From the NCBI GenBank assembly GCA_965217585.1, contig OZ244561.1:3008001-3072000 (forward strand): a DNA stretch of 64,000 nucleotides. The letters are read 5' to 3'. The notes under the pieces are model-generated. The model saw nothing but the letters and a program-made list of their open reading frames with translations, was not told where the DNA came from and searched no databases. Source of the DNA: Candidatus Latescibacterota bacterium. GTDB taxonomy: Bacteria > Latescibacterota > UBA2968 > UBA8231. Numbering within the stretch: position 1 is the first letter of the stretch; each line of letters opens with the position of its first letter. Of the stretch, positions 1-64,000 are shown piece after piece. Made by a program: the position numbers and the translations under genes.

Positions 1-7
1 GGCCTGT

Positions 8-823
8 TTGCCCAAGCCCGCCAGAGAGGCCCCGGACGCGAGTTTTCGCGGCGATTCGCACGCCGACCTAGCGGTGGCGGTGGCCGATCTGGGCGTGCCG
101 ATGATCTTCCTCGAAAAGGCCATGGCCAGTTCAATGGAGCGCGCCGACGAAATCCGCGATGCCGTAAAGCGCAACAACGCACTCTTCAACACGGGCGTCC
201 TGCGTCGCTTTGACAACCGCTACGAGGTGGTCAAGGACGCGGTCGCCGCCGGTCAGGTCGGCGAGGTCCGGGCCGCGATTCACTACGCCAGCTCCAGCCT
301 GATGCACGGGCACATCCATTCGATCGACACGGTGTCCTATCTCATCGGCGACCCGGCGATTGCCGCCGTGCGCGGCGAGCTTTTGCCCCGAGGCTTGCAA
401 GTCGAGGGCAATCACATTCCGGCCGACCCTTTGGCCACCTATCAACTGCGCTTTGCCAACGGCGTCGAAGCGTGGTCAATTCCCGCGACCCCGTGGGAAT
501 TCGAGGTCATCGGCTCGGAGGGCGCAATTCGCTCGTGCAACAACGGGGCCGACGTTTTGCTGCGTCGGCCCGGTGCCGTGCAAGGACGGAGCGCCTTGTG
601 GGAGGAGGTGCCCGTCGATCCGGTGACGCCGCGCAGTACGACGCAGTGCTGCTTGGAGGATTTGGTAGCGGCGCGCGAATCCGGCCAACCCACGCGCGGC
701 CACATCGACGTGACTCACCACATCACAGAAGCCACCATCGCCGTAGCCGAGAGCCACCGCCAAGGCGGCGCTTGGGTAGAGTTGCCGCTGCCTGCGCGTG
801 ACCTGTACATTTTTCACATCTAG
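8..823 (+). CDS. Gfo/Idh/MocA family oxidoreductase (5' end probably outside window)
   Basis: HADLAV...FLEKAMA, RRF and HGHIHSID motifs; similar to 2506..3540. Confidence 0.8.
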   Translation: MPKPAREAPDASFRGDSHADLAVAVADLGVPMIFLEKAMASSMERADEIRDAVKRNNALFNTGVLRRFDNRYEVVKDAVAAGQVGEVRAAIHYASSSLMHGHIHSIDTVSYLIGDPAIAAVRGELLPRGLQVEGNHIPADPLATYQLRFANGVEAWSIPATPWEFEVIGSEGAIRSCNNGADVLLRRPGAVQGRSALWEEVPVDPVTPRSTTQCCLEDLVAARESGQPTRGHIDVTHHITEATIAVAESHRQGGAWVELPLPARDLYIFHI

Positions 824-843
824 AAAGAGACGCCCACCCCACA

Positions 844-868
844 GGGCACCCACGAGGGGTGCCCCTAC
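844..868 (-). repeat. GTAG-type REP-like palindrome
   Basis: Minus strand reads GTAGGGGCACCCCTCGTGGGTGCCC: a GTAG tetranucleotide followed by an imperfect hairpin, intergenic. Confidence 0.7.
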
Positions 869-886
869 ACTTACTAAAGGATACAC

Positions 887-1672
887 GTGTTAAAAGCAGG
901 CATATTTCTCGATATGGAGAATCTCAACCGCTGTGGCGGCTACGCCATCCGGTTTCGCCAGATCAAGGCTCTGGTGGAGGCGCAGCAGGCGGTTGTGGTG
1001 CGGGCCAACGCCTATATGGCCATTGACCGCGAGCGCGAAAACACGGACCCAGAGTATCGCCAAAAGAGGGAAACGTATCGCAATCGAGCGCGGCGGGAGG
1101 GCTACCACCTGATACTCAAGGAAGTGCGGCGCTATCTCACTTCGGAAGGCGAGACCATCGTCAAGGCCGACGCCGACCTAGAGTTGGCGATAGATGCCCT
1201 GTTGCAGTCGGAGAATTTGGACTACGTGTTGTTGGGCACCGGCGACGGCGACTTCGTGCGCTTGGTGCGCGCCCTGCAAAACCGGGGCAAGCGGGTCGAT
1301 TTGCTGTCTTTTATGAACACCAGCACCGCGCTGCGCCAAGAGGTAGATTACCACTTTTCCGGGTACTTGGTGCCCGGCATTCTATTTTCTGACCGCGATT
1401 CAACCCAGCGCCTGCGCGGCATCCTGCACGCGGTCAACGAGGAGAAGGGCTACGGGTTCTTGACTGCGCAGACCGACTTGGGGCTGGACACCATACGCGA
1501 GGATATTTTTCTGCACATTACCGACCTGCGCATGGCGAGGGGCGGGGTGGTGTCCAATGCGGACTTTGCCCAGTTGAGGATGCGCGGCACGATTATCGAG
1601 TTTGAGGTGGAGGACGATGGTGATCGGAAGAAGGCCGTCAACGCCGTGGAGTTCCGACCGGAGCTACTGTAA
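887..1672 (+). CDS. NYN (LabA/DUF88, PIN-like) protein with C-terminal cold-shock domain
   Basis: IFLDMEN, KADADLELAID and GTGDGDF motifs; C-terminal KGYGFL and IFLH (RNP1/RNP2-like). Confidence 0.85.
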   Translation: MLKAGIFLDMENLNRCGGYAIRFRQIKALVEAQQAVVVRANAYMAIDRERENTDPEYRQKRETYRNRARREGYHLILKEVRRYLTSEGETIVKADADLELAIDALLQSENLDYVLLGTGDGDFVRLVRALQNRGKRVDLLSFMNTSTALRQEVDYHFSGYLVPGILFSDRDSTQRLRGILHAVNEEKGYGFLTAQTDLGLDTIREDIFLHITDLRMARGGVVSNADFAQLRMRGTIIEFEVEDDGDRKKAVNAVEFRPELL

Positions 1673-1673
1673 G

Positions 1674-2405
1674 ATGAAGAAGGACTGGTGCGCTGAGGAG
1701 TTTCGCTGCATGGTCGCCCTCGGCGAGAGCACCACTGCTGGCGGCTGGAGCACCGCTCCCGATCGCTGCTGGGTGCCTCTCCTAGGCGCGCTCATCAACG
1801 ACTTCCAGACCACGCCTATGCGGGTCGTCAACTCTGGAATCGGCGCCAACCTCATCGCTAGGCGCAGCCCGGCGTACGAGGAGAGCGGCAAGCCGGCTGC
1901 CGACGAGCGCCTCGACAGACACGTCCTCTCCTACGACCCCGACCTGCTCGCGATCTCCTACGGCCTCAACGACGCCCGGGGCGGTACGCCATTGGCCCAG
2001 TTTTGCGAGGACCTCGCCCTGCTCGTGGGGCGCGTGCGCCAACGTGGGAATCCACTCATCCTGTTGCTCGGCCCCTACTTCATGACCGACTTCACCGTCG
2101 GGGGGAAGACCTGGAGTCACGCCGATCTGCCCCTGTTTGGGAGCTTCAACACGGCCACGGCCGAGGTGGCGGCACAACTCGACTGTCTGTACGTCGATCT
2201 GCTGGTCGCGAGCGGTGAAGCGCCTTGGATGGTCCACTACGACGGCGTGCATCAAAACGACCTCGGCCACCGGATCGTCGCCAACCGCATCTTTGAGGTG
2301 CTCGCCCAAAATTGTTCCTGCCTGGCGAAGCGGACCCGGCAGGCCGAGCGGAGCAGTCCGAGGTGGAGGGACGAGTCGGTGCTGAAGTCCGACTACGGCT
2401 TCTGA
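1674..2405 (+). CDS. SGNH/GDSL hydrolase
   Basis: GESTT, NSGIG, YGLND and DGVH blocks; ATG at 1674 directly after the upstream stop. Confidence 0.85.
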   Translation: MKKDWCAEEFRCMVALGESTTAGGWSTAPDRCWVPLLGALINDFQTTPMRVVNSGIGANLIARRSPAYEESGKPAADERLDRHVLSYDPDLLAISYGLNDARGGTPLAQFCEDLALLVGRVRQRGNPLILLLGPYFMTDFTVGGKTWSHADLPLFGSFNTATAEVAAQLDCLYVDLLVASGEAPWMVHYDGVHQNDLGHRIVANRIFEVLAQNCSCLAKRTRQAERSSPRWRDESVLKSDYGF

Positions 2406-2505
2406 CCATGAGCGCGCGAGAACTGGACCTAGCGATGAGATTCCAATGTGCAGGAGTCCGGTCGGACGAGTTCAGGCTGTCTGTTGAGCTGCGGGGAAAG
2501 GAGGT

Positions 2506-3540
2506 ATGAACGCCATGCTTCGCGTCGCTATCGCCGGCTGCCACCGCCAGATCCTGCGCAAGCCGACGAGCCACAACTTCGCCGCCGCCTTCTGCGCCAA
2601 TCCCGACGCGGAAGTCGTCGGTGTCTTCGACTACGGCGAACGGGAACGCGCAGAATTCGTCGAGTGCTGGCGGGATGTGTGGGGAGAGGTGCCGGCCTTT
2701 GACGACTACGAGCAGCTTCTCGAGGAGGTCGCTCCCGACATCGTCTGCATCGCCACCCGACAGACGATGCACGCCGACCAGATCGAAGGGGCGGTGGCCG
2801 CCGGCGTTCGCGGGATTCTGAGTGACAAACCGCTAGCCACGACCCTCGCCGAAATGGATCGCATCGTCGCGGCCTGTGCGGAGACTCCCCTTGCCTTCGC
2901 CCTCGACCGGCGCTGGGACTCCGCCTATCGGGCGCTAAGCTCGGCCATCGCTGGCGGCCTGATCGGCGAGGTGACCAGCCTGGTGGCATACGGCATCCCG
3001 AATACAATCAATCACGGCTGTCACTGGTACGACGCCATGCTCGCGCTGCTGGGAGATCCGGAGCCCGCATGGGTCAGCGGCTTTGTAGATCCCGGCGACC
3101 CTGAGGATGAGCGCCGCCGGATCGATCCGCCCTGCCGTGCGCAGATCGGGATGGACAACGGCGCTGTCGCCTATGTAACCTGCGACGGACCCAAAGGCCC
3201 CGCCTTTGAGGTCGTGGGGGATGGCGGACGGATTTCCGTACTCGCCGACGCGAGCGCAGCCCGCATCTGGAGGGACGACTCTGAAGAGTCATTTCCCCTG
3301 CCGCCGAAGGGGGAAGGCTGGCCGGCCGGCATGAACATGGTGAGCGACCTGGTCCGCGCTGTCAAAGAGGGTGGCCGCACCGCGTGCGACATCTGTGAGG
3401 CCCGACGCGCAACCGAAATCGGATTCGCCATCTGCTCTTCCTCGGAGCGGGAAGGCGTCAGGGTTGCGCTACCCGCAGCAGATCGCTTGCTCCGCGTCGA
3501 GTCGTATCCGTGGGGGAACGAAGCTCCGAATGCGCTCTAA
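2506..3540 (+). CDS. Gfo/Idh/MocA family oxidoreductase
   Basis: Rossmann start RVAIAGC, DIVCIAT, DKPLA, HGCHWYD; AGGAGG RBS. Confidence 0.88.
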   Translation: MNAMLRVAIAGCHRQILRKPTSHNFAAAFCANPDAEVVGVFDYGERERAEFVECWRDVWGEVPAFDDYEQLLEEVAPDIVCIATRQTMHADQIEGAVAAGVRGILSDKPLATTLAEMDRIVAACAETPLAFALDRRWDSAYRALSSAIAGGLIGEVTSLVAYGIPNTINHGCHWYDAMLALLGDPEPAWVSGFVDPGDPEDERRRIDPPCRAQIGMDNGAVAYVTCDGPKGPAFEVVGDGGRISVLADASAARIWRDDSEESFPLPPKGEGWPAGMNMVSDLVRAVKEGGRTACDICEARRATEIGFAICSSSEREGVRVALPAADRLLRVESYPWGNEAPNAL

Positions 3541-3613
3541 CCCAATTTGCGGGACTCGCGGTCGAAGGCGAAAGCCTGGTTTGCGCCGCTACCTAGGCGA
3601 CAGGCCGGGTGAA

Positions 3614-4456
3614 TCACCCCCGCGACGGTTCGGCGTTTTCCCGCCGATGCCGCTGATGCACTTCCGCCATCTTGAAGTCGTTGTCTATGACCTGCTGCAA
3701 ATGCACCATGCGCTCTGGCCCCGCGGTGCGCAACATGGCCTCGCCGTGGATGCGGTCAATCCAGAACCGCCCCTCGTTGGCCAGCGCGTTCTGGAAGTCT
3801 GCTAGGCGCTCGTCGGGCACGTGTTCGTAGAAGTTCATGGTGTACATGCGCCGCCGCTGCGAGCCGCCAAAGGCGGCGTGCTTGGTGTTGTGCCAAAATA
3901 CGACAATGTCGCCCGGCTGCGTCTCCACTACTTGGCACGGCACTTGGTCGGGGGCCACCCCCCACGCTGCTTCGCTGTCGGGCAGGGCCTCTTGCAGGCT
4001 GTCGGCATAGGCGTCGCCGCAGCGGTGACTGCCCGGAATGACGCGCACTGCGCCCGTGTCCCGGGTCAGCGGATCTAGGTAAAAAGCGATCTTAATGCTG
4101 GGAATGCGCTCGCCGTTGTACCCATCCGAATGCCAGCGCGTATCACCGACGTAGAAATTGCCGTCGCCGCTGGTGTAGTTGAAATCATCGCCCAAAATGC
4201 TGGCGGTAATATCGTGGATGCGCGGATCGTCGAGTAAGCTGCTCAAGTATTCGCTTTGGTCGGGGAAGGGCACGATGCACGAGCGCGCCTGCCCTGCGTG
4301 CTGTTTGCCGTGGTGCCCGCCGCCGTGCGCGGCCCATACGGCTTCGAATTCCTCGATAATGCGGTCGATGCAATTGGCCATCAGGCCGGGGAAGTACAGA
4401 TAGCCGAAGGTATTGAAATAATTGAGCTGTTGTTCGCTAAGGCGGGTCTCAGACAT
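3614..4456 (-). CDS. Phytanoyl-CoA dioxygenase (PhyH) family 2OG-Fe(II) oxygenase
   Basis: WHSD, VIPGSH, GDIVVFWH..H and RR motifs; GGAGGAG RBS before MSETRL at 4456. Confidence 0.88.
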   Translation of the reverse strand: MSETRLSEQQLNYFNTFGYLYFPGLMANCIDRIIEEFEAVWAAHGGGHHGKQHAGQARSCIVPFPDQSEYLSSLLDDPRIHDITASILGDDFNYTSGDGNFYVGDTRWHSDGYNGERIPSIKIAFYLDPLTRDTGAVRVIPGSHRCGDAYADSLQEALPDSEAAWGVAPDQVPCQVVETQPGDIVVFWHNTKHAAFGGSQRRRMYTMNFYEHVPDERLADFQNALANEGRFWIDRIHGEAMLRTAGPERMVHLQQVIDNDFKMAEVHQRHRRENAEPSRG

Positions 4457-4547
4457 TTGTCTCCTCCAGATTATTCCTACAGGCTCACCTCTGCACTTTG
4501 GTCTCTTTAAGGCGAGCACGATGGTCGCTATACCAACTGAGGACGGC

Positions 4548-7500
4548 TTACCAGTATAAGGTACTGCGCAACTTGAGCGCGTGCCCGGGCTGGGCCGCCC
4601 TGCGCTCGCGGCGCTCGCCGGCCAACTCCACGCGCAACGACCGCTCCACGCGCAGCCGCCCGCCCAAGCCATAGGTGCGCGTGCCCCGGCCCGACGACGC
4701 GACATTGGCATACGGGGTCAGCAGACCGTCCAGTGCCCCTAGGCCGTACCCCATTTCCGCGTTGAACAGACCGCCCTCGTCGGCCCGGGTGGGCCGCGCC
4801 AAGTCCGCCGCAGTGCGCTGCGACCAGAGGCGACCCATTCCGCTTGTCGCAGTTCCCCAAGACGACCGCAGCCGCAGCGCCAAGCCCCGACCCAATGCGC
4901 CCGGGTCTAGGTTGACCGAGCCGCCCACGCCCCACTCCTCATAGCCGTTGTCCTGATGCACTAGCAGCCGTCGCGCCGTCGCCTGCAGCGCCAAGCCCCG
5001 CTGCCGGTTGGTATAGCCCAAGCCGCCGCCCACTTCCAGCCCCAGCCCCGTCTCCGCATCGCCGCCGTCGTGGCGCATGCCCACTTCCAGCGACGGCGAC
5101 ATCCGGCCCGAGGACAACTCCACGGAGCGGCTCCCTTCCAGCAGGAGGCGCAACCGGCTCGTCAGCGTCTCTAGCGCCGGTCGAATTGCGGCGTCTGTAT
5201 CCATCCGCACCAAGAAGGCGTCCGACTTGAGCGCCACGTCGAAGTCGGACGATGCCGTCGGCGACAGCAGTGCGCCCCGTGCGCCCAATCCACCCATCTG
5301 CATCCCGATGCCCGCGTCGGAACGGTCCCCCATTCGTTCCATCTGGCCGCGCCCGTAGCCGAGCAATCCCCACGCCGACAGTCGCTCGGTCACCGCGACG
5401 CGCAAGTAGGGATGTACGCTCGTCAGATAGCTTTCCAGTTCGCCTTTGCGGAAAGGCTCCGCGGCCGTGTGGACATCGAACTCGCCGGTGCCCACGCTAT
5501 GTGCCACCGCCAAGCCGGCCAGCATCCGACCCTGTTGCCAATCACCGCCGAGCAGGCCAGTTGCCGCACCACCCGTAAGCGACAAATCGACCTCCTCGCT
5601 CCTGAAGCGGGTCGTCGCTCCCCGCCCCCAAGCTGTCCAGCGGGTACCCTGCTCTTCGCCAGACCCAGCCGACGACACTTGGAAGGAACTGCGGGACAGA
5701 ATATCTGCGAAGGAACTTCTCGTCAGATGATAGAAGGGATGGCGGGATAGAACATCTGAGAAGGAAGCATTCTTGGTCGGGACAGCCCGGCCGCTCGCAT
5801 TTGCCCACCCCCGCCCGGACATAGCCTCCAACGTCACCCGCTGGCCGCCCACCGTCAGATGTGCGCCCCCTCCAGACCGACCCGTTAGGCGGTCCGAAAC
5901 CGCGTCCATTACTTGGCTGGCCGTCGTCCGCCCAAACCGCGCCAGCCACGCCTTCTCCACTGAGGGGTCATCGTCGGTGATCGTACCCGTGGCGGTGCCG
6001 TCGGCTATTGTCGCGTTGGCCGGGTTGCTCACCGCGATGGTGAAGGTCTCGTCGGCTTCATCCAGCGCGTCGTTGAACATTGCCACCGCGAGGGTCTGCT
6101 CGGTCTGGCCGGGCGCGAAGGTCAGACGGCCTTCTGTCGCCGCGTAATCTGCATCTGCCGTTGCCGTGCCGTCAGCGGTCGTCCAATCGACCGTCACCTC
6201 AAGACCACTGACCGCTTCCAGCGTCACCGCGAAGGTGATTTCCCCGTCGCCTTCGGCTGCCTCGGCGTCGGCGATGGTCAGGGCCGGGGTGTCGTCGTTG
6301 TCGGCGATCGTGCCGGTCGCCTCCGCATCGTCCAAGGTCGCATTCGCTGCGTTAGTCAATGCGACGGTGAAGGTCTCGTCGGCTTCGTCCAGCGCGTCGT
6401 CTAGCAGCGGTACGGTAATCGTCTGCTCTGTTTCCAAGGCGTTGAAGCGCAGCGTGCCCGTCGTCTCCGCATAGTCGGCACCTTGGGTCGCCGTGCCATC
6501 GGCGGTCGTCCAATCGACTGTTACCTCAAGGCTGCTGGCCATGTTCAGCCGCACAGTGAAGGTGATCTGCTCGTCGCCTTCGGCTGCCTCGGCGTCGGCG
6601 ATGGTCAGGGCCGGGGTATCGTCTTCGGAGATCGTCACTTCGACGTCTGCTGCGGATATGCCCTCGTAATCGCCGCCGCTGACGGCGTGCGTCAGCATTA
6701 CCGGGTCGTCGGCTACCGCGTCGTCGTCGTGGGCTGCGGTTACCGCGACCGTCTGTGCCTGATTCCAATTAGCCGCCGTGAATGTCAACTCTGTTTGATC
6801 CACCGTAATGTCCGCGTCCTCTGGCACCTGTACTGCGACCGTCACGTTTGCCGTCGGCTGCGAAGTCAGTACCATCGTGTAGCTTTTGGAATCGCCTTCC
6901 GGTACCTCCAGCGCGGCAGTTGAGATCGTCACCTCGGCGGTGTCGTCTTCGGTGATCGACACCACGACGCCTGCTGCGGATATGCCTTCGTAGTCTCCAC
7001 CGCTGACGGCGTGCGTCAGCATTACCGGGTCGTCGGCTACCGCGTCGGCATCCTGAGCGGCGGTCACCTTCACCGTTTGCGCCTGATTCCAATTAGCCGC
7101 CGTGAATGTCAACTCTGTTTGATCCACCGTAATGTCCGCGTCCTCTGGCACCTGTACTGCGACCGTCACGTTTGCTGTCGGCTGCGAAGTCAGCACCATC
7201 GTGTAGCTTTTGGAAGCGCCTTCCGGTACCTCCAGCGCGGCAGTTGAGATCGTCACCTCGGCGGTGTCGTCTTCGGTAATCGACACCACGACGCCTGCTG
7301 CGGATATGCCCTCGTAGTCTCCGCCGCTGATCGCGTGCGTCAGCATTACCGGATCGTCGGCTACCGCGTCGTCGTCGTGGGCTGCCGTTACTGAGATCGT
7401 CTGCGCCTGATTCCAATTAGCCGCCGTGAATGTCAACTCTGTTTGATCCACCGTAATGTCCGTGTCCTCTGGCACCTGTACTGCGACCGTCACGTTTGCC

Positions 7501-10500
7501 GTCGGCTGCGAAGTCAGTACCATCGTGTAGCTTTTGGAATCGCCTTCCGGCACCTCCAGCGCGGCAGTTGAGATCGTCACCTCGGCGGTGTCGTCTTCGG
7601 TGATCGACACCACGACGCCTGCTGCGGATATGCCCTCATAGTCTCCACCGCTGACGGCGTGCGTCAGCACCACCGGATCGTCGGCTACCGCGTCGTCGTC
7701 GTGGGCTGCGGTTACCGCGACCGTTTGCGCCTGATTCCAATTAGCCGCCGTGAACGTCAGCGCCGATGGGGCCACCGCAATGTCCGTGTCCTCTGGCACC
7801 TGTACTGCGACCGGCACGTTTGCTGTCGGCTGCGAAGTCAGTACCATCGTGTAGCTTTTGGAAGCGCCTTCCGGTACCTCCAGCGCAGCAGTTGAGATCG
7901 TCACCTCGGCGGTGTCGTCTTCGGTAATCGACACCACGACGCCTGCTGCGGATATGCCTTCGTAGTCTCCGCCGCTGACGGCGTGCGTCAGCATTACCGG
8001 GTCGTCGGCTACCGCGTCGTCGTCGTGGGCTGCCGTTACCGCGACCGTCTGCGCCTGATTCCAATTGTCCGTCGTGAACATCAGCGCCGATGGGGCCACC
8101 GTAATGTCTGTGTCCTCTGGCACCTGTACTGCGACCGTCACGTCTGCTGTCGGCTGCGAAGTCAGCACCATCGTGTAGCTTTTGGAATCGCCTTCCGGTA
8201 CCTCCAGCGCGGCAGTTGAGATCGTCACCTCGGCGGTGTCGTCTTCGGTGATCGACACCACGACGCCTGCTGCGGATATGCCCTCGTAATCGCCGCCACT
8301 GATCGCGTGCGTCAGCACCACCGGATCGTCGGCTACCGCGTCGGCATCCTGAGCGGCGGTCACCTTCACCGTTTGCGCCTGATTCCAATTAGCCGCCGTG
8401 AACGTCAACGCCGATGGGGCCACCGTAATGTCTGTGTCCTCCGGCACCTGTATTACGACCGTCACGTCTGCCGTCGGCTCCGAGGTCAGCACTACCGTGT
8501 AGCTCGCGCTGCCACCCTCGTCCACCGTCAACGCTGTTGGGGTCACTGTTACGCCGCGCTCGTCGTTGTCGATGACTGGTACCGTGGCACTGGCCGCATC
8601 GCCCGCCCGATGGGTTGCGCCATCCGTGACCGTCGCCGTCACTGCGCCGTCCGCCTCGTCGCGCTCGTCGTCATCTGTCGCCACCTTAAGCGTCGCGTTT
8701 GACGCATCCACCGCGAACACTGCTTCGCTGGGTGCTCCGTCCGCGAGGAACGCGCCGCGCTCCGTTACACTCAGCGGCACGGTCAGCGGCACGGTCAGGT
8801 CGCCTACCCGCGTCAGCGTGAACGTCATCGTCCCGCCTTCTTCCACTGCCGCTGGGTCTGCCGCCACGCTCACCACCGGCAGGTCGTTATCGGTGATTAC
8901 GCCGGTCGCCTCGCCATTTTTGATCGTCGCGTTCTTCGGTTCACTCAATAGGACCGTGAACGCTTCGGCCGCCTCGTCTAGGTCGTCGTCGATGATGGGT
9001 ACGCGGATCGTCTGCGCCGTCTCTAAGACGGGGAAGGTCAGCGTCCCGGTCGTTCCCTCATAGTCAGTGTCCGCCATCGCTGTGCTGTCGGCGGTCGCAT
9101 ACTCTACTGTCACTGTCTGGCTGCTGGCCACGTTCAGCGTCACGGTGAACTCCAGCACTTCGTCCCCCTCCGCTGCTGCTCCGTCAGTGATCGACAACTC
9201 CGGCGTGTCGTTCTCGGTGATGGTGACCGTCACGGATTCGGCCGTTACCGTGCCGTAGTCGCCGCCACGGACCGCGTGCGTCAGCACCACCGGATCGTCG
9301 GCCACGGCGTCGTCGTCGTGGACAGCCGTTACTGTTACCGTCTGCGGTATCCTCCAATTCTCGGCCGTGAATGTCAATTCCGTCTCGTCCACCGCGACCT
9401 CCGCGTCTTCGGGCACCTGCACTGCGACCGTCACGTTTGCCGTCGGCTCCGAAGTTAACACCACCGTGTAGCTCGCGCTGTCGCCCTCGGGTACCGTCAA
9501 CGCCGTCGGGGTTACGGTCACGCCGCGCACGTCGTTGTCGGTGACCGGTGCCGTCGCGCGGTTGGATTCGCTTACCCGGTGAGTCGCGCCATCCGTGATC
9601 GTCGCCGTCACCGCGCCGTCCGCCTCGTCGCGCTCGTCGTCGTCTGTCGCCACCTGAAGCGTCGTTGTCTCCGCATCTACATCGAACGTCGCCTCGGTGG
9701 GTGCTCCATCCGCGAGGAACGCGCCGCGCTCCGTCACGTCCACCGGCACCGTCAGCGGCACGGTCAGGTCGCCCACTCGCGTCAGTGTGAACGTCACCGT
9801 CGCGCCTTCTTCCACCGCTGTCGGGTCGGCTGCCACGCTTACCACCGGCAGATCGTTGTCGGCGATCACGCCGGTCGCCTCGCCATCTCCGCTTGTCGCG
9901 TTGGAAGCATTGCTCAGCGCGACCGTGAACGCTTCGGCCGCCTCGTCTAGGTCGTCGTCGATGATGGGTACGCGGATCGTCTGCGCCGTCTCTAAGACGG
10001 GGAAGGTCAGCGTCCCGGTCGTTCCCTCATAGTCAGTGTCCGCCATCGCTGTGCTGTCGGCGGTCGCATACTCTACTGTCACTGTCTGGCTGCTGGCCAC
10101 GTTCAGCGTCACGGTGAACTCCAGCACTTCGTCCCCCTCCGCTGCTGCTCCGTCAGTGATCGACAACTCCGGCGTGTCGTTCTCGGTGATGGTGACCGTC
10201 ACGGATTCGGCCGTTACCGTGCCGTAGTTGCCGCCACGGACCGCGTGCGTCAGCACCACCGGATCGTCGGCCACGGCGTCGTCGTCGTGGACAGCCGTTA
10301 CTGTTACCGTCTGCGCCTGATTCCAATTCTCGGCCGTGAATGTCAATTCCGTCTCGTCCACCGCGACCTCCGCGTCTTCGGGCACCTGCACTGCGACCGT
10401 CACGTTTGCCGTCGGCTCCGTGTCCAGCACCACCGTGTAGCTCGTGCTGCTGCCCTCGGGTACCGTCAGCGCCGTCGGGGTTACGGTCACGCCGCGCACA

Positions 10501-13500
10501 TCGTTGTCGGTGACCGGTGCCGTCGCGCGGTTGGATTCGCTTACCCGGTGAGTCGCGCCATCCGTGATCGTCGCCGTCACCGCGCCGTCCGCCTCGTCGC
10601 GCTCGTCGTCGTCTGTCGCCACCTGAAGCGTCGTTGTCTCCGCATCTACATCGAACGTCGCCTTGGTGGGTGCTCCATCCGCGAGGAACGCGCCGCGCTC
10701 CGTCACGTCCACTGGCACCGTCATTGGCACGGTCAGGTCGCCCACTCGCGTCAGTGTGAACGTCACGGTCGCGCCTTCTTCCACCGCCGCTGGGTCGGCC
10801 GCCACGCTTACCACCGGCCGGTCGTTGTCGGCGATCACGCCGGTCGCCTCGCCCTCTTCGATCGTCGCGTTGGAAGCATTGCTCAGCGCGACCGTGAACG
10901 CTTCGGCCGCCTCGTTTAGGTCGTCATCAATGATGGGCACGCGGATCGTTTGGGTCGTCTCCAAAGCGGGAAAAGCTAGCGTGCCGGTCGTTGTCCCGTA
11001 ATCCGTCCCCGCCGTCGCCGTGCCATCGGCGGTCGCGTAATCGACCGTCACCGTCTGGCTGCTGGCCACGCTCAGCCGCACTGAAAACGCCATCGCCCCG
11101 TCGCCCTCCGCCGCCGCCGCGTCGGCGATCAATAGTGTCGGCGTGTCGTCCTCAATGATCGTTGCCTCAACGCTGGCTGCCGTTACCAACCCGTAGTTGC
11201 CGCCGCTGACTGCGTGACGGATCGTCACTGGATCGTCGGCCACGGCGTCGGCATCCTGAGCCGCGGTCCCTGTTATCGTCTGCGGTATCCTCCAATTCTC
11301 GGCCGTGAATGTCAATTCCGTCTCGTCCACCGCGACCTCTGCGTCTTCGGGTACCTGCACTGCGACCGTCACGTTTGCCGTCGGCTCCGAAGTTAACACC
11401 ACCGTGTAGCTCGCGCTGTCGCCCTCGGGTACCGTCAACGCCGTCGGGGTTACGGTCACGCCGCGCACGTCGTTGTCGGTGACCGGCACCGTCGCGCGGT
11501 TGGATTCGCTTACCCGGAGGGTCGCGCCATCCGTGATCGTCGCCGTCACCGCGCCGTTTACTTCGTCCACATCATCATCGACCGTCGCCACCTGAAGCGT
11601 CGTATTTATCGCACCCACCGCGAACATCGCCTCGGTGGGTGCTCCGTCCGCGAGGAACGCGCCGCGCTCCGTCACGTCCACCGGCACCGTCAGCGGCACG
11701 GTCAGGTCGCCCACTCGCGTCAGCGTGAACGTCACGGTCGCGCCTTCTTCCACCGCCGCTGGGTCGGCCGCCACGCTTACCACCGGCCGGTCGTTGTCGG
11801 CGATCACGCCGGTCGCCTTGCCCTCTTCGATCGTCGCGTTGGAAGCATTGCTCAGCGCGACCGTGAACGCTTCGGCCGCCTCGTTTAGGTCGTCGTCGAT
11901 GATGGGCACGCGGATCGTTTGGGTCGTCTCCAAAGCGGGAAAAGCTAGCGTGCCGGTCGTTGTCCCGTAATCCGTCCCCGCCGTCGCCGTGCCATCGGCG
12001 GTCGCGTAATCGACCGTCACCGTCTGGCTGCTGGCCACGCTCAGCCGCACTGAAAACGCCATCGCCCCGTCGCCCTCCGCTGCCGCCGCGTCGGCGATCA
12101 ATAGTGTCGGCGTGTCGTCCTCAATGATCGTTGCCTCAACGCTGGCTGCCGTTACCAACCCGTAGTCGCCGCCGCTGACTGCGTGACGGATCGTCACTGG
12201 ATCGTCGGCCACGGCGTCGGCATCCTGAGCCGCGGTCCCTGTTATCGTCTGCGGTATCCTCCAATTCTCGGCCGTGAATGTCAATTCCGTCTCGTCCACC
12301 GCGACCTCTGCGTCTTCGGGTACCTGCACTGCGACCGTCACGTTTGCCGTCGGCTCCGAAGTTAACACCACCGTGTAGCTCGCGCTGTCGCCCTCGGGTA
12401 CCGTCAACGCCGTCGGGGTTACGGTCACGCCGCGCACGTCGTTGTCGGTGACCGGCACCGTCGCGCGGTTGGATTCGCTTACCCGGAGGGTCGCGCCATC
12501 CGTGATCGTCGCCGTCACCGCGCCGTTTACTTCGTCCACATCATCATCGACCGTCGCCACCTGAAGCGTCGTATTTATCGCACCCACCGCGAACATCGCC
12601 TCGGTGGGTGCTCCGTCCGCGAGGAACGCGCCGCGCTCCGTCACGTCCACCGGCACCGTCAGCGGCACGGTCAGGTCGCCCACTCGCGTCAGCGTGAACG
12701 TCACGGTCGCGCCTTCTTCCACCGCCGCTGGGTCGGCCGCCACGCTGACTACCGGCAGGTCGTTGTCGGCGATCACGCCGGTCGCCTTGCCCTCTTCGAT
12801 CGTCGCGTTGGAAGCATTGCTCAGCGCGACCGTGAACGCTTCGGCCGCCTCGTTTAGGTCGTCGTCGATGATGGGCACGCGGATCGTTTGGGTCGTCTCC
12901 AAAGCGGGAAAAGCTAGCGTGCCGGTCGTTGTCCCGTAATCCGTCCCCGCCGTCGCCGTGCCATCGGCGGTCGCGTAATCGACCGTCACCGTCTGGCTGC
13001 TGGCCACGCTCAGCCGCACTGAAAACGCCATCGCCCCATCGCCCTCCGCCGCCGCTGCGTCGGCGATCAATAGTGTCGGCGTGTCGTCCTCAATGATTGT
13101 TACCTCAACGCTGGCTGCCGTTACCAACCCGTAGTCGCCGCCGCTGACTGCGTGACGGATCGTCACTGGATCGTCGGCCACGGCGTCGGCATCCTGAGCC
13201 GCGGTCCCTGTTATCGTCTGCGGTATCCTCCAATTCTCGGCCGTGAATGTCAATTCCGTCTCGTCCACCGCGACCTCTGCGCCTTCGGGCATCTGTGTCG
13301 TGACCGTCACGTTTGCCGTCGGCTCCGAAGTTAACACCACCGTGTAGCTCGCGCTGTCGCCCTCAGGAATCATCAACGCCGTCGGGGTTACGGTCACGCC
13401 GCGCACGTCGTTGTCGGTGACCGGCACCGTCGCGCGGTTGGATTCGCTTACCCGGAGGGTCGCGCCATCCGTGATCGTCGCCGTCACCGCGCCGTTTACT

Positions 13501-16500
13501 TCGTCCACATCATCGTCCACCGTCGCCACCTGAAGCGTCGTTGTCTCCGCATCTACATCGAACGTCGCCTCGGTGGGTGCTCCGTCCGCGAGGAACGCGC
13601 CGCGCTCCGTCACGTCCACCGGCACCGTCATTGGCACGGTCAAGTCGCCCACTCGCTTCAGCATGAACGTCACTGTCGCGCCTTCTTCCACCGCTGTCGG
13701 GTCGGCTGCCACGCTGACTACCGGCAGGTCGTTGTCGGCGATCACGCCGGTCGCCTTGCCATCTTCGATCGTCGCGTTGGAAGCATTGCTCAGCGCGACC
13801 GTGAACGCTTCGGCCGCCTCGTTTAGGTCGTCGTCGATGATGGGCACGCGGATCGTTTGGGTCGTCTCCAAAGCGGGAAAAGCTAGCGTGCCGGTCGTTG
13901 TCCCGTAATCCGTCCCCGCCGTCGCCGTGCCATCGGCGGTCGCGTAATCGACCGTCACCGTCTGGCTGCTGGCCACGCTCAGCCGCACTGAAAACGCCAT
14001 CTCCCCGTCGCCCTCCGCTGCCGCTGCGTCGGCGATCAATAGTGTCGGCGTGTCGTCCTCAATGATTGTTACCTCAACGCTGGCTGCCGTTACCAACCCG
14101 TAGTCGCCGCCGCTGACTGCGTGACGGATCGTCACTGGATCGTCGGCCACGGCGTCGGCATCCTGAGCCGCGGTCCCTGTTATCGTCTGCGGTATCCTCC
14201 AATTCTCGGCCGTGAATGTCAATTCCGTCTCGTCCACCGCGACCTCTGCGCCTTCGGGCATCTGTGTCGTGACCGTCACGTTTGCCGTCGGCTCCGAAGT
14301 TAACACCACCGTGTAGCTCGCGCTGTCGCCCTCAGGAATCATCAACGCCGTCGGGGTTACGGTCACGCCGCGCACGTCGTTGTCGGTGACCGGCACCGTC
14401 GCGCGGTTGGATTCGCTTACCCGGAGGGTCGCGCCATCCGTGATCGTCGCCGTTACCGCGCCGTTTACTTCGTCCACATCATCGTCCACCGTCGCCACCT
14501 GAAGCGTCGTTGTCTCCGCATCTACATCGAACGTCGCCTCGGTGGGTGCTCCGTCCGCGAGGAACGCGCCGCGCTCCGTCACGTCCACCGGCACCGTCAT
14601 TGGCACGGTCAGGTCGCCCACTCGCGTCAGCGTGAACGTCACGGTCGCGCCTTCTTCCACCGCTGTCGGGTCGGCCGCCACGCTGACTACCGGCAGGTCG
14701 TTGTCGGCGATCACGCCGGTCGCCTTGCCTACTTCGATCGTCGCGTTGGAAGCATTGCTCAGCGCGACCGTGAACGCTTCGGCCGCCTCGTCTAGGTCGT
14801 CGTCGATGATAGGCACGCGGATGGTCTGTCCCGTCTCCAAGGCGGGGAAAATCAGCGTCCCGGTCGTCGTCTCGTAATCCTTGTCCGCCGTCGCCGTGCC
14901 GGTCGAAGTCATATACTCTGCCGTCACCGTCTTGCTACTGGCCACGCTCAGCCGCACCTGGAACGCTAGCTCCCCGTCGCCCTCCGCTGCCGCCGCGTCG
15001 GCGATCAATAGTGTCGGCATATCGTCTTCAAGGATCGTCACCGCAACGCTAGCCGCTGCCACCGTGTCGTAGTCGCCGCCGCTGACTGCATGAGTTAGCA
15101 CCACCGGATCGTCGGCTACGGCGTCGGCATCCTGAGCCGCCGTTACCGTTACCGTCTGCGCCTGATTCCAATCTTCGGCTGTGAACGTCAATTCCGTCTC
15201 GTCCACCGAGACCTCCGCGTCCTCTGGCACCTGCACGGCCACGGTCACGTCCGCTGTTGGCTCCGTGTCCAGCACCACCGTATAGTTCGCGCTGCCGCCT
15301 TCGGGCACGAGCAGCGCTGTCGGGGTCACGGTCACGCCGGGCACGTCATTGTCGATGACCGGCACCGTCGCGCTGGCCGCATCGCCTACCCGGTGGGTCG
15401 CGCCGCTGGTGATAGTCGCCGTCACCGCGCCGTGCTCCTCGTCGCTCCCATCGTCGTCTGTCGCCATCAGAAGCGTCGTCGTTGCTGCATTCGCCGTGAA
15501 TGTCGCCTCGGTAGGTACCTCATCGGCGAGGAACGCGCCGCGCTCCGTTACCCGTACTGGCACCGTCAGCGGCACGGTCAGGTCGCCTACCCGCGTCAGC
15601 GTAAACGTCACCGTCCCACCTTCTACCACTCCTGCTAGGTCTGCCGCTATGCTGACCACCGGCAGGTCGTTGTCGGCGATCACGCCCGTTGCCTTGCCTA
15701 CTTCGATCGTCGCGTTCTCCGGCTCGCTCAACGCGACCGTGAACGCTTCCGCCGTCTCGTCTAGGTCGTCATCCATGATAGGCACGCGGATCGTCTGATT
15801 CGTCCTTCCAGCCGGGAAGGTCAGCGTCCCGGTTGTCGCCTCGTAATCCGTCCCCGCTATCGCTGTGCCGTCCGCCGTCGCATACTCGACCGTCACCGTC
15901 TGGATGCTGGCCACGCTCAGCCGCACTGAAAACGCCATCGCCCCATCGCCCTCTGACGCCTCCGCGTCGGCGATCCGGATCGTCGGTGGGTCGTCCTCAA
16001 GGATTGTCACCGCAACGCTGGCCGCGGGCACCGCACCGTAGTCGCCGCCGCCAACCGCATGACGGATCGTCACTGGATCGTCGGCCACCGAGTCGGCGTC
16101 CTGAGCCGCGGTCACCGCAACCATCTGCGTCGTCCTCCAGTTGGCCGCGGTGAATGTCAACGCCGTCGGGGTCACCGAAATTTCCGCGTTCGCCGGTACT
16201 TGCACTGCGACCGTCACATTCGCCGTCGGCTCCGTGTCCAGGTCTATCATGTAACTGAGACTGCCGCCCTCGCGAATCGTCAGTGCCGTCGGGGTCACGG
16301 TCACGCCGCGTACGTCGTTGTCGGTGACCGGCACGGTGGCACTGGCCGCATCGCTTATCTGATGGGTCGGGCCCTCCATGATCGTTGCTGTCACCGCGCC
16401 GTGCGCCTCGTCGCGCCCATCGTCGTCTGTCGCCACCAGAAGCGTCGTCGTCGCTGCATTCGCCGCGAATGTCGCTTCGGTGGGAACCTCGTCCGTGAGG

Positions 16501-19500
16501 AACGCACCGCGCTCCGTTACGCGTACCGGCACCGTTAGCGGCGCGGTCAGATTGCCTACCCGCGTCAGCGTAAACGCTACTGTCCCGCCTTCCTCCACCG
16601 CTGTCGGGTCTGCTTCGACGCTGACCACTGCTGTCGAGTCTGCTTCGACGCTGACCACTGCTGTCGAGTCTGCTTCGACGCTGACCACTGCTGTCGAGTC
16701 TGCTTCGACGCTGACCACTGTTGTCGAGTCTGCTTCGACGCTGACCACCGGCAGATCGTTGTCGGCGATCACGCCCGTCGTCCTGCCCTCTCCAATCGTC
16801 GCGTTGGAATTGCGCAACAAGACTGTGAACGTCTCCTCTTCCTCCTCCACGTTGTCGTCAATGATGGGCACGCGGATCGTCCGCCTCGTCGTCTCAGCCG
16901 GGAAGGTCAGGGTCCCGGTCCTCGCTTCGTAATCCCTCCCCGCCGTCGCCGTGCCGCTCGCAGTCGCGTACTTCACCGTCACTTCTTGGCGGCTCGCTGT
17001 GCTTAGCTGCACCGCGAACCTTAGTGCCGCGTCGTCCTCCGACGCCTCATAGCGCGCCGCCGCAAACGACACCGTCACGTCGCTCTTGACCACCTCTGTA
17101 TCGGTTCGCGTCTCAACCTCTGTATCGGTCTGCGTCTCAACCTCTGTATCGGTCTGCGTCTCAACCTCTGCATCGGTTCGCGTCTCAACCTCTGTATCGG
17201 TCTGCGTCTCAACCCCATCGGGCCCGTCGTTGTCGGTGACCTCCACCGTCGCAGTGGCCGCATCGCCTATCTGATAGGTTTCGCCATCCGTGATCGTCGC
17301 GGTCACCGCACCGTTTTCTTCTTCCACCTTATCGTCCACCGTCGCCATCTGAAGCGTCGTCTCCAGCGCATTCACCGCGAATGTCGCCTCGGTGGGTGCT
17401 CCGTCGGCGAGGAAGGTGCCGCGCTCCGTTATACTTACCGGCACCGTCATTGGCACGGTCAGGTTGCCTGTCCGCGTCAGTGTAAACGTCACTGTCTCGC
17501 CTTCTTCCACCACGGTCTGGTTGGTCGTCACGATGATCAACGGCAGGTCGTTGTCGGTGATCTCCACCGTGGCGCTGGCCGCATCGCCTACCTGATAGGT
17601 CTCGCCATCCGTGATCGTCGCAGTCACCGCACCGTTTTCTTCGTCCACCTCATCGTCCACTGTTGCCACCTGAAGCGTGGTCGTCGCTGCATTCTCTGCG
17701 AATGTCGCTTCGGTGGGTGCTCCGTCGGCGAGGAACGCGCCGCGCTCGGTTATACTTACCGGCACCGTCAGCGGCATAGTCAGATCGCTGGTCCGCGTCA
17801 GTGTAAACGTCACTGTCTCGCCTTCTTCCACCACGGTCTGGTTGGTCGTCACGATGATCAACGGCAGGTCGTTGTCGGCGATCACGCCTGTCGCCTCGCC
17901 TACTCCAATCGTCGCGTTGGATCTGATCAACCTGACTGTGAACGTCTCCTCTTGCTCGACCACATCGTCATCAATGATGGGCACGCGGATCGTCCGCCTC
18001 GTCGTCCCAGCCGGAAAGGTCAGGTCACCACCTGTCGCTTCGTAATCCTCCCCCGTCTTTGCTGTGCCGGTCTGAGTCGAGTACGTCACCATCGCCTCTT
18101 GGCCGACCTCTTTGCTCAACTGCACCGAAAACTCCAGTACCTCGTCGCCCTCCGACGCCTCATAGCGCGTCCTCGTAAACGACAGCGTCACATCCTTTGG
18201 CAGCGGGGTGAGGGGTATTCCCGATGGGGTGCCGCCCGTTCCCGGTGGGGTGTCGTCTGTTTCCGGTGGGGTGTCGTCTGTTTCCGGTGGGGTGTCGTCT
18301 GTTTCCGGTGGGGTGTCGTCTGTTTCCGGTGGGGTGTCGTCTGTTTCCGGTGGGGTGTCGTCTGTTTCCGGTATGTTGGGGTTTGGTCCCGGTGGTTGAG
18401 GATTTGGTCCCGTCGATCTCGTCGAACCCGTTCCCGAAGGCGACCACTCGCTCGCTCCGTTTGAGTTCGTTGCTCGGATCTGGACGTCGTACGAAGTGCC
18501 CTCGTCGAGGTCGGTGATCGTCACCGACAACTCGGTACTCAGCGGATCTGTCTCCTCCGTCCAGGCTTGGTCCGAATCGCTCGTCTTCTTGTAGCGGTAG
18601 TCGTAGTCGGTGATTGGCGGACCTTCGTTATCGGGTGCCGACCAGTTTACGTTCAGGCTCGTCTCAGACTCCGCCGTAACGGACGGTGCCCTCGGCGTGC
18701 TCGGCTTCTCGTTGGGCTCATTCGTCACCGTTACTGTGATCGTCTGGTCTGCCGTCCTTTCCCGGGTTCCCGTGCCGCTGGTTGCACGCACGATCACCAC
18801 ATAATTGTTGTCGCTTCCTACGTCCTGCGGAGCCTCAAAGTTTGGTGCCGTTTTGAACGTCAGCACGCCCGTTGACGACACAATCGAGAACAGATTCCGG
18901 TCCGCTCCGCCCTCGATCGAGTAGCGCTCAATGTCATCCTGACTGTCGTCGTCCACCGCTACGACTGGCAGCACTGACGTCGTGTTCTCAGGTATGCTCG
19001 GCGTCGATGAACTGGTGAACCTCGGATCTTCGTTGGCCTCCGTCGCACCCGTCGTACCGGTTCCCTCCAGCGACCACTCGCTCTCCCCCTCCGGGCTATT
19101 CGCTCGGATCTGGACGTCGTACGCGGTGTTCGCGTTGAGGTTCGGGATCGTCACCTCCAACGCGGTGATGTCACCCTGATTGGTCACCTCCGTCCAGCTT
19201 CCCTGCGGCGAGTCCGTCCGATACCGGTAGTCGTAGTCGTTGATTGGCGGACCCGTGTTCGTAGGTTCCGACCAGCGCACCATCAGGCTCGTCTCAGACG
19301 CCATCGACACCGATGGTGCTCCCGGCGTGCCCGGCTTCTCGTCCTCGTCCGTCACTGTTACTGTGATCGTCTGGTCGATCGTCTTCTGTCGGCTCCCGGT
19401 GCCGCTAGTGGCACGTACCTCCACCATATAATTGTTGCCGCCCCCGGCGGCCTGCGGAGCCTCAAAGTTAGGTGCCGTGATAAACCTCAGAACGCCCGTT

Positions 19501-20678
19501 GACGACAGCGAGAATTTCGCTGCGTCCGCTCCACCCACCTTATCGTAGCGCTGGATGGAGTCGTCGTCGTCCTCCGCTGTGACCGTCATTACTGACGTTG
19601 TGTTCTCCTGCACGTCCTTCGCATCTTCGCTGGTGAAGCTCGGTGCCTTGTTGGCTTGCGTCGATCCGGTTCCCGAATTCGACCAACCACTCGTTCCCTC
19701 GTCGCTCTTTGCTCGGATCTGGACTTCGTACTCAGTGCCCTCGTCGAGGCTGCCGATCGTCACCGGCGATCCGGTGGTCGTCCCCTCCGTCCAGTCTTGA
19801 TTCGAAGCGCTCGTCTTCTTGTACTGGTAATCGTAGCCGGTGATTGGCGGCCCCTTGTTTTCTGGAGCCGACCAAGTCACCCTCAGACTCGTCTGAGACA
19901 CCGGCGATACCCCCGGTGCATTAGGCGTGCCCGGCGGCTCCGTCACGTCGTCTACCGTTACTGTGATCGTCTGGGTTGCCGTCTTCACCCGGTTTCCCGT
20001 GCCGCTGGTCGCACGCACCTCCACCACATACACGTTGCCTCCCGAGCCCTGCGGATTCTCGAAGTCTGGTGCCGTGTTAAACGTGAGTGCGCCCGTTGAC
20101 GAATTCAGCGAGAATTTCGCCGCATCCGCCCCGCCCACGATATCGTAGCTCTCGATGTTGTCCTCGCTGTTGCTGTCCGACGCTATGACCGTCAGCACAA
20201 ACGTCTCGTTTTCTCGCACGCTCGCTGTCGCTGAACCACTGAACTCCGGTGCCACGTTGACTTTCGGTGGTGGCGGTGATGTTCCGTCCGGACAGTTCCC
20301 TTCCGAGAAATGATACGAATCGTTTGCTTCATTGTACACTCCCGGTTCCTCCACACATTTATCCCAACCGCCTATACCATCGTCTGTACCGTCCTCCTTT
20401 ATGTGCATATGCCAATGGGTCTTGGCGGGTTTATAGTCATCGTCTGGATGATTTGCTATAAACTCGCTCCAGTGCGCGTTAAGAGTATGCGTGTCACATA
20501 CGTTATCTCCACCCGTTTCACACTTACCTCCCTCGCTAACTAGGACTTTCGGGGTATTATGTCCGAATGTGGGTAATGCCGATGTCATCGAAACGAAGAT
20601 GCAAATGATGAGCGCGAATCCCGTGCGGGAGAGCAAGGTGTTCTCGTTGTGGTACCGAGCGGCAATCACGTCGCGCAC
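4548..20678 (-). CDS. Giant autotransporter adhesin: 3x(cadherin+FN3), many Calx-beta/Ig-like repeats, C-terminal beta-barrel
   Basis: 5376-aa open frame; signal-like hydrophobic N-terminus; Calx-beta motifs (YATADGTA.AG.DY, IIDDD..E..E.F.V.L); KAWLARFGR linker; barrel ending in W; start codon uncertain (20678 or 20636). Confidence 0.9.
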   Translation of the reverse strand: MRDVIAARYHNENTLLSRTGFALIICIFVSMTSALPTFGHNTPKVLVSEGGKCETGGDNVCDTHTLNAHWSEFIANHPDDDYKPAKTHWHMHIKEDGTDDGIGGWDKCVEEPGVYNEANDSYHFSEGNCPDGTSPPPPKVNVAPEFSGSATASVRENETFVLTVIASDSNSEDNIESYDIVGGADAAKFSLNSSTGALTFNTAPDFENPQGSGGNVYVVEVRATSGTGNRVKTATQTITVTVDDVTEPPGTPNAPGVSPVSQTSLRVTWSAPENKGPPITGYDYQYKKTSASNQDWTEGTTTGSPVTIGSLDEGTEYEVQIRAKSDEGTSGWSNSGTGSTQANKAPSFTSEDAKDVQENTTSVMTVTAEDDDDSIQRYDKVGGADAAKFSLSSTGVLRFITAPNFEAPQAAGGGNNYMVEVRATSGTGSRQKTIDQTITVTVTDEDEKPGTPGAPSVSMASETSLMVRWSEPTNTGPPINDYDYRYRTDSPQGSWTEVTNQGDITALEVTIPNLNANTAYDVQIRANSPEGESEWSLEGTGTTGATEANEDPRFTSSSTPSIPENTTSVLPVVAVDDDSQDDIERYSIEGGADRNLFSIVSSTGVLTFKTAPNFEAPQDVGSDNNYVVIVRATSGTGTRERTADQTITVTVTNEPNEKPSTPRAPSVTAESETSLNVNWSAPDNEGPPITDYDYRYKKTSDSDQAWTEETDPLSTELSVTITDLDEGTSYDVQIRATNSNGASEWSPSGTGSTRSTGPNPQPPGPNPNIPETDDTPPETDDTPPETDDTPPETDDTPPETDDTPPETDDTPPGTGGTPSGIPLTPLPKDVTLSFTRTRYEASEGDEVLEFSVQLSKEVGQEAMVTYSTQTGTAKTGEDYEATGGDLTFPAGTTRRTIRVPIIDDDVVEQEETFTVRLIRSNATIGVGEATGVIADNDLPLIIVTTNQTVVEEGETVTFTLTRTSDLTMPLTVPVSITERGAFLADGAPTEATFAENAATTTLQVATVDDEVDEENGAVTATITDGETYQVGDAASATVEITDNDLPLIIVTTNQTVVEEGETVTFTLTRTGNLTVPMTVPVSITERGTFLADGAPTEATFAVNALETTLQMATVDDKVEEENGAVTATITDGETYQIGDAATATVEVTDNDGPDGVETQTDTEVETRTDAEVETQTDTEVETQTDTEVETRTDTEVVKSDVTVSFAAARYEASEDDAALRFAVQLSTASRQEVTVKYATASGTATAGRDYEARTGTLTFPAETTRRTIRVPIIDDNVEEEEETFTVLLRNSNATIGEGRTTGVIADNDLPVVSVEADSTTVVSVEADSTAVVSVEADSTAVVSVEADSTAVVSVEADPTAVEEGGTVAFTLTRVGNLTAPLTVPVRVTERGAFLTDEVPTEATFAANAATTTLLVATDDDGRDEAHGAVTATIMEGPTHQISDAASATVPVTDNDVRGVTVTPTALTIREGGSLSYMIDLDTEPTANVTVAVQVPANAEISVTPTALTFTAANWRTTQMVAVTAAQDADSVADDPVTIRHAVGGGDYGAVPAASVAVTILEDDPPTIRIADAEASEGDGAMAFSVRLSVASIQTVTVEYATADGTAIAGTDYEATTGTLTFPAGRTNQTIRVPIMDDDLDETAEAFTVALSEPENATIEVGKATGVIADNDLPVVSIAADLAGVVEGGTVTFTLTRVGDLTVPLTVPVRVTERGAFLADEVPTEATFTANAATTTLLMATDDDGSDEEHGAVTATITSGATHRVGDAASATVPVIDNDVPGVTVTPTALLVPEGGSANYTVVLDTEPTADVTVAVQVPEDAEVSVDETELTFTAEDWNQAQTVTVTAAQDADAVADDPVVLTHAVSGGDYDTVAAASVAVTILEDDMPTLLIADAAAAEGDGELAFQVRLSVASSKTVTAEYMTSTGTATADKDYETTTGTLIFPALETGQTIRVPIIDDDLDEAAEAFTVALSNASNATIEVGKATGVIADNDLPVVSVAADPTAVEEGATVTFTLTRVGDLTVPMTVPVDVTERGAFLADGAPTEATFDVDAETTTLQVATVDDDVDEVNGAVTATITDGATLRVSESNRATVPVTDNDVRGVTVTPTALMIPEGDSASYTVVLTSEPTANVTVTTQMPEGAEVAVDETELTFTAENWRIPQTITGTAAQDADAVADDPVTIRHAVSGGDYGLVTAASVEVTIIEDDTPTLLIADAAAAEGDGEMAFSVRLSVASSQTVTVDYATADGTATAGTDYGTTTGTLAFPALETTQTIRVPIIDDDLNEAAEAFTVALSNASNATIEDGKATGVIADNDLPVVSVAADPTAVEEGATVTFMLKRVGDLTVPMTVPVDVTERGAFLADGAPTEATFDVDAETTTLQVATVDDDVDEVNGAVTATITDGATLRVSESNRATVPVTDNDVRGVTVTPTALMIPEGDSASYTVVLTSEPTANVTVTTQMPEGAEVAVDETELTFTAENWRIPQTITGTAAQDADAVADDPVTIRHAVSGGDYGLVTAASVEVTIIEDDTPTLLIADAAAAEGDGAMAFSVRLSVASSQTVTVDYATADGTATAGTDYGTTTGTLAFPALETTQTIRVPIIDDDLNEAAEAFTVALSNASNATIEEGKATGVIADNDLPVVSVAADPAAVEEGATVTFTLTRVGDLTVPLTVPVDVTERGAFLADGAPTEAMFAVGAINTTLQVATVDDDVDEVNGAVTATITDGATLRVSESNRATVPVTDNDVRGVTVTPTALTVPEGDSASYTVVLTSEPTANVTVAVQVPEDAEVAVDETELTFTAENWRIPQTITGTAAQDADAVADDPVTIRHAVSGGDYGLVTAASVEATIIEDDTPTLLIADAAAAEGDGAMAFSVRLSVASSQTVTVDYATADGTATAGTDYGTTTGTLAFPALETTQTIRVPIIDDDLNEAAEAFTVALSNASNATIEEGKATGVIADNDRPVVSVAADPAAVEEGATVTFTLTRVGDLTVPLTVPVDVTERGAFLADGAPTEAMFAVGAINTTLQVATVDDDVDEVNGAVTATITDGATLRVSESNRATVPVTDNDVRGVTVTPTALTVPEGDSASYTVVLTSEPTANVTVAVQVPEDAEVAVDETELTFTAENWRIPQTITGTAAQDADAVADDPVTIRHAVSGGNYGLVTAASVEATIIEDDTPTLLIADAAAAEGDGAMAFSVRLSVASSQTVTVDYATADGTATAGTDYGTTTGTLAFPALETTQTIRVPIIDDDLNEAAEAFTVALSNASNATIEEGEATGVIADNDRPVVSVAADPAAVEEGATVTFTLTRVGDLTVPMTVPVDVTERGAFLADGAPTKATFDVDAETTTLQVATDDDERDEADGAVTATITDGATHRVSESNRATAPVTDNDVRGVTVTPTALTVPEGSSTSYTVVLDTEPTANVTVAVQVPEDAEVAVDETELTFTAENWNQAQTVTVTAVHDDDAVADDPVVLTHAVRGGNYGTVTAESVTVTITENDTPELSITDGAAAEGDEVLEFTVTLNVASSQTVTVEYATADSTAMADTDYEGTTGTLTFPVLETAQTIRVPIIDDDLDEAAEAFTVALSNASNATSGDGEATGVIADNDLPVVSVAADPTAVEEGATVTFTLTRVGDLTVPLTVPVDVTERGAFLADGAPTEATFDVDAETTTLQVATDDDERDEADGAVTATITDGATHRVSESNRATAPVTDNDVRGVTVTPTALTVPEGDSASYTVVLTSEPTANVTVAVQVPEDAEVAVDETELTFTAENWRIPQTVTVTAVHDDDAVADDPVVLTHAVRGGDYGTVTAESVTVTITENDTPELSITDGAAAEGDEVLEFTVTLNVASSQTVTVEYATADSTAMADTDYEGTTGTLTFPVLETAQTIRVPIIDDDLDEAAEAFTVLLSEPKNATIKNGEATGVITDNDLPVVSVAADPAAVEEGGTMTFTLTRVGDLTVPLTVPLSVTERGAFLADGAPSEAVFAVDASNATLKVATDDDERDEADGAVTATVTDGATHRAGDAASATVPVIDNDERGVTVTPTALTVDEGGSASYTVVLTSEPTADVTVVIQVPEDTDITVAPSALTFTAANWNQAQTVKVTAAQDADAVADDPVVLTHAISGGDYEGISAAGVVVSITEDDTAEVTISTAALEVPEGDSKSYTMVLTSQPTADVTVAVQVPEDTDITVAPSALMFTTDNWNQAQTVAVTAAHDDDAVADDPVMLTHAVSGGDYEGISAAGVVVSITEDDTAEVTISTAALEVPEGASKSYTMVLTSQPTANVPVAVQVPEDTDIAVAPSALTFTAANWNQAQTVAVTAAHDDDAVADDPVVLTHAVSGGDYEGISAAGVVVSITEDDTAEVTISTAALEVPEGDSKSYTMVLTSQPTANVTVAVQVPEDTDITVDQTELTFTAANWNQAQTISVTAAHDDDAVADDPVMLTHAISGGDYEGISAAGVVVSITEDDTAEVTISTAALEVPEGASKSYTMVLTSQPTANVTVAVQVPEDADITVDQTELTFTAANWNQAQTVKVTAAQDADAVADDPVMLTHAVSGGDYEGISAAGVVVSITEDDTAEVTISTAALEVPEGDSKSYTMVLTSQPTANVTVAVQVPEDADITVDQTELTFTAANWNQAQTVAVTAAHDDDAVADDPVMLTHAVSGGDYEGISAADVEVTISEDDTPALTIADAEAAEGDEQITFTVRLNMASSLEVTVDWTTADGTATQGADYAETTGTLRFNALETEQTITVPLLDDALDEADETFTVALTNAANATLDDAEATGTIADNDDTPALTIADAEAAEGDGEITFAVTLEAVSGLEVTVDWTTADGTATADADYAATEGRLTFAPGQTEQTLAVAMFNDALDEADETFTIAVSNPANATIADGTATGTITDDDPSVEKAWLARFGRTTASQVMDAVSDRLTGRSGGGAHLTVGGQRVTLEAMSGRGWANASGRAVPTKNASFSDVLSRHPFYHLTRSSFADILSRSSFQVSSAGSGEEQGTRWTAWGRGATTRFRSEEVDLSLTGGAATGLLGGDWQQGRMLAGLAVAHSVGTGEFDVHTAAEPFRKGELESYLTSVHPYLRVAVTERLSAWGLLGYGRGQMERMGDRSDAGIGMQMGGLGARGALLSPTASSDFDVALKSDAFLVRMDTDAAIRPALETLTSRLRLLLEGSRSVELSSGRMSPSLEVGMRHDGGDAETGLGLEVGGGLGYTNRQRGLALQATARRLLVHQDNGYEEWGVGGSVNLDPGALGRGLALRLRSSWGTATSGMGRLWSQRTAADLARPTRADEGGLFNAEMGYGLGALDGLLTPYANVASSGRGTRTYGLGGRLRVERSLRVELAGERRERRAAQPGHALKLRSTLYW
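6620..8550. repeat. 324-bp (108-aa) tandem repeat within adhesin, about 5-6 units
   Basis: GATCGTCACCTCGGCGGTGTCG recurs every 324 bp (about 6925, 7249, 7573, 7897, 8221). Confidence 0.9.
8550..16900. repeat. 969-bp (323-aa, three-domain) tandem repeat within adhesin, about 9 units
   Basis: VTVTPTAL-coding segment recurs every 969 bp from about 8547 to 16299; shadow ORFs at 11635/12604/13573/14542 share the period. Confidence 0.9.
16601..16750. repeat. 30-bp tandem repeat x5 (VVSVEADSTA)
   Basis: CTGTCGAGTCTGCTTCGACGCTGACCACTG repeated. Confidence 0.95.
17092..17214. repeat. 24-bp tandem repeat x5 (ETQTDTEV)
   Basis: ACCTCTGTATCGGTCTGCGTCTCA-like unit repeated. Confidence 0.95.
18242..18372. 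repeat. 21-bp tandem repeat x6 (ETDDTPP)
   Basis: CCGGTGGGGTGTCGTCTGTTT perfectly repeated. Confidence 0.95.
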
Positions 20679-20983
20679 TCGCTCGGTGGCGTTGACATGG
20701 AGGGACCAGGCGGCAAATAATCGGTGAGACGCATTATTATCCTAAGGGGCCTGGCAAAACAGGCACCGATCAGCGGGGAAATATTCTAAGAGCTTGAAGA
20801 GCAGCGATAACCTGAAGGCGATTGCTTGACAAACACCTTCAGTACCGTGGGGGGGGAGGATACTTTAAAAATATACTATATAAGATGCTATATGGAAAGG
20901 AGATACTACATATTGAATGGGACGATATATCGTCTAAAAACAATCAGATTGGCCCATAGACGACTTGGTAACAGGTGTTTATA

Positions 20984-21028
20984 ACAAAGGTCTATTTATC
21001 GCTCCTGAGACGATAAATAGACCTTTGT
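20984..21028. terminator. 18-bp perfect inverted repeat, probable terminator of metalloprotease operon
   Basis: ACAAAGGTCTATTTATCG-N9-CGATAAATAGACCTTTGT, just past the stop at 21035. Confidence 0.7.
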
Positions 21029-21034
21029 ATTTTT

Positions 21035-23737
21035 TTATAAACTCCGCTCCAAACCGGCCTCCAGCGCAGCCTCAATCCGCGCCTTGGTCTCTTCGAGATG
21101 AGCGCGGCTGTACGCGTCCAGACCGCTGCCTTCTAGCCGCGTCTTGATCTGTGCGGCGATGGTCTGCAAATCCGCTCGGGCCAAGGTGCGGGCATCCTCG
21201 GGCGTCCCTCGGGCGGGTCGGAGCACCAGCCCGATCAGTTTTTGTAGCTGTGCCCGCTGCAAGTTGCGGCGAAAGCTGTCGATGGAGCTACCCGTCTCCA
21301 ACTCCGCCCAGATAGCCTGCCGCAGTCCAGCAAACAGATCGACCATCCCGAAGGTCTCGTCGCCTTCGTAGCGCAGCTCCAGATCCTGTAGCCGGCTCAG
21401 CAGAGTTGGATCGTAGAACCGGTCGAGCGGCCGCCGTTGGATGCTCAGCACCCTATCGTGGATGGGATAGTCGATCCGCCGCACGTCGAACACCGACCAA
21501 GTGAAATCCACCCAGCGCTCCGGTGCCAGCTTGTTGAGCAACTCCGGCGACCAGCGGAAGGCGTCCGGCCCGAACACGTGCTTCACCAGAAAGTCGAGCG
21601 CCTCTCGCTGCCGGGCGGGCGGCACTGGCTGTAATGGGAGCCGTCCATCGCCGACGTGGTCGCGGTAGTGATACAGGCCGCCGATGTAGCGGCTGACATT
21701 GCCCGCCCCCGAAAAGTAGGGCCTAAAGCCCCAGCCGAATACCCGCCGCAGGGTTTGGTAGCGCTCGCCCTTCTGCTCGAATTTGTCCTCCACTTTGGCC
21801 CACAGCTCTTTCGATAGGGCGATCTGGTCGCGGTAGTGGGCAATCGGGTCGTCGCGCAAGTCCCAGCGCGCCGCGCTCGGATCGATCCCCCGGGTCCAGT
21901 ACAGGGCGTCCTCGTCCGTGCCGTAGGCCAGATCTTTCTCCGCGACTTGGCCGGCGATCTTGGCCAGTTGGGCTTGCTCGCTCGCGGGACTGTCCGCCTC
22001 TACCGGCCGGTAGGCGTATTCGATGGCCCAGTAGTCGTACGGCCCCAGCGTCGTCTGGTAGTACTCCCCCTGCTTGTGCCCCTCTGGGGCGATATTGACC
22101 GGATTGTAGTCCATTACCGAACTGGAGATGCCCTCTTTGTCGGTGACGCGATGGTCGTGTAGCTCGTCGAGTGCGTGGATGGTGCTGCCCTTGAAATTGT
22201 GCCGCAGGCCGAGGGTGTGGCCCACTTCGTGCGCGATCAACTCGACGATTAGCTGGCGAATGAATTCCTTTTCGTCCACCTCGCCCCCGCCAGCCGCGGC
22301 CCGAGCTTCCAGCAAGTGCCACCCGAAAGCGGCCTCCTGCCTCAGCCCGTCGGCCATGTCGCAGAATCCCCTGTTGTAGTTCCCGGTCAGCCCCATAGCC
22401 GCGGCGAGCGAATCAGGCCCTCGTCCCACAGGATCGACCAGTTCGGTGAACTCTAAGTGGGCATAGCGGATAAAGTCCGCGCTGATCCGTATATCGGCGT
22501 CGAAAATCTCGCCGGTAAAGGGATTGGTACGCGACGGCCCCACCGCGTACCCCTGGCCGGGCTGCACCATCCAGCGCACCGAGTTGTAGCGCACGTCGGC
22601 TGCGTCCCACTCGGCGTCGTCCGGCTGCTGCTTGGCCACAATCGCCCCCTCAAAGCCGAGCGGCTCGAATGCCTTATTCCACACCAGAATCCCCTCCTGC
22701 ACCGCGTCCCGGTACTCCGGTGGAATCGTGTTTTCCAGCCAGAACACAATCGGCTTTTTGGGAGGCGATTGGTCAAACTTGGGCTCGGCTTTCTCTAGAT
22801 GCCAGCGATTGATGTAGCGTACGTACGGATCGTCCTTGAGCACCGAGGTGTAGTCCTGGTGCAAGGTCGTGAAATGCCCCACTCGGTCGTCGGCCAAGCG
22901 CGGGCGAAAATCCGACTCGGGCAGACTGGACAGGCTGTAGTGGTAGATGTGCTGGAAACTCCGCGTATCCGCCAAGGTGGGGATGTCTCTTTGGGGTGAG
23001 TCGGTCGCAAAGTGCAGCACTACGTCGATCTCGGTATTGTGCGGGAAATTCTTCAACGCGCCGAAATAGCTGTTGTCGCTGTCGAAGCTATACGAACCCT
23101 TTTTGAGGTACTCGCTGAAGAAGGAACTTACCAAGGCGATGTCCTGAACGAAGAAATCATTCGGGTCCACCAGCACCGCGCCGGTTTCGGGGTGAGGCTG
23201 TCCCTCAATGCTGCCGACGCCGAGAATCGAGTCGGACAGGCCCCGGTCCACGGCCCGGTGGATGGCCGCGTCCGGCTCGGCCCGGTAATACACATTCTTG
23301 TGAGCGAAGAACACCTTTTTGCCGACCCGCTGAAAAACAAAGGGAAACGTGCCCCAGCCCCGACCTATGGAGACCAGTGAGGCCGAATCAAAGAAGTAGC
23401 CGTCTCCCTGTGTGCGCGTGATGCTGCACAGGTGGATCTGGTCGAACTGGTCGGGCCGAATGGCCAGGAATACTTTGTTCTCCTCTGGATCCCGGTACAG
23501 CTCGAACAGGCCTTCGATCTTGTCAAAGTCCTTGATTACTTTCGCAAATTTGGGGCTTTTGTCTTCCTCGTCTTCCTCGTCCTCTTTGTCCTTTTCGTCC
23601 TCTTCGTCCTCTTCGTCCTTTTCCTTGTCGGCGGCCTCTTCCTCGACGGCCTCTTCTTTTTCCTCCTTCGCCCAGACGGTCCCCACCCCCCATAAGCCGA
23701 GGATGGCGACCAGCAATATCCATTTGAATGCGCGCAT
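21035..23737 (-). CDS. Secreted zinc metalloprotease (metzincin; DUF5117/DUF4953, EcxA-like)
   Basis: Signal peptide, acidic linker, RLADDRVGHF, HEVGHTLGLRHN, SSVMDY Met-turn. Confidence 0.9.
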   Translation of the reverse strand: MRAFKWILLVAILGLWGVGTVWAKEEKEEAVEEEAADKEKDEEDEEDEKDKEDEEDEEDKSPKFAKVIKDFDKIEGLFELYRDPEENKVFLAIRPDQFDQIHLCSITRTQGDGYFFDSASLVSIGRGWGTFPFVFQRVGKKVFFAHKNVYYRAEPDAAIHRAVDRGLSDSILGVGSIEGQPHPETGAVLVDPNDFFVQDIALVSSFFSEYLKKGSYSFDSDNSYFGALKNFPHNTEIDVVLHFATDSPQRDIPTLADTRSFQHIYHYSLSSLPESDFRPRLADDRVGHFTTLHQDYTSVLKDDPYVRYINRWHLEKAEPKFDQSPPKKPIVFWLENTIPPEYRDAVQEGILVWNKAFEPLGFEGAIVAKQQPDDAEWDAADVRYNSVRWMVQPGQGYAVGPSRTNPFTGEIFDADIRISADFIRYAHLEFTELVDPVGRGPDSLAAAMGLTGNYNRGFCDMADGLRQEAAFGWHLLEARAAAGGGEVDEKEFIRQLIVELIAHEVGHTLGLRHNFKGSTIHALDELHDHRVTDKEGISSSVMDYNPVNIAPEGHKQGEYYQTTLGPYDYWAIEYAYRPVEADSPASEQAQLAKIAGQVAEKDLAYGTDEDALYWTRGIDPSAARWDLRDDPIAHYRDQIALSKELWAKVEDKFEQKGERYQTLRRVFGWGFRPYFSGAGNVSRYIGGLYHYRDHVGDGRLPLQPVPPARQREALDFLVKHVFGPDAFRWSPELLNKLAPERWVDFTWSVFDVRRIDYPIHDRVLSIQRRPLDRFYDPTLLSRLQDLELRYEGDETFGMVDLFAGLRQAIWAELETGSSIDSFRRNLQRAQLQKLIGLVLRPARGTPEDARTLARADLQTIAAQIKTRLEGSGLDAYSRAHLEETKARIEAALEAGLERSL

Positions 23738-23779
23738 AGTACTACTCAGCTCCAATCTCAGGTTGCCTCGTGGTTTGGA

Positions 23780-24199
23780 TTATTCACAGTAAACTCGGAC
23801 CTTGTCGTCCCCATCCTGGATATTGACCTCGATATCGCTTAGTGCGTCTATGAGCTGATCGAGGTCCTCGGTTCGCAGGTTGTGAATGTCGATGTCGATG
23901 CCGTTTCTCTCCATCGTCTTGTTGATGCCCTGCGCTGCCTGATCCGGAAGCAGGTTGTGCAGCTTGACTCCGGCCTTGATCAGCGCCAGCGGCACCCGGA
24001 CGTCGACGTGCTCGTCCCCGTCCGAGGCGATGGTGACTCGCAGATACCGGGCCGCTCCCGTGCGGGGGGGGGCTAGCGGCTGTACCGCTGTAGTCGCCTC
24101 TGGACCCTCGTCAACGAGGGAAAGCAGGCGCTCGGCCTCATCGACGGACACCTTGCCTTCGGATAGCATCTCGAGTACGCGTCTGCTGTTTTCGTTCAT
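23780..24199 (-). CDS. SHOCT-like domain protein (YvlB N-terminal-like)
   Basis: RVLEMLSEGKVSVDEAERLL; VDVRVPL C-terminal domain. Confidence 0.75.
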   Translation of the reverse strand: MNENSRRVLEMLSEGKVSVDEAERLLSLVDEGPEATTAVQPLAPPRTGAARYLRVTIASDGDEHVDVRVPLALIKAGVKLHNLLPDQAAQGINKTMERNGIDIDIHNLRTEDLDQLIDALSDIEVNIQDGDDKVRVYCE

Positions 24200-24229
24200 G
24201 GCTGTCCTCCTGTTCGTTGCTGAGTTTGG

Positions 24230-25276
24230 CTACTGAATCGCAATGGAGCCGTTCACGGTCTTGGCGGTCAATTCGGCCTCACCTTCGCCCACCGTCCCCT
24301 TGAGCTTGTGGCGCTTATCGACCGACGCGACGAAGCCCGGCACCTCGCAGCGGACTCGCCCGTTGACCGTCGCAGCCGTTAGCTTGAGGCTCGGCTCGGC
24401 GTCCAGCGCTACCTTTATGTTGCCGTTCGAGGTGGCTAGCCTGTTGCCGTTTCCGGGCTCGATGCTCCCCTGAAACTTTATCGACCCGTTGGTCGTCCGC
24501 GCATCGAAGCGGCCGTGTGCGTCCTCGATGGACACGCGACTGTTTAAGGTGGCGAGCACGGCCGAGCCTGAGAGCGTCTTGACCGTGATTGGGGCGTTTT
24601 TGGTCGTCGCGTTCAGGTCGCCCTTGAAATTTTCGACCCTTATGGGCCCGTTCTTGGTATGTACCGCTCCACCGCCTTCCGTTCCCTGGAGTTCCACCGG
24701 CCCGTTGCTAGTCGCCAAGTCAACGCTAGTTGTGACGGGCACAGTCACCTCAATATTTGCTCCGGAGCGCTGGCGGGAGAATCCGTGCAGGAATTCCTCG
24801 GATTGCCGATCCGACTTGGCCTCGACCGTGACGAGGTCGCCTTCCTGCACGGCGCTGTACTCGATGCCGTGGGGGTTCTTCAGCCTGGCCCGCACGCGAA
24901 TTGAGCCGGGGCTGCCGGCATGGACCCGGATGCGGCCGTTGAAGCCGCGCACTACAAGGCGCGGGTTGTCGCCCACTGCGAAAGTGTCGTCGCGCATGGA
25001 CGTCTTGCCCTCCTTGTCGCGGGCGTCGTTTTCGCTCTCTGACCACCCGGATAGAGATTCTTCAAGTCCTTCGAGTCCTTCTTCGAGTCCTTCGAGGGTG
25101 TCTTGCACCGCCTCAACGCCAGGTATCGGAGGTATCGGAGCATCAATTCCGCACCCCTTGCGGGTTTTGACGCGGTGGGTGCCTTGCAGCGCCTCCAAGA
25201 GACGCTCGGCCTCCTCTACAGTCACCTTCCCCTCCGCGAGCATGTCGAGGACTCTGCGTCGCTCTTCAGTCATCAC
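24230..25276 (-). CDS. SHOCT-like + DUF4097 beta-strand repeat protein (YvlB/LiaX-like)
   Basis: RVLDMLAEGKVTVEEAERLL; repeated TxNG motifs. Confidence 0.8.
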   Translation of the reverse strand: MMTEERRRVLDMLAEGKVTVEEAERLLEALQGTHRVKTRKGCGIDAPIPPIPGVEAVQDTLEGLEEGLEGLEESLSGWSESENDARDKEGKTSMRDDTFAVGDNPRLVVRGFNGRIRVHAGSPGSIRVRARLKNPHGIEYSAVQEGDLVTVEAKSDRQSEEFLHGFSRQRSGANIEVTVPVTTSVDLATSNGPVELQGTEGGGAVHTKNGPIRVENFKGDLNATTKNAPITVKTLSGSAVLATLNSRVSIEDAHGRFDARTTNGSIKFQGSIEPGNGNRLATSNGNIKVALDAEPSLKLTAATVNGRVRCEVPGFVASVDKRHKLKGTVGEGEAELTAKTVNGSIAIQ

Positions 25277-25282
25277 AGCCTC

Positions 25283-25558
25283 CTAGTCGATTGAAATGAA
25301 CACGCGATCCTCGCCAGAGACTACGTCGAAGCGTAGGCCGCGCAGCGAGGCAAGCACGTACAGAAGTAAAGGGCCGGCCAGCAGGACGGAACGACCCCGA
25401 GTGCGGTGCCCTGAGCGCGCCGCTACTAGTAATGCAACAGGTGTCCCCAGCAGCACCACGACGAGAATGACCGGCCACAGCACTATGAGCGGGATCCACA
25501 GCCGAATGCGGCGTTTGTCGTTCTGGACCCGTACTCTCAGGAACACCGGTGGCAGCAT
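25283..25558 (-). CDS. Small membrane protein of DUF2089 operon
   Basis: IRLWIPL plus two hydrophobic segments; start overlaps upstream stop. Confidence 0.7.
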   Translation of the reverse strand: MLPPVFLRVRVQNDKRRIRLWIPLIVLWPVILVVVLLGTPVALLVAARSGHRTRGRSVLLAGPLLLYVLASLRGLRFDVVSGEDRVFISID

Positions 25559-25947
25559 CAGGAGAGCCTCCGCAGCGCCTCTTCGACGTCGATCTCGCCG
25601 CTGTCTAGGCTGTCGAGTACTGCCGCCGATTGAGGACTCAAGCGTGGTGGGCTAGCCGATTCTGTGGTTCGAGGTACCGTCTCGACGAACTGTAGCTGCT
25701 CTGCAATGGCATTCAACCGGTTCTTAACTGTCGGGTAGCTGATGCCAAATATGCGCTCCATCTCCTTGATCGAGCCGTGGACTTGGACGAAGGCCATTGC
25801 GAATACCTGGTCCTCGGCGGAAAGACGCGCCAAAATAGGCAGCTCGAATTGCCCTTCGATCGCGATATCGCTGTCCGGCAAGGAAACCCGTTCCACTACG
25901 ATACGCGCCCCCTTCGTCAGATCGGTTAGCTCTTTCCAGTCTTTGAT
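25558..25947 (-). CDS. DUF2089 family HTH regulator with C-terminal SHOCT-like motif (probable ATC start)
   Basis: GSIKEMERIFGISYPTVKNRL; frame extends to GGAGGT-N6-ATC AAA GAC TGG. Confidence 0.8.
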   Translation of the reverse strand: MKDWKELTDLTKGARIVVERVSLPDSDIAIEGQFELPILARLSAEDQVFAMAFVQVHGSIKEMERIFGISYPTVKNRLNAIAEQLQFVETVPRTTESASPPRLSPQSAAVLDSLDSGEIDVEEALRRLS

Positions 25948-25980
25948 GGCGATACCTCCAAATAATTAAATTTAGGCGTA

Positions 25981-26008
25981 ATTATAGCCATATAATTTAA
26001 AAAGTCAA
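25981..26008 (-). promoter_or_regulatory. sigma70-type promoter of DUF2089 operon
   Basis: TTGACT-N16-TATAAT in a very AT-rich tract. Confidence 0.7.
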
Positions 26009-26075
26009 TTATTAAATTGATAAAATTAATTTTTAATGATTGGCTCGATTAACTAACTTGGAAAGGATTCGGATG

Positions 26076-27191
26076 CTAGTCTTCCTCCACGGCTGCGGAC
26101 ACCGCGTTGGAAACCCGCCGCAACAGGCTCCCGTTAGCGACCATTTGGTTGGTTAGCACCACGCAGCTTAGCTGGTGCTCTGCGTCCGCCCACGCCACCG
26201 TGCCGGTCGCCCCGGTGTGGCCGAAGGTGTGCGGCGACACCAGATCGCCCCAAAAGGCCCACACCCGCGCCCCGCACACGCCCCACCCAAGGCCCCACGG
26301 CGCGTCGAGCGTCCCGTTCTGGTCCCGCGTCATCGCCGAGACCGCAGCCCGGCTGAAGATGCGCTGGTCGCCGTACGCGCCGCCGTTGAGCATGGTTTGC
26401 AAGAGGATCGCCAGATCGCGTCCGGTGCTGTGCATGCCGCCCCACGGCGCCCCGAAATCGCGCCAGTACGGGGAATTCCATCCCCAGCTCCGCAGTTCTT
26501 CGTCCTCTTCGGTATCTGTCCCGCACCACACGGTGTCCTCGATCGCCCAATCGCCTATGCCCAACGCGCTGCGCTCCATGCCTAGCGGCGCGAAAATTTC
26601 CTCGCGTTCAAAGTCGCGCAACCGCTGGCCGCTGACGCGCTCGACGATCGCGGCCGCCAGCAGGATGCCTTTGCTCTGGTAGCGGAAATCGGTCGCCGGT
26701 TTGTAGAGCAGGGGCGTCTGCATGGCGCGCTCGACAAAGACCTCTACCGGCTCGTGTGCCCGCCGCAGGCTGACATTCTCCGGCAGCATGTCGGGCATTC
26801 CCGATATGTGCGATAGCAGGTGGCGGACCTTGATGTCGGGCCGGTCGCCGCCTGTGAACTGGGGTAGGTAGTCGGCGGCCGGGTCGTCGAGCGAAATTAG
26901 CCCGCGGTCAACGAGAATCATCAGCGCACAAGCTGTGACCGGCTTGGTGATCGACGCGAGGAGAAAGATCGAATCCGCATCGACCGGCTGGCCGGTGTTA
27001 GGTTTCCGCTGGCCGGCCCCGCGTGCGAAGACCTCTTTGCCGTGCCGCGCTACCGTCAGCGAGGCCGCGCTGATCTGGCCTGCTTCGGCAGCAGCCGTGA
27101 GCAGGCCGAAGGCCCGTTCGAGTTGTGCGGCCGACATGCCGACAGCCGCTGGGTCGCCCGTTTGCAAAATCGTTCCGTCCGTTGTCATCAT
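26076..27191 (-). CDS. Serine hydrolase, beta-lactamase class C-like
   Basis: ASITK (SxxK), YQS, LLSHISG, FGHTG. Confidence 0.88.
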   Translation of the reverse strand: MMTTDGTILQTGDPAAVGMSAAQLERAFGLLTAAAEAGQISAASLTVARHGKEVFARGAGQRKPNTGQPVDADSIFLLASITKPVTACALMILVDRGLISLDDPAADYLPQFTGGDRPDIKVRHLLSHISGMPDMLPENVSLRRAHEPVEVFVERAMQTPLLYKPATDFRYQSKGILLAAAIVERVSGQRLRDFEREEIFAPLGMERSALGIGDWAIEDTVWCGTDTEEDEELRSWGWNSPYWRDFGAPWGGMHSTGRDLAILLQTMLNGGAYGDQRIFSRAAVSAMTRDQNGTLDAPWGLGWGVCGARVWAFWGDLVSPHTFGHTGATGTVAWADAEHQLSCVVLTNQMVANGSLLRRVSNAVSAAVEED

Positions 27192-27253
27192 GTGCTCCTT
27201 TTCGCGAGTACTCTATCTGCATGGATGTGAGCTTCGGATATACAAAGTGCTCC

Positions 27254-27979
27254 TCAACCGACTAATTCGACCACTTCCCTTAACCCGGCTACCACTCGCA
27301 CCCCGTCCTCCGTCCATTCTGGCTCTGCCGGAGAGCCATCCGCGCCGAGCGATCGCTGAATCAACACCGGTCGCAGCCCCGCTGCCCTAGCTCCTGCTAT
27401 GTCGTCTTCCGGTGAATCGCCGACGAAGAGCGCCTCGTCCGTCGTCAACCCGGTCTGCTCCAGGGCCGGGGCAAAGATCGCCGGGTCGGGCTTTTTGACG
27501 CCGACATCGCCGGAGACTACTACTACGTCAAAAAAGGGGCGCAACGCCAGCTCGTCTAGCAACCGATGGACGTGCGGCGGATGGTCGAAGTTGGAGATCA
27601 GCGCCAGCTTGTAGCGGCCTTGCAGCTCGCCGAGCACGCTTTTGGCCTCTGGGTCGAGCGGCGTGTGTGCGTGCCACGCCGCCACGCTCGCCGCGCTGGT
27701 CCGCCGCAATTCCTCCAACTCCAATTCCAAGCCTAGCTCTAAGCCCAACTCGCGGATGCGACGCTCGTACACGGTTAGCCCGTCGTCCTGTACTGGCGGC
27801 TCGGGTTGGAGCAAGAATTCCTTACATACTCGGATCAACGTTTCGTCATCAAACGCACGGCCACTAGCGACCAACTCGCGGCGTATGGCATGGAACCAAC
27901 TCTCTCCCGCAGCTTCCATATTGCCGTAGCACAACAAGGTGCCGTAGAGATCGAAGAATACTCCTCGTATTTCAGCCAT
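27254..27979 (-). CDS. HAD superfamily hydrolase
   Basis: FFDLYGTL, ISN, KKPDP, VGDS..DD. Confidence 0.88.
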   Translation of the reverse strand: MAEIRGVFFDLYGTLLCYGNMEAAGESWFHAIRRELVASGRAFDDETLIRVCKEFLLQPEPPVQDDGLTVYERRIRELGLELGLELELEELRRTSAASVAAWHAHTPLDPEAKSVLGELQGRYKLALISNFDHPPHVHRLLDELALRPFFDVVVVSGDVGVKKPDPAIFAPALEQTGLTTDEALFVGDSPEDDIAGARAAGLRPVLIQRSLGADGSPAEPEWTEDGVRVVAGLREVVELVG

Positions 27980-28039
27980 TGATGGTCTTTCTAATTGGCT
28001 TAGGGCGGACTTGCCCACGTCCTGCAACGAGCGGCGCAA

Positions 28040-28675
28040 TCACAACCGTTTCCCCACCCACAGAGCACCTCGGCGCACCACTTCCTGGAAGGAGGGGTTT
28101 TCCAGCACCGCCTTATCGTGGCCCAAGGCAAAGAAGAACACTCGGCCCTGACCATAAGTGTGGTGATAGGCCATGACGTGGGTCTCGTCGCGACCGGGGT
28201 CATAGGCGTGCATGAGGTGATGCGAGCGGCTGGGGTCGTGCTTGAGGTAGTGCAACTCGTCGGTCACGGCAAAGTCTTTAAGGCCCGCGGCAATGGGGTC
28301 GTCGGGGTCGGAGATGGTGACGGTGAAATCCATGTACGGGCTGTGGCCGTCGAAGAAGCCGTTGAGCATTTGGTGATAGCCGGCGTTGTCGCGGAAGGAG
28401 GCGTCTGCGGTATGCAGGCCAAAGAAGCCGCCGCCGCGTTCGATAAAGTGCAAAAGCTCCTGTTCTTGGGCTTGGGTGAAGTGGCCGACATCCGTGAAGA
28501 AGAGGGTGGCGTCGTACGCGTTAAGGCCGCTGGCCATAATCTCGTAGTCGCGCGAGAAATCGGCCTCGATCTGGGCGTCTTGGTTCAGCAGGTCGGTCAG
28601 AAATCGGCCTTGGCCTTCGTGGTCGTGGTAGATGCCTTCGGTGCCGACGAATACTAAAAGTTTAACGGGAGCCAT
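28040..28675 (-). CDS. ThuA-like (class I glutamine amidotransferase-like) protein
   Basis: GGGFFGLH, DELHY, GQGRVFFFALGH. Confidence 0.85.
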   Translation of the reverse strand: MAPVKLLVFVGTEGIYHDHEGQGRFLTDLLNQDAQIEADFSRDYEIMASGLNAYDATLFFTDVGHFTQAQEQELLHFIERGGGFFGLHTADASFRDNAGYHQMLNGFFDGHSPYMDFTVTISDPDDPIAAGLKDFAVTDELHYLKHDPSRSHHLMHAYDPGRDETHVMAYHHTYGQGRVFFFALGHDKAVLENPSFQEVVRRGALWVGKRL

Positions 28676-28710
28676 GGCGAGTTTCTCCTTTTGTTATTGG
28701 GTTAGTTGGG

Positions 28711-28783
28711 AGCGGCGGTAGAGGAGGTAGTACCAGAGTCCACGCGAGCGGCGACCAGACTTGGGACGCGGGAATGTGCCCCA
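28711..28783 (-). pseudogene. Remnant of 3' part of ABC-2 permease 33781..34575
   Basis: 28752-28783 matches 33880-33911 at 31/32 nt; 28737-28749 matches 33853-33865. Confidence 0.75.
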
Positions 28784-28785
28784 CA

Positions 28786-29832
28786 TCAAGCCCAGCGGAT
28801 TGGGACCTCCAAATCTCGGGCTAGTTCGTCCACTTGGTCGGCTAAGGTGGCTTCAAGGGCAATGCCGTGTTTTAGGTAGTCGGCGCGCCGCTGGTAACTG
28901 CCTTCGCCCGGCCACTGCACGGGGCCCTGCTCGGGTGCTGCTTCCACCGATTTAATATGGGCCTTCAGATCGGCGCTGCGGTCGTGTAGCCAGTCGCCAA
29001 AGGGCTTGAGGGCGATAAAGCACTTGGTGGAGCCGCCGGCCGAATCCGTTGGCCGGCCCTCGGTGCCCTGCTCAAAAGCGAGGAGGCTGCCGGCCAGCCC
29101 AGCCGTGAGCAGATCGACCATAAAGGCAAGTCCTGAGCCTTTGTGCTGACCCATGGGCAAAAAGCGCCACGATTGCAGCAAGTCACTCGGATCTGTAGTG
29201 GGCCTTCCGCGCTCGTCCAAGCCCCAACCTTCGGGGACGCTGCGTCCGGCGGCCTCGGCTTGGCGCACGCGGCTTATGGAGGATTGGGTCATGGCCAAGT
29301 CGAGGACCACAGGCTCGCCGTCGGCCGTGGGAATGCCAATGGCGAGGGGATTGTTGCCTAGGGAAGGGACGCGCGTGCCCCAGGCGGGAAAGTTGGCGAA
29401 CGCGTTGGTGAAGGCTAGGCCGACCAGCCCGGCGCGGGCGGCCCGCAAAGCGTAGCTATGCCCGCGCCCCCAGTGCCCGACGTTGCGGACGACGCAGGTG
29501 CCCACGCCGTATTGTTGCGCTCGTTCGAGTGCCCAATCCATGCCCTGCGCCGAAGAAAAGCGGCCAATGCCTCCGCCGACATCGATCAGCCGGGAGGCTG
29601 GGTACTCGACGATGGTTTCAAAGCGGGGATCGGGCGTCAAAATTCCCTGGCGGATGTAATTGATCGCCGAGGGCAATAAGGCGACGCCGTGGGTGTGGCC
29701 GCCGTGCAGGTCCACTTCAGCGCCGATTTGGGCTTCGACTGCGGCTACGTGCGGCGGCACTCCTACGGCTGCGAGAGCGTCGAGGAAGAATTGTTCTAGA
29801 TCGGTGTGGGCGATGCGCTTGGGCTGGTTCAT
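28786..29832 (-). CDS. Ldh_2 (malate/L-lactate/sulfolactate dehydrogenase-like) oxidoreductase
   Basis: GHTHG, GHWG, LGNNPLA, LDLAM, GQHKGSGL; ATG overlaps mazF stop (TAATG). Confidence 0.88.
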   Translation of the reverse strand: MNQPKRIAHTDLEQFFLDALAAVGVPPHVAAVEAQIGAEVDLHGGHTHGVALLPSAINYIRQGILTPDPRFETIVEYPASRLIDVGGGIGRFSSAQGMDWALERAQQYGVGTCVVRNVGHWGRGHSYALRAARAGLVGLAFTNAFANFPAWGTRVPSLGNNPLAIGIPTADGEPVVLDLAMTQSSISRVRQAEAAGRSVPEGWGLDERGRPTTDPSDLLQSWRFLPMGQHKGSGLAFMVDLLTAGLAGSLLAFEQGTEGRPTDSAGGSTKCFIALKPFGDWLHDRSADLKAHIKSVEAAPEQGPVQWPGEGSYQRRADYLKHGIALEATLADQVDELARDLEVPIRWA

Positions 29833-30179
29833 TATTGGCCCGGATTGTACAGGCAGGCGTCTAGGAGGCTTAAAACTTCGTCGAGCACTGCTCCGGGGGC
29901 CTTCCCAACGAACTTTACTTTGCGGCTTGCGTAATCGACGGATTTGATCTGTTCGACCATGATATACCCCGTAAGGGATGATTCGCTTGGAATTTCCACG
30001 TGAAAGGGGATATTCCTTTTTGTCTTGGTTATCGGGCACACCATGGCAAGACCGGTGTGCCTGTTGAACAGAGTGTTGCTGACTACCAATGCGGGACGTC
30101 GCCCTTTTTGCTCGTGTCCCGCCTGTGGATCAAAAGTCAAAATCACGAAATCCCCTTTCTGCGGAATATAACGGGGCAT
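29832..30179 (-). CDS. mazF: MazF/PemK toxin endoribonuclease
   Basis: FDPQAGHEQKGRRPALVVS, CPIT. Confidence 0.93.
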   Translation of the reverse strand: MPRYIPQKGDFVILTFDPQAGHEQKGRRPALVVSNTLFNRHTGLAMVCPITKTKRNIPFHVEIPSESSLTGYIMVEQIKSVDYASRKVKFVGKAPGAVLDEVLSLLDACLYNPGQ

Positions 30180-30425
30180 TTACCAGACTTCCTTCCCAAT
30201 AGGCCCGTCCCAATCCAGTTCTTCAACTCGGTACTCTTTGGGCATCTTTGACAGCAACTCCTGCAAATCATATCTCCCGCGAACTTTAGTCGTAGCCTCA
30301 ATTATAATTCGTCCATTTTTGACGGAAATATCCACTTCGTCGCCCACGTTTAGCTGCGCTTCTTGGAGGATGGTCTTGGCCAACCGAAGCCCTTGGCTGT
30401 TTCCCCATTTCTGTATTGTAGTCAA
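30180..30425 (-). CDS. mazE: MazE/AbrB antitoxin
   Basis: QKWGNSQGLR...E.W; GGAGG RBS before TTG at 30425. Confidence 0.92.
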   Translation of the reverse strand: MTTIQKWGNSQGLRLAKTILQEAQLNVGDEVDISVKNGRIIIEATTKVRGRYDLQELLSKMPKEYRVEELDWDGPIGKEVW

Positions 30426-30451
30426 CTTGGCTAACCTCCTCATAAGGTGAT

Positions 30452-30471
30452 GTATATCCAAAGTATATCCC
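30452..30471. promoter_or_regulatory. Putative mazEF operator (GTATATCC direct repeat)
   Basis: GTATATCC-AAA-GTATATCC just upstream of the RBS. Confidence 0.5.
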
Positions 30472-30548
30472 GTGAGAAGCCGAAGGGCAAGGTGGTCTGT
30501 TAGCGGCCCTGGCGGCAAAGTCCACAGGTCGCGGAGAGAACGCGCCCG

Positions 30549-30590
30549 TCAGCCTCCCGTAGAGCGATAGTGCCGCACGCCCACTTACCA
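30549..30590 (-). pseudogene. Remnant 3' end of ABC-2 permease 32973..33776
   Basis: Closely matches 32973-33014; encodes VGVRHYRSTGG*. Confidence 0.8.
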
Positions 30591-31814
30591 GCCGCGCACC
30601 ATATAGGCCTGCAACACGCCACTTTCATCGGAATTGAAGAAGCCCGATCCGCCATCCGGCGAGAGGAAAGGATGGATGTGGGTGTCCTTCTGCCAGGACG
30701 ATCCGGGGTCCACGATCTTCCGCGCATTCGCGAGCGCGCCGTCCTCTTCCTCGGGAAGGTCGAACAGCCAGACCGCGCCGCCCCCGTCTTTCGGGCCCGC
30801 ATCCGCGATCAAACGGGTCCCGTCTAGGTCCGTTGCGAAATGCCAGAAATCGGGCCCGGCAAAGGAGCGGGACAGGTCGTTGCGCCAGCCGCCCGGCGTG
30901 CTGATGCCTTCATCGCCGACGTGCGCTACCGCCCTGCCCGAGATGAGCTGTCTTTCGTCCGGTTTGCGCGTCGAGGTGCTGGTGATGGCAATGTCGCTTC
31001 TTCCCTGCCAGCACTGATGACCCTGACAGAACTCGTTCCCATCCCTGCCCCAGGGGAAGTCGCGCAGCTTTGTGCCATCGTCCCGGATCAGGTGGATGTC
31101 CGCGCCCAGTCCGCTGACGAGCTTTTCCACCCTGCCATCGGCGGCAATGATATTCCCGTGATTTTCTTGGATCATGATGTCGTGGGAAGCCACGGGGTCC
31201 GTTTGACGCGTGTACTGCGGGTGCAGGTTGCACCAGGTGGGACCGTGCAAGACCAACCGTACGGAGGGCTCTTCAATCTCGAAGACGAGCAGACCCCAGG
31301 GTGCTTCTGCGCTGTTGCCGTCCCCGAGAAATCCCGAGATGGCGATGCGCCCGCCATCGGATGAAATCGTCGAAAGCGGATACGGTCGGCTCAGCCTGAA
31401 ATCGGTCTCTGGAATCGCGTGATCTAGGACGTAGACGATCTCGCGTTCAGACCCATCCAGCCCGACCCGCTTCAGCGTCAGTCGTCCGCCTCCTCCGGGC
31501 TCTGTTTCATTGACGAAGTAGTACAGGTGGGCACCATCTGGTGAGATAGACGGCCCCGTCGTTCCACGCTCGGTGGTGATCGGCGTTAGGCTGCAATTGT
31601 CTTCCAAGTTGCAAACCAGAAACTGGTGCTCGGGGTCCTGCGGATCAGAGCCGTGAGGATGCGCTGAGCGGTGGAGGATCAGCCGCTGTGAATCGGGCGT
31701 GAAGATCTGCGCCTCCATATAGACATGCGATGAGGGAATCGACTCAGCCGTGAGCTGAATGACTTTTAGATTGTCCCGCTCGGTCTCGGGGACGAGGTCA
31801 GGTCGGACTTTCAT
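30585..31814 (-). CDS. Oligogalacturonate lyase-like beta-propeller protein
   Basis: VIQLT, FTPDS, NLHPQY, GHQCW, HIHPFLSPDG...FNSD. Confidence 0.7.
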   Translation of the reverse strand: MKVRPDLVPETERDNLKVIQLTAESIPSSHVYMEAQIFTPDSQRLILHRSAHPHGSDPQDPEHQFLVCNLEDNCSLTPITTERGTTGPSISPDGAHLYYFVNETEPGGGGRLTLKRVGLDGSEREIVYVLDHAIPETDFRLSRPYPLSTISSDGGRIAISGFLGDGNSAEAPWGLLVFEIEEPSVRLVLHGPTWCNLHPQYTRQTDPVASHDIMIQENHGNIIAADGRVEKLVSGLGADIHLIRDDGTKLRDFPWGRDGNEFCQGHQCWQGRSDIAITSTSTRKPDERQLISGRAVAHVGDEGISTPGGWRNDLSRSFAGPDFWHFATDLDGTRLIADAGPKDGGGAVWLFDLPEEEDGALANARKIVDPGSSWQKDTHIHPFLSPDGGSGFFNSDESGVLQAYMVRGW

Positions 31815-31827
31815 TCGCTTTTATTCC

Positions 31828-32808
31828 TCACTCCTTAACGACCGGGTACATGGCCGCAATGTGCTCCGGCCCTGAGGCGCAGCAGCCGCCGATGATCCGG
31901 GCACCCATCCGCTTCCACTCGCCGGCAAACTCCGCCATGCGGGAGGGGTAGTAGTCGGCATTTTGCAGGATGTCCACGCTGGCACTGGGTTTTTGGTTCG
32001 TGAGCGTCGGTCTGTTGGCAAGGGGGCCGGTCGGGTTGTAGCCGAGGTTGGGGTACGCGCCGACGGGGCCGGCAAACGCCTCCCGGAGTATGGGGAGACC
32101 GACGGAGATGTTTTCCGGGTTGCTGCACATGAGCAGGACGGCATCGACGGGATGGCCTTCGAGGGCGCTGGCGAGATCAATCAGGCTCTCGCCATACTGC
32201 ATTGCGCCGTCGTCTTGGATGTGCCGGACTCCGAGGAAGACCGGCACGCCCGCCTCGGCACAGCCGTCGACAGCCTCGACGCAGTCCTCGATGAAGCCGA
32301 CGTACTCGGCTAGGATCAGGTCGGCGCCCTCGTCGGCTAGGAGCCTGGCGTGGTCGGCCCACTCCCTGCGGTACGCCTCGAGACCCAAGGCGCAGGCGTC
32401 TGAGACCAGGCTGGTAGGTGACATCGCTCCCTGGAGGCTGGGGGCGGCGATACCGCCGGCGACGTACGCCTCCTGGCGCATGGCGTTGCGGGCCTCGACG
32501 GCGTTGCGGATCGCGGCGGTTGCATAGGTGCGCCAGGCGTGGCGCTCACCGATAGAGTCGAGCCGGGTAGGCGTCGTCCAGAAGTTGTTGCTGGTGATGA
32601 TGTCGGCCCCGACGCGGAGGTAGTCTGAGTGCACCTGCTGGACCACGTCGGCATACTCGAGGTTCGCCGTTGCCGACCACGCCTTGAGTCGGTCTTCGGC
32701 ATCTTTGAGGACATCGGCTCCGCGACGCTGCAACTCCGAGCCGGTCCCACCGTCCAGCAGAAGCGCATCGCCGTTGTGGAGCTGCTGAGAGATAGTGTGT
32801 GCGGCCAT
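31828..32808 (-). CDS. Homocysteine S-methyltransferase family protein
   Basis: LLDGGTGSEL, GADII, MCS, YPN, IIGGCC. Confidence 0.9.
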   Translation of the reverse strand: MAAHTISQQLHNGDALLLDGGTGSELQRRGADVLKDAEDRLKAWSATANLEYADVVQQVHSDYLRVGADIITSNNFWTTPTRLDSIGERHAWRTYATAAIRNAVEARNAMRQEAYVAGGIAAPSLQGAMSPTSLVSDACALGLEAYRREWADHARLLADEGADLILAEYVGFIEDCVEAVDGCAEAGVPVFLGVRHIQDDGAMQYGESLIDLASALEGHPVDAVLLMCSNPENISVGLPILREAFAGPVGAYPNLGYNPTGPLANRPTLTNQKPSASVDILQNADYYPSRMAEFAGEWKRMGARIIGGCCASGPEHIAAMYPVVKE

Positions 32809-32972
32809 TTGGTCTCCTCACTGCTAATTAGCCTTGCCCTGCCATGGGAGGGCAATCGAATACGCGCAGCATAGAAGGTAAATGTCTGCCGGATCGCATC
32901 AAGGCAAATGAGATACCTCGGCAGGTGCCGCAGCCAACCCGACCGTCGGAGCCGATTGTTCGGCGGCACTAG

Positions 32973-33776
32973 TTAGCTCCCCGTAGAGCGGTAGTGCCGC
33001 ACGCCCACTTGCCAGATGTGCAGACAGATGACAAAAAAGAGCAGGCCCACGATCGGGGCTAGCCATTGGAATAACGGGCCTGAACCCAAGGGGTCGGGGC
33101 GCTCCAGAATCCCCAAGGCCGGGTAATAGCTGACGCAGGCGAGGGGGATGACGTAGGTGAAAAAGCGGCGGAACCACGTGCGGTAAATCGCCAGTGGGTA
33201 CTGGGCTGTCTCCACGCCGCCGTAGGTTACGGTGTTGACGATTTCTAGGCTTTCGGTAGTCCAAAAAGCCAGCGTCGCCTGCAGCACTATGAGGCCGTAA
33301 AACAGGCAAGCGCCACCGAGGACGGTGAGCAAGGCGAGGAGTAGCTTGTCCGGCGTCCAGGCCAAGTCTAGGGCATGTGAGGCCCACAGCAGGACGACCA
33401 AGCCCTGGATGAGGCGGCCGATGCGCTTGAGGGTGAGTTCTTGTCCGGCTAGTTGCAAGGCCGTACTGCGGGGGCGCAATAACAGGCGGTCGAAGTCGCC
33501 GCTTTTGACCGTGGAGGCGAACAAGTCAAAGCCGCGCGAGAAGGCGTCGCACAGGGCAAAGGCGATATTGATCAGGCCGTAAAAGAAGGCTACTTCGGGC
33601 AGGCTCCAAGTGTCGAGGGCGGCGAAGCGGTCGAAGAGCACCCAGATGCCCAAGAATTCCAGGCCGGTCATTAGGCCGTGGCCCACGGACAGCATGACAA
33701 AAGAGGCCCGGTACTGCATTTGGCTGCGGAAGGAGATGTCGATATAGCGGCCGTATAGGCGCAGTCCGTCGAGCAC
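32973..33776 (-). CDS. ABC-2 family (DUF990) permease
   Basis: QYR, GDFDRLLLRP, YPLAIY, RHYRSTGS. Confidence 0.9.
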   Translation of the reverse strand: MLDGLRLYGRYIDISFRSQMQYRASFVMLSVGHGLMTGLEFLGIWVLFDRFAALDTWSLPEVAFFYGLINIAFALCDAFSRGFDLFASTVKSGDFDRLLLRPRSTALQLAGQELTLKRIGRLIQGLVVLLWASHALDLAWTPDKLLLALLTVLGGACLFYGLIVLQATLAFWTTESLEIVNTVTYGGVETAQYPLAIYRTWFRRFFTYVIPLACVSYYPALGILERPDPLGSGPLFQWLAPIVGLLFFVICLHIWQVGVRHYRSTGS

Positions 33777-33780
33777 GGTT

Positions 33781-34575
33781 TCAGCCTCCTTGGACGACCA
33801 AGCGGCGGGTGCCGCGATAGAGGAGGAAGCGGCCCAACCCCACCAGTGCTATAGTCCACGCGAGCTGGTGCCCCACCACCGACCAGACTTGCGACGCGGG
33901 AATGTGCCCCATGTAGAGGCGGAAAGGGGTGTCGGCCAAGCCGCGGAAAGGCATGAAGTCGAGTATGGGTTGGAACGCGTCGGGAAACAGCGGCAAGGGG
34001 ATCACCATGCCCGAAAAAACGTAGATGCATATCCCGAGCATTTGAATGGTGCCCTCTCCGGCGATGGTCCACAACAAGGAGACGTTGACCAAGTTGGACA
34101 GGGCTCCGCCTAGGAGGATAGCGCCCACTGTGGCCAAAGCCCAAGCCGCAGCCGCAGCTGGGGACGCGGGAGCTTGTAGGCCGAAGAAGAGCAAGGCTAG
34201 GCACAACAACGGCAAGGAGCGCAGCAGGGCGGGGGCGATGCGGGTGGCGAGGGCGCGGCTGTACCAAAAGGCGTACAGATCAACGGGCCGCACCAGTTCA
34301 TAGGCCACCGTGCCTGTCCGCACCATAGTGCGCACGTCGTTGTCGGGATTCCAAGGCAAGAGGGCGAACAGGGCCTGACCAAGCCAGACATAATTGACCA
34401 CCTCGGCGTAAGTCATGGGCTGCGCTTGGGTCGCCGTGCGATAGAAGGCTTCGAAGATCATCACCCGAATGAGCCCCCAAAATAACTGTGTGCTCATGCC
34501 GGCGAGGGCCGCGGCCCGGTACTGCAGCAACATGCGGATGCGGGCGCTGAGGACGGCCAGATAGGGCCGCATCAA
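33781..34575 (-). CDS. ABC-2 family (DUF990) permease
   Basis: [24 protein letters not shown] end. Confidence 0.9.
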
Positions 34576-35552
34576 GGGCGGTCCCGATAGAGTTGGGCGA
34601 TGACTTCCTCAATGGGTGGGTTTTCCACAAAGAGGTCGCGCACCTCGTGGCGGGCGGTGATGCGGCTGATGAGGGCCGGGGCTGAAATGCGTTCGGGTGC
34701 AAAGCTGAGATGCACCCGGGGGCCGTCGCGCTGCACGACGCGAGCGGCCTCGTCTTCGATGATTGCCGCGGGATCGACCAGATCGACGATGAGGCGGCGC
34801 TCGGACGAGACGCGGGTGCGCAAATCGGCGAGGCTGCCGTCGGAGAGGATGGTGCCGTCGCCGATGACCATGATCCGGTTGCACAGGGCTTCGATATCGT
34901 CCATGTCGTGGGTGGTCAGGATGACGGTGGTGCCCTCTCGGCGGTTGAGTTCTTTGATGAAATCGCGCATCGCCAATTTGGCAACCGCGTCGAGGCCAAT
35001 GGTCGGCTCGTCCAAAAAGAGCAGGCGCGGGCCGTGGAGCAGGGCCGCCACCAGATCGCAGCGCATGCGCTGGCCCAAGCTGAGTTGGCGCACGGGCACG
35101 TCGAGGAAGGAAGAAAGTTCCAACATGGCGATGAGCGCGTCGCGCCGGCGGCGGTAGGCATCGGCGGGGACTTTGTAGATGTCGCGCAGCAGATCGAAGG
35201 ACTCAATGGCCGGCAAGTCCCACCACAACTGGGTGCGCTGGCCGAAGACCACCCCAATGCGGCTGACGTGGCTAATGCGGTCCTGCCAAGGGACGCGACC
35301 TTGGACCTCGCAGCGCCCCGAATCGGGCACGACGATGCCGGAGAGGATTTTGACCGTGGTGGATTTACCAGCGCCATTGGGGCCGATATAGCCGACCAGT
35401 TCGCCGACTTCTAGGGAGAAAGAAATGCCGTCCAACGCCCGAATGGTGCGGTGCGAGCGCTGCACAATGCCCCGGAAGGCACCCCAAAGGCCGGGGCGGC
35501 GCTCGGCAATGCGGTAGGTTTTGACTAGGTTTTCAACGACGATTTGGGGCAT
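34572..35552 (-). CDS. ABC exporter ATP-binding protein
   Basis: [18 protein letters not shown]. Confidence 0.93.
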
Positions 35553-35581
35553 GAATACTAAATAACGAGTACTAGTGTAAC

Positions 35582-35608
35582 AGGAGCCATTTGGGGGTTG
35601 CTCCTTTT
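35582..35608. terminator. Hairpin between AhpD-like gene and ABC operon
   Basis: AGGAGC...GCTCCT stem with adjacent T run. Confidence 0.4.
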
Positions 35609-35614
35609 ATCGGA

Positions 35615-36217
35615 CTAGTCGGGAGCGGCCGCGGATTTTTCATAGGGTCGGATAAAGGATTCAGGCTCGACGCCTAAGGCCTCTGCCACGCGGTTTATAT
35701 AGTTGAAATAGCCGATGATTTGGACTGCGTCGTGGATGCCGCGATCGTCAAAGCCGTGCTGACGCAATTGGTCGATGTCCGCAGCGGTTGAGTCCTGGGG
35801 TCGCCGGGTCAGTTTTTCGGCAAAGGCGCATAGGGCTTGGTCGGCCGGGGACAGGTCGGCTTGGCGCCAGTCCGCGGATAATTGATGTACCAGCCGGTCG
35901 GCCGAAGGCCCTTCTTCAACGGCAAAATCGCGAGCGACCTCAGCCCGGAGGTCGTGGGCGTGGGCGCGTATTCAGTACACGCAGTGATTCGTGGCTGAAA
36001 CGACTACGGCCAGCATTTCGCGCTGGCCTCGGCTCAGGGGCGAGGGGCCGTACATGATGGCCCCGTAAAAATCCAGTGAGGTCTTCATAGCCCGGGGGTT
36101 GAGGCTCATGATGGAGACAATGCCCCAAATGCGCCCGGCCCGAGCGAGGGCGGCTTCGTACTGCTTTTTGAGCAGGCCGGTGGCCCGTTTTAGGGGAATG
36201 ATGTCTATATAGGGCAT
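35615..36217 (-). CDS. AhpD/carboxymuconolactone decarboxylase-like peroxidase, probable selenoprotein (CxxU)
   Basis: NHCVY-TGA(35972-35974) continues in frame as IRAHAHDL...FAEKLT...FNYINRVAEALG to TAG at 35615, 200 aa in total. Confidence 0.88.
35935..35954 (-). promoter_or_regulatory. Putative bacterial SECIS hairpin
   Basis: CGACCTC-CGGGCT-GAGGTCG, stem starts 17 nt after TGA, G at loop position 2. Confidence 0.7.
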
Positions 36218-36375
36218 TTGTTAATCGCCTCTGTGACGGTATAACTGGCTGCCGACGGCAAAATGCGTGACATTGTTGCGAGTTTTTTGCTCTCAACCGG
36301 AGATCACTACCGCGTCGAAAAAGGGACGCAACCCCACCTAGCGCAACAATGCGCCATATAGAAGGAGCCGTTTCC

Positions 36376-37269
36376 ATGCCCATCCGCTTCGTCTTCCTCA
36401 CCGACACTCACCACTACCCCGACGCCCCCGAAGACTACGGCGCGCCCAAGATGCTCACCCGCAGCCAGGAGGTGCACGACGCGATTCCCTCTGCCCTCAA
36501 CGCGCAGGCTTTCGATTTTGTCGTCCACGGCGGCGACTTCCTCTGTGGCGGGTCGTCCTTCGACCTGCCCACCGAGACCTATTTGCGCTCGATTGACGAG
36601 GCGGCTACGGCCTTCGCGCGGATTGAAGCCCCTTTCTACTCAATCCCCGGCAACCACGACTGCGACGCCCAGAGCGGATCCTTCGACGGTTTTGCCGCCC
36701 GCTTTCCCTATCCCGACCCGCTGATCGTCGTCGATGCCGCGCCGCGCCTGCGCTTGGCACTGGCCAATGTCTTCCACGACTGCGATGTCTTTGAGAAAGG
36801 GTCTGGCGTCTGGACCGACGTCTTGGATGAGGCTCTGCGCGCTGCCGCTGCTCAAGCTCTAGCCGATGGCTGTGCCCTGCTGCTCGTTCTCCACACTTGG
36901 GTTCTGCCCGAGTTCTCTTGGGACCACGGCGTGGTCGAAGGCGCGCCTCGTCTGGTCAAAACGCTCGACGAAAGCCCTGCTATCGTCGCTGCCTTCACCG
37001 GCCACCGCCACATCAACCGCATCACCGCCTACCGCGACTATCTAGTCGTCGATACGGCCTGTCTGATCGGCTTCCCCTTGGGGTATCGCAGCGTTGTGCT
37101 CTCTGACGATGGCTTTTTCAAGACGCGCTTCCACACTCTCGACCTGCCCGATCTACTACAAGCTTCCTACGACCGCTCGACGCCCGAGGAGAACCGGGTC
37201 TGGGAAGGTCACATCTTCGACCGGGACGTGGAGATTCTGGTGCCTCGGCTCAGGGCGCTGTGGGGTTGA
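36376..37269 (+). CDS. Calcineurin-like metallophosphoesterase
   Basis: DTH, GGD, GNHD, GHRH; AAGGAG RBS. Confidence 0.9.
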   Translation: MPIRFVFLTDTHHYPDAPEDYGAPKMLTRSQEVHDAIPSALNAQAFDFVVHGGDFLCGGSSFDLPTETYLRSIDEAATAFARIEAPFYSIPGNHDCDAQSGSFDGFAARFPYPDPLIVVDAAPRLRLALANVFHDCDVFEKGSGVWTDVLDEALRAAAAQALADGCALLLVLHTWVLPEFSWDHGVVEGAPRLVKTLDESPAIVAAFTGHRHINRITAYRDYLVVDTACLIGFPLGYRSVVLSDDGFFKTRFHTLDLPDLLQASYDRSTPEENRVWEGHIFDRDVEILVPRLRALWG

Positions 37270-37322
37270 ATGGGGCGACTCAGCGACTGCTCTATAAAAC
37301 CTTATCGCAATAGTCTGCTCAT

Positions 37323-38801
37323 TCACTCTCGGCCACCATAGCGGTTTAATAGCTCGGCTGTCTCAGTAGCATTGTGTTCCGTCGCAATGTGTAGTGGTGT
37401 CAGGCCATCGTCGCTCTCAGCGTTGACCTCGGCTCCCTGCTTAAGCAGCAGTTCGGCTGTCGCAGCAGCATCCGTCTCTGCCGCATTGTGCAGTGGCGTC
37501 AGCCCCTTGTCGGTTTTGGCGTTGATGTCGGCCTCTTGCTCGATCAACAATTGGGCTATTTCGGTTGCATTGTGTGCCGCCGCATAATGCAGCGGTGTCC
37601 AGCCCTTGTCGGCTTTGGCGTTGATGTCGGCTCCTTGCTCGATCAACAATTGGGCTATTTCGGTTGCATTGTGTACCGCCGCATGGTGCAGCGGTGTCCA
37701 GCCCTCGTCGGCTTTAGCATTGATGTCGGCTCCTTGCTCGATCAACAATTGGGCTATTTCGGTTGCATTGTGTGCCGCCACATGGTGCAGCGGAGTCAGC
37801 CCCTTGTCGATTTTAGCATTGATGTCGGCCCCTTGCTCGATCAACAATTGGGCTATTTCGATTGCATTGTTTGCCGCCGCATCGTGTAGTGGCGTCGATC
37901 CCCTGTTGCTCTTGGCGTTAACGTCGGCCCCTTGCGTTAGTAAGAGTTGGGCTATTTCGGTTGCATTGTTTGCCGCCGCGTTGTGCAGCGGTGTCCAGCC
38001 CTCGTCGGCTTTGGCGTTTATGTCGGCCCCTTGCTCGATCAACAATTGGGCTATTTCGATTGCATTGTGTACCGCCGCATGGTGCAGCGGTGTCCAGCCC
38101 TCGTCGATTTTAGCATTGATGTCGGCCCCTTGCTCGATCAACAATTGGGCTGTTTCGATTGCATTTTTACACGCTGCATTGTATAGCGGTGTCCAGCCCC
38201 CGTCGATTTTAGCATTGATGTCGGCCCCTTGCGTTAGTAAGAGTTGGGCTGTTTCGGTCGCATTGTTTGCCGCTGCATGGTGCAGCGGTGTCCAGCCCCC
38301 GTCGATTTTAGCATTGATGTCGGCCCCTTGCGTCAGTAAGAGTTGGGCTGTTTCGGTCGCATTTTCCCACGCTGCACTGTGTAGTGGCGTCCATCCCCTG
38401 TTGCTCTTGGCGTTAACGTCGGCTCCTTGCGTTAGTAAGAGTTGGGCTGTTTCGGTTGCATTTTCCCACGCTGCATAGTGCAGCGGTGTCCGGCCATCGT
38501 CGATTTTAGCATTGATGTCGGCCCCTTGCGTCAGTAAGAGTTGGGTTGTTTCAGTCGCATTGTTTGCCGCCGCATGGTGCAGTGGTGTCTCATCCTCGCT
38601 GTTCTTGGCGTTGACGTTAGCTCCCCATGTTATTAACAGTTGGGCCGTTTCAGCCATATTGTTTGCTGCTGCCCAGTGCAGTGGTGTCTTATCGGCCTTG
38701 ATACTGGCGAACAACACGAGGCCAATGACCAAGAGCACCACTATGCCCAAGACCTTGGCCAATCGCCGGGCTTTAGTCTTTTTTGGCGGTCCGTTGCTCA
38801 T
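37323..38801 (-). CDS. Membrane-anchored/exported ankyrin repeat protein (14 repeats)
   Basis: Basic N-terminus and TM helix, then 14 TPL(H/Y)-type 33-aa repeats (99-bp DNA repeats). Confidence 0.95.
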   Translation of the reverse strand: MSNGPPKKTKARRLAKVLGIVVLLVIGLVLFASIKADKTPLHWAAANNMAETAQLLITWGANVNAKNSEDETPLHHAAANNATETTQLLLTQGADINAKIDDGRTPLHYAAWENATETAQLLLTQGADVNAKSNRGWTPLHSAAWENATETAQLLLTQGADINAKIDGGWTPLHHAAANNATETAQLLLTQGADINAKIDGGWTPLYNAACKNAIETAQLLIEQGADINAKIDEGWTPLHHAAVHNAIEIAQLLIEQGADINAKADEGWTPLHNAAANNATEIAQLLLTQGADVNAKSNRGSTPLHDAAANNAIEIAQLLIEQGADINAKIDKGLTPLHHVAAHNATEIAQLLIEQGADINAKADEGWTPLHHAAVHNATEIAQLLIEQGADINAKADKGWTPLHYAAAHNATEIAQLLIEQEADINAKTDKGLTPLHNAAETDAAATAELLLKQGAEVNAESDDGLTPLHIATEHNATETAELLNRYGGRE

Positions 38802-39018
38802 TTCGTTTCTCGCAATTGGGTGGTAGTGTCTAGTGGTATTGGTGTCTGCGTTGGGTTTTTGCTATTGCTCTCTTGAGCCGACATTTGCTTTGCGCGATGG
38901 CTCCCTGATGTCTAAAACATATTATAGTATAGATGTCGGTTGAAGTTCACGGCAAGCGTCGGTGCCGCGTTGCGGAGACTGTAACTTAAAATCACATCTT
39001 TCTCTGAGGAGTAATCCC

Positions 39019-39825
39019 ATGAGCCGCGATCTCCCCCGGACAATTTTAGGCCGCACCAATCTCGAGATTACCCGATTCGGCATCGGCGGCACGTATTGCG
39101 AGTCGGTCGATGGATACAGGGCGGCGCTCGATTGCGGCGTTAACTACGTCGATACGGCACGCAGCTATCAGGGCGGTGAAGACGAGAAGTTGATCGGCCA
39201 AGCGATCGAGGGCCGGCGCCACGATCTCATCATAGCCAGCAAATCCGCGCGGCGCGACGCCGCAGGGGCGCGCGAAGAGTTGCAAACCTCTTTGCGCGCG
39301 CTCAAAACAGACTATCTCGATATTTTCCAGCTCCACCACTTAAACACTGAAGAAGAACGCAACCAAGCGCTGGGCCCCGGCGGAGCATTAGAAGCCGCCC
39401 AACAAGCCCGCGAAGAAGGCCTAGTGCGCTTTATCGGCGTCACCGGACACGATTGGGTGCAAGTGGAACAGGCGGTCCGCACCGGCCACTTTGATACTGT
39501 ACTTTGCTGGTATAATTGCGCGATGAAAGAGCCGGAAGAAACGGTTTTTCCCGCAGCGCAGGCCGCCAAGACGGGCGTGGTGATCATGAACGCCTCGCGC
39601 AACGAGAGGTTGCTAAAAGGCCCCGGCGCGCCCGCCCCTGAACAATTCTATCGCTACGTGCTCAGCCACGACGCCGTGCATACCACGGTCATGGGTTTGC
39701 GCAATGTCGATCTCTTCGCACAAGTTGCCGCTGGTTTGTCGGAGCGCGAGATACTCACGCCCCAAGAGCGGGCTGAGCTTGAGTCCTATGGAGCACAACA
39801 GCGGGCGTCCGGGGTGCTGGAATGA
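39019..39825 (+). CDS. Aldo/keto reductase
   Basis: LGRTNL, DTARSY, SK, SL..LKTDYLD..QLH. Confidence 0.9.
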   Translation: MSRDLPRTILGRTNLEITRFGIGGTYCESVDGYRAALDCGVNYVDTARSYQGGEDEKLIGQAIEGRRHDLIIASKSARRDAAGAREELQTSLRALKTDYLDIFQLHHLNTEEERNQALGPGGALEAAQQAREEGLVRFIGVTGHDWVQVEQAVRTGHFDTVLCWYNCAMKEPEETVFPAAQAAKTGVVIMNASRNERLLKGPGAPAPEQFYRYVLSHDAVHTTVMGLRNVDLFAQVAAGLSEREILTPQERAELESYGAQQRASGVLE

Positions 39826-40003
39826 GTGCTAACAGCGAGAACAGGATGGTTAAGCTGTTCACTAGCCAACCTTTTCTCAGAACAGCGGCTCATTATGTAT
39901 GGTTTCCGATTGGACGTTGTGTTCTTTAAAAACGACGTACTTGATGTATAAGAAAAATACAGTAAATTTCTGACAGTCTATCAAAAACGGAAGCGAGAAA
40001 GAT

Positions 40004-40636
40004 GTGAGCGAAATGACTCATATGGCCGACAAGATCATGAAGAGAGTGTCCGCACACGGTAGGGGCAGGTGGGTGTGCACACCGAAGGACTTCCTAGACC
40101 TCGGCAGCCGTGAAGCCGTTGACCAAGCCTTGTCGCGTCTCGTCAAAGCGGATCAGCTACGCCGGGTCGGCCACGGGCTGTACGATATGCCTAGGATGAG
40201 CGACGTCCTGAAGCGGCCCGCGCCAGTCGATCTTGATGCCTCCATAGCAGCGCTCGCAAGAAGGGACGGTGTCCGTATTATGCCCGATGGCTTGGCGGCT
40301 GCGAATCAGCTTGGGCTCACCAACGCGCTACCTGCTAAGGCATCTTACGTGACGGATGGCTCCTCAAGGACGGTCAAGATCGACGGACGAACGGTCCGGT
40401 TCCGCCATGCGGGGCCGAGCGTCATGCAGTGGGCGGGAAAGCCGTCGGCACCGGTGGTGCAAGCGTTGCGCTGGCTTGGCCCAGAGGCTGCTGCCGACGC
40501 GCAGGTCGTTTCGATTTTGAGTCGCCATCTTCCCGACGCGGTGAAGCGCGATCTGTTCCAAAACAGCCGGCACCTGCCCGGTTGGGCGCTGCCGCTGGCA
40601 CGCAGTATCACGGCTGATCAGGCCGTTGCCGTATGA
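40004..40636 (+). CDS. DUF6088 / AbiEi-type type IV antitoxin
   Basis: FLDLGSREAVDQALSRL, RVGHGLY, ANQLGL. Confidence 0.85.
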   Translation: MSEMTHMADKIMKRVSAHGRGRWVCTPKDFLDLGSREAVDQALSRLVKADQLRRVGHGLYDMPRMSDVLKRPAPVDLDASIAALARRDGVRIMPDGLAAANQLGLTNALPAKASYVTDGSSRTVKIDGRTVRFRHAGPSVMQWAGKPSAPVVQALRWLGPEAAADAQVVSILSRHLPDAVKRDLFQNSRHLPGWALPLARSITADQAVAV

Positions 40637-41023
40637 GTGGAACCTTCGAGACCTTCCCCACCCTTTCGGAACAAGACAAGCGGGACGTGTTCGAAGCGTC
40701 GGCGAGCCGACTTGATACGTTGCCCAGTTACGTAGAAAACGACTTCTGGGTCTGTCTTGTCCTCGATGTGCTCTACAACCGGCTGCCCGACGGGCATCCG
40801 AAACTGCTTTTCAAGAGCGGGACCTCCCTGTCCAAGGCATTTGGGCTTATTCGGCGGTTCTCTGAAGACATCGATCTCGGTGAGATTGGTTCCACAGGCG
40901 GCTCTGCGCACAGTGATTGAGCGGGATTACGTAGCCATGCAGGGGATGATCCTCGGGGATGTTCCGACTTTCGGATGGGTCGTGGAACAGCTTCAGCGGG
41001 CCGAGGCCACGATCAACGAATGA
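40633..41023 (+). pseudogene. AbiEii nucleotidyltransferase toxin with large internal deletion
   Basis: N-terminal E.DFWV...FK.GTSLSK...RFSEDIDL joined out of frame to C-terminal-like RDYVAMQGMI...INE*. Confidence 0.85.
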
Positions 41024-41025
41024 AA

Positions 41026-41110
41026 TTGCGCTCGGCTCGCAAACGCCTACGAGAGGAGATGCTGAAGATGGCTAAACGGGAATTGCAGGGATAAGCCCCT
41101 TCGCACGACG
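41026..41110 (+). pseudogene. Fragment of ECF sigma-ankyrin gene
   Basis: 79/85 nt identical to 49607-49691, with an in-frame TAA. Confidence 0.85.
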
Positions 41111-41118
41111 GGTAGCCA

Positions 41119-42654
41119 TCAATGTAGGCTGGCGATAAAGGCATTGAGAAACGGCAAGAGTACACCCACCAAAGCTCCCAGTACCGCCCCCAGCAAATTG
41201 ATATAGCGCAATTGGTCGCTGATGATGTCCTTGATTAGACGCTCCACCCGCAACAGATCGAACTTCATAATTTTGGCGTATACCATGCTTTGGATATCGA
41301 ATCGTTCAATCAGTACGGGTACATTCGCCTCCAGTAGCTTTGTCGCCTTTTCCTGTGTCCACTGAACTAGCGCTTGCTCATCATCTTGTCTCAGGCCGGT
41401 CCACTCCCGCAACGGCGCACGGCTGTGCTGTAGGCGTTCCCGCAAGAAAGTGCTCAACAGCACACTCCAGGGTTCAATCTTATCGCGGGGCAACCGCAAC
41501 GCCTTTGACAAGCGCTGGCGCATGGTGCGTCGCACCCCCTCTGGCACCACCTCGTCGAGTTGACGCTTGCTGTGCTGATGGTACTGGTGGCGCAAAAAGC
41601 TCCCCAGCGCCTCCTGCGCTTCCGTGCTTGAAATCCAAGTCGCGGTAATAGAACCAACGCGCTGGGCCAAAACATGGCGGTGATCTCCTACCACCTCTAC
41701 TACTGGCTTGTGCAATAAGGCGTTGACACTATCGAGTAGCTGTCTAGCGATCTGCTCCCGAACTTCCTCGCTGTGCAAGTACTCCCGGGCCAGTCGGGGA
41801 ATGCGCTGATGCAATGCTTGGGTGATCTCTTCGCGGAAAAAGTGCAATCCCAAATTGGTGATCAGACTCTTGAGCCAATTCGCTTGTCCGGCGTATGCCT
41901 CCAGGGCTTTTAAGATTCGCTCGACCAGAGATTCCACATTCTCGGGATCCCTCAGCCAGCGGGCTATACGCTCCAGTATTTCTGGGATTTCGCGCTGCAA
42001 ACGATCGTGTAATACATCGCGCAATTCCGCAGGGAGGATTTTCTCTATCGGCGTATCCGATCCGAGATAGCCCTCCAATCGCTCCTGCAGGGAATGCGTC
42101 AGGTGCTCTCGCGTTTCCCGCTTGGCCAATACGCCGCTAACCGCTGAGATGAATTCATCGAGTTGCTCTGCCGACAGCACCTGTCCGACTTGCAGCGTGC
42201 CCAAGCGTGCTTCCAGCGCGTCCAAAAGCCACTGCTTTAACTCCAGTCCCGACTCGCTTTCGCTCCAGTCGGCGCTCCATTCGAGCAATCGTCGCGTTGT
42301 TTTATCCAAGCCCTCCTCGCGCCAGTCCGGCGGCAATTGAGCGAAACCAGAAGCCAGACTGGCACTTAATAACCGATCTATCTGAACGGCGACAAAGCGA
42401 TGCAAACTCTCCTGCAAAGTCGCGTTCTGTAGCTGCTCTAACAAATAGTCTCGGGCCAATAAATCGGTCCCTACAACCCTAGAGATGTTGACGGCGAGTT
42501 TCTTCTTATTGCGCGGAATGACCCCTTGCCAGCCTAGGCTGTACCAGCGCGGTCGCAGTGGACGGAACAGCGACTTGATGGCCAGCCAGTTGGTGCCAAA
42601 ACCGATTAGCGCCCCCAGCGCGGCGCTGGCGACGATTTGGCTTGTAGTGATCAA
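41119..42654 (-). CDS. DUF445 (YheB-like) membrane-anchored protein
   Basis: IGFGTNWLAIKSLFRP, QGVIP; C-terminal QLRYINLLGAVLG. Confidence 0.88.
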   Translation of the reverse strand: MITTSQIVASAALGALIGFGTNWLAIKSLFRPLRPRWYSLGWQGVIPRNKKKLAVNISRVVGTDLLARDYLLEQLQNATLQESLHRFVAVQIDRLLSASLASGFAQLPPDWREEGLDKTTRRLLEWSADWSESESGLELKQWLLDALEARLGTLQVGQVLSAEQLDEFISAVSGVLAKRETREHLTHSLQERLEGYLGSDTPIEKILPAELRDVLHDRLQREIPEILERIARWLRDPENVESLVERILKALEAYAGQANWLKSLITNLGLHFFREEITQALHQRIPRLAREYLHSEEVREQIARQLLDSVNALLHKPVVEVVGDHRHVLAQRVGSITATWISSTEAQEALGSFLRHQYHQHSKRQLDEVVPEGVRRTMRQRLSKALRLPRDKIEPWSVLLSTFLRERLQHSRAPLREWTGLRQDDEQALVQWTQEKATKLLEANVPVLIERFDIQSMVYAKIMKFDLLRVERLIKDIISDQLRYINLLGAVLGALVGVLLPFLNAFIASLH

Positions 42655-42692
42655 TGGGGAACCTCTTATTTACCTCGGTGACAAAAATCGAA

Positions 42693-42743
42693 ATGGTTAA
42701 GCCGTTCACTGGCAAAGCGCAGACAGGCGCGAATATCTTCAGA
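42693..42743 (-). pseudogene. 3' remnant of a DUF433 gene
   Basis: 42711-42743 is 30/33 identical to 46019-46051; encodes SEDIRACLRFASERLNH. Confidence 0.75.
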
Positions 42744-42811
42744 AGCGTTCTTAAAACTAGGGTTTCGGTCTCTTACTTGGCCCCAAGCATCTGGGAACGA
42801 GGGCGTCTCGC

Positions 42812-42933
42812 CCTGCGGCTGGCACTGGCCAACGTCTTTCACGACTGAGATATAACCGGGTCTGGGAAGGGCACATCCCTGACCGGGACGCGGAGATTCT
42901 GCTGCCTCGGCTCAGGGCGCTGTGGGGTTGAAT
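42812..42933 (+). pseudogene. Internally deleted remnant of metallophosphoesterase gene
   Basis: 42812-42847 matches 36747-36782; 42854-42933 matches 37192-37271 including the stop. Confidence 0.85.
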
Positions 42934-43344
42934 TACCTTCGTCTTCTGAACTCCCGCCATTGCGATACCGCAACTAGGTAGTGTCGAAAAAACAAGTTGA
43001 AAAGTCGTCTTATACAGGCCAGATTTTCACCCCATGTCGCTTCGCAGTCGGACGTTTCTTTTTGGGCCACGGCAATCCGTAACTGGCATCCGAAAGAGAA
43101 CGCTGGAACTCTTTGAACGAGATCGTCAAAGAAACGTTCTCCATCACTTTTTTATAGAGCGTTTCTGCAATTCTCTGCGCAGCAATAGATTCCGAATATG
43201 AAACATTGTGTTCCCCAGTATGTACTAACGCCGAACGAGCACTATAAAGGGAACGGATATCTTTTGCGATTATAGCTCGGTCTTCAGCATCCGGGCTCAA
43301 AATCGTTGCTGCATATCGAGATATTGTTTGAATAACCGGTGCGG

Positions 43345-44610
43345 CAGGGCAATCGCATTATAAGTTGATTTTTACCATGCGGTTATGTTACTTTTGGCCG
43401 TTCTATGGAGATTAGCTTCATGTCCTCCCATTTCCCTCTTGCTCGGAGTGTTTCTTCATGCCCTCATCGTCTTCAGGGTTGCTGGATTATCTGGCCGATA
43501 TCCCCGACCCGCGTATGGAGCGTTGTCGGGCGCATCGCTTGATTGATATTCTCATGATTGCGGTGTGTGGCTCTATCTGCGGGGCCGACAACTGGGTGGC
43601 GATCGCCGAATTTGGCCGGGCTAAAACCGACTGGCTTAAGACGTTCTTGGCTTTGCCCAACGGCATCCCCTCGCATGATACCTTCGGTCGCGTGTTGGCC
43701 CGTATTTCGCCTTGGCATTTCCAAGACTGTTTCACCGCTTGGGTGCAATCGCTGATGCCGAAGTTGGCCGACGAAGGCGAGATCGTGCCGCTGGATGGCA
43801 AGACGCTGCGCCGCTCCTACGATACAGGCTCGGGCCAAGCCGCCATCCACATGGTGCATGCTTGGGCGGTAAAAAATCGGCTGGTCTTGGGACAATTCCA
43901 TGGTGAAGAAGCCTTGGAAGAAATCTCGATTATCCCCGAATTATTACGCGTGTTAGGCCTCAAAGGCTGCCTGGTCACCACCGATGCGTTGGGGTGTCAT
44001 ACGAGCACGGCCGAACAGGTCGTCGAACAAGAGGCCGACTATGTGCTGGCCGTCAAGGCCAATCAACCCAAACTCCACGCCCATCTCCAACAGCTTTTTG
44101 ACCGTTCCGACTCGAAACTCCACGCTGATCCCGCCGTAGATTATTGGGGTACTCAGGACGAAAACCACGGGCGTTGCGAAACGCGGCAGTACTGGACCAC
44201 CGACCAGATCGAGGATTTTGCCGGGCATGCCCTGTGGCCGGGCTTACGCCTGTTTGGTATGGTCGAGGCCACCCGGCGCTGCGGCGATACTGTTTCGGTC
44301 GAACGACGTTACTATATCTCCACGCTGGACAACAACGCCCAACGGTTGGGGCAGGCCGTGCGCGGGCATTGGGCTATTGAGAATGCATTACACTGGATCC
44401 TTGATGTCGTCTTCAACGAAGATCAGTCCCGCATACGCCGGGGGCATGGCCCCGAAAATATGGCCGTTATACGCCACATCGCGCTCAATCTACTCCAGCA
44501 AGACAAAACGACCAAAGCCGGCATGCAAACCAAACGGCTCAAGGCTGGCTGGGACCACAAATATCTGGCTAAACTTTTGTCGCATGGCCATTTATAATGC
44601 GATTGCCCTG
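43345..44610 (+). mobile_element. ISAs1 family insertion sequence, 1266 bp
   Basis: 19-bp terminal IRs CAGGGCAATCGCATTATAA; 9-bp TSD CCGGTGCGG at 43336-43344 and 44611-44619. Confidence 0.95.
43458..44597 (+). CDS. ISAs1 family DDE transposase
   Basis: DPR, GIPSHDTF, DGKTLR, DA, VKANQ, HWAIEN.LHW.LDV.F.ED. Confidence 0.95.
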   Translation: MPSSSSGLLDYLADIPDPRMERCRAHRLIDILMIAVCGSICGADNWVAIAEFGRAKTDWLKTFLALPNGIPSHDTFGRVLARISPWHFQDCFTAWVQSLMPKLADEGEIVPLDGKTLRRSYDTGSGQAAIHMVHAWAVKNRLVLGQFHGEEALEEISIIPELLRVLGLKGCLVTTDALGCHTSTAEQVVEQEADYVLAVKANQPKLHAHLQQLFDRSDSKLHADPAVDYWGTQDENHGRCETRQYWTTDQIEDFAGHALWPGLRLFGMVEATRRCGDTVSVERRYYISTLDNNAQRLGQAVRGHWAIENALHWILDVVFNEDQSRIRRGHGPENMAVIRHIALNLLQQDKTTKAGMQTKRLKAGWDHKYLAKLLSHGHL

Positions 44611-45746
44611 CCGGTGCGGTCTTGTCGTTGCTAGATAACAGAGACTCGATTGCCGTAAAAAAGAAAAGGAATCGTTCCGCACGATCCACTGTCTGGCGTC
44701 CGCGGGTAAGCCAGCCAAGCCCTTGGCTGAAGCGCTTCGCCAAGCTATTCTTGTGAGGGTTAAAGATTACCCTTGCTCTATCCTTGAATTCTTTTTCTTT
44801 AGTTATCGCGGCTACAGCATCATCGACAACATATAATCTAGGGATTGATGAGTTTGTTTTTACATTGTTATTGAGTATGTCGATTATGATGCCTTGATCA
44901 TTTACTTTTGGCTTGATCAGTGGCATTGTCTCAACTTCACCGAATGAAGGAAAAAAATCAACTTTCGATCGTGAATAAGAAAGACGAAGAAAACTGATGG
45001 CGACATTGATCAACCAAGCAGCCTCTTCTCTGACATTTCCCTCGGTTACATCAACAGAGACGTGCCAGCAAATTTGAGGCAGTTGAATCAGCATTCCGTT
45101 CGGACCTAAGAATATAGAAAACTCTGATCCAGACTCGATATTGTAGTTCAAATTGGGTATTAAATCGTCCGATAGAATTGCTTCTACTGGACCAATTTCA
45201 ATTTTTCGTGCCTGTTCATGGAATTTTATTAAGTGATTTGGAGCGACATATTTGAAACTACGCTTCGTATGATTACTGAGTGCGTCCAAGAAGCGCTTCG
45301 TAATGATAGATACCTCTGGAGCTGAATTATTTGCGAGACTTAGCGCGACTTGCTCCCAAGCCAGTTCTTCAACTTCTTTTTCGTTTCCTAAATTTGCTCC
45401 CAATAGCTTAACGCATCGAGCGACAAAATCGTATTGTGCTTTGAGAACATCGTCAGTCACTACGAACAAGAAGCCTTTACTAAGTCTGATATCTTCTTTA
45501 ATAAAATCCTCTTCATTAAGCTGACTACGGTGAGAGGCACATGCAGCCCGAAAAAAGATGTCTGCTTTATTCTTAAGTTCTTGGTCTGATTTGCACTTGT
45601 TAATGACTTGGTTGTCCATAGCTCACTTCTCCTGAGATGCCGGCTTAAAATAGTGTTCGATCTAGCCAGAGCTTGAAAGGATGTAATGCCGTCCGTGTAG
45701 AGATGTTCATGTCGGTGCGAAGATGTAATTCTGACACAGTTTTTGC

Positions 45747-45975
45747 TTACGGTATTGGTGTTAATTGAGTCTGCCCAGAGACGACCCACACCACATATCC
45801 TATGGACTGAAGCACGTCTTCTTTTTCGAGTTCTGGGTACGCTCCAAGACTTCTGTGACGGATTTGCCCCCGGCCAGCATTCTGAATATCACGCCTATAG
45901 TGATCCTCATGCCCCAACAGTGGGTCGTCCCAAGCAGGTGCTGGGATCGATAGTTATGCGGTCAAGATCTTTCAA
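45747..45975 (-). pseudogene. Frameshifted DUF433 gene, followed by possible DUF5615 toxin N-terminal remnant (45686-45737)
   Basis: LDRITIDPSTCLGRPT/MRITIG/YPELEKEDV across frames; then VSELHLRTDMNISTRT. Confidence 0.7.
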
Positions 45976-45985
45976 TTGATGACTT

Positions 45986-46207
45986 CTATCCGTTACTCTC
46001 CATCGCCGCACCCGAACAGGCAAACCGCAGACAGGCGCGAATATCCTCGGATTCAAGGTCTGGATGCTCGGCCAAAATCTGTTCAGTAGTCAAGTCGGCG
46101 GCGAGCAAATCCAGTACATCCGTGACGCGAATCCGCATCCCCCGAACACAGGGTCGTCCCCCGCATTGCTTGGGATTTACCGTGATGCGATCGGTTAGAA
46201 TAGCCAT
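45986..46207 (-). CDS. DUF433 antitoxin-like protein
   Basis: RITVNPKQCGGRPCVRGMRI, HPDLESEDI. Confidence 0.9.
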   Translation of the reverse strand: MAILTDRITVNPKQCGGRPCVRGMRIRVTDVLDLLAADLTTEQILAEHPDLESEDIRACLRFACSGAAMESNG

Positions 46208-46234
46208 AGCGGTCCTTTCTTACACAGTTCTATT

Positions 46235-48460
46235 TCAAGTTCGAAACCGCCAAGGAATAGTGGCGAAAAAATTTTTGATCTCCTCATAACGTTTCATTCT
46301 CTTTTTGAGGACTTGGAGGTCTTCTTGGCTGTCTTTAAAAGCATCTTTAAGCTCCTTGATATATTTCTTGTGCTGCTTATCAAGGTTATCTGCGCCCTTA
46401 TTGAAAGCAGTCAAAGTTTCCTTCCAGAAGGATTCGGAATCCTTCTCAATGCTTGAAAGTACGTTCTTCTCATCAAACAAGCCTTTGATTTTCTTGGCCA
46501 AACGTAGTTGCCAACTGTCTCCAAAAAGCAATTTAAAAGAAGCTCCTACCGCAATGGCCACTCCGAGTGCTAAGGTAATTGGCCCTCCCAGTGTCGAGAC
46601 AAGTGCAGTGGCACCAGCCGTACCGCCCGCGACAGAGATTCCCGTAGCGGACAGAGCACTAACCCCCTTTGCAACGATCACATATCCGCCAAGGTTGCCC
46701 AAGGTGGCAGCCCAAGCACCAAGGGCACCAAGGGTACCAAGTCCCGCTAATCCCCCGATAAATGCCCCCCTTGCATCAAATGGTGTGGAAAATTCTTCTT
46801 TTATGTTCGCATTGCCGAACTTTCCTATTTGCTCATCGTAGCTTTTTACGAATTTCTCAATGATATTGCGAGTCTCATTTATTAATTTTTCCCGATGACT
46901 CGCCGTCTTGGATTGAATTTCTTTAAGGACATAAGCGGAGGCATACTTCTGAGCGTCTTTCTTATCCTTGTAGCGTCGTTTTATCATCGCCTCCAGTTTC
47001 TCGACTTTCGTTTCCTCTTCAAAAACCGCTCGTATTTTTTTTAAATCTTCTTCCTTGAATGTGGTAATTTTCTTTTTTATTCGCGTCACCTCTTTATCAT
47101 AGTTCTTCTTTCTTTCAGGTTCCTCCATTTCCAATCGTTTATAGTAACTTCTTGCTTCTTTCAGATGTCTCCGAATTTTCTCATATCCGCTGATTGCCTT
47201 CGCGTAAGTGTCTGTTCCCTCCTCCTTAAATTTGAGGATTTCTTGTCCTGCAAGAATCCTCTTAATGGACGGCATTTTCTGCTCCAGCAAGTCTTTTAAT
47301 TCCTTTTCCAGCTTTTCTCGTTTGCGGGGCTCTTCTTGGTAAAAGCTGAAAAAACGAGCGGCAACATCCTTACTCGATATTAGCCGTCCGTGCCTGCTTA
47401 ATTTTTTAAGGAGATTGCCTTCAAGGTGGTTATAGAGTGCCTCGCTCCCCCCTTTTAATATCTCATCCTCAAGCTGGGGTCTTTTTATACCTGGATGGGC
47501 GTGCGAAGCAATGATGAAAAGATTGCCGAGAATGGGAAAGTTCTCATCAATTGCTCTATAAGGTGGGATGCTGCGTAATAAATGGCTAAGATGTGCGAGG
47601 TCTCCACCATCGATAAATCCTTGCGCAGGACAAAGATACAACAAAACCTCTGCACGACGGCCTAGCCGATCAATAACAGAGGCATTTGTCATCTCGTCGT
47701 CGTATCCAGGCAAATCTACTAAGACGCACGAGTGGAGCAATGGAGCTTTGATAAAAGCCAAGACGGCTCCTTCCTCACTCTTATCTTTTCTACCTTCTAG
47801 GTGGCCTTTCGTGCGTAGCGTATCCCAACTCCCGGCCAAGACGCGGTTATCGGTACAGTACTTTTCCTCGTTCCATCTCTCAGGATCAAAATCAGGTCCC
47901 ATGAGCCACAGATCTTCCTTAAACCATTCGGGCTGGTCAGAGGTATGACGAACAAATGTTGGGTACTTTGTTACTGGACGGTAACCAGTGGGAAGTTGAT
48001 CCCCTCCTAAGTAGAAATTGCAGAGATGGGACTTCCCCGCATCAAAATGCCCGGTGAGTACAACCCATGGTTTTTCTTTTAAGGCGGTAACACGGTCACG
48101 GAACTGCTTAACAGTTGGGTTAATTGGTTCATCCCCCATCTTTTCAAGGTGGGGAAATCGGTCAATGTACTGCCGCAGTAGATTTAAGTCTTCTGTAAGA
48201 GACCCATACAGACTGCTATCGAAGTCAAAGATTGTTTCTTCTGACTCTGACGGGAGTGGAAGAAGCTCGTCAAGAAGCTCAAGAAGCTCGTCAATTGTGC
48301 ATCCTATGGCTCTCGCCCACGCTCTTAACAGATTACTAGGAATTTCTCTGTTGGCCTCGTATTTGGATACTTGGGCTTGAGTAATATCAAGGCTTTGAGC
48401 TAGATCAGCTTGGGTCAATCTTGCTTCTTTTCTAAGTGCCGCTAAGTCCTTTACAGACAT
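46235..48460 (-). CDS. XRE-HTH fused to dynamin-like GTPase
   Basis: N-terminal LTQADLA..QAQVSKYE; G1 GHFDAGKS, G3 DLPG; coiled coils; Gly/Ala-rich hydrophobic segment near the C-terminus. Confidence 0.82.
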   Translation of the reverse strand: MSVKDLAALRKEARLTQADLAQSLDITQAQVSKYEANREIPSNLLRAWARAIGCTIDELLELLDELLPLPSESEETIFDFDSSLYGSLTEDLNLLRQYIDRFPHLEKMGDEPINPTVKQFRDRVTALKEKPWVVLTGHFDAGKSHLCNFYLGGDQLPTGYRPVTKYPTFVRHTSDQPEWFKEDLWLMGPDFDPERWNEEKYCTDNRVLAGSWDTLRTKGHLEGRKDKSEEGAVLAFIKAPLLHSCVLVDLPGYDDEMTNASVIDRLGRRAEVLLYLCPAQGFIDGGDLAHLSHLLRSIPPYRAIDENFPILGNLFIIASHAHPGIKRPQLEDEILKGGSEALYNHLEGNLLKKLSRHGRLISSKDVAARFFSFYQEEPRKREKLEKELKDLLEQKMPSIKRILAGQEILKFKEEGTDTYAKAISGYEKIRRHLKEARSYYKRLEMEEPERKKNYDKEVTRIKKKITTFKEEDLKKIRAVFEEETKVEKLEAMIKRRYKDKKDAQKYASAYVLKEIQSKTASHREKLINETRNIIEKFVKSYDEQIGKFGNANIKEEFSTPFDARGAFIGGLAGLGTLGALGAWAATLGNLGGYVIVAKGVSALSATGISVAGGTAGATALVSTLGGPITLALGVAIAVGASFKLLFGDSWQLRLAKKIKGLFDEKNVLSSIEKDSESFWKETLTAFNKGADNLDKQHKKYIKELKDAFKDSQEDLQVLKKRMKRYEEIKNFFATIPWRFRT

Positions 48461-48518
48461 CAGACAACCTCCTTTATGATTTCTGCGATGTTTTCCACGA
48501 TCGAGCTGTTGAGTTAAG

Positions 48519-48824
48519 TTATCGTTTCGCCAACCCCTTCTGCCGTCCGAGGCGCAGTGTGCGTTTCTGATCCGCTGGCCGTGAGGGATAGGCGGTGACG
48601 ACGCTCTTGCCGCGCATCACGACCTTGCAATTCGCAAGGCGTTCCAGTACTTGGATTTCCCGCTTGCGGATCTCGATTTCGCGGGCGACATCCCGCCTGA
48701 GCGCAATCCAAGCCTCGTCGTCAACCTGCGTTCCCCACTCGATAATGAGGGGAATATCCTTTTCGCGAATGCCCCGCTGCTGCATGCGCGTCTCGGCGTG
48801 GCGGGTATAAGTGATGTCAGTCAT
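48519..48824 (-). CDS. DUF4258 domain protein (putative RNase toxin-like)
   Basis: YTRHAETRMQQRGI...VVTAY; GGAG RBS. Confidence 0.75.
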   Translation of the reverse strand: MTDITYTRHAETRMQQRGIREKDIPLIIEWGTQVDDEAWIALRRDVAREIEIRKREIQVLERLANCKVVMRGKSVVTAYPSRPADQKRTLRLGRQKGLAKR

Positions 48825-48909
48825 TGGTCCTCTCCTCCATTTTTCATTTAGGAGTTGGTCCTTCGGGAATCAGCCTCTCACTTACCACTCTTTCTCTAAA
48901 ACTCTGCGT

Positions 48910-48938
48910 AATATATAATCTCAAAATACTCGTGTCAA
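48910..48938 (-). promoter_or_regulatory. sigma70-type promoter for DUF4258/dynamin operon
   Basis: TTGACA-N17-TATATT. Confidence 0.65.
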
Positions 48939-49117
48939 GATTTATTTAGTAATTTTATTCCAAATATGAATATTTATATTCGCAGGCCAAGGTGAGAGAG
49001 ATTTCTCATATTTAGAGAACACATGTTCAATAGTTAAGTCGGTGGCAAGCAAATCCAGCACATTTCAAAAAATTTACCAGACCTGTGATGCAGGCGGTGC
49101 TTATGGGTAAATACCTT

Positions 49118-51355
49118 ATGAGCGATACCGATCTTTCATCTCTCGTCATCCGCGCCCAGACCGGCGACCGCGCAGCCTACGACGGCATCGTCCGCCGTTT
49201 CCAGGACATGGCGGTAGGCTACGCCTCTGCGTTGCTGGGCGATTTCCACTTGGCTGAGGATGCGGCTCAGGAGGCCTTTGTCGGGGCCTGGACCGAGTTG
49301 CCGCGCTTGCGGGAACCGGCGGCCTTTCCGGGGTGGTTCAAGCGCATTGTTTTTATGCGCTGTAGCCGCTTTTTGCGCCAACGGCATCCGGCGGCGAGAT
49401 GCGAGATGGAGGAGGTACGGCCGCTGGCGGTGAGGGATCCGGGGGAGGAACTTGAGTCGCGCGACGAGAAGGCCCAGGTCTTGGGTGCGATTGGGCGGCT
49501 GCCCGACCAGGAGCGGATGGCGACGATGCTGTTTTACATTTCGGCCTATTCGCACCAAGAAATCGCCTCGTTTTTGGGCTTGTCTGCGGCGACGGTCAAC
49601 AACCGGTTGCGCTCGGCTCGCAAACACCTACGCAAGGAGATGCTGAAGATGGCTAAACGGGAATTGCAGGGACAGGCCCCTTCGCGCGACGAGCGCTTCG
49701 CGCAGCGGGTCGCGCATCTGCTCCAGCCCGAAGACATGAAGACCGAGCACTACCAATACGGGATCGAGGCCGTGGACGGGCATCCGGCTTGGGCGCTTTT
49801 TTGCGCCAGCGGGGCCGGCGATCTAGCGCGGGTCAGCGCGTTACTCGACCGCGACCCCAAGTTGGTCAATGCCCAGTACTGGTACCAGTTTCCCATTCAC
49901 ATGGCGGTGCGCGAGGGCCATGTCGAGGTGGTCCAGCTATTGTTGCAGGCTGGGGCCGATCCGGGCCAGTCGCGCTATACCTATAATTCGTGGGACAAGC
50001 TACTAGCCATCGCCGAGGAGCGCGACTACGGGGAGGTGCAGGCGCTGTTGGTGGCGGCGATGTGCGAGCGCTTTGGCTACGATCCGGGTTTTGTTGTGCT
50101 GGCCGAGGCGATCAAAGGCCGCGACCGGGCGCGGGTCGAGGCGGTGCTGGCCGAGCATCCCGACTTTATCCGTGCCGCCGACGCGCTGGGCAACGGGCCG
50201 CTGCACTGGGCGGCGCTGACGCGGCAAAACGACTTGGTGGATTTCTTTGTCGCACGGGGTGCCGACCTCGAAGCCCGCCGCGCCGATGGCCAGACTCCGC
50301 TACTGGTCTCGCTCAACGGCGACTACTGGTTTCGGACGCGTGATCTGTCGGCGGAAGCGCCGCAAGATCCGTGGATCGTCACCCGCCACTTGCTCGCTTG
50401 CGGTGCGGAGTACGCTCTCAGCATCGCCTGTGCGGCCGGCGATGAAGACCGCGTCGATGCGGTACTGGCGGCCAATCCGGCCCAAGCCCGTACTCTCGAT
50501 GCTGGATGTCCGCTGTCCTATGCCGCTGGCAACGGTCATACCCGAATCGTCGAAAAACTGCTGGATTGGGGTGCCGACCCCAATCAGTCCGAAGAAAATG
50601 CGCCGCGCGGCGGAGCGCTCTTCGGCGCTTGCGCGGGCAACCACTTGGAGACGGCGAAACTGCTGCTGGAACGCGGTGCCGATCCCAACGCCGGGGTGGA
50701 CTCTTCGGGCTCGTGCTTGACCATTGTCGAGGTCAGGCACGGCAAGAAAGGCCAACAAATGCAGGCGCTGTTGCGCGAACACGGTGCCGTGATGCCGCCC
50801 TTTGCCATGGACGACGCGGCGCTGGAACGGGCGATGCGCGAAGGAGAGGTCGTCGTTGCACACCCACAATTTTTGCACGAGTTGATGGGAAGGGACAATC
50901 CTGCGCTCATTGGCGTCTTCTTGGCAACCACGCCGAATGTAGACGACCTGTTCCAACTGACCGACATCTGGGGCGGCAACTACCCTTCGGATCCCGATAC
51001 AATCCGCACCTTGGCCGACCGCGGCCTCGACCTACACCGCGCCAACTGGATCGGCCGCACCTTTCTGCACGGCTGTGCGGAAAAGGGCGATGTGGCGGCG
51101 GCTCGCGTCTTTTTGGAATTGGGAGCCGATATAGAGGCGATCGAGTTGGAATACGGGGGGACGCCTTTGGCCACTGCGGCGCGCAAGGGGCAGGCGGAGA
51201 TGGTGCGGTTTCTATTGCAACAAGGTGCCGATCCAGCCGTGCCGGCCGAATCGCCTTGGGCGCAGCCGCTTTATTGGGCGGAGAAGGAGGGACATGGGGA
51301 AGTGGCGGTGTTGCTCAAAGAGTGGTTCGACGGGAAAGGCGCTGGCGGCGGTTAG
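49118..51355 (+). CDS. ECF sigma factor with C-terminal ankyrin-repeat extension
   Basis: AEDAAQEAF, FPGWF (region 2); EIASFLGLS..TVNNRL (region 4); several ankyrin repeats. Confidence 0.88.
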   Translation: MSDTDLSSLVIRAQTGDRAAYDGIVRRFQDMAVGYASALLGDFHLAEDAAQEAFVGAWTELPRLREPAAFPGWFKRIVFMRCSRFLRQRHPAARCEMEEVRPLAVRDPGEELESRDEKAQVLGAIGRLPDQERMATMLFYISAYSHQEIASFLGLSAATVNNRLRSARKHLRKEMLKMAKRELQGQAPSRDERFAQRVAHLLQPEDMKTEHYQYGIEAVDGHPAWALFCASGAGDLARVSALLDRDPKLVNAQYWYQFPIHMAVREGHVEVVQLLLQAGADPGQSRYTYNSWDKLLAIAEERDYGEVQALLVAAMCERFGYDPGFVVLAEAIKGRDRARVEAVLAEHPDFIRAADALGNGPLHWAALTRQNDLVDFFVARGADLEARRADGQTPLLVSLNGDYWFRTRDLSAEAPQDPWIVTRHLLACGAEYALSIACAAGDEDRVDAVLAANPAQARTLDAGCPLSYAAGNGHTRIVEKLLDWGADPNQSEENAPRGGALFGACAGNHLETAKLLLERGADPNAGVDSSGSCLTIVEVRHGKKGQQMQALLREHGAVMPPFAMDDAALERAMREGEVVVAHPQFLHELMGRDNPALIGVFLATTPNVDDLFQLTDIWGGNYPSDPDTIRTLADRGLDLHRANWIGRTFLHGCAEKGDVAAARVFLELGADIEAIELEYGGTPLATAARKGQAEMVRFLLQQGADPAVPAESPWAQPLYWAEKEGHGEVAVLLKEWFDGKGAGGG

Positions 51356-52035
51356 AGCGTTATCGTCCACCAGTGGTATTCTCCCTTTAATGCAGCTTGG
51401 TCGAGCAAGGTAGCGTCTATACGGGACGGGTCGGTGATTAGGGCACCGCTGGGGCCACGACCCTCCCGGGCGCAGTAAGCGTGGGCTTGTTGCACGGCAC
51501 GGTGCTGAATTTCCGCACTAGCGTCGGCAAGCCCTTCGAGCCACACGCCGCGATAAGTGATGGTGTCAACCGGCAGCAGACGGACGGGGTCGGTCTTGCC
51601 GTTGGCGGCACTTGCTTGCGGTGGCCAGATATAGAGGCTGTGTGGGCGCTGGTCGGTTGCATAGCCGCAGTGGGTAAAGCAGCGCTGGCTCGGCGCGTTA
51701 TCGGCGCGGATGAGTGCGCGCGATAGGTGAAATCCACGGCGGCGGGCTGTTGTCCAAGTTGATTCGATCAAGTACCGACCGTGGCCGCGGCCTTGGCTTT
51801 GTGGACGGACGGCAAGGCTGTCGACAAACCAGGGGTTGTCCGCTGCGCCGTCTAGGGCGAAGGCGGAGACAAAGCCAGCGACTTCGTTTCCTTCTACAGC
51901 GACGTGGAGGTCAATGGTGGGGGCGGCAATCTGGCGGAGGCAAACTTCCGGTTCGATCTGCTCCGCGAAGGCTGCCTTGCAGACTTGGGCGATGCCGGGG
52001 ATATCGCTTGCGATAGCGGGGCGGATAGTACGCAT
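51352..52035 (-). CDS. GNAT family N-acetyltransferase
   Basis: IRPA, LAVRPQSQGRGHG, N..S..F...GY. Confidence 0.85.
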   Translation of the reverse strand: MRTIRPAIASDIPGIAQVCKAAFAEQIEPEVCLRQIAAPTIDLHVAVEGNEVAGFVSAFALDGAADNPWFVDSLAVRPQSQGRGHGRYLIESTWTTARRRGFHLSRALIRADNAPSQRCFTHCGYATDQRPHSLYIWPPQASAANGKTDPVRLLPVDTITYRGVWLEGLADASAEIQHRAVQQAHAYCAREGRGPSGALITDPSRIDATLLDQAALKGEYHWWTITL

Positions 52036-52170
52036 TAGAAGGTGGCGAAGTTCCCGAAGACGGGAATACACTGGCCGGAGAAGTGGATGATGGAGGTGAG
52101 GTGGATGCCCATGGTGTATTTGTAGTCTTTGCCGCTGCTGTGTGCAAGGGGCCGCTCGCATGTCATCGCT

Positions 52171-52212
52171 GATAGCGAATATATTGACATTTCGTTATCT
52201 AATGGATATGGT
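52171..52212 (+). promoter_or_regulatory. TA promoter with operator palindrome
   Basis: TTGACA-N17-TATGGT; inverted repeat GATAGCGAA...TTCGTTATC flanks the -35 box. Confidence 0.65.
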
Positions 52213-52218
52213 TGTCGC

Positions 52219-52298
52219 ATGTTCACGGTGATGATTGCCAAGGAAGTAAGGCGGCGGCCCCGCACGATGCCAAACAACGTGGAGAAGCATACCGATGA
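52219..52298 (+). pseudogene. RelE/HigB-like toxin with nearly complete internal deletion
   Basis: MFTVMIAKEVRR..TMPNN joined out of frame to RGEAYR*; TGA overlaps the antitoxin ATG. Confidence 0.7.
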
Positions 52299-52663
52299 CT
52301 AGTGCCCCTCAGATCGTCGTCTTGGCCGGCGAGGAATATGCTATCGTCCCTCGCGCCGAATACGATGCACTGCGCACCGCCGTTGACGAAGACGCTATGG
52401 ATGCCGCCATCATCCAGCGCGTTCTCGATGACCCCGATCAGGAACTCGTGCCCCTCGAACTCACCAAGCGCATCGCCGACGGAGAACATCCGGTCCGGGT
52501 GTGGCGCGAGTATCGCGGCATGAAGGCCAGCGAACTGGCCGCTGCCGCCAATATCGCGGCCTCTTATTTGTCCGATATTGAGCACGGGAAGAAGCCTGGA
52601 TCGCTCAAAGCAATGAAGCGCATCGCGACGACGCTCAACCTCACAGTGGACGATTTGATTTAG
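52295..52663 (+). CDS. XRE-HTH antitoxin (HigA-like)
   Basis: GEEYAIVPRAEY, HPVRVWREYRG, SYLSDIEHGKK. Confidence 0.88.
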   Translation: MTSAPQIVVLAGEEYAIVPRAEYDALRTAVDEDAMDAAIIQRVLDDPDQELVPLELTKRIADGEHPVRVWREYRGMKASELAAAANIAASYLSDIEHGKKPGSLKAMKRIATTLNLTVDDLI

Positions 52664-52698
52664 TTTCAATCCGCTCCCCCGCCGAAACGAGGAGAGAC
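52663..52698 (-). CRISPR. Solitary CRISPR direct-repeat-like unit (no array)
   Basis: 36-mer GTCTCTCCTCGTTTCGGCGGGGGAGCGGATTGAAAC with GT start, internal hairpin and ATTGAAAC end; only one copy seen. Confidence 0.55.
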
Positions 52699-52778
52699 TC
52701 GCAACTGGAGCTGCCAGAACATGATTGCTCTTCTATGTTGGCAGCGCAGGCAACTCCGGCACTTGGACTACCGGCCTC

Positions 52779-53732
52779 CTATTGATGCGCCCGGTTAATC
52801 AGCACTGCACTCAGAATCAACGCCCCCCGCACCACGAGTTGCCAGTACTCGCTGATGTTCATCAGCGTCATGCCGTTGACCAAAATACCCAAGAACACAA
52901 CGCCGATCAGGGTGCCGCGTATCTGACCCTCGCCGCCCATCAAGCTGGTGCCGCCGATGATGACCGCGGCGATCACGTCCAGCTCCCACCCCTTGGCCGT
53001 CGTCGCTGCGCCGGACATGATCTCGGCCGACTGCATGATGCCGGCCAGCGCGGCCAAAAAGGCGACAATTGCCATGACGGCGATCTTGATTTTGCCGACC
53101 TCAATGCCGCTGAGCCGCGCGGCCTCGGCATTGCCGCCCACCGCGTAGATCGAGCGCCCCAGCGTGGTGTAGCCCATCAGGAAATGGGTCGTCACAAAGA
53201 CCAGTGCGAAAATTAGTGCCGGAAAGGGCACCCCGAGGAGATAACCGCCGCCCAGAAAATTGTACCACTCGGGAAAGGGCGTCAGTGGAAATCCCCCGGT
53301 GATGAGTTGCGCCGATCCAGTCAAGACCGTCATCCAAGCCAGGGTGATGATAAAGGTCGGCACCCCGAAGCGCACGCGGATAAACCCGCTCAGGGCACCG
53401 ATACTTAGACCGACTAGCAAGGCTGCTAGCATGGCCCCGGGGACCGCTAGCTCTACCGCCAGCCCAGTCCCGGCCAAGTGCTGAGTCAAATAGGCGGTCA
53501 GGCAGCCGGCAAAAGCCACCGCCGATCCCACGCTCAGGTCGATCTCCCCAGAGATGATAACCATCGTCATGCCAAAGGCGATGATGCCCTGCATGGACAC
53601 GTTGCGCAGCACGTTGAGCAGATTGTTCACCGAGAAAAACCCTTCGGCCTCAAACGCCAAGATCGCGCAGAGGACGAAGAGGATGATCTCCATAATCGAG
53701 CGCTTCACCCACGCCAAAAGCCGTTCACGCAT
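52779..53732 (-). CDS. Monosaccharide (ribose-type) ABC permease
   Basis: GEIDLSVGS, GGNAEAARLSG, IAAVIIGGTSL.GG.G. Confidence 0.93.
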   Translation of the reverse strand: MRERLLAWVKRSIMEIILFVLCAILAFEAEGFFSVNNLLNVLRNVSMQGIIAFGMTMVIISGEIDLSVGSAVAFAGCLTAYLTQHLAGTGLAVELAVPGAMLAALLVGLSIGALSGFIRVRFGVPTFIITLAWMTVLTGSAQLITGGFPLTPFPEWYNFLGGGYLLGVPFPALIFALVFVTTHFLMGYTTLGRSIYAVGGNAEAARLSGIEVGKIKIAVMAIVAFLAALAGIMQSAEIMSGAATTAKGWELDVIAAVIIGGTSLMGGEGQIRGTLIGVVFLGILVNGMTLMNISEYWQLVVRGALILSAVLINRAHQ

Positions 53733-55227
53733 TGCGGCCCGCCCCCATGCAGCGCAGCGCTAGCTCGTCGGCGCTGATTTCCCCGGGCCGCACTTGGCCT
53801 TCAATTCTTCCCTCGCGCATGATTAAGATCCGGTGGCAGACTTCGACCAATTCTTCCAACTCGGTCGATACAAAAAGCGAGGCAATGCCCTGGCGGCTCA
53901 AATCCCACATGGCCTCAAAGATCTGCTGCTTGGCCTGCACATCCACGCCGCGCGTCGGTTCGTCGAAGAGCATGACCCGAGGGCGATTGCCCAGCCAATT
54001 GCCCAACACCACCTTTTGCTGATTCCCGCCACTCAGCGCCGAGACCGGAGCTTCGGTGTCGGCGACCTTGATTTCGAGTTGGGTCACCAAGGAGTCCACC
54101 ACGGCCTGCTCTCCCACGCGGGTGATATATCCTCGATGGGCAATTCGGCCCATGCTCGCCAAGCACATATTGGCGCGGATGCTATGCGCTTGGATCAGGG
54201 CCTCTTCCTTGCGGTTTTCAGGGGTAAAGGCCAAGCCCTGCGCCTTCATTTTCGGGGGGGTCGGTGCTTCTACGCGCTGGCCTTGGACCGCGATTTGTCC
54301 GCGGTCGCAGGCGTCTGCGCCGAAGAGGGCGCGCAGCAGTTCGGTGCGTCCCGCGCCCAGCATTCCGGCAATGCCGAGGATTTCGCCTTCGTAGAGCGCG
54401 AAACTCACATCGGCGAAGGCGTCCCCGCGCGACAAGCCCTGCACCTCCAGCACCGGAGTTGCACCCGGTCGCAAATCATCCGGCCGCTCCTGCTGCGCGA
54501 TCTCGCCAAACATCATTTGCACGATCTTTGCGACGCTCGTCTCCCGCATCGCCACCGTGCCGATGTGATGCCCGTCGCGCAGCACCGTGACCTGGTCGGC
54601 GATAGAGCGCAATTCCTGTAAGCGGTGAGAGATGTAGATGATTGCCACGCCGGCTGCCGCCAGCCCTTTGACCACGCGGAAGAGCTGGGCGGTCTCGTGC
54701 GTCGCCAGTGCCGAGGTCGGCTCGTCGAGGATGAGCACGGCCGGGTCAAAGGACATGGCCTTGGCGATCTCGACGATCTGCTGCTGCGCTACCCCTAAAT
54801 CGCCAGCGCGCGCCCGGACATCAATGGCGACTCCCAGCCGCGCGAGCACATCCTCGGCCCGGGTGTAGGTTGCCGCCCAGTCGATGAGTCCGCGCCGTTT
54901 CGGCGTCCGGCCGAGCAGGATATTCTCGGCCACGGTCAACCCTGGCACCAAGCTCAGCTCCTGATAGACCATGGCGATGCCGCAGTCAAAGGCGTCCTGC
55001 GGCGAGCGCAGCGCGACCGGTGCCCCATCGCAGAGGATGCGCCCCCTGCTTGGGGCGACCGATCCGGCTAGGATCTTGACCAGCGTGCTTTTGCCAGCGC
55101 CGTTTTTGCCGATCAGCGCGTGGACCTCGCCGGGGGCAAACCCCACCGAAACCCCGTCGAGCGCCACGGTCCCCGGGTAGTCCTTGCCTAGGTCTTCAAC
55201 TGCTAGTTTGAAAGGGAGTTGGCTCAC
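53725..55227 (-). CDS. Monosaccharide ABC ATP-binding protein (RbsA-like, two domains)
   Basis: GKNGAGKS, LDEPT, ISHRL, LSGGNQQK. Confidence 0.93.
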   Translation of the reverse strand: MSQLPFKLAVEDLGKDYPGTVALDGVSVGFAPGEVHALIGKNGAGKSTLVKILAGSVAPSRGRILCDGAPVALRSPQDAFDCGIAMVYQELSLVPGLTVAENILLGRTPKRRGLIDWAATYTRAEDVLARLGVAIDVRARAGDLGVAQQQIVEIAKAMSFDPAVLILDEPTSALATHETAQLFRVVKGLAAAGVAIIYISHRLQELRSIADQVTVLRDGHHIGTVAMRETSVAKIVQMMFGEIAQQERPDDLRPGATPVLEVQGLSRGDAFADVSFALYEGEILGIAGMLGAGRTELLRALFGADACDRGQIAVQGQRVEAPTPPKMKAQGLAFTPENRKEEALIQAHSIRANMCLASMGRIAHRGYITRVGEQAVVDSLVTQLEIKVADTEAPVSALSGGNQQKVVLGNWLGNRPRVMLFDEPTRGVDVQAKQQIFEAMWDLSRQGIASLFVSTELEELVEVCHRILIMREGRIEGQVRPGEISADELALRCMGAGRNA

Positions 55228-56213
55228 TGGTTACCGCGGGCGATCAAGTCCGCGAGCCGCGTACCAAAAGCCCGCACGCCCGCCGAGTCTTGGTGCGCCA
55301 ACAGCACCCCATCCATCACCACCTTGGTCGCGACCTCTTGCCCCTTGAGTGCCTCGACGGTCAGCTCGATGGCCTTTGCGCCCAGTTCAAAAGGGGTCTG
55401 GGTGGTGAGAGCCTGCAATATGCCGTCATCGGCGAGCATGAACTCGACGAGCTGCTGGCTGGCATCGGTGCCAAAGACGGCTACCTGCCCTTCGCGGCCG
55501 GCGTTTTTGACTGCCATCACCGACCCGACGGTGCCGCCTTCGTTGGCCGACCAGAGGATGTCAATTTCTGGATGGGCCGTGAGAATGTCCCCGGCCTTCT
55601 TAAGCGCCATTTCCGGCAGCCAAGCGTCCTGCTCGGCGACGAATTCCACGCCCGGCAACTGCCCAACCACTTCGACGAACCCATTCCGGCGCGCGTCGCT
55701 CTGCTCGGCGAGCTGCGACTTGAAGGCGAGAGTCGCAATTTTGGCCCGGCCCCCTAGCTGCTCTTCGATATAGCGCCGCGCTACAAGCCCGGTCTGTCGG
55801 CCCAAATCCCCTTGGTCGCTCTCGATATAGGCGGCGGGAATATCCCCTTCCACCGTCGAATTGTACGTCACCACCATGATCCCAGCGTCCTTGGCTCGCT
55901 GCAATGCAGTGGCTGAAGCTTTGGCGCTCAGCGGTGAGATCACAATGGCATCGACGCCGCGCGCGATATAGGTGTTGACTAGCTGAATCTCCTTGTCCGG
56001 CTTATTCGCACTATTGGCCAGCAGCAGTTCGACGCCCGCTTTGTCGGCCGCGTCCTGCATGCCAAACTGGATCAGGCGGAAGAACTGGTCCTCCTGAAAG
56101 ACGATCCCGGCGATCTTGAGTTTTTTCTCTGCCGGCGGTTCTTGCTGATCGCCGCAGCTTAGGGCGACCAGCCCCAAAACGACTGCGACGCAGCGCAACA
56201 TTTGCAATTTCAT
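55224..56213 (-). CDS. Sugar-binding lipoprotein (RbsB-like)
   Basis: Lipobox ALSC; periplasmic binding protein type I motifs. Confidence 0.88.
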   Translation of the reverse strand: MKLQMLRCVAVVLGLVALSCGDQQEPPAEKKLKIAGIVFQEDQFFRLIQFGMQDAADKAGVELLLANSANKPDKEIQLVNTYIARGVDAIVISPLSAKASATALQRAKDAGIMVVTYNSTVEGDIPAAYIESDQGDLGRQTGLVARRYIEEQLGGRAKIATLAFKSQLAEQSDARRNGFVEVVGQLPGVEFVAEQDAWLPEMALKKAGDILTAHPEIDILWSANEGGTVGSVMAVKNAGREGQVAVFGTDASQQLVEFMLADDGILQALTTQTPFELGAKAIELTVEALKGQEVATKVVMDGVLLAHQDSAGVRAFGTRLADLIARGNQ

Positions 56214-56231
56214 GTGTGCTCTCCTCGCGCG

Positions 56232-58001
56232 TTACCCTTGTACCGGCTGCAAATTGAGCAACACTAACAGCCACACCCGGTGCCAATACGCGCTGTTGAT
56301 GTACGGGCTGTATTCCGAAGGCCAGTTGCGCCAGTAGGTCTGGTTGTGGGGAATGCGGTGATACCACTGCAAGAGCGGGAGCGACGGCAGTTCGGCGAGC
56401 CAGATTTGCATGGCTTGGCGGTACAATTGCACTAGCTGCGGATCGCGCGGCGCGATTGCCGCCATTTGATCGACGATCCGGTCGAATTCCTCGTTCTGCC
56501 AGCGCCAGAAGTACTCGGCGGGCTGGCCGGTTGGCTGCACGAAGCGGCTGTGGTAGAGCCGCAGCGTAAAGTACGGGTCGCGCACGCTGCCGCCGTGCCC
56601 ATTGATAAAGGCGCGGGCCGTGCCGTGCGACATGCGGGTATAGGTATCCGGGGTGTTGCGGAAGTCCGCGTCAAAACCCGCTTTCTCTAGCTGCGCGACT
56701 AGGACCGGCGTGATGTCTTGGAAGATCGAGGAGATGTCGATGACCATCTTAAATGGCTTGCCGTCCTTAGTCCAATAGCCTCCTGCGGGCCGCTGCCAGC
56801 CCATGCTCTGCATCAGGGCTGCGCTCTTGGCCAAATCAAAGACCCCGACCTCGTGTTGCTCTAGCAAATCTTCGACCTCGCTGAAGTAAGGCCGGAGCGC
56901 AGGATATGCGGGAAAGGGCAGGAGCGTCGAGGTGCCCGCTCCCTGCCAGCCGATCTCTACGAGTTGGGCGCGGTTGATGGCGTAGTTGATCGCGCGGCGC
57001 ACGCCCACGTCTGAGAAGGGGGTCTCGAGGTTGTTAAAGCCCAGCGAAATGGGCCAGAAATCCACATAGCCGTACGGCGGCTCCCGCCCGGTCCAAGTCG
57101 TAACGCGGGGGTTGCGGTCGAGTACGGTCAGGATGTTGGGCGGCCGGAGGTCTAGGCAGGTATCCATGTGGTTGGTGATTAGGTTCTGGACGCGCTTGGC
57201 TTCCTCCATGTAAGGCAGGTAAATGATGCGCTCGACTTTGGGTAGGGATTGGAACCCGCTGGTGGCGGCCCACCAATCCGGCCGCAAGTCCCACATGCGC
57301 TGCTGCGGCGTGGAGAGCACCAGCTTGTACGGCCCGGAGAACACGGGCCAGCCTTTTTGCGGATCAAAGTTTGTAAAGGTGTCTGGCGACTGCCCTTCCC
57401 ACACGTGCTTGGGCACGATCGGCACTCCATTGCCAAAGTTGTGGGTGAAGTACGAAAAGACAAAGCGCGGATTGGGCGCGGTCAGCGCGATGCGCGCCGT
57501 CAGGCTATCGACGGCCACGGCCTCTTGGACCCAATTTTGCATGTCGGTTGAATAGGACAAAAGGGGCGCGTGGTCCCGGAGCATGTTGATTGTAAAGACC
57601 AGATCGTGCGCCGTCCACGGCATGCCGTCGCTCCACTGGACCCCCGGGCGAATGGCGATTTCTACTTCGGTATAGGCGTCGTTGAAGTGGTGCTCCGTGG
57701 CGATCCAGGGAATCAGCTTGCCCTTGAAGGCATTGTAAAAGTACAGCGGCTCGAAAACGAAATTGTACCCGGTGCGCGAAGTGGTCTCCGGCAGGTAGGG
57801 GTTGAACGAATTGTAGTCTTGGATCTGCCCGGCACAGGTGCCGCTTGCGGCGCAATCCATAATCAAGGTGCGATTCCGCGGGACCTGTATAAGCGCCGAT
57901 TCCGCGACGTTCGCGGGCTGGCCGGCCGCTTGGTCAGAGGGGGTGTCGCCGCAGCCGCTGAGCAGCCACGCGCTGAGCAATATGCAAATGCTGCGTCTCA
58001 T
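56232..58001 (-). CDS. Family 5 ABC solute-binding lipoprotein
   Basis: Lipobox LSGC; RPGVQWSDG..TAHD..FT; RRAINYAINR. Confidence 0.88.
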   Translation of the reverse strand: MRRSICILLSAWLLSGCGDTPSDQAAGQPANVAESALIQVPRNRTLIMDCAASGTCAGQIQDYNSFNPYLPETTSRTGYNFVFEPLYFYNAFKGKLIPWIATEHHFNDAYTEVEIAIRPGVQWSDGMPWTAHDLVFTINMLRDHAPLLSYSTDMQNWVQEAVAVDSLTARIALTAPNPRFVFSYFTHNFGNGVPIVPKHVWEGQSPDTFTNFDPQKGWPVFSGPYKLVLSTPQQRMWDLRPDWWAATSGFQSLPKVERIIYLPYMEEAKRVQNLITNHMDTCLDLRPPNILTVLDRNPRVTTWTGREPPYGYVDFWPISLGFNNLETPFSDVGVRRAINYAINRAQLVEIGWQGAGTSTLLPFPAYPALRPYFSEVEDLLEQHEVGVFDLAKSAALMQSMGWQRPAGGYWTKDGKPFKMVIDISSIFQDITPVLVAQLEKAGFDADFRNTPDTYTRMSHGTARAFINGHGGSVRDPYFTLRLYHSRFVQPTGQPAEYFWRWQNEEFDRIVDQMAAIAPRDPQLVQLYRQAMQIWLAELPSLPLLQWYHRIPHNQTYWRNWPSEYSPYINSAYWHRVWLLVLLNLQPVQG

Positions 58002-59729
58002 TTAGCCTCTTGTTGGTTGTAGGTTCAACAACACCAAAAGCCACGTTCGGTGCCAGTAGGCCGTATTGATATACGGATTGTCCGCCGACGGCCAGTTGGT
58101 CCAGTAGGTTTGGTTGTGTGGCAAGCGGTGGTAAAATTGCAGCAAGGGTACGGCTGGCATCTCGCGCAGCCAAATCGCCAACGCCTCTTTGAACAGGCCC
58201 ACCAAGCGCGGATCGTCGGGTGCGGTCTGTCCCATCTGATCGACGAGTGCGTCATATTCGGGATTTTTCCAGCGCCAGAAGTTCGGCGTCGCCGTGCCCG
58301 TCGGCTGGACGAAGCGACTGTGGTAGAGCCGCAGCGTAAAGTACGGGTCGCGCACCGAGCCGCCGTTGCCAAAGATATAGGTCTTGGCTGCGCCCGTGGT
58401 CATCCGCGTGTAGTTGTCTGAGGTCATCCGCATGTTGGCCGCAAAGCCGGCCCGCTGCAATTGTTCGACTAGGATCGGCCCGATGTCTTGGAAGGTCTGG
58501 CTGATGTCGAGCAGAATCCTAGCCTGTGCCCCGTCCCGCGTCCAGATGCCTTCGGCGTCCCGCTGCCACCCAGACTCCTGCATCAGGGCCGCGCTGCGGG
58601 CCGGATCGAACAGGCCCACCGGATATTGTTCCAGCAAATCCGGGACTTGGGTCGTGTAGTGCCTGAGCCGTGGAAAGTCGGGAAACGGCAACAGGGTTGG
58701 CCGCCCTGCCCCCTGCCAGCCAACCTCTACTAATTGCTCGCGGTTGATGGCGTGGTTTACGGCCCAGCGGAAGGCCGGCTCGTCGTAGGGCGACTCTTGG
58801 GTGTTGAAGCCCAGCGAAATAGGCCACCAGTCCAGATACCCATAGGGCGGCTCTTGGCCACTCCAAGTCGTTACATTGGGGTTTTGGTCTAGAATCGTGC
58901 GGATGTTGGGCGGCAGCATGTCGGCGCACAGGTCCATGGCATTGGTAGCGAGGTTCTGGACCTGTTTGGCCTCCTCCATATAGGGCAGGTAGATCAGCCG
59001 CTCGACTTGCGGCGGCTGGCGGAAGCCGATCTTGGTGGCCCACCAGCCTGCGCGCCGATCCCATATCCGCTGCTCTGGCACGGAGTGCGCCAAGCGGTAC
59101 GGACCGCTTACGACGGGCCAGCCCCGTGCCAGATCGAAGTTGGCGAAGGTCTTGGGGTCTTGGCCCTCCCAGATGTGCCGGGGCACAATTGGCACGCCAT
59201 TGTCGAAGTTATGGGTGAAATACGTGAAGACGAAGCGCGGGTTGGGGGCCGTCAGCGCAATGCGCGCCGTTAGGCTGTCGCTGGCCACGGCCGTTTTTAC
59301 CCAGGTTTGCATATCGACCGCAAAGGTCAGTTCCGGCGCATTGTCTCGGAGCATGTTGATCGTAAAGACCACGTCGTGCGCCGTCCACGGCTGCCCGTCG
59401 CTCCACTCGACCCCGGGCCGAATTTTTATGGTGACTTCGGTATAGTCTGTATTGTACTCGTGTCCGGTGGCGATCCAGGGGATGATCTCGTCGCGATAGG
59501 CGTTGTAAAAGTAGAGCGGCTCGTAGAGGAAGTTATACCCCGTGCGCGAGACTTTGCCGGGCAGGTAGGGGTTAAAGGCGTCGTAGTCCTGGAACTGGCC
59601 GCTGCACGTGCCCTGATCGACGCAGTCAGTGATCAAGGTGCGCTCGCGCGGCACGTGTTGTAGGCTACCTTCGCCGCTACAAGCGGCGCAGACCAAAGCG
59701 AGGATTAGCGAGAAAGTAGGGCGCGTCAA
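58002..59729 (-). CDS. Family 5 ABC solute-binding lipoprotein (paralog of 56232..58001)
   Basis: AGGAGG RBS before TTG at 59729; CAAC lipobox; same motifs. Confidence 0.88.
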   Translation of the reverse strand: MTRPTFSLILALVCAACSGEGSLQHVPRERTLITDCVDQGTCSGQFQDYDAFNPYLPGKVSRTGYNFLYEPLYFYNAYRDEIIPWIATGHEYNTDYTEVTIKIRPGVEWSDGQPWTAHDVVFTINMLRDNAPELTFAVDMQTWVKTAVASDSLTARIALTAPNPRFVFTYFTHNFDNGVPIVPRHIWEGQDPKTFANFDLARGWPVVSGPYRLAHSVPEQRIWDRRAGWWATKIGFRQPPQVERLIYLPYMEEAKQVQNLATNAMDLCADMLPPNIRTILDQNPNVTTWSGQEPPYGYLDWWPISLGFNTQESPYDEPAFRWAVNHAINREQLVEVGWQGAGRPTLLPFPDFPRLRHYTTQVPDLLEQYPVGLFDPARSAALMQESGWQRDAEGIWTRDGAQARILLDISQTFQDIGPILVEQLQRAGFAANMRMTSDNYTRMTTGAAKTYIFGNGGSVRDPYFTLRLYHSRFVQPTGTATPNFWRWKNPEYDALVDQMGQTAPDDPRLVGLFKEALAIWLREMPAVPLLQFYHRLPHNQTYWTNWPSADNPYINTAYWHRTWLLVLLNLQPTRG

Positions 59730-59757
59730 AACTCCTCCTTTTTGCGGTGGTCGCCAA

Positions 59758-59786
59758 AACGTATCAACGCGCGTTGGGAGGGTCAA
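59758..59786 (-). promoter_or_regulatory. Promoter of transporter operon with palindromic operator
   Basis: TTGACC-N17-TACGTT; CAACGCGCGTTG palindrome (59765-59776) in the spacer. Confidence 0.5.
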
Positions 59787-59964
59787 CCAACGAAGCTCGA
59801 CTTTATCCATTCACGTATGGGTCGACAGCAACACTTGTTTCGGTTAGGCCGAAACCGAGCCTTCTCCGTGCTTGTGTTTTATATCGACGGCACGGAGGTC
59901 TCAAAAGACGGCGATGTCTCAGAGACCTTCGTGCCGCCGGTTCTGCTTCAGACTTGGGGATTCA

Positions 59965-61950
59965 TCAAGCAGTATTTCGAGCCGGTTCGTCGCGATACCG
60001 TGCGGGAAGGGCTGTACTAAGGCTCATTGACGAAAATACGAAGTGTAAAGGTGGCCGAGCCGTTTGAGGCCGTCGCGGTAAGGCTAGCTGTCTCAGGTAT
60101 TGTGAAACACCTCGGTCAGGAGCCGTCCAACTGAATGAGTGGAGGAATCTTGTCGCTCCAGAAGGCAGTGAATATGAGTAGCTAGTGCTGCCGACTGCAC
60201 CCGTTGGGAAGGGGAACGTGTAGCTTATTGTTTCCCCTACGTCGATATGGCGGGTTGCTGTGTTCGGCTCAAAGCGTATGCCCGTAGACGCTGTCAATGT
60301 ATTGACGACCGTGGCGCTGCCCCAGTTGGACCACGAGCCGCCAGCCGGTCGCGTGCGGCGGATGCGCCACTCGTAGGGTGCCGCCGAGACCGGCGTCTGC
60401 CGCGACGAGGACCAGCCGGAGGGGATCCCGCTGGCGGTGGCGCTAAACGAAGGCGCATTGCTGCCGGACGCACTGATCTGGTAGGCCGACTGCGTCTCGG
60501 GCGGCGACGGGTAGGTGGAGACGACCGTGGCGCTACCCCAGTTGGACCACGAGCCGCCCGCCGACCGCGTGCGGCTAATACGCCATTCGTAGGGTGCCGT
60601 CGAAATAGGCGTCTGCCGCGACGAGGACCAGCCGGAGGGGATCCCGCTGGCAGTCGCGCTAAACGAAGGCGCATTGCTGCCGGACGCACTGATCTGGTAG
60701 GCCGACTGCGTCTCGGGCGGCAGCGTCCCCGCCGTGGCCGACTCGATAAACGAGACCGCCCGCGCCGTCGTCCCCGACAGCGCCCGCACTTGGAACTGGT
60801 AGCTGACCCCATTAGTCAGTTCCGAAACCGTCTGTGGGGTTGTCCTGCTGGTGGATACTTCCTGCCAGTCGCCCCACATGGCGCTGGCTGCCGTCTTATA
60901 GCGATACTGCCACGCCAGCCCAGCGTAATCTGGCTGATCCCACGACAGCGCTACCCAATTCGCGCCCGATTCGGTCTGCGTCCGCAACGGCACCAGGGCT
61001 ATCGCCTCGGATGCCCTACCCGCCACGCCATTCAAATTGACCGCCCGCGTCCGAAACTGATGCACCATCCCACGGTCCAGTCCCCCTACCCGATGCGTCG
61101 TCTGTTCGCCGGAAACCGTCGATGACACCGACGACCACGCCGTCGACGAACCGCTCTTGATCTCAGCCTGCAACCGCAGCGGGGCCACCGACCACACCGA
61201 CGAGGGGGTGCAAAACCCATAGTTGGGACACGTCCAGTTGGCCACCAGTCCCACGGACTCGTCGTCCAACACCAGCCCGGCTAAGCCCGGCGCATCCGCT
61301 TGGACAATCGCCCCGTCCGTCGGGAACTCCTCCGACCACAACCCAGCGCCCGCTACGTTTTGGGCGCGTACCCGGTAGCGGTAGCGATACCCCGGATGCA
61401 AGGGGTAGCCCGCCGCGTCATTGCGGTGGGTGTAGAAGGAGTTTGCGTGGTAGACCGTTGCCTGATCGACGTAATCTGACCACCTCGTGCGCCCGGTCAG
61501 TACCCGCTGGTATTGCACCTGATACTTAGACACCGCCGGCGTGGCCGATACGGAGTCCCAACCAACCGTGATTTGATTTACCCCCGCCATCGCCAACAGT
61601 CCCGCCGTCGGCTTCGGCGGCACCTGCCCTTCCTGCACCGGCGCGGTCCCTGCGCTTTGGGCGTACGGATATACATCGTCTTCCGCTTGGTAGCGCACCG
61701 TCGCCCGGAGCTGCCAGCCCTCATCCCCCTCATCCCCAGAGCCCTCATCCCTGGCCTCTGGCGTGTAGGCCGAGTTCGTCGCCGAAGTAATGTCCGTCCA
61801 CGCCCCGTTATCCCGCCGCCGCTGCCACTGTGCACCTGTTATGGTCACATCCAAGTCCGGCAGCGTCGCCGTTATCTCCTTCCCCGCGTACGGGATCGTC
61901 GGATCCAGCGTTACCCTCGCGCCGCATTTACTCAAAGTGACATTCGTCAT
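59965..61950 (-). pseudogene. FN3/repeat-containing C-terminal part of a disrupted surface protein
   Basis: Several FN3-like domains and a 216-bp duplicated module; no signal peptide; atypical C-terminal tail. Confidence 0.7.
60305..60720. repeat. 216-bp (72-aa) direct repeat x2
   Basis: PPETQSAYQISASGSNAP...WSNWGSATVV occurs twice. Confidence 0.9.
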
Positions 61951-63267
61951 AGTGACGGTACGATGGTCAACCTCGCCTTGTGCTTTAGCCTGTCTCCTCC
62001 ATTGCCCTTAATGGTCAGGTCGCCAGCGACAGAGACCATGCCTGTATCCCAGGACGGAACCCCGTCCCCCCAGGTCTCCTTCATCCATGTCACCTCTTTA
62101 CCGGGCTGCTCAATATCCCCCGCCCAGTAATTAAGTTGGATGTCTAAGGTCAGCTCGTCATCGTCATTGCCGCGTCGGATGTCGGTCAGGGCCACGCCCA
62201 GGTTGCCCGGATCCAGGTTCCGACCTATGTCCGCATCCCAGTGGACCTCTTGGCGGAGGCCGGTGTCGGCGGTGTGCGCGTACACCGCGTTGACCGTCGG
62301 CTGGGCATAAGAAGGGGAAGTGCTTTCACCATACAGAGGGTACACGTCCGCCGATACAGGGAACGGATCCGAGAGTTGGTCTTGGTATTCGGGCACCTGG
62401 AAATCCGCCTCTTGATCGCGTGCGTTCCGGATGCGACGCCCGTCAGCCACAATCAGCACCGGCCGCTCCGCATGGGTGCGACGCCAGATCAACAGGCCCG
62501 GATCTTGGTCCTCATACTCGTAGAAGGAGATATAGCGACCAAAACTATTATTGCTACGCCGTTCAAGTAAAAGGATGTCATGAGCTATCCTTGGATCCGT
62601 TGGATGAATGCGCGTTCCCGTATCAATCATGTACACCGACCCCAGCGCTAGGGGGTAGTCGTTCTGAGACGCGGTTATCTCGGTCGGATCCAGCCAGCCC
62701 AAGTCCATCCGGTAAGATGGGTTGATCGGCACCGGACAGGAGCTATAGGCCCGGGACAAGCCTCTAGTCGTGTCCGCCTGTTCCGGTCCCTCTCGCCCGC
62801 CCTGCATCAACCCCCAGCCCACAAAATTGGCACCCTCCGCATTGGTCTCCGTCTCCTCTGCCCGTGGCATGTGGGGATTCTCGCCCGTCCACTCGCCATC
62901 ACCATGGTCAAGGCCCAGTAGATGACCGATCTCGTGTACATGAAGGCCGATCCCGGCGAATTCATCAATCGTGTGGTTGTTGTTGCCAAAGCCCTCGCGC
63001 CCCATCACGTAGCGGTAGCCGACGTCAGACTTTTCAGTCGGATTAGCCTCTGTAGTTTTATCCGCCTGCGGATGCAGCAGTGTTGTGGTATTTTCGTCGG
63101 TAAATGTGGCCCCCGAATACAGATAGACCACCTTGCGGCGCACTAGGCGCTGCCAAGAGAAGTTGTCGGAGTTGGGTAGGTCGGCTATGGAGTACCTTTC
63201 TATGTTCGCATTCCAAGACTGCACCGAGTCCCACGCCGCCTTATAGGCTTCGTTCCAGAAGCGGTTT
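61947..63267 (-). pseudogene. M6 (immune inhibitor A)-like metalloprotease domain, 5'-truncated by IS1595
   Basis: HEIGHLLGLDH, WGLM, LGW; the frame stays open up to the IS end at 63268. Confidence 0.75.
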
Positions 63268-64000
63268 GGCTCATTATGGATTGCAGGGAGCTATTCCCAG
63301 AATGCCTTTAATGAGGCCTTCCAGGAGCGCTTTGCCCCTTTTTCTCCTGTTATGAACGAATTCAAAAAAGCCCAGATATAGCGGGAGTTTTTCCTGCGAG
63401 ATCCCTCGGTGCGGTCTCAACCAAGAACGTAACAAAGACCAGAAACCTTCTATGGTATTGACATGCACTTCACAAAAGCCATCTTGATCGTCATCCCGTG
63501 CGAATTCACCCTGGCCATGATGAACCACGGCATGGGCATAGCCCCAAGCTTCCAGCCGTCCGTAGATGTTGTACTCATCGGTATAAATGAGCGTGTCCGG
63601 GATAAGAGCCTTTTTAATCAGCGGCTCCATGGTTTTTTGCTGGACATTCTCCAGCCTCTGAATGCACACATCCCCCCCGCGTTGAATCAGGCCCAAGATC
63701 GGCGGTTTTTCTCTGGCTAAGGTGCCACGTCCTCGACCGCCTTTGAGTCGATTGCGTCGTCCTTTTCGTCCTTTTTTTTCACCGCGGTAGGATACCCCTT
63801 ATGACCGGCCACAATATAGACTTCATCGCACTCGACTTCACCATCAAGCGAAGCGGGCTCCTGCTGGGCGACGAGGCCTTGCCGCAGGTGCGTGGTCATG
63901 TGCTGCGCATCCTCTTTATTCAATCCCAGTTCCTGGGCCATTTGCCGGTTAGACCGATTTAAGCCCATGAAATACAGACCCAGAATCCAAACCCGTAACG
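63268..64000 (-). mobile_element. IS1595 family element (partial); transposase split by a -1 frameshift
   Basis: VECDEVY, TDEY, VHVNTIEGFWS; A8G slippery run at 63771-63779 joins ORFs 63717..63968 and 63274..63696; terminus GGCTCATT. Confidence 0.88.

Follow-up and report, generated by a model that had tools for sequence, protein, structure and literature searches.

The DNA analysed here is a 64,000-nt stretch (the window) of the 7.3-Mb chromosome of a Candidatus Latescibacterota bacterium, and contains an islet with a small DUF4258-like gene, a gene for an XRE helix-turn-helix fused to a dynamin-like protein (HTH-dynamin), DUF433 sequences and a HEPN gene (Table 1). The islet occupies an AT-rich hotspot, with an ECF-sigma/ankyrin gene on one side and a DUF445 gene on the other. 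An earlier sequence-only reading had described an AT-rich, co-oriented minus-strand block of four genes, put forward as a candidate defence operon. All four of its domain calls are real, and the GC content (0.41-0.50 across 44500-48999 versus 0.53-0.67 in the flanks) agrees with the description except for an ISAs1 element inside the block (GC 0.57-0.58), whose transposase lies on the plus strand, so that co-orientation holds for the four named genes. A truncated AbiEii gene is also found near the islet.

Table 1. Positions of the features in the window, with strand and the basis of each assignment
Feature	Position	Strand	Basis
DUF433 3'-end copy, 36 bp; direct repeat of 46016-46051, 89% identity	42708..42743	-	
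HEPN gene, C-terminal part with RxxxxH	43010..43343	-	alignment, motif
RSALVH (RxxxxH) motif of HEPN	43220-43237	-	motif search
Target duplication CGGTGCG, 7 bp	43337-43343 and 44612-44618		ISAs1 ends
ISAs1 insertion sequence, 1,268 bp	43344..44611	+	transposase match, repeats
ISAs1 transposase ORF	43458-44597	+	NCBIfam NF033564
HEPN gene, N-terminal part, residues 1-~336 of ~444	44612..45619	-	BLASTP, alignment
Second DUF433 copy, degenerate (frameshifts and stop)	45770..45985	-	three-frame translation, tblastn, DNA alignment
Intact DUF433 gene, 73 aa, 27 nt 3' of HTH-dynamin gene	45986..46207	-	Pfam
HTH-dynamin gene, 741 aa	46235..48460	-	Pfam, structure model, Foldseek
Gly/Ala-rich membrane segment of HTH-dynamin, residues 573-646	46523-46744	-	hydropathy
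Helical stalk of HTH-dynamin (modelled)	residues 378-546 and 650-733	-	model
G3 of HTH-dynamin, DLPG	47705-47716	-	motif
G1 of HTH-dynamin, GHFDAGKS	48029-48052	-	motif
XRE HTH, residues 1-64 of HTH-dynamin	48269-48460	-	Pfam
DUF4258-like putative toxin gene, 101 aa	48519..48824	-	Pfam PF14076, subfamily profile, invariant residues
HTH-X 3'-end relic, ~20 codons, two in-frame stops	48824..48889	-	tblastn
Promoter-like TTGACA-N17-TATATT, 5' of toxin gene	48910..48938	-	11/12 positions match
DUF433 interior fragment, 40 bp; direct repeat of 46080-46119, 87.5% identity	49024..49063	-	

HEPN gene, DUF433 copies and segment junctions

The HEPN gene in the window is a pseudogene split by ISAs1; the RSALVH motif bears out its recognition from sequence as an RxxxxH gene, but the interruption had been missed. 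The element has perfect 20-bp terminal inverted repeats, and its transposase matches NF033564 (E 3.5e-121; score 404 bits, cut-off 70). Counting this copy, the genome contains 15 matches to the element; of the other 14, three are at 100%, five at 91-93% and six at 72%. In the related locus L030 HEPN is intact and ISAs1 is absent at this site. By BLASTP the N-terminal part is 97% identical to an intact 454-aa relative (P0087), and it lacks 10 aa found in relatives. R380, S381 and H385 (P0087 numbering) are invariant in 36 family sequences, and the P0087 model (pLDDT 89.3) has a large N-terminal domain followed by a C-terminal HEPN domain. Residues 298-418 of this model aligned in VIA-align with Csm6 (8jbc; Z 9.4, rmsd 3.1, 118 aligned), AF_0298 (2hsb; Z 9.2), a HEPN toxin (8xdj; Z 9.1), AbiV (9bj5; Z 7.6) and SO_3166 (5yep; Z 7.5). 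Such Z values are common among helical bundles, so the HEPN call rests on the crowding of HEPN entries at the top together with the motif; with RxxxxH conserved and a helical bundle predicted, we place the family in the HEPN superfamily.

In Pfam, relatives of this gene matched MauJ alone, weakly and in 23 of 36 cases. None of the 36 matched the ApeA models of Pfam at E<=1 and none of the six scanned with PADLOC matched its ApeA model; the window's fragments matched neither, and no ApeA structure was among the fold matches. The ApeA-specific Pfam models are those named HEPN_Apea and ApeA_NTD1. The JGI name 'Apea-like HEPN' is nevertheless carried by 8 relatives among those listed, and the family resembles ApeA, a single-gene HEPN anticodon nuclease, in combining a ~300-aa N-terminal domain with a C-terminal RxxxxH HEPN domain and in standing alone in defence or mobile neighbourhoods; ApeA is described as ligand-activated and as cleaving tRNA anticodon loops (bioRxiv 10.64898/2026.01.26.701840). 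Across 44 loci the family has varied neighbours (RM, SIR2, Mrr, HerA, RT, AbiJ and integrase genes) and no conserved partner.

The DUF433 gene named in the sequence-only reading was confirmed by Pfam (PF04255; E 2.5e-24, 85.3 bits against a cut-off of 23.6), and 19 DUF433 matches, this one included, are present in the genome. That reading had overlooked the frameshifted copy and the two short DUF433 fragments. The 36-bp direct repeats bracket the HEPN-bearing segment and occur as a single copy at this junction in the syntenic loci L001 and L002; one RNA-library contig connects 46019 with 42657. The 40-bp repeats bracket the toxin/HTH-dynamin segment. DUF433 (dN/dS 0.08-0.21) is a passenger, and its relics flank inserted segments.

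A single defence operon of all four genes, with one or two RNases under the control of the dynamin, is in our view very improbable. In its favour, the window and L030 both have the genes in one orientation and at short spacing, and all four families have toxin-antitoxin (TA) or defence connotations. However, HEPN and ISAs1 are missing from L001 and L002, and HEPN also from 27 other HTH-dynamin genome loci, the repeats around its segment are those expected of an insertion, and here it has been inactivated by an IS with the other genes still intact. DUF433 adjoins the HEPN family in 1 of the 44 loci and lies 3' of HTH-dynamin only in close Latescibacterota kin of the window. These comparative data already contradict the four-gene operon and remove HEPN from it; the part of the earlier reading that stands is the link between toxin and HTH-dynamin. 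The block may instead be a mosaic of three separately inherited units: (i) two genes at 48938-46235, for the toxin and HTH-dynamin, (ii) an antitoxin-type DUF433 gene, relics of which lie at the junctions of inserted segments, and (iii) a stand-alone, ApeA-like HEPN gene, here inactivated by ISAs1.

HTH-dynamin and its neighbourhoods

As the sequence-only reading had it, the 741-aa protein is an XRE HTH-dynamin fusion with a membrane-type segment. Pfam, a PDB profile, a structure model and fold searches agree on an XRE HTH (HTH_3, residues 6-59, E 2.6e-11), a dynamin-like NTPase (Dynamin_N, PF00350, residues 133-283, E 1.1e-11; 45.5 bits, cut-off 27), a stalk of helices and a predicted membrane hairpin, the last being a hydrophobic stretch of 74 residues rich in Gly, Ala and Leu. 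The model (pLDDT 77.9, pTM 0.76; membrane segment at low confidence, pLDDT <50) predicts a BDLP-type fold with G domain, helical neck and trunk, and membrane tip. Foldseek placed Nostoc BDLP (2j69, E 3.1e-10), C. jejuni DLP1/2 (5oxf, E 1.2e-09), IniA, mitofusins, SynDLP and LeoA at the top, and matched 6j72 at E 7.0e-09; there were 87 matches at E<=0.001, and among those listed all belong to the dynamin superfamily.

The best sequence and fold matches are thus bacterial dynamin-like proteins (Nostoc BDLP 2j68/2j69, Campylobacter DLP1/DLP2 5owv/5oxf, IniA, SynDLP). Like them, HTH-dynamin has an NTPase domain with G1, G2 and G3, a stalk of long helix bundles and a hydrophobic tip predicted to bind membrane. 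Unlike the solved relatives listed it carries an N-terminal XRE HTH, its 74-residue segment stands where they have a short paddle, and it is a single gene rather than one of a tandem pair. Of the 66 aligned family members, 59 carry one of the six most frequent G1 forms, each of the type GxxDxGKS; all 66 carry one of the six most frequent G2 forms (PxT) and one of the G3 forms listed, four in number (DxPG). G137, D140, G142, K143, T164, D249 and G252 are invariant. A further difference from bacterial dynamin-like proteins lies in G4, the (N/T)KxD motif that confers guanine specificity: an NKxD-type motif was seen in none of the 66 members. Where it is expected, behind the beta strand, the 12 commonest patterns (65 of 66 rows), ASHAH or variants, contain no Asp; a distant plasmid homologue has TRSD there. 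Because a canonical G4 is missing from the family, and sequence alone cannot give nucleotide preference, we speak of an NTPase rather than a GTPase.

HTH-dynamin is single-copy wherever present and evolves with dN/dS 0.30-0.48, compared with 0.14-0.25 for DUF445. A second dynamin gene was seen in 1 of 29 loci, and in the window's genome the sole other P-loop match is weak and ~0.34 Mb away. Like the anti-phage system Eleos, the block includes a dynamin-like protein, and PADLOC's LeoBC model gives a partial match to its C-terminal half (E 7.8e-10, residues 397-725 only); for remoter members of the family the match to LeoA or LeoBC is stronger. Eleos is defined by two genes, LeoA and LeoBC (bioRxiv 10.1101/2022.12.12.520048). 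The block has a single dynamin-like gene, which is fused to an HTH, has no LeoA beside it and in some lineages is partnered by a BECR toxin.

HTH-dynamin could conceivably serve in membrane maintenance or stress, with an HTH that regulates its own gene and no part in defence; where present, the toxin would then be a selfish addiction element stabilising the islet. Bacterial dynamin-like proteins play general membrane roles. DynA is reported to survey the membrane against antibiotics (PMC8844932, PMC12998192). The family is single-copy, and many neighbours across the 29 loci are ordinary (HypA/B, SpoIID, formamidase, glycosyl transferases). We nonetheless consider this unlikely, given a very patchy distribution (present in 7 of 168 genomes from the phylum and in 5 of 301 from Acetobacterales), homologues on 10 mobilizable plasmids near RM, anti-restriction and mobilisation genes, neighbours that include YoeB, MazF, ParE, KAP and HerA NTPases, Dam methylases and transposases (frequently so for TA, KAP, HerA and transposase genes), and the AT-rich islet in which the gene lies here.

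The toxin and its pairing with HTH-dynamin

Calling the small gene DUF4258 was partly right: its N-terminal motif is clearly related, but in Pfam it is borderline (PF14076; score 25.5 bits, cut-off 25; of the 71 profile positions only 1-27 match), and in a six-frame genome search with the same model it fell below the cut-off (23.5 bits, positions 1-27 only). Its ~100-aa subfamily is well conserved (532 representative clusters at E<=1e-3); H9, R13, Q16, R17 and D23 are invariant in a 46-row alignment and all are kept in the window's protein, whose dN/dS against L001 and L002 is 0.09-0.53. PADLOC returned no match for it. Like DUF4258 type II TA toxins it is small and has an N-terminal HAxxRMxxRG motif; unlike them, the subfamily has a helical insert and pairs with large HTH proteins, namely HTH-X (~340 aa) or HTH-dynamin (741 aa). 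Each of the five canonical DUF4258 genes in the same genome has a small ORF of 75-89 aa downstream; the 58 nt between toxin and HTH-dynamin genes hold no small ORF, and an adjacent small cognate antitoxin is absent. One article counts DUF4258 among the RelE/ParE-superfamily toxins, lists its target as unknown and reports 17 fusions to the HTH-type antitoxin MqsA (PMC11980606). A 2026 preprint moves it to the colicin-like branch of BECR, where it overlaps with Ntox49 (10.64898/2026.08.28.747851). We treat the gene as a putative RNase-type toxin; the literature assigns a BECR RNase fold to its family.

Pfam barely detects this subfamily. Toxins near HTH-dynamin were searched for with a purpose-built profile, mostly within 6 kb per side (~1.4 kb upstream for L120 and L122). 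Of 32 genome loci, 7 have a toxin next to HTH-dynamin, and these are spread over three phyla (Latescibacterota, Acetobacterales and Binatia). It lies 58 nt upstream in L001 and L002, upstream with an overlap or a gap of ~4-17 nt in L016, L027, L029 and L121, and ~0.6 kb downstream in L006; gene order and spacing vary between lineages. No toxin was found in the other 25 loci within these limits, including all cyanobacterial ones, and one HTH-dynamin genome (G170) lacks a toxin anywhere. The pairing is therefore recurrent but facultative, and conservation of DUF4258 upstream of HTH-dynamin homologues, proposed earlier as a check, holds sometimes, in several lineages. The HTH cannot exist only as an antitoxin, and the toxin-free loci speak against the idea that the dynamin requires the toxin as its effector. 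The window's toxin shares 82-84% identity with toxins of its own genus that pair with HTH-X and 22-32% with those of Acetobacterales, Binatia and the plasmid, so the pairing arose or persisted independently.

The usual partner of the toxin in Latescibacterota is another HTH protein, HTH-X, whose gene precedes it in 25 of 30 loci; where the spacing was read, the two genes mostly overlap by 4 nt. HTH-X has only the HTH in common with HTH-dynamin (hhalign probability 93.5%, columns 1-63). A tblastn search with the last 18-22 residues of HTH-X proteins uncovered a relic of its 3' end in the window (best 59% identity over 22 aa, E 0.007), its stop overlapping the toxin ATG as ATGA, and the same relic is seen in L001 and L002. 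This relic suggests a partner swap, and fits a decaying orphan toxin equally well. In the latter case the toxin would be a remnant of an HTH-X/toxin pair that landed beside a stand-alone HTH-dynamin gene in a hotspot of piled-up TA and defence genes, toxin and HTH-dynamin having no functional link here. Besides the in-frame stops of the relic and the 25 toxin-free loci, this is favoured by a 193-bp deletion that destroyed the toxin of L030 and left HTH-dynamin intact, by the decay of the islet (the IS-split HEPN, the frameshifted DUF433, the DUF433 fragments and the truncated AbiEii gene nearby), and by a complete HTH-X/toxin pair elsewhere in genome G000, which could neutralise an orphan in trans. 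Against it, the same subfamily adjoins HTH-dynamin in 4 of 6 Acetobacterales loci, where the two are coupled in translation, again in Binatia, and at one of four plasmid loci, which lies on an Acinetobacter plasmid (L115, divergent orientation). In the Acetobacterales genomes G168 and G171, moreover, the sole toxin copy lies 4 nt upstream of, or overlaps, the sole HTH-dynamin gene, and in G136 and G142 the toxin ORF is intact with all invariant residues, yet HTH-X is found nowhere in the genome. We judge the orphan reading possible but doubtful. The link between toxin and HTH-dynamin is no local accident, and their pairing in distant bacteria seems to have gone undescribed so far.

Proposed working of the toxin/HTH-dynamin unit

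The minus-strand TTGACA-N17-TATATT noted earlier is indeed present. The region contains 4 such sites, no more than its shuffles do (6.8 +/- 2.4), so this one has nothing but its position in its favour. An RNA-library contig from a related strain stops at 48890, ~20 nt 3' of the -10 hexamer, although a contig end is no proof of where transcription begins. The toxin/HTH-dynamin junction is spanned by RNA-library contigs of two studies, a weak indication given that DNA carry-over is possible and contigs are not transcripts.

Our preferred explanation, to which we give as a whole a probability of about one half, is the three-unit mosaic described above with HTH-dynamin as its constant part and the toxin as a facultative add-on under its control. 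Weighing against it are the 25 toxin-free loci, the HTH-X relic read as a sign of an orphan toxin, the toxin deletion in L030, the varying gene order and spacing, the lack of a canonical G4, the partial LeoBC match and missing toxin match in PADLOC, and the orientation of the plasmid toxin described below. HTH-dynamin would be a self-sufficient, membrane-bound NTPase that gathers at perturbed membrane, by analogy with Bacillus subtilis DynA (phage resistance via membrane protection), which serves as the model for this mechanism; unlike HTH-dynamin, DynA is a two-headed fusion with neither HTH nor toxin partner. While unassembled, the protein may repress its own promoter through the HTH and, where a toxin is present, may silence it by repression and/or binding, having in the window's lineage presumably replaced HTH-X as partner. 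Once HTH-dynamin is drawn to the membrane this control would be lifted and the RNase freed.

A further association was seen on plasmid pMsp11, where a homologue of JukA from the jumbo-phage defence system JukAB (PADLOC E 5e-71) follows a DUF4258-like gene. JukA is absent from the window and has no detectable homology with HTH-dynamin (hhalign probability 1.3%); the plasmid toxin has the same orientation as the JukA homologue and not that of the dynamin.

Layout of the AT-rich block

The sequence-only reading had proposed a four-gene defence operon in which a small DUF4258 gene (the toxin), a gene encoding an XRE HTH fused to a dynamin-like protein (HTH-dynamin), a DUF433 gene and a HEPN gene would lie together behind a promoter of their own. 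Several of its elements are borne out. GC content is 0.41-0.50 across 44500-48999 versus 0.53-0.67 in the flanks, and Pfam recovers both the HTH-dynamin fusion and DUF433 on the expected ORFs (see table). The promoter holds in part, as the site exists but such sites are not commoner in this region (4) than in shuffled sequence (6.8 +/- 2.4). Neither the 398-aa nor the 96-aa ORF has a Pfam match. The four-gene operon itself has to be given up, since among 29 genome loci encoding HTH-dynamin relatives tblastn found the HEPN gene in none and DUF433 in only three, all of them from Latescibacterota. We consider it very probable that the block is a mosaic and not one system.

Features of the block and examples of the alternative toxin module
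Feature	Coordinates	Strand	Remarks
TTGACA-N17-TATATT promoter-like site	48938-48910	minus	11/12 positions match; best in region
Toxin ORF, 101 aa	48519-48824	minus	Pfam DUF4258, borderline
HTH-dynamin ORF, 741 aa	46235-48460	minus	starts 58 nt past toxin ORF; Pfam HTH_3 and Dynamin_N
DUF433 ORF, 73 aa	45986-46207	minus	27 nt past HTH-dynamin ORF; Pfam DUF433
398-aa ORF	44423-45619	minus	~370 nt past DUF433 ORF
ISAs1 element, 1,268 bp	43344-44611		perfect 20-bp inverted repeats; 7-bp target duplication CGGTGCG
ISAs1 transposase gene	43458-44597	plus	NF033564, E 3.5e-121; between the two last minus-strand ORFs
96-aa ORF	43010-43300	minus	last ORF of block
HTH-X/toxin module, loci L085-L111	e.g. 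L085:1788-2855 (toxin 1492-1791)		HTH-X, another HTH protein
HTH-X/toxin module, own genome	G000:C1:1356835-1358405

The HEPN gene, DUF433 and their separation from the dynamin unit

The HEPN gene is split by an ISAs1 element that has 14 further matches in the genome, 3 at 100%, 5 at 91-93% and 6 at 72% identity. Since a 454-aa relative, P0087 (97% identical by BLASTP), runs unbroken across the insertion point (...NDKTAPVIQTIS...), the gene in the window is a recent insertional pseudogene. The insertion parts the first conserved HEPN helix from the one with RxxxxH, and the gene lacks 10 residues that its relatives possess. The earlier assignment is right as to motif and domain fold, but it describes a gene that is no longer whole. 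Its N-terminal part (44810-45693) is uncovered by contigs of four RNA-library runs, although gaps in such contigs carry no weight.

The family comprises 128 proteins at E<=1e-3, and the R, S and H of its RSxLVH motif are invariant across 36 aligned members. A confident model of P0087 (pLDDT 89.3) had no match at E<=0.001 in a Foldseek search of the PDB; an all-against-all structural search (VIA-align) fits residues 298-418 onto HEPN domains, with Z scores of 9.4 for Csm6, 9.2 for AF_0298 and 9.1 for a HEPN toxin, and with AbiV and SO_3166 further down. The sole Pfam signal among the 36 members scanned is a weak one to MauJ (23/36). As no ApeA-specific model matched any of these 36 in Pfam or any of 6 scanned in PADLOC, we call the family ApeA-like in architecture, which stops short of placing it in ApeA.

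The closest relatives of the window, the syntenic loci L001 and L002 (85-87% identity), show the order ECF-sigma / toxin / HTH-dynamin / DUF433 / DUF445, with DUF445 directly after DUF433. In the window, 36-bp direct repeats that match the 3' end of DUF433 (46016-46051 and 42708-42743; 89% identity) stand on either side of the segment with the HEPN gene. Both relatives have a single copy at this junction, and one RNA-library contig likewise joins 46019 to 42657. The metagenome locus L030 has the arrangement of the window with an intact, IS-free HEPN gene. Among 44 of 49 metagenome loci with HEPN-family genes (five short or weak matches, L073, L074 and L076-L078, were left out), L030 is the only one in which DUF433 adjoins the family; elsewhere its neighbours include type I RM, SIR2, Mrr, HerA, a reverse transcriptase, AbiJ, another HEPN protein and four phage-type integrases. 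Judged by these neighbourhoods, the dynamin unit includes neither the HEPN gene nor DUF433.

DUF433 fragments and a frameshifted copy border both inserted segments (49024-49063, 46016-46119, 45770-45985 and 42708-42779) as imperfect direct repeats of 36-40 bp at 87-89% identity. DUF433 has 19 matches in the same genome, and a stray 3' fragment lies in L002 at 11861-11938. DUF433 genes may serve defence cassettes as anchor points for recombination or insertion.

Association of the toxin with HTH-dynamin

The HTH-dynamin family numbers 85 database clusters (25-89% identity) and, by record titles, spans at least 7 phyla, its members coming from Latescibacterota, Binatia, Poribacteria, Cyanobacteria, Proteobacteria (including Acetobacteraceae), Myxococcales, Nitrospirota and Gemmatimonadetes. 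The structural model (pTM 0.76) contains the HTH (residues 1-64), an NTPase domain and two long helical bundles, with a poorly modelled, 74-residue Gly/Ala/Leu-rich hydrophobic stretch at residues 573-646. Its top fold matches are Nostoc BDLP, Campylobacter DLP1/2, IniA, mitofusins, SynDLP and LeoA, and a Campylobacter DLP is also the best PDB sequence match (E 3.6e-10). The NTPase motifs G1, G2 and G3 are kept in the family, and the Asp of an NKxD-type G4 is absent from the motif patterns tabulated for 66 members. PADLOC returned only a partial LeoBC match.

The gene is single-copy in its own genome and patchy in distribution, being present in 7/168 genomes of the phylum and 5/301 Acetobacterales genomes. 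Frequent neighbours are TA toxins, KAP and HerA NTPases, methylases and transposases; 10 mobilizable plasmids carry homologues, HTH included, and a phage collection yielded only four weak partial matches, all to Vibrio phages, which cover query residues 118-521 and lack the HTH part. Dynamin-like proteins such as DynA and Eleos are known in phage defence. From context alone, we regard a defence role for HTH-dynamin as about an even bet. In some Latescibacterota (L009, G088 and G078) the gene is broken by internal stops or split into two frames, and is therefore dispensable and decaying in some lineages. In a Myxococcales MAG, HTH-dynamin is directly followed by another dynamin-like protein, this one with DUF4365 at its N-terminus (L025:8396-10822), the sole tandem case among the 29 loci. 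In Acetobacteraceae, a conserved and strongly hydrophobic ORF of 59-70 aa follows HTH-dynamin (L016:8532-8744, L027:8157-8336 and L029:3329-3508); it overlaps the HTH-dynamin stop codon in L027 and L029, and may encode a small membrane partner.

The DUF4258 label of the small gene barely passes in Pfam (25.5 bits versus a cut-off of 25, with profile positions 1-27 of 71 matched), but the protein falls in a conserved subfamily (532 representative clusters) in which H9, R13, Q16, R17 and D23 are invariant. Small ORFs that follow canonical DUF4258 genes are presumably of the YgiT/MqsA-type zinc ribbon and DUF2283 kinds, labels that we read from their sequence. PADLOC matched none of the toxins of the window, L016, L029 and L115. 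In the accessible portions of the literature DUF4258 appears only as an uncharacterised BECR toxin family (PMC11980606; 10.64898/2026.08.28.747851).

Within Latescibacterota the toxin occurs in 33/168 genomes, and in 25 of 30 loci its immediate upstream neighbour is HTH-X, a protein of 304-422 aa in which an XRE HTH is joined to a conserved but uncharacterised domain, and whose gene overlaps that of the toxin by 4 nt in most loci examined. Pfam and PADLOC recognise only the HTH part of HTH-X, the PADLOC matches (RmrA and CapH) being at the HTH level. With HTH-dynamin as query, BLASTP returned no hit below E 0.01 among 19 HTH-X proteins, and hhalign found only the HTH common to both. The window, L001 and L002 lack HTH-X; its last ~20 codons persist as a relic with stop codons that overlaps the toxin ATG. 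The genomes of L001 and L002 (G136 and G142) have no HTH-X anywhere and an intact toxin. With only this relic left in all three loci, the toxin at first looked like a mere orphan of HTH-X loss, but a subfamily profile finds it beside HTH-dynamin in other lineages as well.

These diverged toxins are missed by Pfam at E<=1e-3 and by tblastn or BLASTP with the window protein. We therefore rejected a count of only 2/29 loci with the toxin upstream; with the profile it adjoins HTH-dynamin in 7/32 genome loci and 1/4 plasmid loci. As the Pfam model misses the subfamily, standard annotation hides the pairing. The toxin lies directly upstream of HTH-dynamin, overlapping it or separated by ~4-17 nt, in four Acetobacterales loci (L016, L027, L029 and L121), and ~0.6 kb downstream in a Binatia locus (L006); on the Acinetobacter plasmid pMsp11 (L115) the toxin (hhalign probability 97%) is divergent from HTH-dynamin. 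In two Acetobacterales genomes the adjacent toxin is the sole copy. The conservation of DUF4258 upstream of HTH-dynamin homologues is accordingly partial, given that 25/32 loci lack the toxin, one of them in a genome without any, and that L030 has lost it through a 193-bp deletion within the gene while keeping HTH-dynamin. The window toxin is 82-84% identical to HTH-X-paired toxins of the same genus versus only 22-32% to those paired with HTH-dynamin elsewhere, so the two genes were not simply passed on together as a unit.

Estimates of dN/dS (toxin 0.09-0.53, HTH-dynamin 0.30-0.48) would fit functional genes without settling the matter. Contigs of RNA libraries from two studies span the toxin/HTH-dynamin junction, and the end of one, at 48890, falls shortly after the -10 hexamer; such contigs are not proof of transcripts, and DNA carry-over is possible. 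Complex prediction for HTH-dynamin residues 1-130 with the toxin gave a score of 0.04 and a mark of 0.32, which speaks neither for nor against an interaction. On balance we lean towards a functional link between the two proteins. In the searchable literature we found no description of an HTH-fused dynamin or of this pairing, although supplements (e.g. Table S1 of PMC11980606) may list DUF4258 partners; a review of cyanobacterial DLPs has no occurrence of HTH, XRE or DNA-binding, and a lactococcal plasmidome paper mentions DynA as its only dynamin.

The pMsp11 toxin runs in the same direction as a JukA homologue, which it precedes (L115 1030-4055; PADLOC E 5e-71), and a BECR toxin may serve as effector of a JukA system at this locus. 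By hhalign this homologue shows no kinship with either HTH-X or HTH-dynamin (probabilities 0.4% and 1.3%). The HTH-dynamin homologue of the plasmid has a canonical-looking G4 (TRSD), and its sequence ends inside the Gly-rich membrane segment.

Possible working of the pair and surroundings of the islet

We give a probability of roughly one in three to the reading that HTH-dynamin controls the toxin via its HTH, having replaced HTH-X, and that membrane recruitment would lift this control. In a fuller and rather speculative version, the N-terminal HTH of a membrane-anchored dynamin-like NTPase would hold a DUF4258-like RNase toxin in check, and the RNase would be released or derepressed once the dynamin assembles where phage has damaged the membrane. 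The module would then be a toxin-antitoxin or abortive-infection system whose 'antitoxin' is a mechanochemical membrane sensor; the HTH-X relic would mark the recent exchange of an ordinary HTH partner for a dynamin-fused one, and at least three phyla would have arrived at this solution or kept it. Several lineages couple HTH-dynamin to a small RNase-type toxin, and so widespread a family could provide a simple, testable handle on how dynamin-like defence proteins sense infection and what they control.

The locus also displays the build-up and decay of a defence islet, with insertions bracketed by DUF433 fragments, an IS-hit HEPN gene and a deleted partner gene. At 40004-40920 of the window, no more than the first 95 codons of an AbiEii-type gene, which encodes 414 aa in L002, come after an AbiEi-like gene (DUF6088, 210 aa); the window lacks ~645 bp of L002 (10264-10909), so this AbiE pair seems to have a truncated toxin gene. 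Divergent from the islet, a plus-strand gene (49085-51355, 756 aa) encodes a protein in which a long ankyrin-repeat domain is fused to an ECF sigma factor (regions 2 and 4). The fusion is conserved in L002; L001 has only its sigma part (192 aa). Between the HEPN fragment and DUF445, the spacer (42812-42933) shares repeats of 40 bp (87.5% identity) and 80 bp (92.5%) with 36747-36786 and 37192-37271, 5.6-6 kb away, and its 42857-42931 portion is also matched by RNA-library contigs of other organisms.
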